From Adineta vaga (Eukaryota; Animalia; Rotifera), in NCBI GenBank assembly GCA_021613535.1, contig CP075492.1, forward strand, positions 13,578,001 to 13,642,000: a DNA stretch of 64,000 nt, written 5' to 3'. A program made the translations under genes and the position numbers. Below the pieces are notes generated by a model. That model was given only the letters and a program-made list of their open reading frames with translations, had not been told where the DNA came from and did no database searches. The stretch's first letter is position 1. Each line of letters begins with the position of its first letter. Positions 1 through 64,000 of this stretch are shown here, in pieces.

Positions 1-730
1 AAGTTATTTGATGAATATGAAATGATTGAATAATCATAACGAAAGATCTGTTTAATTATCTCTAGATATTGTGATTAAATATTTCATACTCTGCAGCTTT
101 TTCGTAGATCACATAAACAATGGCTTGATAATAAGCACCTGTCATTCATCTATTCACTTCATTTACGAATATCAATTAATATACAGAAAGATGGGATGTA
201 AATCACATAAGAACTGAATATTATATTCCCATTTATTGTCAATTTTATTACGAAAAACACTTATCTTGTTTATTGACCAGTTAAATATTCAACTTTTGTT
301 AGCAATGGATGATTACATGTATAATGAATGATTTTCTACCAATGTGTTCATTCATATAATTTACTCTTATCAAATTAATCTTTCGTGATTTAATTGTATT
401 ATTGAAGATTATATTGTAAATGTATTGTTACTATCACAACATCTACCAATTGTTTGATAACTTTCTATGATCAAATGAGACGAATGAAATGACACTGTTA
501 GATAAATTCATGATTTCATGGCATATGAATAATGTTAACATCGAAAGCAAACACGTCCGTGACAATTGTTCTTTTCGATTATTTTGTAATTCTCTCATCT
601 AGAGATACATGTCAATTGCTTTAGTAATAAATATATGGTAAGTAAATTAATCGTAGATAATTTATGAAAATTTTGAACATGTAAGTATATTTGATCTAAA
701 TACAAATTGGTATTCCAATGCATTTATCTC

Positions 731-1258
731 TTACATTCCGGCAGGATACTTACACTTTAGATGTTTAATTTGTTTCTGTTGAGCATCAATTTGTTCTTGA
801 AGTTGAACAAATAGAGGTCGAAAAATACTGAAAATACATTTTGTTAAATGATCATTAAGTTCATCTCGTAGTCCTGTCCATGCACATCTCATGTCATTAC
901 ACGGACATGGTATAATGACTTTGGGACACAAACTATCAATATGATCATTGAAGTTAATTCGTTTCAGATTTGTTTCATTACAAATTTTACATTTAATACG
1001 AAGTTCATTAAGTTCCTCAATCAAAAAAGTGTCATCAATGGGAATTAAATTAGTTGTATCCAATAATGGTTGTTGACATGCAGGACATGATTGATTTTGT
1101 TTGATCAAATTTACAATGCAGAGACGACAAAAGATATGTTTCTTTGGTTGACAATCAGTTGATACAGGATCGACAAATGGACTTCTGCAAATTGAACATT
1201 CTAAACGATCATCTATGAATTCCTTATTCATATACACATAATTAATATCAGTTGCCAT
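731..1258 (-). CDS. RING finger + TRAF-type zinc finger protein (putative E3 ligase), short coiled-coil tail
   Basis: C3HC4-like CSIC..DC..HIFCRLC..CPAC, followed by TRAF-ZnF-like C..C/H..C repeats (CKICNE..DHIDSLC, CPC..CAWTG..DHLTKC). Confidence 0.85.
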   Translation of the reverse strand: MATDINYVYMNKEFIDDRLECSICRSPFVDPVSTDCQPKKHIFCRLCIVNLIKQNQSCPACQQPLLDTTNLIPIDDTFLIEELNELRIKCKICNETNLKRINFNDHIDSLCPKVIIPCPCNDMRCAWTGLRDELNDHLTKCIFSIFRPLFVQLQEQIDAQQKQIKHLKCKYPAGM

Positions 1259-1644
1259 TAAGTTTGATAAAAAAAATATAATCTAAACAAATTTAAAATG
1301 ATATCAATGCTGAGTTGATGAGGATTCGAAACTTTTGTTGTTCTCGGAATATAGTCTAATGATGTTTGTCTTTATATTTTGATAAAGAAAGAATCTACGA
1401 GAAAGAAAAAAAAGAAAAGATAAGGATTGAATCGAATACATAAGACTAAAAATGAGTGTATGAATCATATAGAAATCTGTCCAACAGAGTATATAGAAAC
1501 TTGTATGCTTTACTCGTATACGAGAACTATTAACACAATGCATTACATACTTATCATACAAATGATAACAGCATAGAAAGAATGAGTAATTTCATATGAT
1601 TTAACAAAGTGGGAAGAAACATTCAAAGAATAAAATAAAGAATA

Positions 1645-1880
1645 TCAAGTCATGATTTAGGTTTAAATTTTTTGTAATATCACCAGGATGTGAATCATTG
1701 ATGGGAATATGAAGGGTGTGGGTGTAAGTGTCTATCTTCTCTCAATCTTCATCCACACTCGTCACAATAATATCCATATGATTGTAATCGAGACACATTA
1801 TACTAGTTGAAATTTCATTATTAAAATCAGCGATAGTTACAGATCCCACACTGAAATCATTAGTATATGAAACTTTCAAT
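1645..1880 (-). pseudogene. Degenerate FG-GAP/VCBS repeat remnant
   Basis: Minus-strand translation SVTIADFNN..MDIIVT with an in-frame stop. Confidence 0.3.
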
Positions 1881-2084
1881 CAATAAAAAATAGCTTAGAA
1901 TAATTGAATGTTCCTGAATATGTAATTTTAGACATATTTAGTATTGTTTTTCACTAAATATACATGTATATATATATATATAAATATTGAAAAAGATTAC
2001 AATAAATATATACGACGTGTCTGAAAGATCATCTAATTAATTTTGATATTATAAAGAAAGTCGTCATTGAAATTGCAATTGATT

Positions 2085-4693
2085 ATGTGGTGGAATATAA
2101 TAAGATTATTGATAATATCACAATGCATTTTCTGTGAGAAATTATACGATAAAGATAATGATTCTGCGCATGGTATACGTTTTCCTGGAAATGATCAATT
2201 TCTTATTTTTGCAAACAATCTTTTTGCAATACTAAGAATAACATTTCAGCCATTCGGCAAACTGTCGCATGATTGTTCGGTTGTATATCCAATACAAGAT
2301 TCATTTGTATATAGTTTAATTGCGTTATCGACGACTCATACTTCGACAGCAACGAATAAACTACATAAATTTGTGCAAGTTGCTGAAAATATGAATAATC
2401 AAAGTGTGCTTCTCTCTGTTCTCGTTATCAACGAAGCTAATTGTGGTATGTATTGATCTTGTAGTAAAAATAAATATATACAAGCAATTGTTTCTTTTCT
2501 ATTAAGAAATTCATGCTTTAAACAACTTTTCTGTTGTACACGATAGACATCAAGATTATATGCTACTCAAAATGGATTCAGAACAAAAATTTGTCTATCT
2601 ATTTATACCGATTGGTTTATTCTATCGTTTAATATTGATCGTTTGAAAGTATTTGAGAAAGTTGATTTTAAAATATATGCTGGCATGATATTTTATATGC
2701 GTGCCGTGGATATCACTGATGCATACGCCATCCTTGTTGGATTTAGTGCTTATTTGAGGAATACAGATTTGATTACATATGTAGTTCTTCTTTTCACACT
2801 CAATCCAATACAAGTAATATCATGGGTAAATATCAATGATTATCAACCTGTATGGACATCGAGAACATTGATTTACACCGTTGACAGTACCATGTCGATA
2901 GCAATTAATCCGACGTACCGTTTAGCTATTGTGAATATTTTAGTTACTGGATACGTGTTTACACTTTATATAGACAACATCAACCCGAATCCTTTTCAAT
3001 GGAAGTTGAATGTTGCTGGCGTTCTCCGTATCTTGCTGCAGATTTTGGTGTTTATCACTCTGCAGTTTGGCTTAGCGAAAGAACGATTGCCACTTCTTTT
3101 ATAAAAGTTCCGAATCGTCCATGGTCGCTGTCTGAAATCCGGGTGTATGATATTAGCAGTTTATTTTCATATCCTCTTTTTGTTTTTCCAGACAACCAGC
3201 AAACCATTCCGAGTCACTTTCTACCACGATTTCTTCATTTATTTTCTTGGTCTGGCAATGTACTTATACTTACCGATATAAAGATGATGATTTTGATACC
3301 ATTAACTTCATCAGGCTTTACATCTTGATGGCCTATCAATCCGATATTTGGCGATGTTATTTACAGTGTAACACCATGCATTGCTGGAACATATAAAAAT
3401 ACTACTGATATCGGGCCATGCAAAGTTTGTCCACCACAAACAAAGAATCTCGCTGATCGACCATGCAATCAATGTGAACCGTGTGCATCAACTTCTTTCT
3501 GTTCACTTGGAGCTATTGGTGATGTTTCTATAAAAGATTATCCATCCTATACTCAAACATTTCATGTCCTGATTCACCTGATATGAATAATTATGATGAT
3601 CTTCTTGTGCACAGAATTCTGACAATTGCCAAATTACGTCGTTGTATAATTATTTCTCCATTTGTTTGGGCAATAATTATCATTATATTATGTTTTATTA
3701 TTTGGCTTTTAATGATTGTATAAAAAAAATTTGATTGTCCTAAAGGATATTCTTATCAAAAGAGACTTACAATGTTCTTTAAAAAAACAAATATTATCAA
3801 TCATGATGAACATTGGGTCGGCGGTCTATTTTCATTTGCTTGTGCTGTTCTTTTTGGTTTTACCTGTTGGTTTGCTTTTGAATTCTTATCACTTTATTCA
3901 TTTGAAACCTCTCATACATCTTATTTTTCATGTGAAGATACCGTAACTAATAGCCTATTTGAAAGTGCATTACAATTACCCTTATCAAGTCCAGATGGTC
4001 ATCAATGGGCCATCATTGATATGCTTGATAATCAACTACTTACAATGACGGTAGATTTATTAAATACAGCAGTTAACTGTTCCGATATCACAGTTCAACA
4101 AAACATACCTGAAATGGCATACGTGTTACTAGCTCATAAATCGTGCATAGTACAACGAGACAATGTTACACGTTCGATAACTTTTGATTTACCAATTCAT
4201 CTTATAAATATACAAATCAATACTACTGGACCTTATTTTATTGGTGGAATACGATTATGTCTTCGTGGTCTAGGTCGTATTGAAGGTGTACATACATTAC
4301 AAACACTTGATACATGTCATTTAGTTTTACCAAAAAATGAGACATTATTGCATATAACGACATGTGATATAGCAATGATTAAAGTTATTAATTTAACTAA
4401 ACCATTAAATATTGGTAATGATATACTTTATCATGGACGATGGTCTCTATCTTTTGCTAAAATTTCTTTATCCAATGCACTATTTTATGAACCATGGACA
4501 AAATGTTCGATATCAGAATAAAGATACTATATTAAAAATTACATTGAGTGAACAACCGTTTTATCTTCAAAATATTCAACAACCAATTGTTCGTAAAGCT
4601 GAATTAACTTTTCATACATTACTATTTTGTACACGATTATTGAACTATTTTCTATTGGTTTTCTTCTTTTTAAGCTTATCGTTGTACCAATGA
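2085..4693 (+). pseudogene. Disrupted paralog of the multi-pass Cys-rich ectodomain gene at 6695-9577
   Basis: Shares motifs with the paralog (CIAGTYKNT..PCKVC, FCSLGA, WVGGLFSF, QNIQQPIVR). Has frameshifts near 2600, 3003, 3565, 3760 and 4495 and an in-frame TGA at 3326-3328. Intron ~2447-2506. Confidence 0.8.
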
Positions 4694-4800
4694 TTCATGC
4701 TACTATTCATTGCTTTCATCGTTCACAACCAAGTGACAATATAGAGACAGTATCATTATGATTATATATGAAATATATTTGTCTTTTTTATTGAATAAAA

Positions 4801-5433
4801 TTAAAATAAAAGATTTGGAATAACAAGAAGAATCTTACTTCGTGCCTTTTCGACTGATATATTAGCAGCTGTAGCAAACATTCGTGTAACAAATGATTGA
4901 CAATTCATTTTACCTCCAACAGCAATAAAGAGTCGATATTCACGATCTTCAAATGATTTAGCATAAATCCTCAATTGTTCGGCATCAAAATCAGGTAATT
5001 CTTTTTGAATCAAAAACCATGTATATTCTTTACAATCTCTCTCATAAAACGCATTTTTTTCTGTTTTTGAGCTGATACGAATTTTAATATTATGATCTTT
5101 ATCGACACCTAATTGATAAATAATTCCATTTATCTGAATACACCAATGAAATCCATCAATGCCAGGACTAATATTGAGAGCAAGTGGTTGATTGAAAAGA
5201 GCTCGTCTTCCAATCCAAGCACCTTCTTCAAGACTATGAGTTGCATTTTGTATACCATGCACTAAATTCTTGGGTATTCTCAATGGATTTAAGTCTGCCA
5301 AATCAAATTCAATCGAATGTTTTGCTTCAGATTTATCACCTTTAGCTGCGTAAACAACGCCTCGTACAGCTCCATATGCATGACCTACAACAGGGACAGC
5401 TTTGATTATATTAAATGCTTTTCTTTCTGCCAT
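4801..5433 (-). CDS. Permuted papain-like (PPPDE/LRAT/NlpC-P60-type) Cys hydrolase-like protein
   Basis: FHWCIQI..YQL (His) precedes Y......NCQSF (Cys), the permuted order. Intronless, 210 aa. Confidence 0.65.
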   Translation of the reverse strand: MAERKAFNIIKAVPVVGHAYGAVRGVVYAAKGDKSEAKHSIEFDLADLNPLRIPKNLVHGIQNATHSLEEGAWIGRRALFNQPLALNISPGIDGFHWCIQINGIIYQLGVDKDHNIKIRISSKTEKNAFYERDCKEYTWFLIQKELPDFDAEQLRIYAKSFEDREYRLFIAVGGKMNCQSFVTRMFATAANISVEKARSKILLVIPNLLF

Positions 5434-5762
5434 GTGATTGTTTTCTCCTTCTTGATTTAAAAGACCTAACAGCTATAGAAATCTTTCGGAAGAACACAAG
5501 AGCTTTCACTTTATCAACACTCCTGATATGAATATAGACAGAGAAAAAAAACTAATGTGTCAAAGAAAGAGAATACAGAGCAAACAGATAATGACATGAT
5601 ACATTTCGAAAGTGTATGTATATGGATAGTCGATATTGATCTCCGTTATACTTTCATCCGATTTTCTCACATAATAGATATTGTGCTTTAATTTAAAACT
5701 TATCAAGAAAGCAATTATAGAATCACGATACATAATAATACATATGAAAGTTAAAGTCGATG

Positions 5763-6420
5763 CTAAAAGAGAAAGTGTTTGATTTCATTGCGAAATGTTT
5801 TTGAGACAAATAAATTGGTATAACATTCCACACAAAATGGAATAAAATTGATAAATCTTGCGATATTTACTACGACAGTTTCAATTTGAGTTTGCCGATA
5901 ACTTTTCCCATTACATTGAGTTATTTGTTGATACATAAGAACAATTAAAATCATCAAACTAAATATAAGATAAGCACTAATACTGATAAGCATAATATGA
6001 ATCAGTTGCATTTCTCCTGAACTGAAATCACCTCTTGGTAATCCGTTTCTTGAAAAAACCATAACATCAGCTCGTATTCGACGAATATTTTTTACAGACC
6101 ATAAGCCGAATACAATCATAAGTACAGGTACTAGAATTCCTTTCAGAATAAGTGAATAATAGACTATGTACCTTCCAATAACTTTGGTCCAAGGTAACAT
6201 ACGAAATAATTCGGTACAACTTTTACAAGCTTTGGTAATATAAAACCATAACTATGCGCTAATATCCAAAGTAATGTTACAGTAATAATACCTATAAGCC
6301 AGATGACGGGTACCTTTTCTTCCAGTTAGGGCATTTGGTGAAGTAATTAATATTCGATCAATCGATGCTAGAATTAAATAGCAGGGTGGTAAAATATCAA
6401 CGAGTATTGTAATATAAAAG
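5763..6420 (-). pseudogene. Rhodopsin-like GPCR fragment (TM3-TM7), disrupted
   Basis: Upstream translation gives YLILASIDRILITS (DRY-equivalent). The ORF ends ..YTNLFVSKTFRNEI. Frame is broken near 6290 and the N-terminus is missing. Confidence 0.7.
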
Positions 6421-6694
6421 TAAAATGAATAAATTACGATGAAATTGACTCGTTAGACGCTTCTCGAAATATGACGTAAATGATACAGACAATTAGATTT
6501 AGTCGAATATAAAGTAGGAATATAGAAAGTTTTCGTAGTGTTCTATAAATCAACATCTGAACGGCTTGAGAAATTTTTTGAACTGAGAAAAGGATTTAAT
6601 TCATTAAGATACAAATAAATTACAATACATGTACACGCATCACAATCAGTAATACAATTAAAAAAAGAAAATATCATATAAACAGGTTTATTCT

Positions 6695-9577
6695 TCATAG
6701 ATCAACTTCGATTACATCGTGATTTATTGCTGTTATTTCACTGTAATCATCTGTGTCTGTTGTTGCATCATGAGTATCTGTTGTCTTAACATAATTAATA
6801 CGTTGTATATTTGCTAATAGAATGTTCTTTTTTCTCTGAATATGTTTTATAATAATCCTCAATAGAGGAATAAGTGTTAGTTTAAACAATAAAGTACTGA
6901 AACGAAATAATTCCAAGCAAACCATTGTAAAAAGAAGATTATCAAAGATGATTTCTCGTACTTTAGCAATAGGTGATTGACGATTTTTAATATAATATGA
7001 TGCTTCTTTTATTACAACAGTTAATTTTGTCGATGTAAGATTAGTTGATAATGCATATTCTTCGGCGGTAACAAACATTTGATTATCATTTGCTATCAAT
7101 GATGGATACCAAATTCCCGAAAATTTTGATATACGACCTCTAAGTGGTTCCGTTTCATTTACTGCCTATTTGATTTGAATTAAAATTAAAACAAAACTTC
7201 TATACAATGCGATAAAAAAACAAATAGATAATTACCTTGGTTAATTCCAAAGTGACAGTCGCTGTTTGAGCTAATGTTCCATTTGAACAATCATGTAATG
7301 TTCCACTAAAATTCAGTTCGCGTAAATTATAAAGTTCATGTTTTTCCTCACGACCGTAAAGGCGAATGCGTACACCACCTATTAAAGCAATATCGTTAAG
7401 AATCCATGTGATGATCTCTTTTTGATGTGTTAATTTAATCATAGCAGATAATATTCCTGATGAATTTGTACACTCGAACATCAGATTTGTCGTTGCTGAT
7501 CCAAGAGTTTGTTGAACAGCCAAATTTTCACATGAAGCTGCAGTATTTAATAAATCCAAATGAAGAGTAAAATGTTGTTTGTTAAGTAGATCAAATATGG
7601 GTTGTTCTTCTGGTGCTATTGGAATTGTAAGTGATTGTAGGCCACTTTCATATTTTACATTACGTACAACTTCATCACAAGAGAATGTCGGTGGAGCACT
7701 ATTATCAGATGGATATTCTCTATAAAAAGCTGCCGAAAATGTATAAGCAAAAATGAGAAGAACAGCAATAGCAAATGAAACCAATCCACCAATCCACATT
7801 TCACCTTCACTCTAATAATGGAAAGAAAATATAAGATCAAATATTTGCAAAAAATACGAACAATAAGATCTGTTTGTCGAAAGATGACCTTCACATGATT
7901 GCGTATTTGTTCACTTCGAGGATGTTTAACGTATTGTTTGAGTATCATCATAAAAAGCACAATAACAACAACAAAACCAACAACAAGTAAAACCCAAAAA
8001 AGTGGTGAATTTACTAAACAATGATCACTTGTACCCGTTGAAAACATTTTTTGAAGAAGAACTTCATCGAACGCAGTCACTTCCGACGACCGTGGATAAA
8101 CATATGCTGATGATTGTGGAATAAGAACACTTCTAGGAATATCAATAACAGCTCCTAGTGGACAAAATCTGTCCGATGCACAAGTAAGACACGAATTTGC
8201 AGGAATATCTCCAGGATTATAAAAACCATTGGAACAAGGAGTACATGGAAAAACACTAGTATCCTTTTTGTATGTACCTGCTGGACATTTAATTGGTGTA
8301 CTAGTAAAAAGTATTGAATCGGTAGTAATTAAACCAGTTGATGCATAATATCCTGGTGGTGCAGGTGAAATAAGAAGAATTTCACTATTAATTGCAAGTA
8401 TAACAATTGATTTAGGTGTTGAAATCATTCGGATAAAACGAGTATTTATGGTTATTGGTAATGGTTGATAAATATTTGGAAAAATAACAGTAGGTAATGA
8501 TGGTAAAATTTTATTATCAAATGGTTTATATAAATAAATTTTTGATGATACATCAGTAATATAATTTGAATGTAGAATTGCTACTTCGGAATTTGACAAC
8601 CAAGCAACACTTTTGCCAAAACCTACAGAATTTCCATTATCAACAAAACTATGCAATGTTAAACTATTTCCATTTGAACTAACAATTAATAAAAATACAA
8701 TATTAAGAAATGGCATACCAACAAGAACTTGACTGGGATCATCAGAATTAATATTCACCGACATAACATATTTATTTGACCATTTTTTAAGATTAGAATA
8801 AGTCAAGAGAGATTGCCAAGAATTAATTACAGCTGTAAAAGACCATGTTGATAGAATAGTTAAATTTGAATTAGAAATAACATAGACAGCTGGTGTTGCA
8901 CGTACTCGAAATAAAGGACCATTCATAACAAAACCACTAACGATTGTATAAGAAGTACTTGTATCAGATGCTGTTGGTACAAATATTGTATCATTAGGCC
9001 ATACAAGACTACTATTTCTAATCGTTATCATATTCTTAGAAAATGGATGATAACTAAAAATGAAATCTTTTGCTAAACCAATTGCATATTGACCGTAAGG
9101 TTCAACAGAAAAGACAAAGAATTCTTGATATTCATAAGACGAAATGACTTGAAGAGATTGATATTCATAAGCACTGCAATTGATTAATTCTGATGGATCT
9201 TCAAAATTCTTCAGATTCAATATTCCAATAAAGATATTACTATGTTCAGACGTAACAGTAGTCAAAATATTTTTCGAATCAATTTTACCAGCATAAAAGA
9301 AATATTTTTGATTGGAATTTTGTTTCTCACCAATATCAACTGAATATACATATTGAATTGGATCATCGTACATAATCGCACATTGTCGTGTATCAGATGA
9401 CGAATTAAATGGAGCATATCGAATAAGAAATATCTGAGAATCAGTTAAAACTTCAACTAACATATCATTATTGCCAGTTATTTTCAAACCATATGCATCA
9501 TAATCAGAAGCTAAAGGCGAAAATTCACTAAAACTACGGTCAGTTGTCACTATGATAATAAACAATAATAAATACAT
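6695..9577 (-). CDS. Signal-peptide, beta-rich + Cys-rich ectodomain, 3-TM membrane protein (lineage-specific family); 3 coding exons
   Basis: ORFs 7655-9577, 7200-7799 and 6695-7099 join through introns at ~7813-7862 and ~7167-7236. Contains CPAGTYK..PCTPC..C..C repeats and hydrophobic segments. 5'UTR intron at ~9578-9750. Confidence 0.8.
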
Positions 9578-10863
9578 CTGGAAAAAAAAGGAATTTTCTA
9601 GTCGAAGTCAAAGTTATTAACATCTTATTCAATTCAATCGGAATATTTCTCATTTAAATATCTATCATGATCTATTACTGTTTAATTTTCTTTTTATTAT
9701 TCGCATCAGTCAATTTAACATAAGTAAATCTAAGGAGAAAAGAAACTTACCTTCTACGATAAAATAAATATCTATATTGTACAATTTGGACGTTTGTATA
9801 TCATAGAAAGAGAACAGCGTTCAACCGTGACGTCATATATAGTAGAATAAGAAGGTCATTAGAGAAGAGAACAGTAAACGTATTCGCCTAGACAATAATG
9901 TCTATGTCTTGACTTTAGTTGAATATAGAAAGATAATATAAAAGAAAGAGACATATTGAAGGGAAGGATATAGGGTTTTTTAGGTACTAATACTTCTAAA
10001 AGCAATTGTTATTGACATGAAGTAGTCCATATATGATTAAATGATGTCGACAGTCGTATCGAACATTGTTTTGTAAGAAGTTATTTAAACTATTTGTTTT
10101 TCATCGTCAATCTACTTCTGACTTTCATTATTATTAAATATAGTAGTGATAGTTTATCGAAAAAGAAGATTAATTATCTACACAAACTTTTGTCAATTAA
10201 TATTTTTCTTCTTTTTAATCGTTAATGATTTTAAAACTTAAATATTAAACTAATCTATGATCAATGTTCAATGTTATTTGGATTATGTTCATAACTCACG
10301 TGAAAGTAGTCAAAATGAATTGAGCGAACAACTTCTAAAGAGCACTGATATAAATTTGAGTAACATAAACAGAAAGAAGATCATTGGTTGAATTTCCATG
10401 AAAATAATCGAACTTATGAATTTTGATATGAAACTGTATGGCAATATGAAATCTGAGACAAACTAGCTTAGATATAGGCAAATATTGGTGTCCTAACAGT
10501 TAGTATTCGTAGTCAATATAATAGTTTCAAATGTGTAATAAATGAAAGCGTATCTTTAGACCATCGTGAATAATACAGAAACATTTTGAAAGTGTAAGTG
10601 TAGTTATTAGTTGAATCTTTATATCTCAAATGTATTTATATTTTATATTAAATTCGATTTATAATAAAATATTCTTTGTCTTTGTAATTTAAGATTTATT
10701 AAATTAATTGTATTTTGTTTCGAACTTCTCATCATAACAGATAAATATACATTAAAAATTAGAGAGATTATCTTAAAAAAGTTCAGAAAAAAAAGAAAAC
10801 AATAATTTAGTAAATAGTTCACATGAGTTGGATAAAGTTCTTTCATTCGTATATATTCCTATT

Positions 10864-11874
10864 TTAGAAAGGTGTTAGTAGATTTTGAATTAATGATTCT
10901 GAATCATTTGTAAGCCTTTGATACCAAACAATCGTATCTCTCGATTGAAATTCACACCAAATTACCGATGTATAATCAGCACCAAAGAAACTATACTGTG
11001 AATAATTATAAGCCATGCTAAAAACAAGACTACCGAACACTTGTACACCAACAAGACAATGTGTTCCAAAGAATTTCCAAAAATAAATACATCCACAACC
11101 TTCACATTGCCTAAAAGCATTAACAACAATAGTAATAAATGTTGCATAGATAAGAACAAGTGCAGCTAAGAGAGGAAATAAAACCCAACTATAAGCAATT
11201 AACATAGGTAAAACATTACTAATCAAAAATGGAATAAATGCTAAGAATACAAGTGAATTAAGAACAATAGTTATAATTAATAAAGTCCATTTAACATAAT
11301 TCATCGCATTTGATTTCACTTTATTTTTTGGATCTTCTTTACCTGCTTTAATCATATTTGCAAGTTGAATAAAAGCTTCAATAAGTACTGCTATGATACT
11401 GGGTAAAACAAAATTGAATAGTTGATAACCAAATGCATTATAACATCTCCATCCTGTAGCATTTGCAGCAGTCGAACATTTGGTTTGCAAATAAATTGCA
11501 TAACCAAAATGACCCATAGAAATCATAGAAAGAATAAAATCGAGTATACTATATTTTGGAAGTGATACTCCTACAAGATATTCAACATATTATTACTGAA
11601 TTACACTCTTTGACATACCTGTCCGTTTAGTTCCGAGAATGGAAAGTTCAAGAGCAATATAAATATGTTTCTTTTTCTTTTTACATGCCGAATCAATTAA
11701 ACTATAGAGTCGTTGTAGTAATTGAAGAAAAAGTAATTCCACGATAATTAACCAATAAGGTTGAATTTCGAAACTAATAAAATTGCCAAGAACAGGATTA
11801 CCTATTGTTTTATAATAAGATGAAGTAGTACCCATATCGATGAGATTTATATCTTGATCTCTAGAATAAATCAA
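10864..11874 (-). CDS. Uncharacterised multi-pass membrane protein (5' end uncertain, possibly disrupted near 11950)
   Basis: ORFs 11593-11874 and 10864-11526 join in frame through a GTATGT..TAG intron at ~11572-11618. About 6 hydrophobic segments. Confidence 0.6.
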
Positions 11875-12672
11875 TCAAGATATATGAACAAAACATTTTC
11901 GAGTAACTGTGCAGATATTAGAAGTTTAAAAATCTTGTCTGCACTAGCATTCGATCTCAACAACATTAAAGAACAAACTGTAACAAGATAAAATTAAAAA
12001 TACTCCATCACGCCAGTATAGAAGAAAGAAAAGAGAATCTGTTTAATGAATAATGATCTAAGCAACTGATTATCGAATATAATATTTAGTTCATAAGCCC
12101 TGAAGGTGTAATACGGCAACAACTTCTGACTTATTCGATGCCGGCATGTAAATCTCGTATAGGTGATTGTTATAATAATGAAACGAAACTTGAATATATT
12201 GCGATCGAATTTTTTCTCTTTCTGTGTTACACATCAGAAGCAAAACCTGACATTTTGTGCAATGAATTTTTCTGTTGTTGTTGTTATTAACGAATGTTTT
12301 TGCAAATATATTTCATTCAAAATCGAAGAAAACAGAGAAAAATAAGAGTTTTGATTGACTTCCCACGCAGAAGGTCAATCTTCTACTGAGAAGAAAAAAG
12401 AAATGTGTTTTTTTTTATTACAAAGAAAATGTTGAATGAGTGGCAAGAAACCATGCTTTTCAAATATGCAAAATATACCGATCACATCTTGATATTCTAT
12501 ATAATGTACAGATTTTCTGATCTACGATAGGAGAGGAAACCACATTTTTTTCTTAAAATATGTTCTATGAATGAGTTTCTTGGGTTTTACCTAGCTATTT
12601 ATTTAACCATCAAAGATGTACAAAAAAAATCTTGTAACAAATCAATCAAATATTTCTGAAATAAATGATAAT

Positions 12673-15600
12673 TTATTTCGTTTTGCGATGATGTTGTTCT
12701 GCTTGTAGCATTTGCTGTATCTTAATAGCATTTAAATAAGTTCGTAATTGAACGACTTCGGAATGATTATATGGTAAAGTTTTCGAAAATTGATTCAACG
12801 CTTGATCACCTGTTGTTAATGCTTCATCGAATTGTTCAAGATTCATATAAGTTGTTGATAGATTTAAATACGTATTGCCAATTGTTTTAGCATCGTTTGG
12901 TAGTGTCTTCAATTCGATTCTTAATACTTTTTGATAGAATGGAATAGCTCTATGATATTCTTTTAGTTTATAATAAGATTGACTAATTCGATGATAGATA
13001 CTGATTAATGAAGAATCATCAACTGATAAATAAGTTGTATATAATTTTAATGCTTCATGAGAATAAGTTATAACTTGTTGATATTCTTTTTGTTGAAGAT
13101 AAATATGTGATATGTATTGGATCAATGGTGCTAATACAGTGGCATCTGTTTCGGACGATTTCTTCATTTGTTCAACTCCTTTTAATCCATATTCTAATGC
13201 ATCTGACCAACATAATAAATCTGCATATGCTTTGGAAATATTCATATAACTTGCTGCAATAGAAGGATGATCATCAGGTAATGACCTTTTTTCGATAGTT
13301 AACACTTTTTTATAATAGACTAAAGCTTCTTCGACTTGATTTTGTTTAGCATAAACACTTGCGATACGATCATAAAGCGAACCCAAAGCTGATTGATCGG
13401 ATGGGAAATCTTTCTTTTGAAGTTCGACTGCACGTTGATAATAATTCAATGCTTCTTGATAGTTTTGTTGTTGTTTATAAATATATGCTAGATGTTGTAG
13501 GATCGATAATACATCAGATGAATCATTATTGGTTGATTTCTGCATTAATTTTCTTGCATGAAGAGCATTACTCAAGGCATCTGACCATTGCGACAAACCA
13601 ACATAATCTTTAGATAGATTGAAATATCTAGATGCAATTGAAGAATGATCATGAGATAGACAATGTTCTTCGAGTTCTAAAGCTCTTTTATGATAACGTA
13701 ATGCTTCATCAAATCGATTTTGTTTATAATATGCATTACCTATGCAATTATAGGTAGTAAGAAAGGCTGGATTATTTGGTAATAAATATTGTTGTTGAAT
13801 TTTTAATGCTTGATTGAAATTATTCAAAGCATCTTGATATTGTCCTTGCGAAAAACATACAGTACCTGTGGTAAGTAAACACGCAGCCGATGAAGATGGA
13901 TCAGATCGCGTAGTATTCTCTTGTAATGCTGTCGCTTTTTCCCGATATCGTTCTAAAAGAAAATTGTAAGAAAAAAAACTACGAAAATTAGAAATTTCGA
14001 ACAAACCTGCTTGTTCAGGATCATTTAATTTATAATAGATAACACTGATAATATTATACGTATTCGTTAATGATGAATTATTATCTCCGAAATGTTCTAG
14101 CTGTAATTTCAAGGCATGTTTATGAGATTCCAAAGCTTTTGTATATTGTTTTTGTTGAAAATAAATTGAAGCAATATTATTCGTGTAGGCAACAATCGAT
14201 GATACATCCGGATTCGAACTATTTGATTGACAATCTAAAGCTAATTGATAGAATGTTAATGCTGTTTCATAATCTGATTGTGTAGCATGAGCAGAACCAA
14301 TATTATTGTAAGTGGGTGATAGTTTTGGATGATCCGCGGGCATTATCGTTAAATATTGAGAAAGCGATTCTTGAAGATGTTTTAAAGCTTTTTTCGGTTG
14401 ATCACGTTCATTATAAATTGAACCAAAAACATGATGAATTCCACCACTTAGAATTATGTCAGTGACTAAAGTTTGATCGTTGTGAAACATTTTAGCAAAA
14501 TCTTCAATATTATCGTATTGCGATAATTGGTGCATAAGTTTTAATAATGATAGGAATGAATGAGGCGATCGAATCTCTTCACGTGTCTGTTTTGTATATT
14601 CTGCAAGTTGTTCGTCAGTATCCACACTTAATGTTAATTGAACAGAATAGAATAAATCGTCTGTTTTGTCGATTTGAAGAATTCGAAAGACGGTTCCTGT
14701 TGAAAAAAGAAATTCTTCTTCCGTTTCATTTCCTTGTTGATATGATAAATGTTCAATATTTGCAAATGGAAATTTATCAATTGATGGATTGATTTTCATT
14801 TCAAATAGAACACTAATTTCAAATCCTAGAAGAAAATTCATTGCAACGTCTCGTTGACGTGATGTTGATAGAAAATTATTAAATGAAAGAAAACCGCCTA
14901 CATTTCGTTGTAATTTTTCGATTTGATCTAACGATATACTTTGACCACGATAAACAGTCATAGGTAGAAGATTTGTACGTTGTAATGTAGCTTGAGAAAC
15001 GATTTGTTGATGAAGATGACGAAGAAAATATCGTAATTTATAAAGAACATGAGGTTCAGGTGTATACAAAGCTTTATTTAATATTCGATAAAGAAAACAT
15101 TCTCTCGTATACCAATAGATAGAAAGTTCTGGAATGAAATTTTGTTCGAATTCATCAAGAATTGTCAAAGTATCTGGATTGTTAGCATAGATTGTACGAC
15201 AGTATTGTAACATATCTTGTCGAGTTTCGTCTTCTTTTTCCTCTTTATGATCATTTAAGATAATTTCTTTTAACAATTGAGAATACATAAATGATGGATC
15301 TTGTCGATTAATATCATGAGATGAAACATCAGTCGATGAAATCAATGAAATAGAGAGCGTATCAGTTTGAGATTGTGTAATATCTCTCTTGATTTCATCA
15401 GCAAGTTGTTTTCTATCATGAAAAATTCCGTGAATTTTCGAATAATCTTTTATCCATGCTTGATATGTCGTTTTCTTCGAAGTCAAGATATAAATTGAAT
15501 TAATTTGTTCACAATTATGAATAACTGGAATAATTTCTTCGGCAAATGTGTCTATTGTAATCAATATTCCTTTCATATTTTTCAGATTAAAAATATAATC

Positions 15601-15750
15601 TACACATTGATTGGCATTACGATAAGTTCGAAATGAATCTAAGATAGTTTGTAGAGTATTATGAATATAAGTATAATCATCTGATCGATTGGATTGTTTG
15701 TCAAGCCATATACAAACAAATTTATCACGGCGCATTCTCCGATGTGACAT
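12673..15750 (-). CDS. ADP-ribosyltransferase (R-S-E clade) + TPR repeat protein with receiver-like N-terminal domain
   Basis: VYRG / FLSTS / EEEFLF catalytic motifs, then many kinesin-light-chain-type TPRs (DHPSIAASY.NI). In-frame 54-nt intron at 13953-14006. Confidence 0.92.
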   Translation of the reverse strand: MSHRRMRRDKFVCIWLDKQSNRSDDYTYIHNTLQTILDSFRTYRNANQCVDYIFNLKNMKGILITIDTFAEEIIPVIHNCEQINSIYILTSKKTTYQAWIKDYSKIHGIFHDRKQLADEIKRDITQSQTDTLSISLISSTDVSSHDINRQDPSFMYSQLLKEIILNDHKEEKEDETRQDMLQYCRTIYANNPDTLTILDEFEQNFIPELSIYWYTRECFLYRILNKALYTPEPHVLYKLRYFLRHLHQQIVSQATLQRTNLLPMTVYRGQSISLDQIEKLQRNVGGFLSFNNFLSTSRQRDVAMNFLLGFEISVLFEMKINPSIDKFPFANIEHLSYQQGNETEEEFLFSTGTVFRILQIDKTDDLFYSVQLTLSVDTDEQLAEYTKQTREEIRSPHSFLSLLKLMHQLSQYDNIEDFAKMFHNDQTLVTDIILSGGIHHVFGSIYNERDQPKKALKHLQESLSQYLTIMPADHPKLSPTYNNIGSAHATQSDYETALTFYQLALDCQSNSSNPDVSSIVAYTNNIASIYFQQKQYTKALESHKHALKLQLEHFGDNNSSLTNTYNIISVIYYKLNDPEQAGLFEISNFRSFFSYNFLLERYREKATALQENTTRSDPSSSAACLLTTGTVCFSQGQYQDALNNFNQALKIQQQYLLPNNPAFLTTYNCIGNAYYKQNRFDEALRYHKRALELEEHCLSHDHSSIASRYFNLSKDYVGLSQWSDALSNALHARKLMQKSTNNDSSDVLSILQHLAYIYKQQQNYQEALNYYQRAVELQKKDFPSDQSALGSLYDRIASVYAKQNQVEEALVYYKKVLTIEKRSLPDDHPSIAASYMNISKAYADLLCWSDALEYGLKGVEQMKKSSETDATVLAPLIQYISHIYLQQKEYQQVITYSHEALKLYTTYLSVDDSSLISIYHRISQSYYKLKEYHRAIPFYQKVLRIELKTLPNDAKTIGNTYLNLSTTYMNLEQFDEALTTGDQALNQFSKTLPYNHSEVVQLRTYLNAIKIQQMLQAEQHHRKTK

Positions 15751-16231
15751 TCTTACATGAGTTTTTTATGAAAACAATTTCACAATGTGTCGTTAGTTAA
15801 AAGATTTTAAACTGAGAGAGACCACGTAACATTTTTTTGTAAGGAAGAAAAAGAAAAGAATATAGTTGACTCATTTGTTAGAGATGAATTCATGGCTGAA
15901 AAAAGGTAATGGTTTTTTCCACAAAGGAAAGAAAAGAAAACGTAACTTACAACAAAAAAGACCAAATATTGTAACGTTTGTCTCAATTCGTGTAAAAACG
16001 AACTTTCTTTGATATCAGCAATGGAAGAATTATAAGAGGATTACAGTATTTTTCATAACTAAAAAAATATCATGCATAGATCTTATATGTACATACGTGA
16101 TTAGGTATAGATAAATATTTGTAAAAGATATCTTTCTTGTTCGATGATGATTAAATGGCATTATCGATTCTTTGCTGTATATAAGAAAGAAATAGGAAAG
16201 TTGAATCTCTCTCATTATTCATCAATATACA

Positions 16232-17133
16232 ATGTTATTCCAAGTTATTTTCGTTTTATGTTTTCATTATATCTGTAAAGCATCCGCTTTGCAATGTCGC
16301 ACTTGCACAAAACAAATTCCTTTAACAGTTCCAAACATTGATATGAATGTATCAGATTGTTCTTTACAGGACGCGTTACATGCAAGTTGCTCACAACGAT
16401 TACATATTCGATATGCAAAGAATGAAACTTCTATAATATTAGGAGCGAATCCTAGTGAAACACTGATATTGACAAATGAAGCATGATTAATGACAAATAC
16501 AACTTTAATATGGCTTAATAGAGTTCAAGTTGAAAGAATATTTCAAATATTTTGTTTTAACAAAAGTGAATGTGATAAAAATACGATTAATCGTACTTAT
16601 ATTGATGGTAAGTTGCGAAAGAGTCATCTCCATTTTTCTATGGATTTCAATATTCTTTTTCTTTAGTACGCAATCTTGAATATGCTGAGTTATGGGCTCA
16701 TTTAGTTACACGCTTATATGATTCTCGTAGTGAACCTAATAAATTAACATGTACAAATGATCAAGATGCATCTGTCTCATGTTCTGAAGGTTTCTGTCAA
16801 TTGATCAGTAATGATTTATTGACATTTTCTCGTACTTGTGTTCCTAAAGGTACGATGAGTAATCCTTATGGAATCATATTAGAATCTAAGACAATACCAG
16901 GCAAAGATATCGAATCATCCATTATGTATACATGTAATCGACCGATGTGTAATAGTTTGACCATGGCTAACGAAATATTACATTTATTGCAAATTAGAGA
17001 ATTGTTATCGCCTATTATCGTTACAACGACCACATCTACGACAACAACAGAATCATCGTCTGCTGATATGAAAAAACAACTCTTCTACATTCCATTGATT
17101 TTTGTACTAATAATCATGACTATTTTTGCATAA
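16232..17133 (+). pseudogene. Secreted/GPI-anchored Cys-rich (Ly6/uPAR-like) protein with a single in-frame TGA
   Basis: Signal peptide, LQCRTC.., YTCNRPMCN, Thr-rich stalk and hydrophobic tail. Intron ~16608-16666. TGA at 16484-16486 with the frame continuing past it. Confidence 0.65.
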
Positions 17134-17707
17134 GGTCTTTGTGAAGTACATAAAATAACAAATAAATAGTTGCATATATAGAAGGACTAAAGTATGATCT
17201 CTCTTACTGAACTATAAATTCCGCGATAATTGCATTGAAAAAATGAATGTTTCATCTCTCTTTGTAAACTATTCTTAGTTTACATTAATCAAAACAGTAT
17301 GTACGCGTTTTATGTCCTGACAATTATAGATGACATTACACACATAATTTCTCTTGGGCCTTTCAAGACTGATTTAAAAATTAATATTCAGTATCGTTTT
17401 CGATCGTAATATGCGAGGATCAATGGTGTCTTTGTAAACACCATTTTCAATCATAGAATAGATTGAATTTTTTTGACCGGAAATAGAACAGAAATTGAAG
17501 AATCATGCTGACGTATATAGTTTTAACACATCCTTCTGTTACAATTCAGTCGTCACTAATGAGAAGAGTGCTTTTTAAAAAATGTAGATAATCAGGTTTG
17601 TGCCAATTAATATTTCATAGATGATGAGATATTTCCTTGTACCACCTACAAAAACTTTGCAGAAATATTTCCAGATGTAGCAATAAAATCTAGATATTGT
17701 CAAAATC

Positions 17708-18643
17708 ATGGTTTATACAATTGAATTTTCTCTAGGACTTATCTTCGAAATACAAGCAATTGCTATTTCAATCATTATTTTTCTGTATTTTCTTCAAAAT
17801 CCTCGCATTCGTTTAAAACGTCATCATTACAGTTGGCTCGCTTTATTAACTCTAAATTTCTTTAAATTGATCTTAGATTTACCTATAGCATTAAATTTTT
17901 ATTATCAAGAAAAACTTTGGCCAGAATCATATATTTTTTGTACTCTGTGGGTATGGTTAGATTTTTCTCTCAGTTGTGCTACATTATATCTAACAGTGTG
18001 GATTTCAATTGAACGACACCTAATTATTTTTCATTCTCCAACTCTCTTTGAAGGACGATGGCAAAAATGGATATTTCGAATTGTACCGATTATCATTTGT
18101 TTAATCGTACCGCCAATATTATATTTCAATTTGATTGTTATTCCACCACAATGTACGAATATTTGGGATTCTCAAACATTACTTTGTGGGCCACCATGTT
18201 ATAGTTTCACAGGTTTTTATGGAATCTTTGATTTTATTTTTAATATTTGTGCTCCACTTCTTATTACCATTTTCGTGAATCTTATGTTAATCATTCGAGT
18301 AATCAAAGGAAAAGTTTCGCGTCAACAAGCGATTGAATGGCGACATCATCGTAAAATGATTCTACAATTTTCGGCTATTACTGTACTTCAACTAGCATTC
18401 AGCTCACCACTTGTAACGGTTAGTTTTATTCAAATGACAGTAATGCCTTCCTTTATGGCTGATCAATACTCAACTCTAGAATATATTTTTTATTATATGC
18501 CCTTATTATTACCGGCAACGTGCTTGTGTGGAATACCTGAATTAGTCAAAAAAATCTATGGTTTTATTTTTAATAGAAGAACTAATACAGTTACCGCAGG
18601 CAAGATACCTAGTGCAAGACAGAAACCTGCAAATAGTTTTTGA
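17708..18643 (+). CDS. Rhodopsin-like 7TM GPCR
   Basis: Seven hydrophobic segments, WISIERH (DRY-like), C..PC in ECL2. Intronless, 311 aa. Confidence 0.88.
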   Translation: MVYTIEFSLGLIFEIQAIAISIIIFLYFLQNPRIRLKRHHYSWLALLTLNFFKLILDLPIALNFYYQEKLWPESYIFCTLWVWLDFSLSCATLYLTVWISIERHLIIFHSPTLFEGRWQKWIFRIVPIIICLIVPPILYFNLIVIPPQCTNIWDSQTLLCGPPCYSFTGFYGIFDFIFNICAPLLITIFVNLMLIIRVIKGKVSRQQAIEWRHHRKMILQFSAITVLQLAFSSPLVTVSFIQMTVMPSFMADQYSTLEYIFYYMPLLLPATCLCGIPELVKKIYGFIFNRRTNTVTAGKIPSARQKPANSF

Positions 18644-18836
18644 AATATAAAAGAAAAAAAAACTAAGAAATGACATATCATTTTCTTAATTTATATAAAG
18701 TAAATACAGCGTATTATTTGTTGTTGTTTTTCGATCTGGTCTATTGTTCATTCATTTATCAATAAAAAAAAGAAAGAAAGAAAGAAAGAAAAAAGTCGAA
18801 AAACTTAGTTTTTTTTATAATATGAAAATGAAAATA

Positions 18837-19734
18837 TTAACGATAACGATGATGTCGACGTGAACGAAATCGATAACTACTTCGTCTTCTATCAAATGAA
18901 ACTACTCCAGCAAAAGCAAGCATAAATGGTGCCAATAACAATCCAAGAAATGATAATAATAAACCAGCAAACATTATTGCTAAGAATGAATATTGTTTCA
19001 AATAAAAGTTTATCTTATCTAATTCATTATTCTATACAAATTAATAATAAATATTCGATTATTTATTGAAATATGTATACACTTACTTGTTTAACTAATG
19101 TTCGAAATTGATTTCCACTCCATTGCATTATTTCACAACCGATTCCACCGATAGCTAGACCAATAATAACTAATAGAAAAATTGATATTGCCCATATTGA
19201 TGCTTGTTTAGAATCTAATTTTAAATAAAAAGTCTTTATTATTTCTAGAAATAAATTACTTACTTTGTGTTTGTAATTCATCCTCATCTGTTGCTGCCGG
19301 ATTCGATATTTGAATTCGTTGTCGATTAAATAAATGATTAACATGTAGAACTGTAAATGGAATTCCAAGTAGAACTAACGATGTTGAAACAACAACAGTC
19401 AGAATTCCAAAACCAAGAAAAAGTATAAGACCAGCAAGGTTATAGACATAAAACTGATCTTTCTAAAAACACGAACATATCAATAAATGAAGTAAATAAA
19501 AAAATAAAATCTCACTTTTTCATAAACATCTTCGTTCCATACTGTTCCATGCCATAAGATTTCACAACCGATAATCCATAGAGTAGTGCTAGCTATAATA
19601 ATGGCAAATACAGAACATGTCGCTTTCAGATACACAATTGGTCGTGGATTTGAATCTATCTGAATGAAATCAAAGAGAAAATTATATTCAACAAATAAAA
19701 ATAAACAATATACTTGATTCTTTCTTGAATCCAT
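18837..19734 (-). CDS. Small multi-exon 4-TM protein with internal duplication
   Basis: Short exons bounded by GT-AG. The IGCEI motif occurs twice (WIIGCEILWHG / GGIGCEIMQWSG). Arg-rich C-terminus DRRRSSYRFRSRRHHRYR*. Confidence 0.55.
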
Positions 19735-21205
19735 CTTGTCTATTTTTCTAACGAGCATAAATGAAATGAAGAAAAGATAGAATCGTCTAAAAGCAACTAT
19801 TCATTAATGACCTATAGATAATAATTTATACCTCCCATTCTATCATATTCGAAAAATAAAGAAAAGATAATTGAAAGGAAGAACTTTGCAATCTTCAATT
19901 ATATTATCCATGACTATCAGTATTATATAAAAGAGATGAAAGATGGTAAATTACATCTTGTTTTTTACTTTACTTTACTTACCTGGCAATATCTTCTGAC
20001 TTTTATTTAACTGAATGACATGCTTATAATAACAAGTTATTTTGTTATCTATATTACAGCAACATCTACGGAAACAGAATTTGTTATGATCCATTATCTT
20101 ACATTCGTATTCATACAAAAGACTTTCAAAAGTTAAAGATGTGAGTATGTTCTTCTAATGAATATATTCTTCTTTTATCGAAAAGTATTTAATTGAATTT
20201 GAATTCCATTGTTTTGATTCATTTATTCGAAATTGTTATCAATCTGTATGTCGGATTTTATGTTTCAGATTTCATGTAACAAAATCATTCTGCTTAAGTA
20301 TATGTTTGTAGATATAAGATTAGATTATAATATAGTCTTGAACTGTGTAGCAGAAACTTTATGTATGATCAAAAGAAGTCTATGATAATGAAAGTCGTTG
20401 TCTGGACTTTCAATAATATTTCAAGATGTTTGATTAACATCCAATACAACATATAAACCGGATAAGCATAGTGAAACCATAGGCGGATTGAAAGCAGATT
20501 GAGGCAACTACTGCAATGATGTGAATACGAACTGGTGATGCAGGTCCAACATGTAATGGATACTAATATTTTCGAAAGACTTATCCTTTCGGTTATTTTC
20601 TTGAACAAAGGCGAGTAGACTTTGGTAATAGTATATGATCATATTGTATTGAAAATTGTGAAATGTTTGATGTCCTGTTATCGTTCGATGAGAGATATTA
20701 CTTTATAAATAATGGCAACAATAAAGCATAGGGATTATTTTGCCGAGAATAACAAGAAACACTCCTAATCTCGATACGTCCCTCACATGATTACATTATT
20801 TTATTTATCGATATGAGAAAATCTCAAGAAATCTGCTAGCACATATGATTCATTGCTCGATAGAAAAACTTGTATTTGAACAAAACGTTTTACTTTCGCT
20901 CACAACATGCTGGTAATATCTACATGCAAAATACGTGCAAATTTTTATCTCAACATTATTCTTGTCTCCTTTTTTATTGTGCAAATACTATCTGTCAGAT
21001 GAATAAATATAGGAAAAAAGAAAGTACTATATCAATATTAAATGATTGGCTGAGCTAGAACTAATCTCGTTTAGAAATACTAAGGTAGAATTATGAAACC
21101 ACCCGTGTTTATTACAGAATATTCTTGAAATATGTAAGTATTTTATGAGCTATATCACTTCCTTGGTATACGAATGAAGTCTTTTTTTTTTACAGATATT
21201 GCCAA

Positions 21206-22293
21206 ATGAAGAAGTTTTGCATTGCAATAGAAATTCTATTCGTCGTCAGTCAATTAACGTTGATAATTATTTATCCACATATTGAATATCTATCAAAAAA
21301 AGTACAATATTGGATTTAACCTCTTTAATGACACCATTTGATCAACTGAATAGATCGTCAACATTTTGTTGTTCAGAAAAAACTCTTCATCAAAGATATA
21401 AACTCGAATTTCAACAGCTTGTATCGTATGACTCAAATTGGCTATATGAACAACCATCAATGAATAAATATCAACAACATTCTACTCTATCATCGACATT
21501 ACCGAATTTACCCTATTTCTATGCATTATGGAAAAGCTCATCACTTCTTCCACGTTTGATAACACCATGTGAACATCAAGTATATATCAAATTATTGAAA
21601 ACATTTCATGAAATTTGTGAACGTAATGATATAATATATATGATTAGTCATGGAACCTTATTAGGATCATACAGAAATCATGGTAAGTTTTTTTAGTTCA
21701 TTTTATTGAAATAAACTGATGATTTATAGATCTATTACCATACGATGATGATGCTGATGTTTTGGTCGCTGCTAAATATTACAAACGTCTAGCAGCGATT
21801 TATCTATTGAGTAATCAAACAGATTGGGAATTTCATTTAAAAACATCAAGGAATATGAAATTCTACTTTCGAGCATCTCCACCAGCTGGTGATCAGAAAT
21901 GGAAATGGCCATTTATTGGTATTCAGTTTTATACAGAAAGTACGACACATATCAAATTAAAACATTATATCTCAAAACAGATTATATTTCCACTTGTATT
22001 ACGTCCTATCGCTAGTCTATGGTTACCTGGTCCACGTCACGTACATCGATATTTGAATGCTCTACCGAATAGACATTATTTGAAGCTGTCAATTGATAGC
22101 CATTGTTTACTACAAAGATATTCTCCTCGAGATGAAAGACATAAATACAAAGTACGAAAAGTCAGTTGCTCAATTATATGATGTCTATCCTTATATAAAA
22201 CGAATATGTGATGATGTTTATTGTCACGAAAATTTTATGTTAAATGATGAAACGATACTGTATGTTTTGAAAATGTTAAAAGATAAAAATTAA
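21206..22293 (+). pseudogene. LicD/fukutin-related nucleotidyltransferase (type II membrane), two apparent frameshifts
   Basis: ISHGTLLGSYRNH|DLLPYDDDADV spans the intron at ~21683-21729. Frame breaks at the A7 run (21295-21301) and near 22170. Confidence 0.8.
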
Positions 22294-22641
22294 TATTTAA
22301 CGATATAGCATCGATTACAGCGAATGGAAGTAGAACAGATTTTTTTATTTTGAATAAAAATGAAATTGACCTTGGCACAGGAATTTTATATACGTTGTTG
22401 AAATATTTGATGAATCATGCATATAGCTTGTAGCGATTAACGACGTGTTGCTTTTAAATTGTTGCAGTTTGGTGATGACGTCGACGTTAAAAGAAAAGAA
22501 AATAGTGTAGGATCCGTTTATTATTTGAGCGGGCGTGGGCACTCAAGTTTTGTTGTGATCAACAAGCTTTCTATAAAATCGTTTCGATCTTACGAAAATG
22601 GAAGCATTATTTTCGTATAGTGAAATTCTTTAAAAATAACA

Positions 22642-23559
22642 ATGGGTTGTCGTCCTAGTTCTTACATTACAATTACTCTTGATCGACCGAATCCATTCTA
22701 TTATTCTGGTGAAATTGTTTCCGGTGTTGCACAAATCTATGTCAATGCTGAGACTTTGGAAGCTGATGAAATTGATATGAATCTAATTGGTGAAATTGGT
22801 TATACAACAAGACATACACATACAGTCAATGGTAGGCGCAAGACTGAAACAAAACATCATACAGTACAATTTCTTATGTCAAAATATGTTTTCGCACGTC
22901 CCGAAGGTGGTGCAAAAGAATTGACATTTGCACAAGGTCAATATTCCTGGCCATTTCAGGTACAATTACCAAACCATCTTCCACCAACGATGGGTCATAC
23001 ACAAACATATCCACGTGTTCGATATTATCTACAAATATTGATCGATAAAGCTTGGTATAAAACGAATACCCGTGAAAATCAATTTATTACTGTCTTTCCG
23101 CGAGTTGTTCTCTCGCAAATGCCAAATTGTTTGTTGCCAACTACCTTTGGTGATAATAATCGGCAAGATATCATTTTCAGAGGTACTCTGAACAAACACG
23201 GTTATTTACCTGGTGAAATTATTCAAGGAACATTCGATATTGATAATCCTCGACAAGTATTAATTAAACAAATAAATGTTACTATGATTGAGAATTATAC
23301 AATTGGTCATGGAACGCATCGATATGTAGTTTATAGTTCAATTATTCCAGAATTGATGCGTCGAAAGGAGTCAAAGATAGTTCAACAATTCACTTTTGGA
23401 ATTCCAGCAACAACATTAGCACCTTCTTGTCAATACACTGGTGGATTGCATCAAACAGCTTCTGTAAATATTATTTATGCATTAGAATTTGATGTAAATG
23501 TTGAAGGAATATTTACAGATATGAAGATATCAGTACCAATTGTTATCGGTACTAATTGA
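22642..23559 (+). CDS. Alpha-arrestin (arrestin N + C domains)
   Basis: PFYYSGEIVSG, GQYSWPFQVQLP.HLPPT, RVRYYL and ISVPIVIGT motifs. Confidence 0.9.
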   Translation: MGCRPSSYITITLDRPNPFYYSGEIVSGVAQIYVNAETLEADEIDMNLIGEIGYTTRHTHTVNGRRKTETKHHTVQFLMSKYVFARPEGGAKELTFAQGQYSWPFQVQLPNHLPPTMGHTQTYPRVRYYLQILIDKAWYKTNTRENQFITVFPRVVLSQMPNCLLPTTFGDNNRQDIIFRGTLNKHGYLPGEIIQGTFDIDNPRQVLIKQINVTMIENYTIGHGTHRYVVYSSIIPELMRRKESKIVQQFTFGIPATTLAPSCQYTGGLHQTASVNIIYALEFDVNVEGIFTDMKISVPIVIGTN

Positions 23560-24015
23560 AGGTTATTTTTCGTATATTGAACTTGAGTAGAAATATGTAA
23601 TTGATTTTCCAGATCTCAATAATTCTATATGACTTTGTTTATGATAATAAACAAATTTGTTTCTTATCTAAGTTCTTCTTTTCTTACTGATGTGGCTATT
23701 TGGTGACCTCTGTGAATGTTATCCGTCACTATTATATTTCTTGAATTGAATATCGACATTCGCAATGCATCAAGTGTTTTAGTATAATTTCTCGTTTATT
23801 AGTCTTGTGTCATTCTCAAGATATCACTACAAACACAACATGACCTTTAAGAAAGACTACCTATCATTCAAAAAGTGCATCTACGAAATACATTTATCGT
23901 GTACATACACGTGGCGACGCTGAGTCATCAAAACCAATTTACGAATAAACTTGAGTATATAGAGGATATTGATGATCATATTATGTCGACTGTAAAAAAC
24001 ACTCAGTGAAGAAAA

Positions 24016-24438
24016 ATGAGCATATCGACAGGTAAATGTTTGTGTGAACAAATTACTGTTTCAATCTCCAAAGATATACTCAATTCATCCGATAAAATTG
24101 CCATCTGTCATTGTAAAAACTGTTGTCGAGCTGGTGGTTTCCTCGGAGCAATTAGCATCATTATTCCTGAGACAGATGTCAAAATCGAAGGACAACCAAA
24201 AATTTATCAAGATCCTAATACGGATAGTGGAACACCAATTCAACGTGCTTTCTGTGGCAATTGTGGTAGTCCAGTTTATACAGCGACAAGAAAAGTACCT
24301 GGTATTCTTGTTGTTAAATTAGGATTATTTGATAACATTCCAAAACCAACAATAGAAGGATATTGTAAATCAATGCCATCATGGGCTAAACCTATTGACG
24401 GTATACAACATTTTGATACAATGCCATCAAAGGAATAG
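24016..24438 (+). CDS. GFA/CENP-V (Mss4-like) Zn-binding protein
   Basis: GKCLC, CHCKNC and RAFCGNCGSP motifs. Intronless. Confidence 0.9.
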   Translation: MSISTGKCLCEQITVSISKDILNSSDKIAICHCKNCCRAGGFLGAISIIIPETDVKIEGQPKIYQDPNTDSGTPIQRAFCGNCGSPVYTATRKVPGILVVKLGLFDNIPKPTIEGYCKSMPSWAKPIDGIQHFDTMPSKE

Positions 24439-24971
24439 TATTTTATCTAATTTTATGTTTCTTCTGTGTAATAAGAAATAAAAAACTTTAGACAAAAAAA
24501 TATGGTGTAAGACTCATTCAAGAATATGACAAGGTCGGTGATCATACCTGTACGTAAATCATTTTCTCATCAATGACATATCTATATTGCTAATTGTTGT
24601 CTTTTTTCTTTTCTCATAAAGAATGTTTTAATCGAACGATGTAGAATAAGAATATTCTTACCGGTAAAGATACGGTTTGAGTAATCGCTTATTTTACATA
24701 TAGCTAATTTTCTTATTGTGAGGCATGATATAAATGATATATACAGAATGCGTATACACGTGGGAGTAACCATGCCTCGCTGCTTTCCCATCATATATCT
24801 ACATACTTATACCTAGTAATAATCACTTAAGTGCAGAAAGATAGTACAGTCATCAGTTATCACAATCAAAATATAAACAAATAGGTAAGTGCAAATTTAT
24901 AAAAACCAAAAGTCAAAGTAAACTTTCACTTGTAGATTTCATTTGTAATTACCATCATAACTGTTATAGTA

Positions 24972-25424
24972 ATGTTAACATTTTTAAATCTGATTTTCTT
25001 TGGTATGTTATTCACGGAAATATCTTCTACAGTTATTCTTAGTTCACCTAAACCAAAATCTGTCGCCACGATTGAAAATATGACTCCAGAAATATACAAA
25101 TCTCTATTAGCTACTAGTCAGTTGAAACTTGTTCGACAAGATGGAAACATATACATTCCAAATCCGACTTCAAGTTCACCAAAAGACCCATGCATGCAAC
25201 ATTTCTATCGATGGCTTAACATCAATCTAACGTATTTTCAATCGTGGGCAAATTCGCATTGTGTACCATACAGAGGTGTTTATGGAAATGATTGTACCTA
25301 TATACTATTTCAAGTTAATCCACAGGTCCCAACTTGTACGAATTGGTGGCACTATGAAGATCTAAAGTCAATAGAAATTCCCGAATATCTTGATTACAGA
25401 ACTGATCTGTCAGCAAATTCATAG
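24972..25424 (+). CDS. Uncharacterised secreted protein (4 Cys)
   Basis: Signal-peptide-like N-terminus and 150-aa ORF. 5'UTR intron ~24886-24936; AATAAA downstream. Confidence 0.6.
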   Translation: MLTFLNLIFFGMLFTEISSTVILSSPKPKSVATIENMTPEIYKSLLATSQLKLVRQDGNIYIPNPTSSSPKDPCMQHFYRWLNINLTYFQSWANSHCVPYRGVYGNDCTYILFQVNPQVPTCTNWWHYEDLKSIEIPEYLDYRTDLSANS

Positions 25425-25732
25425 TATATGCATAAATATATCAAATTTTTTGTTGAACGAAAAATAAATTGATAACATCTATGAATAAAACTCCTTCCTT
25501 TAACGCTAAACAGGATAACAGAATGACAAAAAATTTCAAATATTTATTTAAATTCTTGCCTATACATGATGAATAGTGACATCTTCTCAAACATGAAAAC
25601 TATACGTGATTCAGTATAGAAAAGAGGAATGAAAAACTAAGATTTGTGAATGATGTCAAATCGATAATATATATAAATACGTATTTTCTTGTGCGATCGT
25701 GATTGACGTTAGAGTTATTATTACTAACAACA

Positions 25733-26913
25733 ATGTATCACACTGTTCGTATTCGAGACCTTAAACCAACAATATTAGAGAATGTTCTTGATCATCAACA
25801 TACAACTGAAGTTGATCAGAAGAATTTGATTATACCCGAACGGTATTGGCAACACTCAATTGACTCGTCAGCAAACTATAAGCAGTCGAGAGACTTTCAG
25901 ACTTATTTTCAAGCCAATGGACCTTATACAAATTTAATCTATGATGGTCATGCACTTTTTCAAGCATATTTGACTGCGTATAACGCACATGAAGACATCG
26001 TACTATCTCCTGATGATATTTGGTTAATGATTACGATTTATTATTGGCGATATGTTTCCAAAAATGCTGAAAAATTACGACGACTATTTGTTGATCATGA
26101 TAAAAAGACAGAACTTCTTGTTAATATTATGAGTATGAAGCCAGAGTAAGTAATAGACATATTTTGCATGAAATGAGACGTAAAGTCAGCGAACATGTAA
26201 AGAATGATATTGTTGATCTTCTTGCATCGCATTTTTCCATAACAGGTTCAGTCGAAGGTCTCCTGTCATTAGCATGTATTATGCATGCATTCAAAGAATA
26301 TTTTGATTATACACAATGTCTATGTGTATGTAGTATTCGAAACGTACATTTTATGGGTACTCTTGATGATTGGAAATTATTAAGAAAAAAAGCAGAAGAA
26401 TTAAAGAAATTCACAATACCATCAACCAAACATATCGAACCATCAAAAGATTTCGGCAACTATCTTGGTGGCATTCTACCGATACTAGATCAGTTTATTA
26501 AAACATATGAAGGCAATGTTGATAATAAATTTTGGGATACAATATTCGATTATACTAAAGCTGGTGTATATAGACCATCGGGGTAAGTTGAAGCTTATAA
26601 CAACAGTTTCAATTTTTAATGATTGTTTATCTATTTAAAGTATTTACTAAGAGGTCGACGCCATACGTGGTTGGTTCCTTCATCTTTGCTTTGGTATGCT
26701 CATACAGACAATATCAATATAGAAGGTGTACAATTGGAGCATATTGGCTTAGGTGCTATTTCAGTGCCTGTTAAATTAGTAAATTTAGTCAAAGGAGGTC
26801 AAGAGTCATCATGTCACGTTGTCGGTGGCTTTCATGGAATTCATTCAACAAAAGATGGCAAACATCGGGCAGTGATGAGTGTTGCTGTTTTCGAAAAACT
26901 TGAATCAAAATGA
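25733..26913 (+). pseudogene. DUF4419-family protein, disrupted
   Basis: AYNAHEDIVLSPDDIWL, LRRLFVDH..K, GTLDDW..L, DNKFW, GWF, SVPVKL, GGFHG. Anomalous junction at 26146-26156, intron ~26583-26651, frameshift near 26700. Confidence 0.8.
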
Positions 26914-27558
26914 TAATCGTTTTTCATTCAATAATTTTTGTTTTAAACAATACATTGTTTTTGAAATATGTTTATAAAACATTGTCAGCACATATTTCGA
27001 AACAAAATACGATGTGTTTTTTCTCACCTATTTTCATTCTTTCAAGGTTTTCATAATGACTGAAATGAAATAGAAAAAATAAAAGAAGAAAGAAGAAACA
27101 ATCGTTTGCTTCTAGAACATTCAATCGTTAAGTTTTTTGCTTTATTCATGTGTATAGAGACGCATATATAGACGGGGTAAGTTTTTCATCAACAAATTCA
27201 AACAATAGAAATCGATTAATCAAAAAAGAATCAGTTGATGCTACTGCTACATTACAAAACGTTCTCGTGTATTTTGTTGGAAATATTCCGGTTAAGAATA
27301 ACTCAAAATAAACATGCCATGCAAAAATTTACAGACACTTTTCTCTTAGACAATGATGTTTTTTTACTCATTCTTCATGCTGTTTTTCAGGCATGATTCT
27401 ATATAGAATGCAAAACATCGTCGCTGAAGCTGACTAGATTCTTTTATACTAGTCATTTCCTTTTTTATAACTATCTCAATGTTTCCAAAACATATTCCCG
27501 TTCAGTTTCATTCTTGTTAGCTTAAATTTTATTTTAGAATAGCATAAACATTATCGTA

Positions 27559-29329
27559 ATGAGTACAATAGTTCAATCGTCACAACTAGTAATAGTACCA
27601 AAACAAAAATTAGATCAATCATGTTCGAATTGCGGTTCAACAGCTCATTTTACTTGCATTGAACATTGTAAAGCGAGTTTATGTTCACGATGCGCTACCA
27701 GACATCATGTTATTACTATACAACAAATGCAGCAACTTCTTAAACGATTAAAAATTTATCAAATTGATTCAGCTCGTTTTGTTCAGTCGTCAGATTCATT
27801 GAAGAAATCTCTCGATATTTCGATTAAGTAAGTTTTCACGAAAAGCATTCTGTAATTTTTCAAAAATTCTTCTTTAGTCTTAACTTGACGTTAGTAGAAA
27901 ATGATCCTCAACAAGTTTACATAACTATTCTCGATGAAAATTTGAAAAAAGATCGATTAATCGATGCTAAAATTTTGACAGATTTAGAAGATTATCTTAG
28001 TAGTGTTGGTACCGTTCGAATCATTCGAACTTCTCGATCTTCAACAATCTCACGTAGTTTCAATACAAGAAGACGTCTACTTCGTCGACCTCAAGTTAGA
28101 TCACTATCAGCAGGTATTAGCTGGACAAAAACAATAACTGCATCACTGAACATTCAAAAACATTTTCAAATTTCTAATGAACCATCGGTTTCACTTACTG
28201 AATATCCAGTCGCTATTTCATTAAATAATCATTATTCTGAAACATTTTTTTGTCAATGGGAAGATAATAGTGTCATCTTTCTAAGCAAATGTTCTATTGA
28301 TATATATACACGTGGTTCTGGTTTGACATGGTCAATTCCACTTCATCATATTTTGAATAATATGAAAGATAAAGTTCTTGCAGGCACTTGGTGTTCTTAT
28401 CTTCATCGTTTGGTTCTTGTTGGTCGATATTGCTTCTATTTGTATGATTTAAGTCGTCAAAAAGTACGAAGTGTTTGTGATTGCGGATGTGGTGGTTGTT
28501 GTGGTAGTAGTACAGTACCACCAAAACCAGATCGATATACCAAATTAACATTTCGATGTCCACCAATTTATGATGATTATCCAAATTCTCCAAGATTTCT
28601 GGATTGTAGTTTTAATGAATATTTATTCTATGGTATGTATCGCGAAAAAAAATTAGTTTGTCAATATAGTCGTCCCTTTTAATTCTATTTAGCTTACAAA
28701 TCGGAAAAAGATACATACCGATTGGAAGTTTATTCTGTAACGCAAATATTTGATCTTCTGGATGAAGAACAAGAAATACAATCATCTACACACGTTTCCG
28801 GAGGTCTCAGATCGAATGATATCAAAATGAAACCACTCAATACTCTAATAATCAACGGTCAAATAGCTGCTATCTGTGTAACAAATGATCGTTTAGCCAT
28901 TGTCTATCGACGTTTACGAGAACAAGATAAATTACCTACCAATTGGAAAAATCCATTGAAATTCGATCATTATTTCGCATTATTTGATCATTCACTGATA
29001 AAATTAACGGAAGATGTTCTTCTCTTATACCGACAATTCGATGGATAACAGCAATTGTACCTTTTGGAACTGAATATGAGTATCTTCTCTGTGATCCTCT
29101 TGGTCAACAATTACTTCTCTATCAAGCGTTTAGTGGTAAAATTATCAATCGATTTCATCTTGCATGCGTTCAAGGTTGTTGTTTAATGGATGGTCGATTA
29201 GTTTTATGGGTAAGGCAAGCATTTCCAAATTCACCAATCGGAAAACTACACTTTATGAGTGCACCACATTTGGAAAAATACAGAATGGAAACAAAACGGT
29301 CTCAAATAGTGAGAGAATCGCAGAATTAA
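27559..29329 (+). CDS. B-box-like Zn finger + beta-propeller-like protein (one apparent frameshift near 29028)
   Basis: CSNC..C.EHC..LCSRCA.RH at the N-terminus. Introns ~27828-27878 and ~28633-28692. The frame resumes as WITAIVPF..SQN*. Confidence 0.6.
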
Positions 29330-29437
29330 CCTTTTCGATTGACTTTTCTTAAACTTTAACTCAAAGATTTTCTTTTTTTCTTCTCATATTTTCTTTTGAC
29401 TAATAAATTCGAGTCCTTTTATTACAAGTATAGTTAT

Positions 29438-30276
29438 TCATGCCACAATTAAAGTCACAATAAGTGAAATAACAAGTATCGAATGTAAACAAGTTACAAA
29501 TTGAGCCCAAAATGGATGATTATCTGGAAATTGATTTTTTATAAAAGGTATCAATAACAATTGATTCGGATCTTTACACAAAATATAATTCCATATCAAA
29601 GCCAAAATATATGAAGTAATCAAAACGAATTGAAAACTTAATACAAGTATTGATCTGACAATATTAAAATACCAAAGATGAAATGCTAGCATTTGTTGCC
29701 CAACAGCAAATACTATCATCAAACGATTAAGACGCATCTACAATAAGAAAATAACGAGTAGATACTTAGAAAACAGAGAGAAAAACAAACCTCATATAAT
29801 ACTTGAAAAGAATACTTGGCACGAAGCATGTCCGGTTTACGTTTTAGATGTCCAGTTATCCACCCAAAATCCATTCTCAATGAAGTTAAATATACATGTA
29901 CCATAAACATTGTCGGCACATGTAATAATGCTACTAGTTTGCTATCATTATAATGAATGATGATTTCCAAGCATAATGAAATTATACTAATGAACGTTGT
30001 CAAATATAATCGATATTTATCAGTACGACATACCAGAATTAAACATAACAAAATGAATTGTAAATCACGATCTAATGATAATTGTTCATGAGTAATAGCT
30101 AACATGAATAATATGGAAGAAATAGTGATACATGGGAACCATCGAGTACAATGACGTAATTGTTTGATTGATTCACGGATTTGGCTGTTTTTATTTTGAT
30201 AATAATCAGCATGAAAATACAATTCTTTATAAACTGTAAATAATAGAAATGACCAAAAATGTATAAAATCAAACAT
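29438..30276 (-). CDS. Uncharacterised multi-pass membrane protein (2 exons)
   Basis: ATG at 30276; intron ~29738-29790 joins the two ORFs; 6-7 hydrophobic segments. Confidence 0.6.
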
Positions 30277-31213
30277 GTTTTTCTTTCTCGACGGTGATAA
30301 GTCACTTTTCAATGATGTTAATTCAAAAAAGCAGAAAAGGAGACAAAAGATACATTTAACAAAATTTGAAACAAGGGCATTACTTTCGTTTCTTATCAAT
30401 TTTTTTCCCCGACGTATACAGAACGGGAAGAAAAAAAGAATCACGTGTTGATTCACATCATCGTATTACTTTATACTCATTTACTTTCGATATCAATTGT
30501 ACAATATCAATATGGCGAATAACACAAATAAAAATGATTATGATTGAAATACCTTGGCAGAAAATATATTGAATTGAAAGATTTATCACCGTAGATAAAT
30601 CAAAGAACAGACATCTTCTAATTGCACACTTTGACGTTGAATCTTATTGGTGTTAATAAATCGAAAGAAATGATAGAATACGCGAATAAGTAAATGCAAA
30701 AGATGATACAATATACTCATATTGAAACTGTTGATCAGTTATCACAGGTTGTTTCTAATATTTCTAAAATTATATTTGTGAAATTTTCATTGGCATTACA
30801 CCGAATCCTTTTTGTAATTATTCATATGATTCTATTGAAAACTTAATTCATCATGGTATTAAATTTACTTTCCCTGAAGAAAATCAATCTCTCAAAGATG
30901 AGTATGTCTTATGGAATTACACTTATTAATCGTTGGTATAGTGTATAAACTTTCGAAAAAATATTTAAACAAGCTGATGGTTGCCTTTCGAAGTAATTAG
31001 AAACAAAGACAATGCTTATATAGTTGATATTAAGAATAGCAAAGCAGTTATTTGACTCATTGCTTCAAAGATATAAACTGAATGTAGCATTCGAACAGAT
31101 TTTTCTTCGTCAATAAAATCAGACGAAAAGTAAGTCTTTTTTTTAATCATTAGATCCGATTAATTTTAATACTAACTATATACATAACATATAACCAAAT
31201 AACGATGTTCGTT

Positions 31214-31916
31214 CTATATATTTGTTTCTGTATTTTGCCAGGATGATACTGGTTTAACAACAATCGATGATGACTCTTCTTGTGACTTCATGGTTTGCTG
31301 ATTACTATTCAATAATGTCTGTAATTGCTGCTGTGTATCTCGTTCTGGTGATATTGTTTTGGTATATTTTTGAAAACGTCGTCTCATGATGAGAAGTACA
31401 ATAGTGATAGAAATTAGTATGCATCCCAAAATGAACAAAGTGTAGGCTTTCAATTTCCTTGGTCGACTCCATTGCCAACCCCATTGAATAATTGAAGTTT
31501 CATTTCGAGAATGATAACAAGAATATGTATTATTCACCTATAAATTACAATTGATCAAAAATAAATGTATCTCATAATTCATCTCTTCTTACCTGATATT
31601 TTCGTGCTTGAATCCATGCCCATCGATCTGATCGTGTACCAGTTGATTCAATCACATAGTCTTCTTTCGTTTCATTCTCATATATCACAGTAATATTCCA
31701 ACATGGAAAATAATTATATCTTGTATGTTTTACATTAAGTGATCGAACTTGACAACGTCCAATAATTAATGTTCTTAATTTATATATATCTTGTGAACCG
31801 GTATATACGAATAGAGCACCAAGAAAACAACAAATACCAACAACAAGTACAATACAAGAATTTTGATCTTTTGTTAAATGTTTCTTTGGCCTGGAAGAAG
31901 CAAAAGACAATACCAT
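31214..31916 (-). CDS. Two-TM protein with Cys-containing extracellular loop (BK-channel beta subunit-like topology)
   Basis: TM1, then loop GRCQV..PCWNITV..YQ|VNNTYSCY, then TM2. Intron ~31538-31592. Confidence 0.6.
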
Positions 31917-32022
31917 GTTGTATAGTTATGTATCAGCTACTGACACCATAGACAAGCACATGATTGCATAATTTACAGAGAGACCGCCAAGTAAGAGGAA
32001 AGAATGAGAGAAAGAAAACGAA

Positions 32023-32045
32023 ATATATATATATATATATATATA
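32023..32045. repeat. (TA)n microsatellite
   Basis: About 11 TA units. Confidence 0.9.
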
Positions 32046-32713
32046 ATAACTCGTGATCGATACACTCAGCGGAAAAGATATTATGCAGGAATATTTTCTT
32101 TTTCTCTCTTCTTTCCTTTCTTTACAAGCTATGGAATGTAGAATGTAATGTTTTTTTTCGTTCTTGGTTATTACATGCATTCTGTTTCATCTTGCAGAAT
32201 TGTAAAATAGTGTTGCATGTAGTTCATTTATTTCAAAGAATTGCTTGATGTGACAGATGTTTAGAAGTGTTATTTTGCATAATGACACTTGTTATTGATA
32301 TCGTTAGAATTGAAATAGATAGAAGAGTGTCCCTCTTTCGAAAGACGAGACCTTGAAAACTTTTATCGAAATTACCATTTCATCGATCTGGACACGTTGA
32401 TATTTGCTCCACAAATAATGAAACTATAAAATAATCGTTTGTTAATTACCTCTTGAACTGAAATAGCGGGGTGAAAGAATTAAAAAAAATCGACGATCAT
32501 TTAAAGAGAGTGTATTGCTCAATTTTTTTCTCTTTTCTTCTTTCTTTCACATGCTCTATGATATCACACACATATATATATATATCATTCAAGGCATTCT
32601 TATGAATAGGTAGACATATAATATAATACTTTCCAAGGATTTACCTTGATTCTTCAAAACAAAAAAAAGCTATTCTATCATCGTGGTTCACATTGTATTT
32701 TCATTTTAGAACG

Positions 32714-33937
32714 ATGTCATGTTCTTTAATTTCTTCTGAAGATCTTTCATTAAGTGATTTGATTGTACCTGTTTGTTATACACGTTTACTTCTTATTTAT
32801 GATTATATTATCAATGATTTAGAAAAACCTTTATTAAAATTTCTTCATAGATATTGTCGTAGTGTTTTCAAACGAATTATTGATAATAAATTAGTCGATT
32901 CTATTGATCGACCAACAATTTTTACGCGTAAAAGTAACAGAAATATTTCCATATCTTCATTCAATATTGAACAAAATGATATCTTTCCTTATGGACGAAT
33001 ACCCGATGATCATTCACCTCTCTTTTTCTTTCATCAATTAACTTTAAAAGATGGAACATTATTAGCAATTGGTATTCATCATCGTCTTACTGATGGTCAT
33101 GGATTGATCAATTTATTGTATCGATTTTCTGTTTGGTTGTTACGAGTACAAGTACCATTCTTATTTGAACATGATCGTTCATTACTAGCTAAACATATAG
33201 CTCCTACAATTTTATATGAACATCGTGAATATTATATCGAAGATTCTTCTCTATTATCACGGGGAATTAGTCAATCTGAAATAGAAACCGATGTTATTAT
33301 TAAATGTTATAGAAAACAAGATTTATTTTCTAAATTACATATTACTAGTAAACATGTATCATTCAATGATGTTCTTGTATCTTGGTTAACTAAAACTATT
33401 AGTCGTATTCGTCGTGTACCTCGTGAAACACTTGTTAAAATTGGTATGCCAACAAATGGACGAGCTGTATTAAGATTAGATGAAGATTATTTTGGTAATT
33501 GTGTTTTTTATATCTATATTCCATTTATTATGTCAGATCTTCAATCATTATCAGTTAATGATTTATCTGAACGAGTACATGAAGAACGCAAACGTTGTAT
33601 GACACGTACTTACATTGAATCAGCATTAGCTTATATCAAATATAATATGGCAAAATCAAATCATACTGTATGTCCAATATTCAATCTGTTCGATGAATAT
33701 GATCTTGCATTTACAAACTGGTCACGATTTCCAATGTATCAAATTGATTTTGGTCGAGGACCACCTCGTCGTGTATTTCTTCCACCAGGCAAGAGACGAA
33801 ATGGAATGATCACGATATTACCAACAGTAGATGGAGATAATGAAATCGAACTCTATATTCGACTTGATAAAAAATATATCGTAGAATTATCAAAGACATT
33901 GAGTTTATATGAATTTCAAAAGAAAGCTATTCGTTAA
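32714..33937 (+). CDS. BAHD/transferase-family CoA-dependent acyltransferase
   Basis: HHRLTDG (HxxxDG), YFGN and DFGRG (DFGWG-like) motifs. Intronless CDS. Confidence 0.9.
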   Translation: MSCSLISSEDLSLSDLIVPVCYTRLLLIYDYIINDLEKPLLKFLHRYCRSVFKRIIDNKLVDSIDRPTIFTRKSNRNISISSFNIEQNDIFPYGRIPDDHSPLFFFHQLTLKDGTLLAIGIHHRLTDGHGLINLLYRFSVWLLRVQVPFLFEHDRSLLAKHIAPTILYEHREYYIEDSSLLSRGISQSEIETDVIIKCYRKQDLFSKLHITSKHVSFNDVLVSWLTKTISRIRRVPRETLVKIGMPTNGRAVLRLDEDYFGNCVFYIYIPFIMSDLQSLSVNDLSERVHEERKRCMTRTYIESALAYIKYNMAKSNHTVCPIFNLFDEYDLAFTNWSRFPMYQIDFGRGPPRRVFLPPGKRRNGMITILPTVDGDNEIELYIRLDKKYIVELSKTLSLYEFQKKAIR

Positions 33938-34609
33938 TACAATTTGTATAGATTGAGAACTTCTTAAGAATAAAATTACCTAAGAGTCAAAATATGTTTT
34001 TTATTTTTTGAAAAATCTTCTTATACAATGTTTTACAGAACTTTCAAAATTAAAAGTATGCACCAGAACGACGATTACGTTTGAAAATAAACTATACGTA
34101 GTAAAAAATCGCATTCTTTACAAGGGTATTCATGCAATATTATTAAACAAAAAGTACTACAATCTCAACAAATAAATATCGTCTACATTAAATATCATTT
34201 TTAGAAACAGCATTACAATCAAACGTCTTTTAATAGTCTTCGTACAGTTATTCAATTCAATTCTCCGATAATCTCGATATCACAATACTTTAACTATGAA
34301 AATTAATCTAATTTAATGTCAATAGTAAATTAGAAAATTTAACGAAAAAAGCAATGGTTGGTCAATATAGTTACGAACAAAAAAAATTGATCTGGTCTTT
34401 ATTTCAGTACTGTTCCAACTAAAAACTTCACTGCGCTTTTCTCTTATTCACTTATAACAATAGTCTCTCGTTTAGTGAAGGATACATGTATTAGAAAGAA
34501 CACAGTGAAACATCGAGCGCGAGAGAAAGAAAGAAGAAAAAAAAGAAATACAACATATAATAAAACACGTGCAAAAACAATCGAGGAAGAAAACAAAAGT
34601 CACCATCAA

Positions 34610-35395
34610 ATGCATATTAACTATTTGAAATGGGATGGATTTAAATCTGGTCTTCAAGAATTAATCAATCAAATTCGTCAATGTATGAAAATGAACAATG
34701 GTGGTATTTGTATAATAAAGGATGTCCCTATCAATGATGATAATGTTGCATTGTTATCTATTGCTAATGCTTTTAATGGTACTCTACTTCGTGATACACG
34801 AATGCCAGCTCGTGCTATGGAAGCTAACTGTGTTATTTATCGTGTAGAAGAAGATCTATTAAATACGGATGAATATGCCTATTCAGCAACCAATCAACAT
34901 TTTCCTCTTCATACTGATTGTGCTCATTTTCTTTATCCACCTCAACTAATGATGTTACTCTGTTGTCGACCATCATCACTAAATCCAGAACATGGTAAAA
35001 CAATATTAACACATGTAAATGATATTGTAGAAAAACTAACTGACGAAGATAGAACGAATCTTACTCAACTTCAATTTCCTTGGTGGCAAAGTAGAAGTAT
35101 AGTACGAGCACCAATTTTATCTCAAGATCAACAAACAAATAGATGGTTTGTTCGTTTTAATCAAGCAACACTTGAACGTGAAATGAATAATGATGAATTT
35201 AGAAATACATCTGCTTTACAATCATTCATCAAATTATTACAATCAATCGAAACTGATCCAAACAATACAATCACATTGACTACTGGTGATCTATTAATTG
35301 TACATAATCAACGTATTCTACATGGTCGAACTGCATTTCCATCTGGAAGTTCACGTTTACTCAAACGAATTCGTATACGTGTACCAGATCTCTGA
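34610..35395 (+). CDS. TauD/TfdA-family Fe(II)/2-oxoglutarate dioxygenase
   Basis: PLHTD (HxD), GDLLIVHNQRILHGRTAF and R.LKR motifs. Intronless. Confidence 0.9.
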   Translation: MHINYLKWDGFKSGLQELINQIRQCMKMNNGGICIIKDVPINDDNVALLSIANAFNGTLLRDTRMPARAMEANCVIYRVEEDLLNTDEYAYSATNQHFPLHTDCAHFLYPPQLMMLLCCRPSSLNPEHGKTILTHVNDIVEKLTDEDRTNLTQLQFPWWQSRSIVRAPILSQDQQTNRWFVRFNQATLEREMNNDEFRNTSALQSFIKLLQSIETDPNNTITLTTGDLLIVHNQRILHGRTAFPSGSSRLLKRIRIRVPDL

Positions 35396-35428
35396 ACATT
35401 CTGAATTTCATTGCTAGAACATTGACAT

Positions 35429-36481
35429 TTATTTAAAGATAAAAATAGCAAAGATTATAATAAAAATGACATATTTAGTTTTTGAAATTAGTTTTAATCC
35501 TAATGATGATACATTTGAGCCTCCTAATACTAAATAAACTTGTTTCGCAATTAATGTTTGCATTGCAGTTGTTAAATGAAATTCATCAGCAAAGATTCTC
35601 TTCTTTATATCGTTACATTGTATAAGAACTGTTGAACTACTTTCTGTATCCCAACATTTATCTAAATTTTCAAATCCATATAGCTTATAATCATTTATGA
35701 TTTTCGACATAAATGTATAACAATCAAATAATCGAATATTTAATCGACTATGTAACGTAAAATAAGTGTGATTAAGTTTATTTGCTAAAATTTCATTATG
35801 TTGTAGATATAAAAGTTTTGTTTCATTTGTTGTTTCTGATTGATAGGGTGGAAAACGATCAAAAGGTGGTTGATTAAATATTAGAAGATTTCTGACACCA
35901 AAAAAAACTAATATATTAATAGATTCCATCATACTTTCGACTGTTTCTAATGGTGTTATATTTGGAGCATAAAAATAATTATTAATTCCAATCCAAACAA
36001 CATATAACGTTCGATCAAAATCAATATTTTGATTGATTGATAAATTAATATAAGTATCTATTTGTTGACGAACACCTGGTGGTTTAGCATTACTTCGAAA
36101 AGAATAATTCTCCTTTATATTTGGATTATAACCCATAGTTGCTTGTACTAAATCACTATCGGTTGTTGCACAACCATAAGCAAAATCATGTAAAGTTGCT
36201 CCATTTAAATATTCTTGAGTAAGGATTTGATTCCACATAAGACCATCCGAATAACTACCATTGATATTAAATGGTGGAACAGGTGGCCATGTATAAAAAG
36301 ATAATCGATAACCATTACCTGTATCAGTTAACGAATCACCGAATGTTACAACAGTCGTATAATTCAAATTACCTATTAGAAATACAAGAAAAAAAAAGTC
36401 TGATATTGGTTCATTGATCTTTATCTTACCACTATTGATTGTTATGAAATATGTGGATAGAAAAATCCAAAATAAAAACAT
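35429..36481 (-). CDS. GDSL/SGNH esterase-lipase, secreted and probably GPI-anchored
   Basis: FGDSLTDTG, WIGINN and DEFH motifs; signal peptide; hydrophobic tail. In-frame 57-nt intron at 36373-36429. Confidence 0.9.
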   Translation of the reverse strand: MFLFWIFLSTYFITINSGKIKINEPISDFFFLVFLIGNLNYTTVVTFGDSLTDTGNGYRLSFYTWPPVPPFNINGSYSDGLMWNQILTQEYLNGATLHDFAYGCATTDSDLVQATMGYNPNIKENYSFRSNAKPPGVRQQIDTYINLSINQNIDFDRTLYVVWIGINNYFYAPNITPLETVESMMESINILVFFGVRNLLIFNQPPFDRFPPYQSETTNETKLLYLQHNEILANKLNHTYFTLHSRLNIRLFDCYTFMSKIINDYKLYGFENLDKCWDTESSSTVLIQCNDIKKRIFADEFHLTTAMQTLIAKQVYLVLGGSNVSSLGLKLISKTKYVIFIIIFAIFIFK

Positions 36482-37861
36482 TGTAATTCGGTAATTGTCT
36501 ATGTCAAATGACTGCGACGAAAACTTCCTGTGTTTAAATGACGATAAGCAAACAGAATAAATACGATCCTCTTTCTCTCGATGGAACGTGTCTGGTTTTT
36601 TTTCAAATTAAATAGAAATATCTCGGTAATTTTCTTTCCAGATTTAACATAGATTATAAAAAAAACAGTTCTTTATTATTTTGAAGGTCACGATCTACAT
36701 AAATATGTATGACATTATAATAATATTCTATTGACAAAGCATGCGAACCTAAAACATATTTTTGTCTGTATTTTCTTGATTAAGCGAAAGAAAGAGATTT
36801 TTTTCTCAATACGTGACATGAAAATGTCAAATATAATAATTGATTTTCTTTTTTCTCTTCTTCTTCTTCTTCTCCTTCTTCTCTATTTGATTATATAAAT
36901 ACATGAAATTGAAATCAAAGGTTTATTGATTCGGTCGTTTAATAACATCAATTATCAAAGTAATAAACACAATTGAATCGTATAGCAAACATTCAAATGA
37001 ACATAATCACTGGCGTACTAGAGTAGTACTCTCCTCTTCAATTAGACTCACTGAAAAAAAAAAGAGAAACAATTATACACAAGTTGAGAACATCTTTGGA
37101 ATTATAGTTATTGTAAAATGTCATCTATCGATTGGAAGTTTTCATTACGAGTGACGTACCCAGAACTCATTTCTTTCATAATGATGACATAAAGGAGGAA
37201 CAAAAGAATGGTATATATATATATAAATAAAGATCCTTTTTTTTGTCTATTTTTATCTGAAATGTATTTGATGATTTAGTAAACAAATCTCGACAAAGTC
37301 TTCAAATGCACGAAAAAACTTCGTTCAACTATCAATTATGTTCACAATCAACATTAAGACGTGTCTTTTGTACTTATTCTATTATTTTGTACTTTGAAGG
37401 GTAGCCTGTTTAAAAGAAGAATATGGTTTAAGCTTAATATGATATATTGAAGCATTTGCTCCTCATCATGACAAGAAAAATTATTCTCAAGCATTAGAAT
37501 CGTATGAAAATATATGGTGAGAATAATCTATGTCATTCGATTTAAGTTATTTCATGCTTTGTACTGATGACAATTAATGAAGGAAGGAAAGCAATAAATA
37601 TAAATTAATATTCAATAGTGTCTGTATATGATTGCCCGATAGAAATGAAAGGTTATTGACACAAACTTGCGTATGTGATGAATCAATCAAATTATTGTTT
37701 GATCAATACGTGCTTTTCATTCATCAATGAATAAGAAGTACTGACATAGAATTTGAAAGAGTATATGATGAATGATACATTCTGCTAACAGGCAAATCTT
37801 TGACTAGTTTTGTTTTTGCATATATAAACGTTATTTGTCTTATTTTTCGAGAGCATTCGAA

Positions 37862-38470
37862 ATGTTATTCGTTAAATGTATGCTTCTGTTGCTAATTGTT
37901 GCTGGTGAAATCGATGCTAACAGTGGATCGTTGCGTGAATATTCTCTACGCAAGGATTATTTCAATGGTATTAAAGTAGCAGAATTTACTGTAACTGATA
38001 TTTCGAAAAAAACTGTTTATTATCGTATTGAATCGAAGTTTTCTTTCATGCCGAAATTTGAACTCATTGACTATTCATCAAAACAAGTCGTTGGTAATCT
38101 TGATAGTAAAGTAGGTTCAATTACACTTAGTTTACTCGATAGTAAAACTGGTCAACGATTAACTGGTTCGATGAAAGCTCATCTGACCTTAACAAAAGGT
38201 CTTCGATATACTATTGAATTAGCTGGTCGACAAATTAAAATGGAAAGTAACTTATTCTCTACTCTTACAACTTTTCGTGATGAATCACAAGATGGTGCTA
38301 TTCTAGCTCGATTTCAACGAGAATCTTTTTCACCTATCACCGCAACGACTTACGGTTTACAAGTATATTCCAATGATATACCCGATGGTCTCTATATGTT
38401 AGCTCTTGCATGGACAGATATTGGTAGAAGTGAAAGTTATACTAATGGTATGCTCAAATGGAAAAATTGA
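37862..38470 (+). CDS. LURP-one/Tubby-C/scramblase-like protein with signal peptide
   Basis: Beta-barrel pattern YYRIES..LARF.R..YGLQVYSNDIPD.LY.L.L with a C-terminal helix. Confidence 0.65.
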   Translation: MLFVKCMLLLLIVAGEIDANSGSLREYSLRKDYFNGIKVAEFTVTDISKKTVYYRIESKFSFMPKFELIDYSSKQVVGNLDSKVGSITLSLLDSKTGQRLTGSMKAHLTLTKGLRYTIELAGRQIKMESNLFSTLTTFRDESQDGAILARFQRESFSPITATTYGLQVYSNDIPDGLYMLALAWTDIGRSESYTNGMLKWKN

Positions 38471-38727
38471 CTTTTCATATTTATTGAGAGCGAGTGAAAT
38501 TAGTTCGTAAGAAAGAAAGTTGTGTTTGATTTACTTTTGATAAAGTACTGAATAAACTATTCAACATATTCCATTCTACGTGTTATTCATACTGATAGAG
38601 AGTAAAAAGAAAGATAAGAATGAAAAGGAAAAAATTAGATATTTATGTTTATTCACATGCATATTAACACAATCATTCATAAAATTTTTTTTCTCCATCG
38701 TTGTAATAGAAGCCGATTATCGTGACA

Positions 38728-39930
38728 ATGGAATCTGAAGATATGAGAAAGCGTTTTATGGAAAATTTTACTGAAGAAAAATACGATAAATTCGTTGAAA
38801 TGATCAATGATGAATTACCAACTCCTGTCGGATTTCGTCTCGCTGAAACACCATTATTTCTCACTAATGAAATTCGTGAGAGATTAAGTCATGCTGGTGA
38901 TCAAATTATTGATTTTATTTTACGTCCAGATTTTAAACAATTAACCGAAAAAGCAATTCCAGATAAATGGCGTTGTGCAAATGAAAATGACCATCCGAAT
39001 ATTGTTACCATGGATTTTGGACTTTGGAAAGATAAAACTGATAAGATAGTACCACGATTAATTGAATTACAAGGATTTCCATCTTTACATGCTTTATCAG
39101 CTTTTCAAGAAGATGCTTATCGTACAGCTTATGATATTCCTGATAATTGGACGATCTATTTTACTGATTTTGATAAAACTCGTTATTTGAATTTATTCAA
39201 AGAAATTATCATTGGTTCACATCATCCTGACGAAGTTATACTCATGGATATCAAGCCACATGAACAACATACAGCAGTAGATTTTTATTTAACACAGAAA
39301 TATTTAGATATACCGATTGTTGATTTAAAAGATTTGAAACAAGAAGGAAGAAAGTTATTTTATGAACATGAAGGTCAACGAAAATTAATTAAACGAATTT
39401 ATAATCGTTTGATATTCGATGAAGTTGTTGATGATCCGAATATTTTCAAGGATAATGTTGATCTTCGACAAGATCTTGACGTTGAATGGATCAATCATCC
39501 TAATTGGTTTTATCGAATTAGTAAATTTCTATTACCAATTCTTAAAGGTGATTGTATACTAAAAACATATTATTTAAATGAAATTCTCGACATGATACCC
39601 GATGATTTGGAGAATTATGTTTTAAAACCGTTATTTTCATTTGGTGGTACTGGTATTGTTATTGATGTAACAAAGAAAGATATTGAAAAGATAAAAGATC
39701 CAGAAAATTGGATTTTAGAAAGTAAAATTGAATATGAACCTGCTTTTCAAAATGATGATAATGCGATGGTTAAAGCAGAAATTCGTCTAGTATATTTTTG
39801 GCCGGATAGAGACAAACGACCAATCTTAACAACAAATTGTACTCGATTAAGTACAGGTAAAATGATCAATGCACAACTAAATAAAAATGAACGATGGGTT
39901 GGTGGAACAATTTCATTTATACAATCATAG
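38728..39930 (+). CDS. Circularly permuted ATP-grasp / glutathionylspermidine-synthase-like ligase, bacterial (Bacteroidetes)-type
   Basis: PRLIELQGFPSL, IKRIYNRLIFDE, HPNWFYRISK, YVLKPLFSFGG.G and RLSTGKM..NK..WVGG motifs. Intronless. Confidence 0.8.
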   Translation: MESEDMRKRFMENFTEEKYDKFVEMINDELPTPVGFRLAETPLFLTNEIRERLSHAGDQIIDFILRPDFKQLTEKAIPDKWRCANENDHPNIVTMDFGLWKDKTDKIVPRLIELQGFPSLHALSAFQEDAYRTAYDIPDNWTIYFTDFDKTRYLNLFKEIIIGSHHPDEVILMDIKPHEQHTAVDFYLTQKYLDIPIVDLKDLKQEGRKLFYEHEGQRKLIKRIYNRLIFDEVVDDPNIFKDNVDLRQDLDVEWINHPNWFYRISKFLLPILKGDCILKTYYLNEILDMIPDDLENYVLKPLFSFGGTGIVIDVTKKDIEKIKDPENWILESKIEYEPAFQNDDNAMVKAEIRLVYFWPDRDKRPILTTNCTRLSTGKMINAQLNKNERWVGGTISFIQS

Positions 39931-40015
39931 AACTGAATTATTTTATTGTTCTTTTTATTCTATTTTTTTGTATAAATATAATTATCATAATGATGAACTT
40001 AAATCAAACATATAT

Positions 40016-41085
40016 CTAGTCCTTCACACAATAATACAAGGTAGTACAAGGACAACAACATAGAAAACCACACAACCAAAAACAACAAGAATGACTTCGA
40101 TGTGTGGAGACATCATTGTTGTGATCATTTCGAATTGGTTTATTTAGTGTTGAATTTTGTGTTTCTGAATAATATGATCTATCTAAATACAGAAAAGAAA
40201 CCGTGTAATAGAAACATTTTGCAAATTTTATTTACTATCTTGTAATGGTTTAGTTGGCTGTTTATATATTGGATTGTATGACACTGGTTCATAGAATATT
40301 GAAATTTGCGTTCGATTTGTATGATGTGTTGGAACTACATGACTAATAGTAGGGAAAGATTCTAAAAGAGGATATTTTGGTTGTGCTTCTTTGAGTTGAA
40401 TAATACAAAGTTGACCAGATTGTGGAAGAATACTTTTAACTACAAACTCTCGTGCTGCTGGAAGAAGAATTTCATCTTCACGTCTAAAATATGAATGCTG
40501 TCGAATATCCTTGCCATTTTCACATTCAATAGTAAATAATGTACGAGCACCTGTTGAACCAAGAAATGCTTCATTATTTAGAACATCCATTGTTGATGTA
40601 CACGAACTAAAGCCCCACCAAACGATATGTTCTCCTTTGCGGTAGCGGTCTCTTTGATCATTTTTCACACCACGATAAACTGTTTGTATTTTTGAAGGAA
40701 GTAGAGAAAGTGCTGTAAATAATAATTTTAAATATAAAAGCCATGGTTTTAAATTTTGACGATCTGCTGTACGAAGAACTCTATTTAATGAATAATAAAC
40801 ACTAGTTTCTCGTGGTTCCCATTCAAGTGTGTAAAGCATTACAGCACCTGATAAATCTATCGTAAGATTATCGGGTGGTGGTCTTAGACATCTTTGTTTA
40901 GCAGTATAAGCCATTTGACGAACTTCTGGAATAAATGGAGTAAGAGGTTGTACAGCTTCTTCAAGTGAAACAAGGGGCATTCGATCATAGCCTCGAATGG
41001 GTGTCATCATCACTAAAGGTTCTTCATTTACATCCATAAACCGTTGGCATTTGCTAGATAGATCATTGCTAGTTAACGTGAACAT
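40016..41085 (-). CDS. NAD:arginine ADP-ribosyltransferase with Cys-rich C-terminal anchor (2 exons)
   Basis: VYRG / FSSCTS / EDEILL motifs. Intron 40183-40235 adds an exon ending SCCFWLCGFLCCCPCTTLYYCVKD*. Confidence 0.88.
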
Positions 41086-42611
41086 GATGAGAAAAAACTT
41101 AGTTATATCTGAAATTTATATTCGTAGACTAAAAATTGAAAATATTCACGATAATATACAGAAATGATTAGAGAAATGAATATTAAAATATTCATATCTA
41201 CCTATTTGGTTTGTGTCTCGATCTAGATATTTGGATTACCGGACCTTCGCCAATACGACTGTTTCATTCAACTAACTTTTGCATAAAAAATATACAAAGT
41301 TTTGTACTCACTATCAAAATCAATACCACGATTGTTTACCAGTTGTAGTTCTGAATCAGTTTTATGAGCGGTAAAAGTTAAAACTTTTAATAGATCTTTC
41401 CATAACAGCTCAAACTGCGGTCACTAACCTTTTCTGAAAAAAAGAATTAATTCGTCACGGTAGTATGTATTTCTGCCATCTGTTCGGTAATACTTGACTA
41501 CTATTGTTCGTCACTATCTATTTTTATGCTTATGTACTTCTTGTTAAAATCAAACAGTAAACTTTCAATAATTTCAAAACTAATGCTTATTAGTTTAGGG
41601 TAACTATGATCTGTACAATCTTATGTATCGGCGTAGTCATGACTATTCGTATATAAACGCATTTTATTTTGGTATAATCGTACTTAGAGAAACGTATCGA
41701 TTTTCATCAGAATTGCGAGATGAGAAACCTAAGAAATAGTTTTTTTCCTAGAAAAACTATGAATGTAATCATCTGCAGCAACAATTAGTATTATATAGTC
41801 TGAGTTATTGCTATAGTTAAGTTGGAAAATACCATAAAGAATCAATTAGAAAGTTAAAGTTGATGAGTTTTTTACTACTCAGACAAAAAAAAAGAGTAAA
41901 GAAATGAATCATTTGACGCGTAACAATACACATTTTAACGTAAAAAACTACTCTGTTTTTCCGAAAAATACTGTAAAATAATTATCCGAACAAGTTTTCT
42001 TTTGGTTGATAAAAAAAGAATATTTTTTTAATCGTTAAAGTTTGTATATTTTACATCGAGCACGTGAAGTATTTTGTAGTACATCAAATAAGACAAAAGT
42101 TCTATTTACGATATTCTATTTCTTTCTCTCAACTATTCCATTCGGTATTTTGCTTGTGCAACGGTTCCATTTGTTGCAAAGTTAACAAAATGAAATTAAT
42201 AGTACTGAAAAGGTGTCTGTTTGGAGAGTTTCAGAATTATAAAAGTTATCTACACAGCATCATTTCAAAATATTTTGGAGCAAGTGAATTTAAATGAATA
42301 TATTCGAACGACAAAAACTACTAGCTTGACATAGACATTCTGAAGATGGATTTTGTGTCGCATTTTCATCAAGATGACACTGATAAGAACTGGTGTTTTG
42401 TTAGTGAAGGAAAAAACACTGATATCAACATTTTTTCTTTTCTATTCCATTGTTTTACATCAACAAAGAGAAATTAAAAGTAAAGTGAAGATATCTATTT
42501 CATTTCATTCTATTGAATTTATAGTTTAGCATCCCAGACGTGCTTTTCCACTTATCGATTTTCTAACTCTTATTGACGAAATCATTCATAACGATCGATT
42601 CTTAAAGAAAA

Positions 42612-43827
42612 ATGACGCTTGAAGTCGTTCCTGAAGATGGTAACTTAAAATTTTATGGTAAGAGAAAAATTCTTGAAATTGAAATTGTAAAAGCATAATT
42701 CATCCGTAATGATCTATTTTAAGGCCCATTCAATGTAGTTTCGATAACGAAAATAACTTTATTCAATAAGGGCAATGATCGTCTTATTTTTAAGATAAAA
42801 ACAACAGCACCGAAACGTTATTGTGTTAAACCAAATACAGGATTTCTTGACCCAAACACGAGCACCACTGTTCAAAGTATGCCTATATTTTCTTTTTCAA
42901 CCATTAAATGTTTCGTCTAGTTATCCTGCAGCCAGCACGCCCTAATAATCAAAATAATGAATTTGTTAATCATAAATTTATGTTGCAATGGTCTGTGGTA
43001 CCTAGAGATTATGACGGTGATGAAAATAGTTTTGTAAGTAAATATGTTATTGTATGATATGTTATTTCTCTGTTTCTATTCATTAGTGGGAACAATATAT
43101 ATCAAAATCCCATTGTATACAGGATAAAGATGCGTTGTGTTTTTGTTGATGGTCGCTTGGAAAATAAAGAAGTAAATATCTGATTCCGACATATTTTATT
43201 CAATGACAGGAAATATTTTCTGTTTTTACGTTTTAGACTCAAACTGATGCACATCAAGAAACTCCAGTGTTAACAACAAAAATAGATTTTCTTGATTCTG
43301 ACCGTGTAGTTGACGGTCCACCTGAACCAGAACTTTTATGTTCAATTTGTCAGAATGTTTTATGGAAACCTGTTGCTTGTATAACCTGTGAAAATGCTTT
43401 TTGTTCAAAATGTATTCACATGTGGATTGAACGGTTAGATGTGAGTTGTCAAACAACTTGTCCTTTCAAATGTAATTTCAACAAAAAACGAGCACCACCT
43501 ATTCTCAACAGCCTTCTATCCAAACTTAAGATTTATTGTGTGTATCGCGACAATGGTTGTCAACAAATACTCAACTATGACGTTTTAGAGAATCATCAAC
43601 AAACTTGTGACTATAAAGATATAGTGTGTCCTGTTTGTCAGATGTGTATAACAAAACAGGACCCTACCAATACTGTACATGACATTCGTCAGTGTTTCGC
43701 TGGTATAAAAAATACACAAACTGTTGGTCAGATCCAAGCACAATTGACTATGCTATTGGATATTATTGATCACCAAAAGAAACACATTCAGACTCTTGAA
43801 AATCGACTCAATAGCTCAACAGAATAA
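42612..43827 (+). CDS. VAP-type MSP domain fused to RING/TRAF zinc finger (5 exons; one apparent frameshift near 43128)
   Basis: Exons give FKIKTTAPKRYCVKPNTG, HKFMLQ and KMRCVF. The last acceptor (~43237) splices in frame into the RING CSIC..C..CENAFC..C..CPFKC. Confidence 0.8.
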
Positions 43828-44040
43828 ACTGTATTTTTGAAATCTTCTCTTTTTGTATTTTGCGAAATTCTTATATTTTATTTAAGAAAAACAAACAAGT
43901 ACATGATGACAGATCATATTTGCTGCTTAGTCTATGTGTCATAAATTTTGTTCCAAAATATATATCTAAAGACGACGAGGACAAATTACTCCACTAGAAT
44001 AGCTAATATTGAATTTATTTGATTTTTAATCGTTAGATGA

Positions 44041-44773
44041 TATTTGAAAATTTCACACATAGGTAATAGGCCAGATCTCATGGCGATAAAAGCTCATAAG
44101 GGAAAAACTGAAGCTATTGTAGCAGCAGCGGGCGTGAAAGTACCTTTTGGTAAAGTACTTCATCGCAAGGAGATGTACCAACGATTTCACCGCCATGAAT
44201 TGTGAAACCTGCTAGTACTGATAATTCTTTAGAAGTATTTCTAGTCAAAGATGTCGGTAATTATGATGCAGCATTGAATTAGAAAGCATTTGAACATGGA
44301 GATGAAGTTATTGTCGAAATATCTATTAAACCTGGTCGAGAAGTTCGATGCAGCATTATTGTCAGAAATGAACAAATGATTGGTTTACTACTTGAAGAAT
44401 ATCTATAGTTGATCATAATAAAAGACCCATTCGTACCTATGCTGAAAAGTTTCCAATTGTAGATAACGATGATAAACTTCATGGTTAGACGACAAGTGAT
44501 ATTAAAACATATTGGATCACGGATTCTAATGATCCAATCACTGAAAAAGTTCAGGAAACAGCATAGAAATGTCATATGGTTTTAGGTTGTCGTCACTATA
44601 TTATGCATGATATTCGTATTGATCCTCAAGGAGAACCATGGTTTTTGGAAGCCGGTTTATATTGTTCTTTTGGATACGGAAGTGGTATTCCTCATATTGT
44701 AAAAGCAGCTGGAATAACTTTAGATGAATTATTCGCTATGATGGTTAAAGAAGCTTTGAAGTCTACTGAATGA
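44041..44773 (+). pseudogene. mysD-like: MysD-like D-Ala-D-Ala ligase family (mycosporine-like amino acid synthesis), 5'-truncated and disrupted
   Basis: IGNRPDLMAI.AHK..AIVAAAGVKVP, VKPASTDNSL, GREVRC, EEYL, PIRTYA and DPITEKVQE.A.KCH.LGCRHY..RIDPQGEPWFLEAGLYCSF. Several stops and frameshifts. Confidence 0.85.
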
Positions 44774-44863
44774 TTTTTTTTTCCTATTTTTTTTTCAAAT
44801 AAAAACCTCTCCTACAACTACGATTAATTTTAGCTCTAATAGATATATTATTTATCATTTTAG

Positions 44864-45657
44864 ATGACTCATGTCGATGTATCTGATTTCTTATCAAGTC
44901 TAAAATCTATCAATATTTATGATCGATTGAAAATTCTCGGTTTGAAAACCACCGATCTACAATCCAAATGTAAAACGAATATTAATCTCAGGTGGAGGGT
45001 TGGCAAAAGCATTAGAATTAGCTCGTTTATTATACGGGGCTGGTCGTTGCATTTACTGCTCATTGATTTTCTCGTTAAAGAAGCATTATCACCATTCAAT
45101 TCTGAAACTGTTCAAGACAGCCTAGAAAATACACAGATGTTGAGTGACAAGTATCTATTTGCCGATCGAATTCATTCATTAGGTTTGACAACGCCGAAAA
45201 CATACAAAATCATAAATCCTCAACAAGTTCTTGATTTCGACTTTTCTAAAGAACGTTCTCAATTCATTCTGAAAAGTATTTTAGGCAATAATATAACACG
45301 ATGGGATCTACTTAAATTGCCTTGCCAAACTCGACAACAAAAAATGCTTATGTTAATAGTTTAACAATTAATGAACATTTTCCATGGATTCTATAAGAAT
45401 GTATTCCCGATAAAGAATATTGTACATACAGACTATTTATAATGAAGAAGTAAGATTATATACTTGTTGTCAATCATCGTTTGATTTCATTGAGAGCAAC
45501 GAAAATGGTCGACCGTATGCAACTGCTCGTGAAATCTATTGAAAGTGAAATCAATTAAAGATTTATATTGTCAACTAAGTATATTTGTTCGTGGCGAAGA
45601 AGGAATCTGTTCTGTTGAAGATCCACTTCCCTTTCTTCTACATCATACAATCCCTTT
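44864..45657 (+). pseudogene. mysC-like: MysC-like ATP-grasp ligase (mycosporine-glycine synthase), internally deleted and disrupted
   Basis: ILISGG..KALELAR, TQMLSDKY.FA..LGL..PK..I.PQQV.DFDFS..ILKSI..R.DL.KLPC, PWIL*E.IP.KEYCT, CCQSS, FDFIE, DPLPFL.HH.IP. Confidence 0.82.
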
Positions 45658-45721
45658 AACAAAACAATTTAAATCTTCAAATAGTTTATTCTCTTCTCTC
45701 TTTCATATGTAACTTATTGTT

Positions 45722-47341
45722 TTACATGATAACAGTAGTGTTCGTCATTCGAAACATTCCTTGAATCCATTGAGCTTCTTTAGCACTGAAATCATTGTTT
45801 CGAATATCGACTATCTTCAAATCTTCGATCACATACATAGTATCCGGTAATGTCGTCAATGCATTGTTCGATAGATAAAAATTATTCAAACTATTGATCT
45901 TTGACAACGAAGCACTGGACATCGATGCAATTCGGTTGTTCTTAAATGATAATAATGAACAATTACGAGCAGTAATCGTCTCCAAACTACTAAGCGATGC
46001 GAGTTGATTACCATCGAATTCAATCGTGTGCAGATTAGGAATGTTTGCAGGAAGATGGTCGATGGTGCAATTCGAAGCTCGTAGTATGTTGAGTGATGTT
46101 GATCCAACAAGAGTGTCCACTGATGATAGACGAGGATTGTTTTGAAGAGATAATGATGTGAGAGATGGTAAACGACTGACAGTCCAAGGAAGACTAGTCA
46201 GTAGATTTTGATCGAGTGTCAATTGAGTGAGTGACGTCAGTTTACTGACATCGTCGGAAAGTGCTTCCAAACCACAGTTTACAATTGATAGAGTTGATAA
46301 ATGATTCAAATTGAATAATTCAGATGAAAATGGAGTTGATCGAGAGATATTTGATAAGAACAAGGATGTAAGCGAAGAAGAAAGACGACTGATCTCATCA
46401 GGAATGGTCACTGTCGGTGAATTAAGAATAGAAAGTTCTTGTAAACCATCGAGACAGAAAATAGCAGATGGAAGAGTTGGCACATTGACCAAAGTCAATC
46501 CACTGACACGACTATTTCTATCAACAATAGCATAGCTGGAAGTGGGCGGTGATGGTTGCTTTCCAGGTGGATTGATAGTAACACGAAATGGTAATGATTG
46601 GATAATTTGTTTATCCGATGTGTAGGTGGTTCCATCAATCGTACAATTCTGTTGTGGTGGTGTCTCTAGAAATAGAAAGAATTACAGACGAGATTAGATG
46701 AGATGAGATGAGAAGATTGAGCAAAAGTTATTTTACTTCGACAACCGTTCCAGCAAGCACATTTATTTTTTAAGGTAAATCGATAGTAATTTAGTGGGCC
46801 TTCTCCCAAGGCGTCCAATTCATTTGTTTCTTCATCAGTTGTACAAATCAATGAAATCGAGGCTATTTTGTTTTCATATAAATATGAGACAGTAGGATAA
46901 TCATCATTAGAACCTGTATTCCATTTGGCACTATCTTGTTTACCAAGAATGAAGGAAAACTGTTTGTCTTTGGTTGCTAAATAAAACACATACGAAATTG
47001 AACATGGTTACATAAAATAATGTACCTTGACAGACAGCAACATCGCTACAAACATCTCCTTCAGAAAATGGTTTACATGGATTGTAACTATAGACTATAA
47101 TTGCAAATCGTAATGAAGAAAAACTTCGGAGATCAGTGATGTTAAAAATCAACATACTGTAATTTGATCCAGCCGCCGGTGAAACATCTGGATATGCAGG
47201 CTTCCCATCTAGTCCCGATAACGAAGTTAGATCAATAATACCTTTTGAACTTTCAAATCGACACGGATCATCCGCAACAGCAAATACGAACAAAAGAGTG
47301 AAAAAACTTGCGAAATTCAGTATCGAAGACATCATCATCAT
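45722..47341 (-). CDS. Secreted MRH (M6P-receptor/ATG27-like) domain + LRR protein, copy 1 (4 exons)
   Basis: Signal peptide; IDLTSL, YSYNPC, VAVCQ, ISLIC and Y.F.L...CAC (MRH); LxxLxLxxN repeats. Introns near 47095-47157, 46977-47025 and 46666-46735. Confidence 0.85.
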
Positions 47342-47622
47342 GTCGAGTAACTTTTCTCACACAAACTGGCATGAATATGAGATGTAACAGTATTATTTAT
47401 TTATCTAGCTATCTTCTTATCTTTAGAAATAATTTCAGAACTTGTCCTTCATATGACGTCAGACCTAATAGAGGTGTATTTTCTTATTCAAGTCGTGATA
47501 AGACATAAAGCTGCGAGAAAAAATAAAGACTTCGAAGCTACTGAATTTTCATCTTATGCAAATTGTTATTTTATTCTTATTAAGTAGAAAGTATGTGTTA
47601 TTAGAAGAATATGAAAAAAAGG
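45724..47622. repeat. ~1.9-kb segmental duplication, copy 1 (direct repeat of ~52840-54750)
   Basis: Near-identical exons, introns and ~280 bp of upstream sequence. Confidence 0.95.
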
Positions 47623-47831
47623 AAGATACTCCCTAACTTTTCATCTTCACTTTGAAAACATGAAATACCACAAAAAGATTATGCTATCAGTCATTAATTC
47701 ATTTGTTGTCCTTTCAGACTATAGAAAAAAAACATCATTTTTCGTCAATGACGATATCGGTCAAATAGAGCGCATCACCGCGTCTATATAAATATCAACA
47801 TCTATCGCTTGAAAAGAAAAGACGAACGCAG

Positions 47832-49597
47832 ATGAATATGGGATATTCATGTGCTAATTTAAATGATTTACCTGAAGAAATTCTTCTAAGTATTTTTAAA
47901 AAATTGAGTAATGTGGTATTACTTTATTCTTTAATACGTATAAGTGCACGTTTAAATAAAATAGCACATGATTCTATTTTTACAAAACGTTTGGCCTTAA
48001 TGACACTTACTCCTAATGGTTGTGTTTATCCTTTAGCTGATCCAATACTTGACCGATTTTGTTCGTATATTTTACCTGAAATTCATAAAAACATCGAATG
48101 GCTTGAACTTGAATCGTCTTCAATGGAACGTATTCTTCTTGCGACAAATTATCTTAATTTATCTAAACTAGGCATATATAAAATTGAAGCCGAAAGAGCT
48201 ATTCATCTTTTTTCTGGTAAGATATTTGATTTTCAATCTTCCTCTGATTAACAATGAAGTTATGTCATTGCCGTTTGGAAGACATTTTCAGTGATCGAAT
48301 CGTTAATATTTCTGTTTAGATGAAACTCTTTTCAAGTGTACACTGAAAAAGCAAATTTCAGCGCTTGTTATCGATACTTATGGACAAGAAAGAACAATAG
48401 AAAAAGCGCATAAGCTTTTATTCACACATATTCTTACTACATTTACTAATCTACAGTATTTAAGTTTTGGTCCATCTTCATATTCGTATCAACAATTATC
48501 CTTCAATATTTCATCTACAAGTGTTTTCTCCTCAACTCTATTAGAATTACATGTTTGTTTGAAGCATTTCAACGATTGTCTTTACTTACTTGATGGACGC
48601 CTCAATCAGCTTCAAACATTTCATGTTAAAGTTCAATTCATAACCATTTCACGTTTAGCAATCAATAATAAAGTAAACCATTTTTCATTGAAATTTCATT
48701 CATTTTGATAAAGTGATGTTTGTTCTTTTTTTCCAGCACAAACTACCGAATCTAAGGTCGTTTTCGCTATATTGTGACATTAGTACAGATCTCTATGATG
48801 AATTGATCGTACCACTTTTAAATCGCATGCTAAATTTAGAAAAACTCGATTTGTGTCTTATAGTTTGGGTTAGAAAAACATTGATTGATGGCAATGTCTT
48901 GAAGACAAGTGTTATCAATTATATGCCACGATTAAAAAGATTCACGTTTAATATTTCTTCGTCAGGTTATTCTGATGATCATAGTAATCTACCATCGAAT
49001 GTAGATATTCAAAAGACGTTTAAAGATTTTAAAGACAATCAAATTATTTCATGTGTTGATTATTATTCAAGGACCAAAACAAGTCGATGTCGTATTTATT
49101 CGTATCCATACAAATTAAAATATTACAATGAGATCACAAATAATTTTACTGGTGGACTATTTGAACGTGTAGTTGAAGTATCACTAGTTGATGATCATCC
49201 TTTTGAACACAAGTTTTTTCTTCAAATTGCACAATCATTTCCATTGCTGAGAGAATTAACTGTAATTAATCAAGAAAGACAAACTGATAAACAATTTAGA
49301 AAATCAAAAAACGAAACTAAAGATTGCTTAATCATTGAATATCCTAATCTTATTCACCTTGATCTTAGTGGCGCTCACATAGATTATCATGAACAATTCT
49401 TAGTGGATACCAAAACCTGCTTACCAAATAATCTTCATCTGTCTATGAATTATCGATCTGCGAAAAAAGTAACACGCAATTTCAGAAGAAATACAACTCG
49501 AAGTAATTGTGCAAAACCGAGTTACGTATTTTTATTTCGAGAATCCATATTTCCTGAACACTTAAAAGACTATTTTCCTAACGCAAAAATAATGTAA
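47832..49597 (+). CDS. F-box domain protein (lineage-expanded family), 3 exons
   Basis: LNDLPEEILL.IFKKL F-box; DRFC..ILP.I, LLDGRL.QL, C.IYSYPY and PFEH.FF motifs. Introns ~48217-48319 and ~48673-48736. Confidence 0.88.
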
Positions 49598-51689
49598 ATA
49601 GTCAATTATTATTAGAATAAAATTGATAAATTCACACATAATTATAATATTAAGGTTAATATAGGTATATGCTGCAGTTTTGCACAACTTATACGCATTT
49701 TACTTTTATTTTCTGCTAAACTTATTAAATCTTCATATGAAATATAAATTTTGTTCTGACAAAATGTAAACGTATATTCAAGTCGATTAGAAAATGGTTC
49801 ACGTTGTTGGTATGTGCATTTTTATAGGCAAGTTTGACAAGGTTAATTTTTAGTTTTTCCAGTATCTTCACTTTCACAAATTTTGTTTTGCTATTTTATG
49901 GACTGTTATGCTATCTTAAGTAAAAAACAAAAATTTAACTTGAATTCTTGTTTGAACCGACGGTAAATTACAAAACTTACAAAATGATAATTTTTATTCA
50001 CTTACTAAAGAGCTTTTGAACAAAAGATATGATGATTATATAGAAAGTAGCTAGGAGTGAAATAATGTAGATTGATTCCGATCTAAGTAGCTTCTGGTAA
50101 GAGTTTTTCAAATATAGGCACCTGACATTTCTACTTGTGAGCTTTTATTTTTCTTGAAGAAGACAAAACGTATAGGATTCTAGTGCCTTTTATATCTACT
50201 CTATGCAGAACCATTGATCATTTCAAAGCTCGAACTCAAAAAAATAAGGATGTAAGTTGAAAAAATTGTGATTTTTCCTTCTCTCAACGTTCTATGCTTT
50301 CATCTTTTAATATTTGATGTCAACAAATCTGTTCGGAAAATTGTCGGACTATTTCCTAGTTAAAATACCGTCTATGGTAAAAATTTAATTTTTATCATTC
50401 ACCCTTTCCCTTTCATCGATTTAGAGAATGAAATTTTGTAAATAGATAATGTATGGTTTTTTGTGTGTATACATATGAAAGAAAAAAAGAACAGAACTAA
50501 GTGAACCAAGATCATAATAACGTAGTACATGTTTCTATGAGTCGTGTGCTAGTGAAATATGCTTCAAACCACTCTAATTGGTATTTAACACGATCACATT
50601 AAGATCAATAGACATTGAAATTCTTCATCCATGAGATTGTATTTGAAAAAATAGCGTAAATTTTGCAGTACTAGGTTTCATGTTGGACTTTCTACTATTG
50701 TCGAAAGTTATATTTTTATTGAACTTTTGCCCTAAACAAAACTGAACTAATATCAATTCGAGACTATGATTATAACTTGGAAAATTCATAATTCCTACCA
50801 CAAGAAGCTTTGCCTCAAATCAAGGTAGAATATTTTACTTCTGTCTAAATGCTACTCACCCGTAATACTTCTAGTCGAAAAGCTTTCTGAGTACCTTTAG
50901 ATCTTTTTAGTCAGTAGGATCTTGTGGAACAATCGAATCATTATGGTTTTATAAGATTGCAATTACTTTTCAAGTTCTAGTTCTATAAATGGTCAAGCAT
51001 TCAGTTTTATCACATCTGTATTACTTGATCGGATTACATGAAGACTTTTACAAGGTTTTGAACTACTTAACTCGATTATACAAGTGATATATTATCAATT
51101 CTAAGTTCACGGGTAATGCGGTGTACTGTTTCTATTTTCGTTCGACCTATATATATGTAGATGATTACAGATTATAGAGAACAAATCTAAATTTTTCACC
51201 AGCTCTACAAGATTCTTATAATTAAAAGACTAATTACGCATTAATTCTGTTTCTATATGATGAATTATCTTGTGATTGTGCACGTGCATCTTGTTAAATG
51301 ATTAATTATATATCATCGACTGGACGACAAGAGGATAAGAAAACTGGTATCAAACATTTCCGTTTATTTGTTAAAAATCATGAGCAACATATCGATGATG
51401 GATTAGTTATCTTTGGAATCCTTTCAGTGATCTACACAAAAGAGTAAGATAGATATATAGTGGATAACAAAGAAAGTGAAACAGTTATCATAAAAAGGCT
51501 AAATATAAATGATCCATCGAACAATTTAAGATATGTAACGAATAAAATAAGAGAGTAAAAGAACAAAAATGAAGTACGAGAACATCAGAAAAAGATAAAA
51601 GAAACAAATATGCGAAGATGGCAGAATCATATAAACTATGACTAGACAATCCGTTATATCAAAATATCGTTACTGATGACCAGCTTTTG

Positions 51690-51840
51690 AATCAGCACGT
51701 AGTTCCCTTTTGACAGCTGGTTGATTTGCAGCTGTTGGTGCGTCAGCAGCATCTAAAATCTTTGCGATGGTTTTTTTAATATTTATTCGATCAAGATTTT
51801 TGATAAGCAGTTCAACACGCGAAGGAATGAACTCTCTAAA
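51690..51840 (-). pseudogene. Exon fragment, possibly acidic ribosomal protein P2-like; diverged second copy at ~58360-58600
   Basis: EFIPSRVELLIKNLDRINIKKTIAK..APTAA follows a TTTAG acceptor. The homologous copy reads VELLIKDLNQSIEKVIAK. Confidence 0.3.
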
Positions 51841-51880
51841 AAAACATCGAGATAAATCTTACTTTTTTGTGAGATTCATA

Positions 51881-52110
51881 TACCCAGAACGATGATTCCT
51901 GAAGCAGTATTCCGTAATTTTTCGGCTAAAACCTTCAAGAAACGCCCCGGTTCTGATCGGAGCCCACAGGAAAATGTCAGGTTCCTGTCAGTTTCGACTG
52001 GAGCCAGATAAAATCTTGCCACAACATCCGTTCACGGGATTACTGCTTCTATGAAAACTCCAGAATTCTCCGGAACCGACCGTTTTCGTGTCGTATTGTC
52101 TGACCTATGT
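51881..52110. mobile_element. Short GC-richer interspersed element (MITE-like)
   Basis: Local rise in GC; internal inverted repeat GAAGCAGTATTCCG (51901) / CGGGATTACTGCTTC (52036); non-coding. Confidence 0.4.
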
Positions 52111-52822
52111 GGTCATTAGGACAAATATGAACAATTTCATCCATGTTGTTGTTCTAAATATATAGAAGTAACACTTCGCACACTAGTCTAACAGTTGCAC
52201 TTACACTTATCATCACGTAAAAATGAACATTTCCATTGAACATCGTTCAATTGATAAAGAACTACGAGTTCATCATAGACGTCCTGATGAAAAATCAATC
52301 GATCTGACAACTAAAAATAATCTAAGTTACAGTTCAGATTTAATTCAGCTAAGATTTTTACTACCGATTAGACTCATCGAGCGAACATTACAAGATAGAA
52401 TAGTTGTTTCGATAAGTTTTAAAGGCTCTTTTGGAAAAAAAACTACATGAGTTAGGCCTTCACCTGATTCGTACTTACCGTCTCGTTGACTATCACTTTA
52501 AACTGTTGTCTGTTTACCATTATGTAGTGAAATACAGGTATGTATTGTTGCCATGGCTGTTTAAAAAAAGATTGAAATTCTGCAACTAAATTTTTCAATA
52601 CTGGATGATTATCCATTCTAAAATTGAAAAAATCCTCAAAATCTATTTCGAAGATCGCATACGATCTTTTGAAACTTTATTAGGTTCAGGATAAGCACTG
52701 ATAAACAGATTTCAGCAAATATTTTAATCAAAGTGAATCAAACATATTCATATCATTAAATGCATTTTTTTGAAATAAACAGTTGTTATCTTTAAATAAT
52801 TTTCTTTGTTCTTTCTTTTAAA

Positions 52823-54463
52823 TCAGTTGTTATCTTTAATCATGATAACAGTAGTGTTCGTCATTCGAAAGATTCCTTGAATCCATTGAGCTTCTTTAGC
52901 GCTGAAATCGTTGTTTCGAATATCGACTATCTTCAAATCTTCGATCACATAGATAGTATCCGGTAATGTCGTCAATGCATTGTTCGATAGATAAAAATGA
53001 TTCAAACTATCGATCTTTGACAACGAAGCACTGGACATCGATGCAATTCGGTTGTTCTTAAATGATAATAATGAACAATTACGAGCTGTAATCGTCTCCA
53101 AACTACTAAGCGATGCGAGTCGATTACCATCGAATTCAATCGTGTGCAGATTAGGAATGTTTGCAGGAAGATGATCGATGGTACAATTCGAAGCTCGTAG
53201 TATGTTGAGTGATGTTGATCCAACAAGAGTGTCCACTGATGATAGACGAGGATTGTTTTGGAGAGATAATGATGTGAGAGATGGTAAACGACTGACAGTC
53301 CAAGGAAGACTAGTCAGTAGATTTTGATCGAGTGTCAATTGAGTGAGTGACGTCAGTTTACTGACATCGTCGGAAAGTGCTTCCAAACCACAATTTACAA
53401 TTGATAGAGTTGATAAATGATTCAAATTGAATAATTCAGATGAAAATGGAGTTGATCGAGAGATATTTGATAAGAACAAGGATGTAAGCGAAGAAGAAAG
53501 ACGACTGATCTCATCAGGAATGGTCACTGTCGGTGAATTAAGAATAGAAAGTTCTTGTAAACCATCGAGACAGAAAATAGCCGATGGAAGAGTAGGCACA
53601 TTGGCCAAAGTCAATCCACTGACACGACTATTTCTATCAACAATAGCATAGCTGGAAGTGGGCGGTGATGGTTGCTGTCCAGGTGGATTGATAGTAACAC
53701 GAAATGGTAATGATTGGATAATTTGTTTATCCGATGTGTAGGTGGTTCCATCAATCGTACAATTCTGTTGTGGTGGTGTTTCTAGAAATAGAAAGAATTA
53801 CAGACGAGATTAGATGAGATGAGATGAGAAGATTGAGCAAAAGTTATTTTACTTCGACAACCGTTCCAGCAAGCACATTTATTTTTTAAGGTAAATCGAT
53901 AGTAATTTAGTGGGCCTTCTCCCAAGGCGTCCAATTCATTTGTTTCTTCATCCGTTGCGCAAATCAATGAAATCGAGACTGTTCTGTTTTCATATACGTA
54001 TGAGACAGTAGGATACTCATCATTAGAACCTGTATTCCATTTGGCACTATCTTGTTTACCAAGAATGAAGGAAAACCGTTGGTCTTTGGTTGCTAAATAA
54101 AACACATACGAAATCGAACATGGTTACATAAAACAATGTACCTTGGCAGACAGCAACATCGCTACAAACATCTCCTTCAGAAAATGGTTTACATGGATTG
54201 TAACTATAAACTATAATTGCAAAACGTAATGAAGAATAACTTCGGAGATCAGTAATGTTAAAAATCAACATACTGTAATTTGATGCTACCGCCGGTGAAA
54301 CATCTGGATATGCAGGCTTTCCATCTATTCCTGATAACGAAGTGAGATCAATAATACCTTTTGAACTTTCAAATTGACATGGATCATCCGCAACAGCAAA
54401 TACGAGTAAAAGAGTGAAAAAACTTGCGAAATTTAGCATCCAAGACATCATCATCATCATCAT
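52823..54463 (-). CDS. Secreted MRH + LRR protein, copy 2 (4 exons)
   Basis: Same structure as copy 1; retains the Q/R/E/Y MRH signature. Confidence 0.85.
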
Positions 54464-54750
54464 GTCGAGAAACTTTTCTCACACAAACTGGCCTGAATAT
54501 GAGATGTAACACTATTATTTATTTCTCTATCCATCTTCTTATCTTTAGAATTAATATCAGAACTTGTCCTTCATATGACGTCAGATCTAATAGAGGTAGG
54601 TGTTTTCGTTTGCACGTGGTGATAAGAAATAAAGCTGCGAGAAAAAAAAATAAAGACTTCGAAGCTACTGAATTTTCATCTTATGCAAATTGTTATTTTA
54701 TTCTTATGAAGTAGAAAGTATATGTTATTAAAAGAAAACGAAAAAAAGAA
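52840..54750. repeat. ~1.9-kb segmental duplication, copy 2
   Basis: Direct repeat of 45724-47622. Confidence 0.95.
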
Positions 54751-54815
54751 AAGCGAGAATAGATAATGGTCTTTGTACTGATAATATGAATGTTGACAGG
54801 TGCAAATTGTTTCGT

Positions 54816-56566
54816 TTAAATCAAATTAGCGACATCCATCGGCATTTCTTTGATTTCAGTATTATAAAATTGCTCAAGATCGCGTAATATTGCACGATCT
54901 TCATCAGCAACAAAGTTGATAGCCAAACCTTTTCGACCAAATCGACCACCTCGTCCAATTCTTGAAAAAAAGAACAATAGTTAGATACAGAATCGTTCCT
55001 TTTCCTATCAAATATATACATACCGGTGAATGTAATTTTCACGATTTGTTGGTAAGTCATAATTGATAACAACGTTGACTTGTTGAATATCAATACCACG
55101 TGCAAGTAAATCAGTGGTAATCAATATTCGACTAGAACCTGATCGAAATTCCTTCATAATTGCAGTCCGTTCTTCTTGCTTCAGATCACTACTCTAAATG
55201 AGACAAATAATTCCATGCGTGTTATATTAAACTGTTAATTTGAATAGAAAAAGCAAATACTTACAATAGCAGAGACCGTAAAATCTTGAGAACGTAGTTT
55301 TTCTGTAACAAATTCAACTTTTCGACGTGTATTACAAAAAATAACGGCTTTTGTAATCGATAATGTTGCATACAAATCACAAAGTGTATCTAATTTGTTA
55401 CGCTAAATAGAAGTGAACATATATGTAAATGATAGCTTCACGGAATAAATAACTACTTCATGTTGAACATCAATATAAAATTGATGAATACGATCGAGTG
55501 TTAATTCTTCTTTTTTGACGAAAATTTTGACTGGATCGTTCATGAATTTAGTAGAAACATTTATAACATCTCTAGTCATTGTAGCCGATATAAGAAGAGT
55601 CTAATAAAAAGATATTGAATAGTATTAAAGTTACATAAGATAATTTGTTTCATACTTGAACATCTTCTGGCATCATTACGAAAATATCGTAGATTTGTTC
55701 TTTGAAACCTTCACGAAGCATTTCGTCAGCTTCGTCCATGACTAACATCTTGATATGTTTTTTACCTACGCGAACATTCGTTATTAACATCTCAGATTAC
55801 AAATCATATATTGATAAGCACTTACGAAGAGCCGATCGATTAAGCAGATCATAGACACGACCAGGTGTACCGACAACAACTTGTACGCCTGATTCAAGCC
55901 GTTTGATATCATCTATTACGCTAGTACCACCAATACAAGCGTGACATGTTACCCCCATATAATCACCAATCGTTAACACAATACGGTGAATCTACATGAT
56001 ATGAAAGATGATTTATTCTTTTACCACGAAAATTATCTTTGAAACTGTACCTGTTGTGCTAATTCACGTGTCGGAGCCAAGATAAGTGCTTGACATTGCT
56101 TAAGATCTATATCAATTCGCTGTAGAATTGAAATTGTAAATGTCGCTGTTTTGCCAGTACCAGACTGTGCTTGAGCAATAACATCATGTCCTGAATAGAA
56201 TTTCAATAATAGAATATCTTCAATAGATCATGTTATAGTAATGACTTTACCTAAGATACATGGTTTAATTGCCCGCTGTTGAATAGCAGATGGACGTTCG
56301 AATCCAAAATTATAAATACCACGTAATAGTGGTTCATGTAAGTTCATCTGATCGAAGTCAGTAACCAGTTCAGTCCAATTGCTTTCGATTGTTCCATCGA
56401 TATCAATCGAAAGGTTGGCAGCATTGGAACTGCGGTTATCATTATTTCTACAATTAGATAATCATTGAATAATAGATATCATTCGTCTTCATATGTCTTT
56501 CACTTACTGAGATGAAACTTTTGACGAAGGCGCGTTTTCTTGGGAATTTGTTTGATTATTGCTCAT
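54816..56566 (-). CDS. eIF4A: Eukaryotic initiation factor 4A-like DEAD-box RNA helicase (multi-exon)
   Basis: [65 protein letters not shown] and [10 protein letters not shown] across ~9 short introns. Confidence 0.93.
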
Positions 56567-56716
56567 AAATGAATGGAAATAAAAGAATAAGACATTAAAG
56601 AAATATATGAAATTGTTGTGTTTGAATATGATTTTTATGCATTAACTGCTTCACTATTTATACTGCAAGTCATGACGAAATTCATCAATTCTTACGAAAT
56701 TACACAAAAATACCCA

Positions 56717-56724
56717 TGACGTCA
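56717..56724. promoter_or_regulatory. CRE palindrome TGACGTCA upstream of eIF4A, with TATAAA on the minus strand at ~56657-56662
   Basis: Exact motif ~150 bp upstream of the ATG. Confidence 0.4.
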
Positions 56725-59060
56725 GGATGTCTAAACTGTATGATATACCACTAAGTTGGTAACTTTTTAGCTGATTTTAATAAACAATTTAAATTAAAAA
56801 TGTATCAAAAAATCAGATAGAGTATGAATTGAGCAATATTCTTGCTGTGGCATCTCAATGGTGTAAATGTAGTTGTCGTTAGTTGTCGAGTCGGAAACGT
56901 GCATAGGGTTTCAATGATGCTTGTATGTCAACGATCAACTGTATTTTTATTTCAATTTCAAATATTAATATTGAGTACACAAGACAAAATCTTGATGCAA
57001 CATAAAATGACATACAGGATCACTGGCTTTTTTGCCGAGAACTTTAAAGGAAACATGTACTTTATTCCATTCACTTGTTTCGAAATGGTCAACAGCCATC
57101 ATACGAATTGGTTTATCTTGAGCTTCATTCGTAGGTAGCACTCATACGTTGATTTCACTACCGTTATATTTAGTATTTTCTGGACATCCCTTTCAAGATC
57201 AAGCATTGCTTTATCTGGATGATGTGGAATCACAGTAGAAACCTCAAATTCTTGGCGTGCATAAATCTTGATTTCTTCCATTGAACTGAATTAACAACCA
57301 CATGATTCATGAATTTGCGAAGTATCTATTTTGCACACTTTTGTAATGTATCAAAAGCACATTCGCCTTTAGCACTAGGACTTTGAAACATTCCTCGAAT
57401 ACCATTCTTTTTTCAAATATATTCAGCGGTAAACTCAGGAGTACGTGGTTGAATATGATACACGAAATAGAGTTCATACTATCTATAGTGCGGTGCAAAT
57501 ATGATTTATTTATTTCAACGAGCACGTGATTTCGACATGTGGTGCTATTATGAGAAGATAAGTTGATTAAGTATACGGCATCGTGTTTGATATCAACTTA
57601 GAAATACGTGCCTATCATTGGAAAGAAGATTAAAAATACAATAGAAAAATAAACTTATTTAATTAAGAATTCTTCACAAGCAAATCAACTTACTGACTGA
57701 GAGAGATGTATTTGATTTGATAAAATCAAGACGAAATATAGTCTGCAGAAGTTTACTGTTCGCTTACATATATCCTTTAGTAAATATTCTGGAGAGGATT
57801 CAATGCATATCTGTACTCATTCTTCCCTTATTATCGTTGACATACATGTTACTTGGAAGAAAATACTTTAGTTTTTTATTGATTTTTTATAAGATTTTTA
57901 CATATTTTCTCATGCTTACTAAGTCAAAGTGAACGTTTTAGGACTTGTGCAACTGCCGATATCCAGGTTTATCCTATAGTATTACAATCACACAATGTCT
58001 AATTTTCATACTCATTGACATCTATCATGCACTCTATAGATAGCGACTGCACCAATACAGATATTTCGAGCATTTTGAAAACTCTCCTCTATATTTTTTA
58101 TTCATATTGACCACAATTTACTGGGAACTCATGTGCTAAATTCGTATTTTAAACATTATATTTTGGTAAAGTTTCAATCATGCTCACATCCAGCACAAAA
58201 AGAAAAGACCACAACACTAGAAGAAGCTGACGAGAACTTAAAAGACTCAGCTCAATGATTTCGGAAGCAACATTCCGTTAGTTTCCAACATACATCGTTA
58301 GGAATTCTGTTTTTTTTCACGATCGGATTGTTTGCTATAGGTACATGAAGATGACAGATCTAACAGTTGGTTAATTCGCAGATGTTGGTGTGCCCGTACT
58401 AGTTGAAATCTTTGCAATGACTTTTTCAATACTTTGATTCAGATCCTTGATAAGCAGCTCAACTCATGATGGAATGAACTACCTAAAAAACGCCAAAAGA
58501 TTTAAAAAAACAGATCTATATAAAACTGAGTTCAAGTATTCAACTATTCTTCAGGTTGCGGCTTCTCAATGTACCCAGACGATGTCATTATATCAATATC
58601 CAAACAAAATCGTTCACTTAGACCTATTCTTCTCATCCTAAAACTTAAAAGCTTATATAGTAATTCAATTCTGGAAAAGTTAAATTCAGATCTCATGAGT
58701 TGCTTGTATAAAAGTATCCACATGAGAATCTTTCATACTGAATTTATCTACTGGAATGAATACAGAATGAAATAATATTGCACGATATATCCCACTCAAC
58801 ATAAACGTTTCGACAATTTATCTATCACAATAGTTAACATAGAAATGCAATTGTTTGATTGATTTATTATGACTTTCGTTTTAGTGAGTGATAAAAATGC
58901 AGAAATAATAAATCTTTTATATAGATATTTACCAAAATGAATTCTTTATTGTCGAAATAATTTATGATTACTTTTTTTTGACATATTGCCTCAGCAGACA
59001 ATAGAACATAAATACCATACGGATTATTCCGTTTGATCTCAGTATTTTCTCCAAACAAGG

Positions 59061-62000
59061 ATGAACAACATGTGTCAGTTGACCGCATGTTTTTTTATAA
59101 TAGAGTTAGTAGTTTTAATCTATGCTGATGTTCATACGAACAATTATGAGAAACGTATTGATTGTGATCCAAATCATCAATTACTTTTGTCCAATCACCC
59201 AAAAGAAACATGTCTAACACGTCATTGTCTATTTGATGACAAAGCATCTGAAGACGAAATTCAATGTTACAAAATCAAGGCGGATGTAATTACAGTAGAT
59301 ATACCTGATATTATAAAAACAGATCCCAAATATCGTATTGATTGTGTGCCTGATATTGATGAATATGGATCATTCTGTGAACTGAATCTTCCAAATAATC
59401 GGACATTAAATGGTACCAATCAAATTTGTACTGCTCGTGGATGCACATGGGATTCAAATCCAGGACCAAATATAACAACTTGTTATATACCATTAGAGAA
59501 AGGAGGATATGGTTTAGTAGGAGAAGGAAATGCCCCTTCGAATGCTATCACACAATATAAACTCAATCGTTTATCAACAAGACTATTGAAAAATGAATTT
59601 TCCATATTCAATCATGATATTGATAATTTAGATGTTCAGATCAGTGTTTCCGATATGAATATGATACGAATGACTATACGCGATGCTACCAGTCAACGTT
59701 ATGAAGTTCCTGTTCCTATCCGATGGACTCCATCAATTTTAACATCAACGTCTGCTAAAATTCAATTTCAAATGACTAAAACTACCAGTGAAAAAATCGG
59801 TTTTCGAGTACTACGTACGAATACACAATCAATTATATTTGATACGACATACTTTGCAAATGGTTTTATTTATGATGATAATTTCCTTCAAATAATAACA
59901 ACAATACCATCTCGAAATATTTATGGTAAATATGCAATCACACTCGTCAATTTCATATTTTGATCTTTAATCTTTCTCGTATAGGTTTTGGAGAAAATAC
60001 ACATCGTTCATTTCGACATATTCTCAAACATTCCTATCGATATTCTATGTTTGCTAGAGATCAATGGCCTACAGGAGTTAATGAAAATCTCTATGGTGTT
60101 CATCCATTCTATATGGTAATTGAATCTGATGGACAAGCTTTTGGTATCTTTATTCTAAACTCTAATGCACAAGATTATAAATTCGATGAATTCGATACAG
60201 ATCAAGCAATGCTTACCTATCGAACAATCGGTGGTATTTTAGATGTTATTTTTTTTGCAGGATCAACCCCTGAACAAGTGATTCAACAATATCAATCAGT
60301 GATTGGTAAACCATATATGCCTCCATACTGGGCATTAGGATTTCAACTTTCACGATATGGTTATAATTCGTTGAATAATATGAAAGCTGCAATGAATAGA
60401 ACTTTGAATGCAAATATTCCTCTTGATATTATGTATGTAGAAAAATGTCCTCTTTTCTACTACTTAAATTCTTTTTCATTTACTGTTAGGTATGGTGATA
60501 TTGATTATTTTCATAAACGACTTGATTTTACTTGGAATCCAATTGATTTTGATGGTTTACCAGAATATGTAGATTGGTTACATGCTCATGGAATGAAATT
60601 TATTACTATTCTTGATCCAGCAATTGATTCCGAAGAGAAAAATTATTCAACTTATCTCGAAGGACAAAAAGCAAATATTTGGATAAAATGGCCTGAACAT
60701 CGAAATATTCAATTTAATGAAACTGGTAATCGTAATATGTTGGGTTATGTATGGCCAGATGGTTAGTTATTTTCATACGCTTATTTCTTCTTACTCTTTT
60801 AGTTGTATGTTGTTTAGGTAAAACTGTATTTCCTGATTTTTTCTATCCACCAACGTATGACTGGTGGAAATCTGAAATTCTTCAATATTATTCCAAACTT
60901 AAATTTGATGGTCTCTGGATTGATATGAAGTGATATTAGTTGTTGTTTCTTTTTAATTGATATAATTCGTATGAATGATTTTATAGTGAACCCGCTAATT
61001 TTGATACTAATAAAGATAAACCTTGGAATTGGAATCGACCAGAACTATGGAATCTTCATTGTCCAATCGATGACGAATTATTAGAAAATCCGCCTTATAA
61101 AACAGCTATTTGTGGTGATTATTTATCTGATAAAACTTTATGTATGATTGGTGAACAAATAAATAGTCGAGGACAACTCTATACTCAGTATAATGTTCAT
61201 AGCTTATATGGATGGTCAGAAACATTAGCTTCATTAACTGCTGCTCGTGCTACAGCAAATAAAAGATCCGTGGTCATTAGTCGATCAACTTTTCCATCAT
61301 CAGGCACTTATAGTGGTCATTGGTTAGGTGATAATGCTGCTGATTGGTCACATTTAAAATATAATATTATTGGAATGTTAGAATTTAATTTATTTGGTGT
61401 ACCTTATATTGGTGCTGATATTTGTGGCTATTTTCATAATACAACAGAAGAAATGTGTCAACGATGGATGCAATTAGGTGCATTTAATCCATTCTTTAGA
61501 AATCATAACGGTTTTGGCAATATCGATCAAGATCCAGGAATATTTTCAGCTAACGTGATCATATCAAATCGTCGAGCTGTGGAATTACGTTATACTCTTA
61601 TTCCCTATTTATATACTTTATTTCATCGAGTACATATTGCTGGTGGTACTGTTGTTCGTTCTATGGCACATGTGTTTCCATCAAATTCAGCATGTTGGTC
61701 ACTCGATGAACAATTTCTATGGGGTTCATCATTACTCATTGCTCCAGTGCTTTATGAAAATCATGTGAATAAAACACTCTATCTACCAACAACAGATCGA
61801 TGGTATGATTATTATACAGGTGAAGAACAAACAACGGTAGGCAGTATTATAGTTTCAGCACCATTAGATTTCATACCATTGTATCTTCGTGGTGGTGCAA
61901 TTATACCACATCAACAAGCAGCTTTGAATACGGTTGCATCCCGAAAGAAACCTCTCTATCTCATTGTAGCATTAGATAGTAATCGATATGCTAGTGGAGA

Positions 62001-62310
62001 ATTATTCTGGGATGATGGAGACTCTATTGATACTTATGAACGATCAGTTTATAATTATTTCATTTTTAATTATATATCACAACGTTTAACAATTCAACCA
62101 TGGGTATATAAATATCCGCAGATGAATAACGAAACAAAACTAGATGATATCAAAATATATGGTATGGCTACTCAACCCATAAACATTTTATGGAATGGAC
62201 AAGAATTAAATTTGAACACTCAATGGACATATGATGCAACGAAAAATATATTACATATGACAAAACTCGCATTGACTCTATCAAAGACGCATAAATTCGT
62301 TTTTCTGTAA
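59061..62310 (+). CDS. GH31 alpha-glucosidase (lysosomal GAA / maltase-glucoamylase-like) with two trefoil-like domains
   Basis: YG|FGE, NLYGVHPFY, PPYWALGFQL, WIDMN|EP (nucleophile, split by an intron), HWLGDN, GADICG and PFFRNHN motifs; 4 introns. Confidence 0.95.
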
Positions 62311-62427
62311 ACAATATTCAAAGTAAAAGAATGAGAACATGACGTCATATTTTAACTCATAGTTGAGAGGAAGAGAACAAAATGTTAAGATTTTTGAGAG
62401 AGAAACTCGTCTATGAGTAAATGTTTC

Positions 62428-62501
62428 GACAGTATGGCCGAGTGGACTATGGCGGCAGTCTTAGGAACTGTTCTTCGTGGGTTCGAATCCCACTATTGTC
62501 A
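62428..62501 (+). tRNA. tRNA-Leu(TAG) with short (5-nt) variable region
   Basis: Acceptor GACAGTA/TATTGTC, D arm GCC..GGC, anticodon arm GCAGT-CTTAGGA-ACTGT, T arm GTGGG-TTCGAAT-CCCAC, A73, and a T6 Pol III terminator at 62507-62512. Confidence 0.85.
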
Positions 62502-62737
62502 ATTACTTTTTTCGCAATACTTTTCTTCTTTATTCATAAGCAAAAGAACTCATGAAACGAGAGAGAAAAGAGGAAGTTATGACACAATATTAGTATTGAT
62601 AAATCTTGAAGTATGTTTTATTTTATACGATAAAGATCGTGAATAGCATGTATAGTTGTAGTTCATTTCTTAAATGGTACTGTATTGAATGTTGAAATCA
62701 ACATTTTTCATATGATTTACCATCAATATGACTAATT

Positions 62738-63541
62738 TCACGGAGAAATAGAATGAGAAAATCTATGAAAAGAAAACATGATATTTATAGTGACAAGCAA
62801 TAATAGAATACTCACAGTCAACATAGAATAGACGAATGCATTGCCAATAATCGCGACATACCAATGAAAAAGATAACTTCGATAAGGTAAAGAATAGATT
62901 TTGATCACAAGTACTATAACATGTATAATTACACCAATGAAATGAAGGATTGTAATCAATCGACACTATGAAATCAATGTCGAATTTATATTTAAAAATA
63001 ACGAAACGAATAAAACAACTTACAATTAAAATACCGATCCGATTATATTTGATAACAAACATTAGATAAACAGATAGATAGATTAGAATAAGAGAGACTA
63101 AATTTATTGAATATGTCGTAAAAATATTTCAATAACAATAAGAAGTGAACTAATACCTATGATAGTATTGAATGTGAATATATTGTATTGACGCATTTTG
63201 ATATTCTCATATAAATGAATGCTCAGGTAGACTAATACCAGAATCTAAAAGTAAATATTAGAATTGTATTGATACTCAGAATTAGTCAATAATAGAAAGT
63301 TTCGAAATGTATGATGGACGAGTTCTATAGTATATCTCATTGTGGATGTATTACATACCATTTTTAAAATGATTGTCATTAATAAGTTACGTCTTGTTTT
63401 ATATAATTCCACATCTAATTTGTATCTTGTTTTCATTGGTATTTGTACAACTGTTAAATAATCTTTTAGAATATTTTCTATTGAAACATATGGATCCGTG
63501 TTTATTGATTTTTTTAATCGATATTCTGTATTCATTTTCAC
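62738..63541 (-). pseudogene. Possible degraded membrane-protein gene
   Basis: Overlapping hydrophobic ORFs in different frames; family not recognised. Confidence 0.25.
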
Positions 63542-63781
63542 TTACAAATTAATCAAATGTACACAAAAATAAATCATATCGAATGAAACGATATTTATAC
63601 AATAAAAGAAAGGTTACAAAAGAACATTTCGAATTCCCATGCAGTTTCAAATGTTATTTGCATCATGGCATTTATTATTTGATTTCTTTCACTTCCTTTA
63701 ATTATTATATGGTAAAATCCTTTTTATTTTAGTCATGTTTATTCACATCATAAAAATGCATAGGAAAGTGTATGAAAGATA

Positions 63782-64000
63782 CTATAGATGTTTGATTTTT
63801 TCATTGATAATCGTTTCGCTTAATTCCCATAATTCCTCTGCTTTTTTCGAATTATAAGCTGTAGAACTTGGTTGAGTTGCTCGACAATCTGCGTGATACT
63901 TTCCTGGTTGAGCTTTGTCAGACAGAGCACAATATAAAGTTGTCATTGCTCCTTGAGGAATTGTTTTAGAAATGATTACCAAAGGATACAATAGAATTGA
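63782..64000 (-). CDS. Short-chain dehydrogenase/reductase (retinol dehydrogenase/WWOX-like), 3' end only
   Basis: KTIPQGA.TTLYCA..GKY.ADC..PS..A...KAEELWELSE motif; runs off the window. Confidence 0.85.
   Translation of the reverse strand, partial: SILLYPLVIISKTIPQGAMTTLYCALSDKAQPGKYHADCRATQPSSTAYNSKKAEELWELSETIINEKIKHL

Follow-up and report, generated by a model that had tools for sequence, protein, structure and literature searches.

A probable remnant of a cyanobacterial-type mysD-mysC gene pair in the genome of the bdelloid rotifer Adineta vaga

Introduction

In cyanobacteria, mycosporine-like amino acids (MAAs) come from a pathway in which the DHQS-like cyclase MysA and the O-methyltransferase MysB produce 4-deoxygadusol; MysC then attaches glycine, at the expense of ATP, which yields mycosporine-glycine, and MysD attaches serine or threonine as the second amino acid, which yields shinorine or porphyra-334. 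Animal-encoded sunscreen pathways also exist. The MAA genes of cnidarians (sea anemone, coral), which are thought to have been horizontally transferred, and the gadusol pathway of vertebrates both include a DHQS-like cyclase and a methyltransferase, while vertebrates do not have the ATP-grasp ligases; the work of Osborn and colleagues from 2015, as cited in PMC7826186, concerns these animal pathways. Among bdelloid rotifers, the canonical D-Ala-D-Ala ligase (Ddl) is a classic example of horizontal gene transfer.

The general view is that animals take up MAAs with their food, and rotifers have been counted among the zooplankton that merely contain these compounds (PMC10384724, PMC12559811). No report of bdelloid MAA genes was found in the searchable literature, a scope that excludes subscription journals, and a study of horizontally acquired bdelloid biosynthetic genes (PMC11258130) reports none. 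MAAs act as osmoprotectants in the desiccation tolerance of a desert Nostoc (PMC13131328), which would be a plausible selective reason for an MAA pathway in Adineta.

Here we analyse a 64-kb stretch (hereafter, the window; 13578001-13642000) of contig 3 of the A. vaga assembly, which totals 100.8 Mb in six contigs. A region of the window, 44041-45657, very probably represents a decayed pair of genes, mysD and mysC, of the cyanobacterial-type mycosporine pathway, as judged by alignment, profile matches and phylogeny.

Results

Two adjoining degraded genes

The preliminary description of this DNA reported two adjacent, degraded genes on the same strand, and this is what we find: their readings can be traced across the three forward frames, and tblastn with intact relatives against the whole window yields matches at this spot only, with scores far past chance (Table 1). 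The place had been given correctly, but the end had been set about 55 bases short and the N-terminal remnant of psi-mysC had been omitted. That remnant has a local score of 41, which none of 300 shuffles reached (mean 21, sd 3.6). The MysD encoded on A. vaga contig 5 (AvMysD) aligned to 44044-44767 over three frames, at 53-66% identity (E 4e-68), and the MysD of a related contig, L041, matched psi-mysD at E 1.7e-83 and 66-70% identity. MysC relatives matched 44946-45664 in five pieces, with E down to 7e-35 and identity up to 70%.

Table 1. Features of the mysD-mysC locus in the window, and intact mys genes elsewhere in the A. vaga assembly
Feature	Position	Strand	Description	Evidence
psi-mysD	44044..44773	+	Probable MysD-type, Ddl-like ATP-grasp ligase pseudogene; ~residues 107-346 of intact relatives	tblastn, DNA alignment, profile matches, tree
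psi-mysD read path	frame 1, 44044-44165; frame 3, 44166-44403; frame 2, 44405-44770	+		
Spacer	44774..44863	+	AT-rich, 90 bp, between psi-mysD and psi-mysC	
psi-mysC	44864..45712	+	Probable MysC-type ATP-grasp ligase pseudogene (NF005315/PRK06849)	NCBIfam, tblastn, N-terminal alignment, tree
psi-mysC blocks	44864-44945; 44946-45064; 45065-45340		N-terminal remnant; Rossmann-like start; central block	
psi-mysC short blocks	45346-45429; 45471-45521; 45533-45709			
Sina/RING zinc-finger gene	43267-43827		Neighbour of the pseudogene pair	
LRR gene	45722-46498	-	Neighbour of the pseudogene pair	
Head-to-head pair, MysC-type	contig 5, L010 865-2226	-	453 aa, intact	
Head-to-head pair, MysD-type	contig 5, L010 2891-3931	+	346 aa, intact	
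Solitary MysC-type gene	contig 3, L011 6118-7434, 82 kb past the window end		438 aa, intact	
MysC-type gene	contig 1		Two exons, intron-bearing	
mysA-mysB-mysC cluster	contig 4		DHQS-like, O-methyltransferase and two-exon MysC-type genes, with introns	

Both copies had been described as dead, and the lesions bear this out. Psi-mysD has lost residues 1 to ~106 (its 5' third) and carries two frameshifts and four in-frame stops. DNA alignment resolves the frameshifts as 2-nt insertions after 44165 and 44403; the first stop is a TGA at 44196, and the other three, all TAG, are at 44280, 44486 and 44564. The missing 5' third cannot be recognised upstream of 44044, where a global DNA alignment gave nothing but noise full of gaps. 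For psi-mysC such an alignment was unusable because of the large deletions, and tblastn blocks were used in its place. Psi-mysC has four internal deletions, at least five frame changes (frame order 2-3-2-1-3-2) and one stop (TAA at 45394). The deletions remove the hydrophobic N-terminal helix, which intact MysC has kept from Nostoc to rotifers, ~48 residues after the first Rossmann-like block, and then ~35 and ~50; roughly one third of MysC is gone, the helix and parts of the ATP-grasp core with it. Both pseudogenes are broken beyond repair by splicing, and neither has a complete open reading frame for an active enzyme.

As the preliminary description had also stated, mysA and mysB are absent: tblastn and tblastx with the mysA and mysB sequences of Nostoc and A. 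steineri detected no trace of either within the 64-kb window. With neither a DHQS-like cyclase nor an O-methyltransferase at the locus, there is no complete mysA+mysB+mysC+mysD/E cluster here.

Family assignment

Best matches and trees, named in the preliminary description as the test of its assignment to MysD and MysC rather than cell-wall Ddl, group psi-mysD with MysD and psi-mysC with MysC, and neither with generic Ddl. For psi-mysD, NCBIfam gave partial, weak matches to D-Ala-D-Ala-ligase-type models (best E 4.8e-9), and Pfam, applied to the separate stop-free pieces, gave sub-threshold matches only, PF07478 among them. Intact MysD of both A. vaga and Nostoc scores just 99-109 bits on Ddl models with cut-offs of at least 243. 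The best-kept piece of psi-mysD, its C-terminal one, is 59% identical to MysD of Nostoc sp. C052 (E 2e-29), whereas BLASTP yields no alignment of this piece with the canonical Ddl of the same genome. The latter lies on contig 3 at 13762311 (L022), ~120 kb downstream of the window, and has both Ddl domains (PF07478, 142 bits). Psi-mysD thus lacks what marks a canonical Ddl: a score above the Ddl cut-off, the Ddl N-terminal domain and likeness to the genome's own Ddl.

For psi-mysC, a 98-aa piece matched the NCBIfam model NF005315 at 55 bits (E 6e-15), and another piece did so with E 1e-3. This model (PRK06849.1; cut-off 406 bits) is named only 'hypothetical protein'; as a control, the MysC of a Nostoc cluster, the third gene of its row, scored 550 bits, so that NF005315 is in effect a MysC model. 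Intact rotifer MysC copies reach 341-348 bits, under the cut-off, and are therefore divergent members of the family. Nostoc MysC aligns with the central piece of psi-mysC at 47% identity (E 2e-24), and identities of the surviving pieces to MysC of Nostoc C052 are 46-57%. Gene neighbourhood points the same way: psi-mysC adjoins psi-mysD, and MysC paralogues adjoin mysA and mysB on A. vaga contig 4 and in A. steineri.

Database searches with intact A. vaga MysD returned an A. vaga protein at 100% identity ('hypothetical protein I4U23_023127'), then A. ricciae and A. steineri (64-77% identity), followed by ~90 Nostocales proteins (63-67%); with MysC, a rotifer group (57-77%) was followed by cyanobacteria (46-53%). 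In both of the two Nostocales relatives checked (Nostoc sp. C052 and Fortiea contorta), MysD is the fourth gene of a mysABCD-type row, comprising a DHQS-like gene, a Methyltransf_3 O-methyltransferase gene, a gene for a 463-465-aa ATP-grasp protein and a Ddl-like gene, which is the canonical mysABCD layout. A PDB sequence search matched MysD to true Ddl/Van ligases only and MysC to nothing, with no solved MysC or MysD among the entries. The suggestion that some bdelloid genes annotated as Ddl would prove to be MAA enzymes holds in part. Automatic JGI names do call these genes D-Ala-D-Ala ligase, a name otherwise seen only on the cyanobacterial MysD orthologues, but public rotifer entries for MysD are named 'hypothetical protein', 'unnamed protein product' or 'ATP-grasp domain-containing protein', and a separate canonical Ddl exists.

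Phylogeny and relatives

Quick maximum-likelihood trees were built with the pseudogenes entered as conceptual translations, with an X at every break; a very long branch leads to the outgroup. The MysD tree (58 rows) puts psi-mysD in a 29-row clade that holds all of the named Adineta sequences (SH-aLRT 100) and is nested among Nostocales, with 97-99 at the enclosing nodes; canonical Ddl is set apart by a branch of ~10 changes per column. Psi-mysD groups with A. steineri P0024 and contigs L041 and L042, apart from the subclade of intact A. vaga MysD. In the MysC tree, psi-mysC belongs to a 12-row clade (SH-aLRT 99) with the MysC of L041, L042 and A. steineri P0128. The contig 4 copy entered this tree as exon 2 alone, and its placement is unreliable because of its long branch. 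The end branches of the pseudogenes, 0.43 for psi-mysD (median 0.13) and 0.53 for psi-mysC, are three to four times the tree median.

On both contig L041 and contig L042, mysD is intact, and an intact mysC comes after it on the same strand, ~240-260 bp further on (spacer of 237 bp in L041). Order and strand are those of the dead pair in the window, and their identities to it, up to 68-72%, are the best found. By comparison, psi-mysD is 57-61% identical to Nostocales MysD and 59% to the contig 5 paralogue. Genes adjoining the closest relatives (P0012, P0136, L041) have 61-67% identical homologues in A. vaga, and a further member of the MysD clade sits on a 2-Mb contig with cohesin-type genes. 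These flanking homologues and cohesin-type neighbours argue that the relatives are eukaryotic and probably other rotifers. In A. steineri, mysD, mysC and a mysA-mysB model lie on one strand within 7.5 kb, and there is also a separate mysA-mysB-mysC row. Comparison of the window's flanks with L041, L043 and L047 gave no synteny past noise, so the pair may be a dispersed duplicate instead of marking the ancestral site.

Assembly integrity and expression

Base composition of the pair resembles that of its surroundings: GC is 0.355 in psi-mysD and 0.324 in psi-mysC, compared with 0.29-0.39 in the flanks and 0.42-0.44 in the Nostoc genes. DNA contigs of 1.9 kb from two studies (2013, 2021) run unbroken over 43250-45036, leading out of the RING gene and on into both pseudogenes, with the same depth there as over the flanks. 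Apart from single-letter changes, they show one difference, a 1-nt insertion at 43989 that lies outside the genes; no listed difference lies in a stop codon. Two independent studies therefore join the pseudogenes to the neighbouring animal gene, and the segment is not the chimeric contaminant whose possibility the preliminary description had raised.

Runs of at least four studies under the same organism label contain 0.6-0.74 of the words of this stretch. In contrast, RNA-type runs of the species, for which library types were guessed and assembled contigs were searched, contain 0.00-0.01 of them. Placing one RNA-type run on the stretch yielded no contig, and a run of another organism label, also guessed to be RNA, placed a few depth-2 contigs on the region. 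The near-absence from RNA-type runs fits a silent locus.

Intact mys genes elsewhere in A. vaga

The preliminary description anticipated that intact copies, possibly with mysA and mysB, exist elsewhere in the genome, and homologues of all four genes are indeed present. A search of the assembly with the window pieces and family models showed that, outside the window, A. vaga has one intact mysD and several intact copies of mysC, along with intact mysA and mysB (Table 1). These loci lie at 11.549-11.555 Mb on contig 4, 4.320-4.324 Mb on contig 5, 13.724 Mb on contig 3 and 2.836 Mb on contig 1. For the spliced models (contig 4 mysA, mysB and mysC, and contig 1 mysC), each exon was searched by itself, with the exons unjoined. 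The DHQS-like gene of contig 4, in two exons, is 56% identical to Nostoc MysA and is the sole DHQS-like gene in the assembly; its O-methyltransferase neighbour matches PF01596 (E 2e-28). Contig 5 also has, at 4.18 Mb, a third MysD-like copy, which carries two 1-nt frameshifts.

Discussion

The mysD-mysC locus is in all likelihood a surplus copy, now dead, belonging to an MAA pathway that was acquired horizontally, and it contributes no enzyme. The first gene could instead be what is left of a canonical, cell-wall-type Ddl that happens to lie beside an unrelated ATP-grasp gene, with no link to MAAs. Pfam and NCBIfam name only Ddl-type models for its pieces, and a canonical Ddl with both of its domains does occur on the same contig; yet the best-kept piece cannot be aligned to that Ddl while being 59% identical to Nostoc MysD, intact rotifer and Nostoc MysD themselves score far below the Ddl cut-offs, a branch of ~10 changes per column parts Ddl from the family, and the neighbouring gene gives partial matches to the MysC model. 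We consider such an origin very unlikely. Still less credible is that cyanobacterial DNA entered the assembly by contamination or a chimeric join. Its nearest kin among bacteria are Nostocales, found in habitats that Adineta also occupies, but the segment has the GC of rotifer DNA (0.32-0.36) and not of the Nostoc genes, is embedded in a 20-Mb contig between the Sina/RING zinc-finger and LRR genes, is crossed by the 2013 and 2021 contigs at flank-level depth, recurs in the runs of several studies, and has nearest relatives that are eukaryotic, not bacterial.

Short introns in other A. vaga mys genes (the contig 4 and contig 1 copies) invite the thought that the frame changes are introns or sites of recoding and that a functional product is still made. 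The changes at 44165 and 44403 are, however, 2-nt insertions that leave no room for an intron, and the five stops, of three kinds (TGA, TAG, TAA), fall inside well-aligned codons. Together with the loss of ~106 N-terminal residues of MysD and of a third of MysC, the lengthened end branches, and next to nothing of the stretch in RNA-type runs, this makes living genes highly improbable. The pair might also be a fragment that arrived from a bacterium already dead, in a transfer separate from the one that founded the resident rotifer family; it shares no synteny with other rotifer mys loci, and psi-mysD is about equally like Nostocales MysD and the contig 5 paralogue. We regard this as unlikely, given that both genes fall within eukaryotic (rotifer-type) clades (SH-aLRT 100 and 99), that their nearest neighbours and best identities are the intact eukaryotic tandems, and that these run mysD then mysC, the reverse of the cyanobacterial mysC then mysD.

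A remnant of the resident rotifer family, then, remains the preferred reading. The earlier proposal that this lineage acquired a linked MAA pathway by horizontal transfer finds support in the rotifer-type clades, their nesting among Nostocales and the intact clusters. An ancestor of Adineta would have taken up a mysABCD-type cluster from a Nostocales-like cyanobacterium, after which the ligase genes would have multiplied into several modules; the module in the window would then have decayed in the lineage of A. vaga, with its counterparts retained by relatives. The Nostocales-like donor is suggested mainly by MysD; for MysC, the rotifer clade is no more than a sister group of the cyanobacteria sampled. 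Duplication and loss of a ligase module within the animal lineage would imply that the transfer is old and the family dynamic.

From orthology and clustering, we infer that the intact A. vaga enzymes make MAAs; by analogy with cyanobacteria, they would act in the sequence MysA, MysB, MysC, MysD. We put forward more tentatively, as an idea that could readily go either way and perhaps leans against us, that Adineta makes its own MAAs through this Nostocales-derived pathway and that mysC/mysD modules of differing amino-acid specificity have been gained and lost between species. If so, the tandem in the window would be the record of one module lost in A. vaga, whose MAA profile would be narrower than, or different from, that of A. 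steineri, and the pathway would have a role in UV and desiccation tolerance. The worth of the dead pair lies in this record of gene-family turnover and in its use as an unambiguous marker, which led to the full intact set of mysA, mysB, mysC and mysD and to the A. steineri clusters. With that set in A. vaga, de novo sunscreen synthesis becomes directly testable in a desiccation- and radiation-tolerant animal.

Compared with described systems, the window pair is most readily set beside the cyanobacterial mysABCD cluster (Nostoc punctiforme type; Nostoc sp. C052, L018; Fortiea contorta, L020). Both have the same two ligase families, with mysC and mysD adjoining, and over the surviving pieces MysD is 54-68% and MysC 46-57% identical. 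The pair differs in lying in an animal genome, with host-like base composition and mysD upstream of mysC, in having neither mysA nor mysB beside it, and in that both of its genes are dead. The intact Adineta loci (A. vaga contigs 3, 4 and 5; A. steineri L043 and L047) belong to the same families and the same rotifer-type clades and have open frames, some with spliceosomal introns, whereas the window pair is broken and falls in another subclade than every intact A. vaga copy, to which it is 55-59% identical. The bdelloid canonical Ddl shares with psi-mysD the ATP-grasp superfamily, the Pfam C-terminal domain and a bacterial origin, but it has the Ddl N-terminal domain, and an alanine-racemase-like neighbour in place of mysC. 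Finally, in contrast to the animal-encoded pathways of cnidarians and vertebrates, rotifer MysD is nested within Nostocales sequences.

Intact MysC and mys loci in other genomes

A strongly hydrophobic N-terminal segment, which precedes the ATP-grasp body, is common to all intact MysC proteins compared, both cyanobacterial and rotifer (Kyte-Doolittle mean over 19 aa of 2.4-2.6 in the five intact MysC tabulated). This suggests that MysC is anchored in the membrane. The degraded mysC of the window has lost this segment by deletion. The MysC of a canonical Nostoc mysABCD cluster passes the NCBIfam model NF005315 (PRK06849.1) with 550 bits; this model, described solely as "hypothetical protein", is in effect a MysC model, and its label is an annotation gap.

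In Adineta steineri, mysD, mysC, and a combined gene model of 676 aa, with DHQS and O-methyltransferase domains, span no more than 7.5 kb. This last model reflects either a genuine fusion of mysA with mysB or two genes joined by mistake in the annotation. Two eukaryotic contigs from a single environmental long-read assembly (ENA ERZ26165376; contigs up to 2 Mb), L042 (GC approximately 48%) and L052, also carry mysD and mysC of the rotifer type, suggesting that the pathway is present outside the named Adineta species.

Coordinates of the features discussed (L-numbered loci, locus coordinates)
Feature	Source	Position	Remarks
Intact MysC, hydrophobic segment	L018, Nostoc sp. C052	6469-7866
Intact MysC, hydrophobic segment	L020, Fortiea contorta	6567-7958
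Intact MysC, hydrophobic segment	L011, A. vaga contig 3	6118-7434
Intact MysC, hydrophobic segment	L010, A. vaga contig 5	865-2226
Intact MysC, hydrophobic segment	L041, eukaryotic contig	5359-6777
mysD, mysC, and combined DHQS/O-methyltransferase model	L043, A. steineri GCA_905250035.1	8001-15427	all on one strand
Third MysD-like copy	L013, A. vaga contig 5, ~4.1798-4.1808 Mb	4762-5802	sister: A. ricciae P0023
Contig matches of the run with organism label B	window	44612-44972; 45654-45725; 46139-46373
Canonical D-Ala-D-Ala ligase, 365 aa	L022, A. vaga contig 3	13760811-13764314 (contig; whole locus)	both Ddl domains present

Altered copies in A. vaga

The third MysD-like copy of A. vaga, whose A. 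ricciae sister is intact, carries two 1-nt frameshifts (near 5288 and at 5556). Because these flank a stretch of approximately 268 nt, a different frame is used between them, where the main frame has stops. The copy is probably a young pseudogene or the product of an assembly indel rather than a remodelled specificity region.

In the mysD-mysC region of the window, contigs from both DNA runs contain an extra base relative to the assembly after 43989 (A) and after 45431 (T), together with approximately 12-16 single-base differences per 1.8 kb; these may be differences between alleles or else minor errors in the assembly. A run with another organism label (B), guessed to be RNA, yielded four short contigs on this region at a depth of 2-3.5, three matching near-perfectly and one more poorly; they could stem from traces of DNA, from mislabelling of the sample, or from weak transcription.

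A canonical Ddl pair

Approximately 120 kb past the end of the window, the canonical Ddl gene has as its back-to-back neighbour an ORF containing an alanine racemase N-terminal domain. These two genes constitute a bacterial cell-wall-type pair, distinct from the Mys genes.
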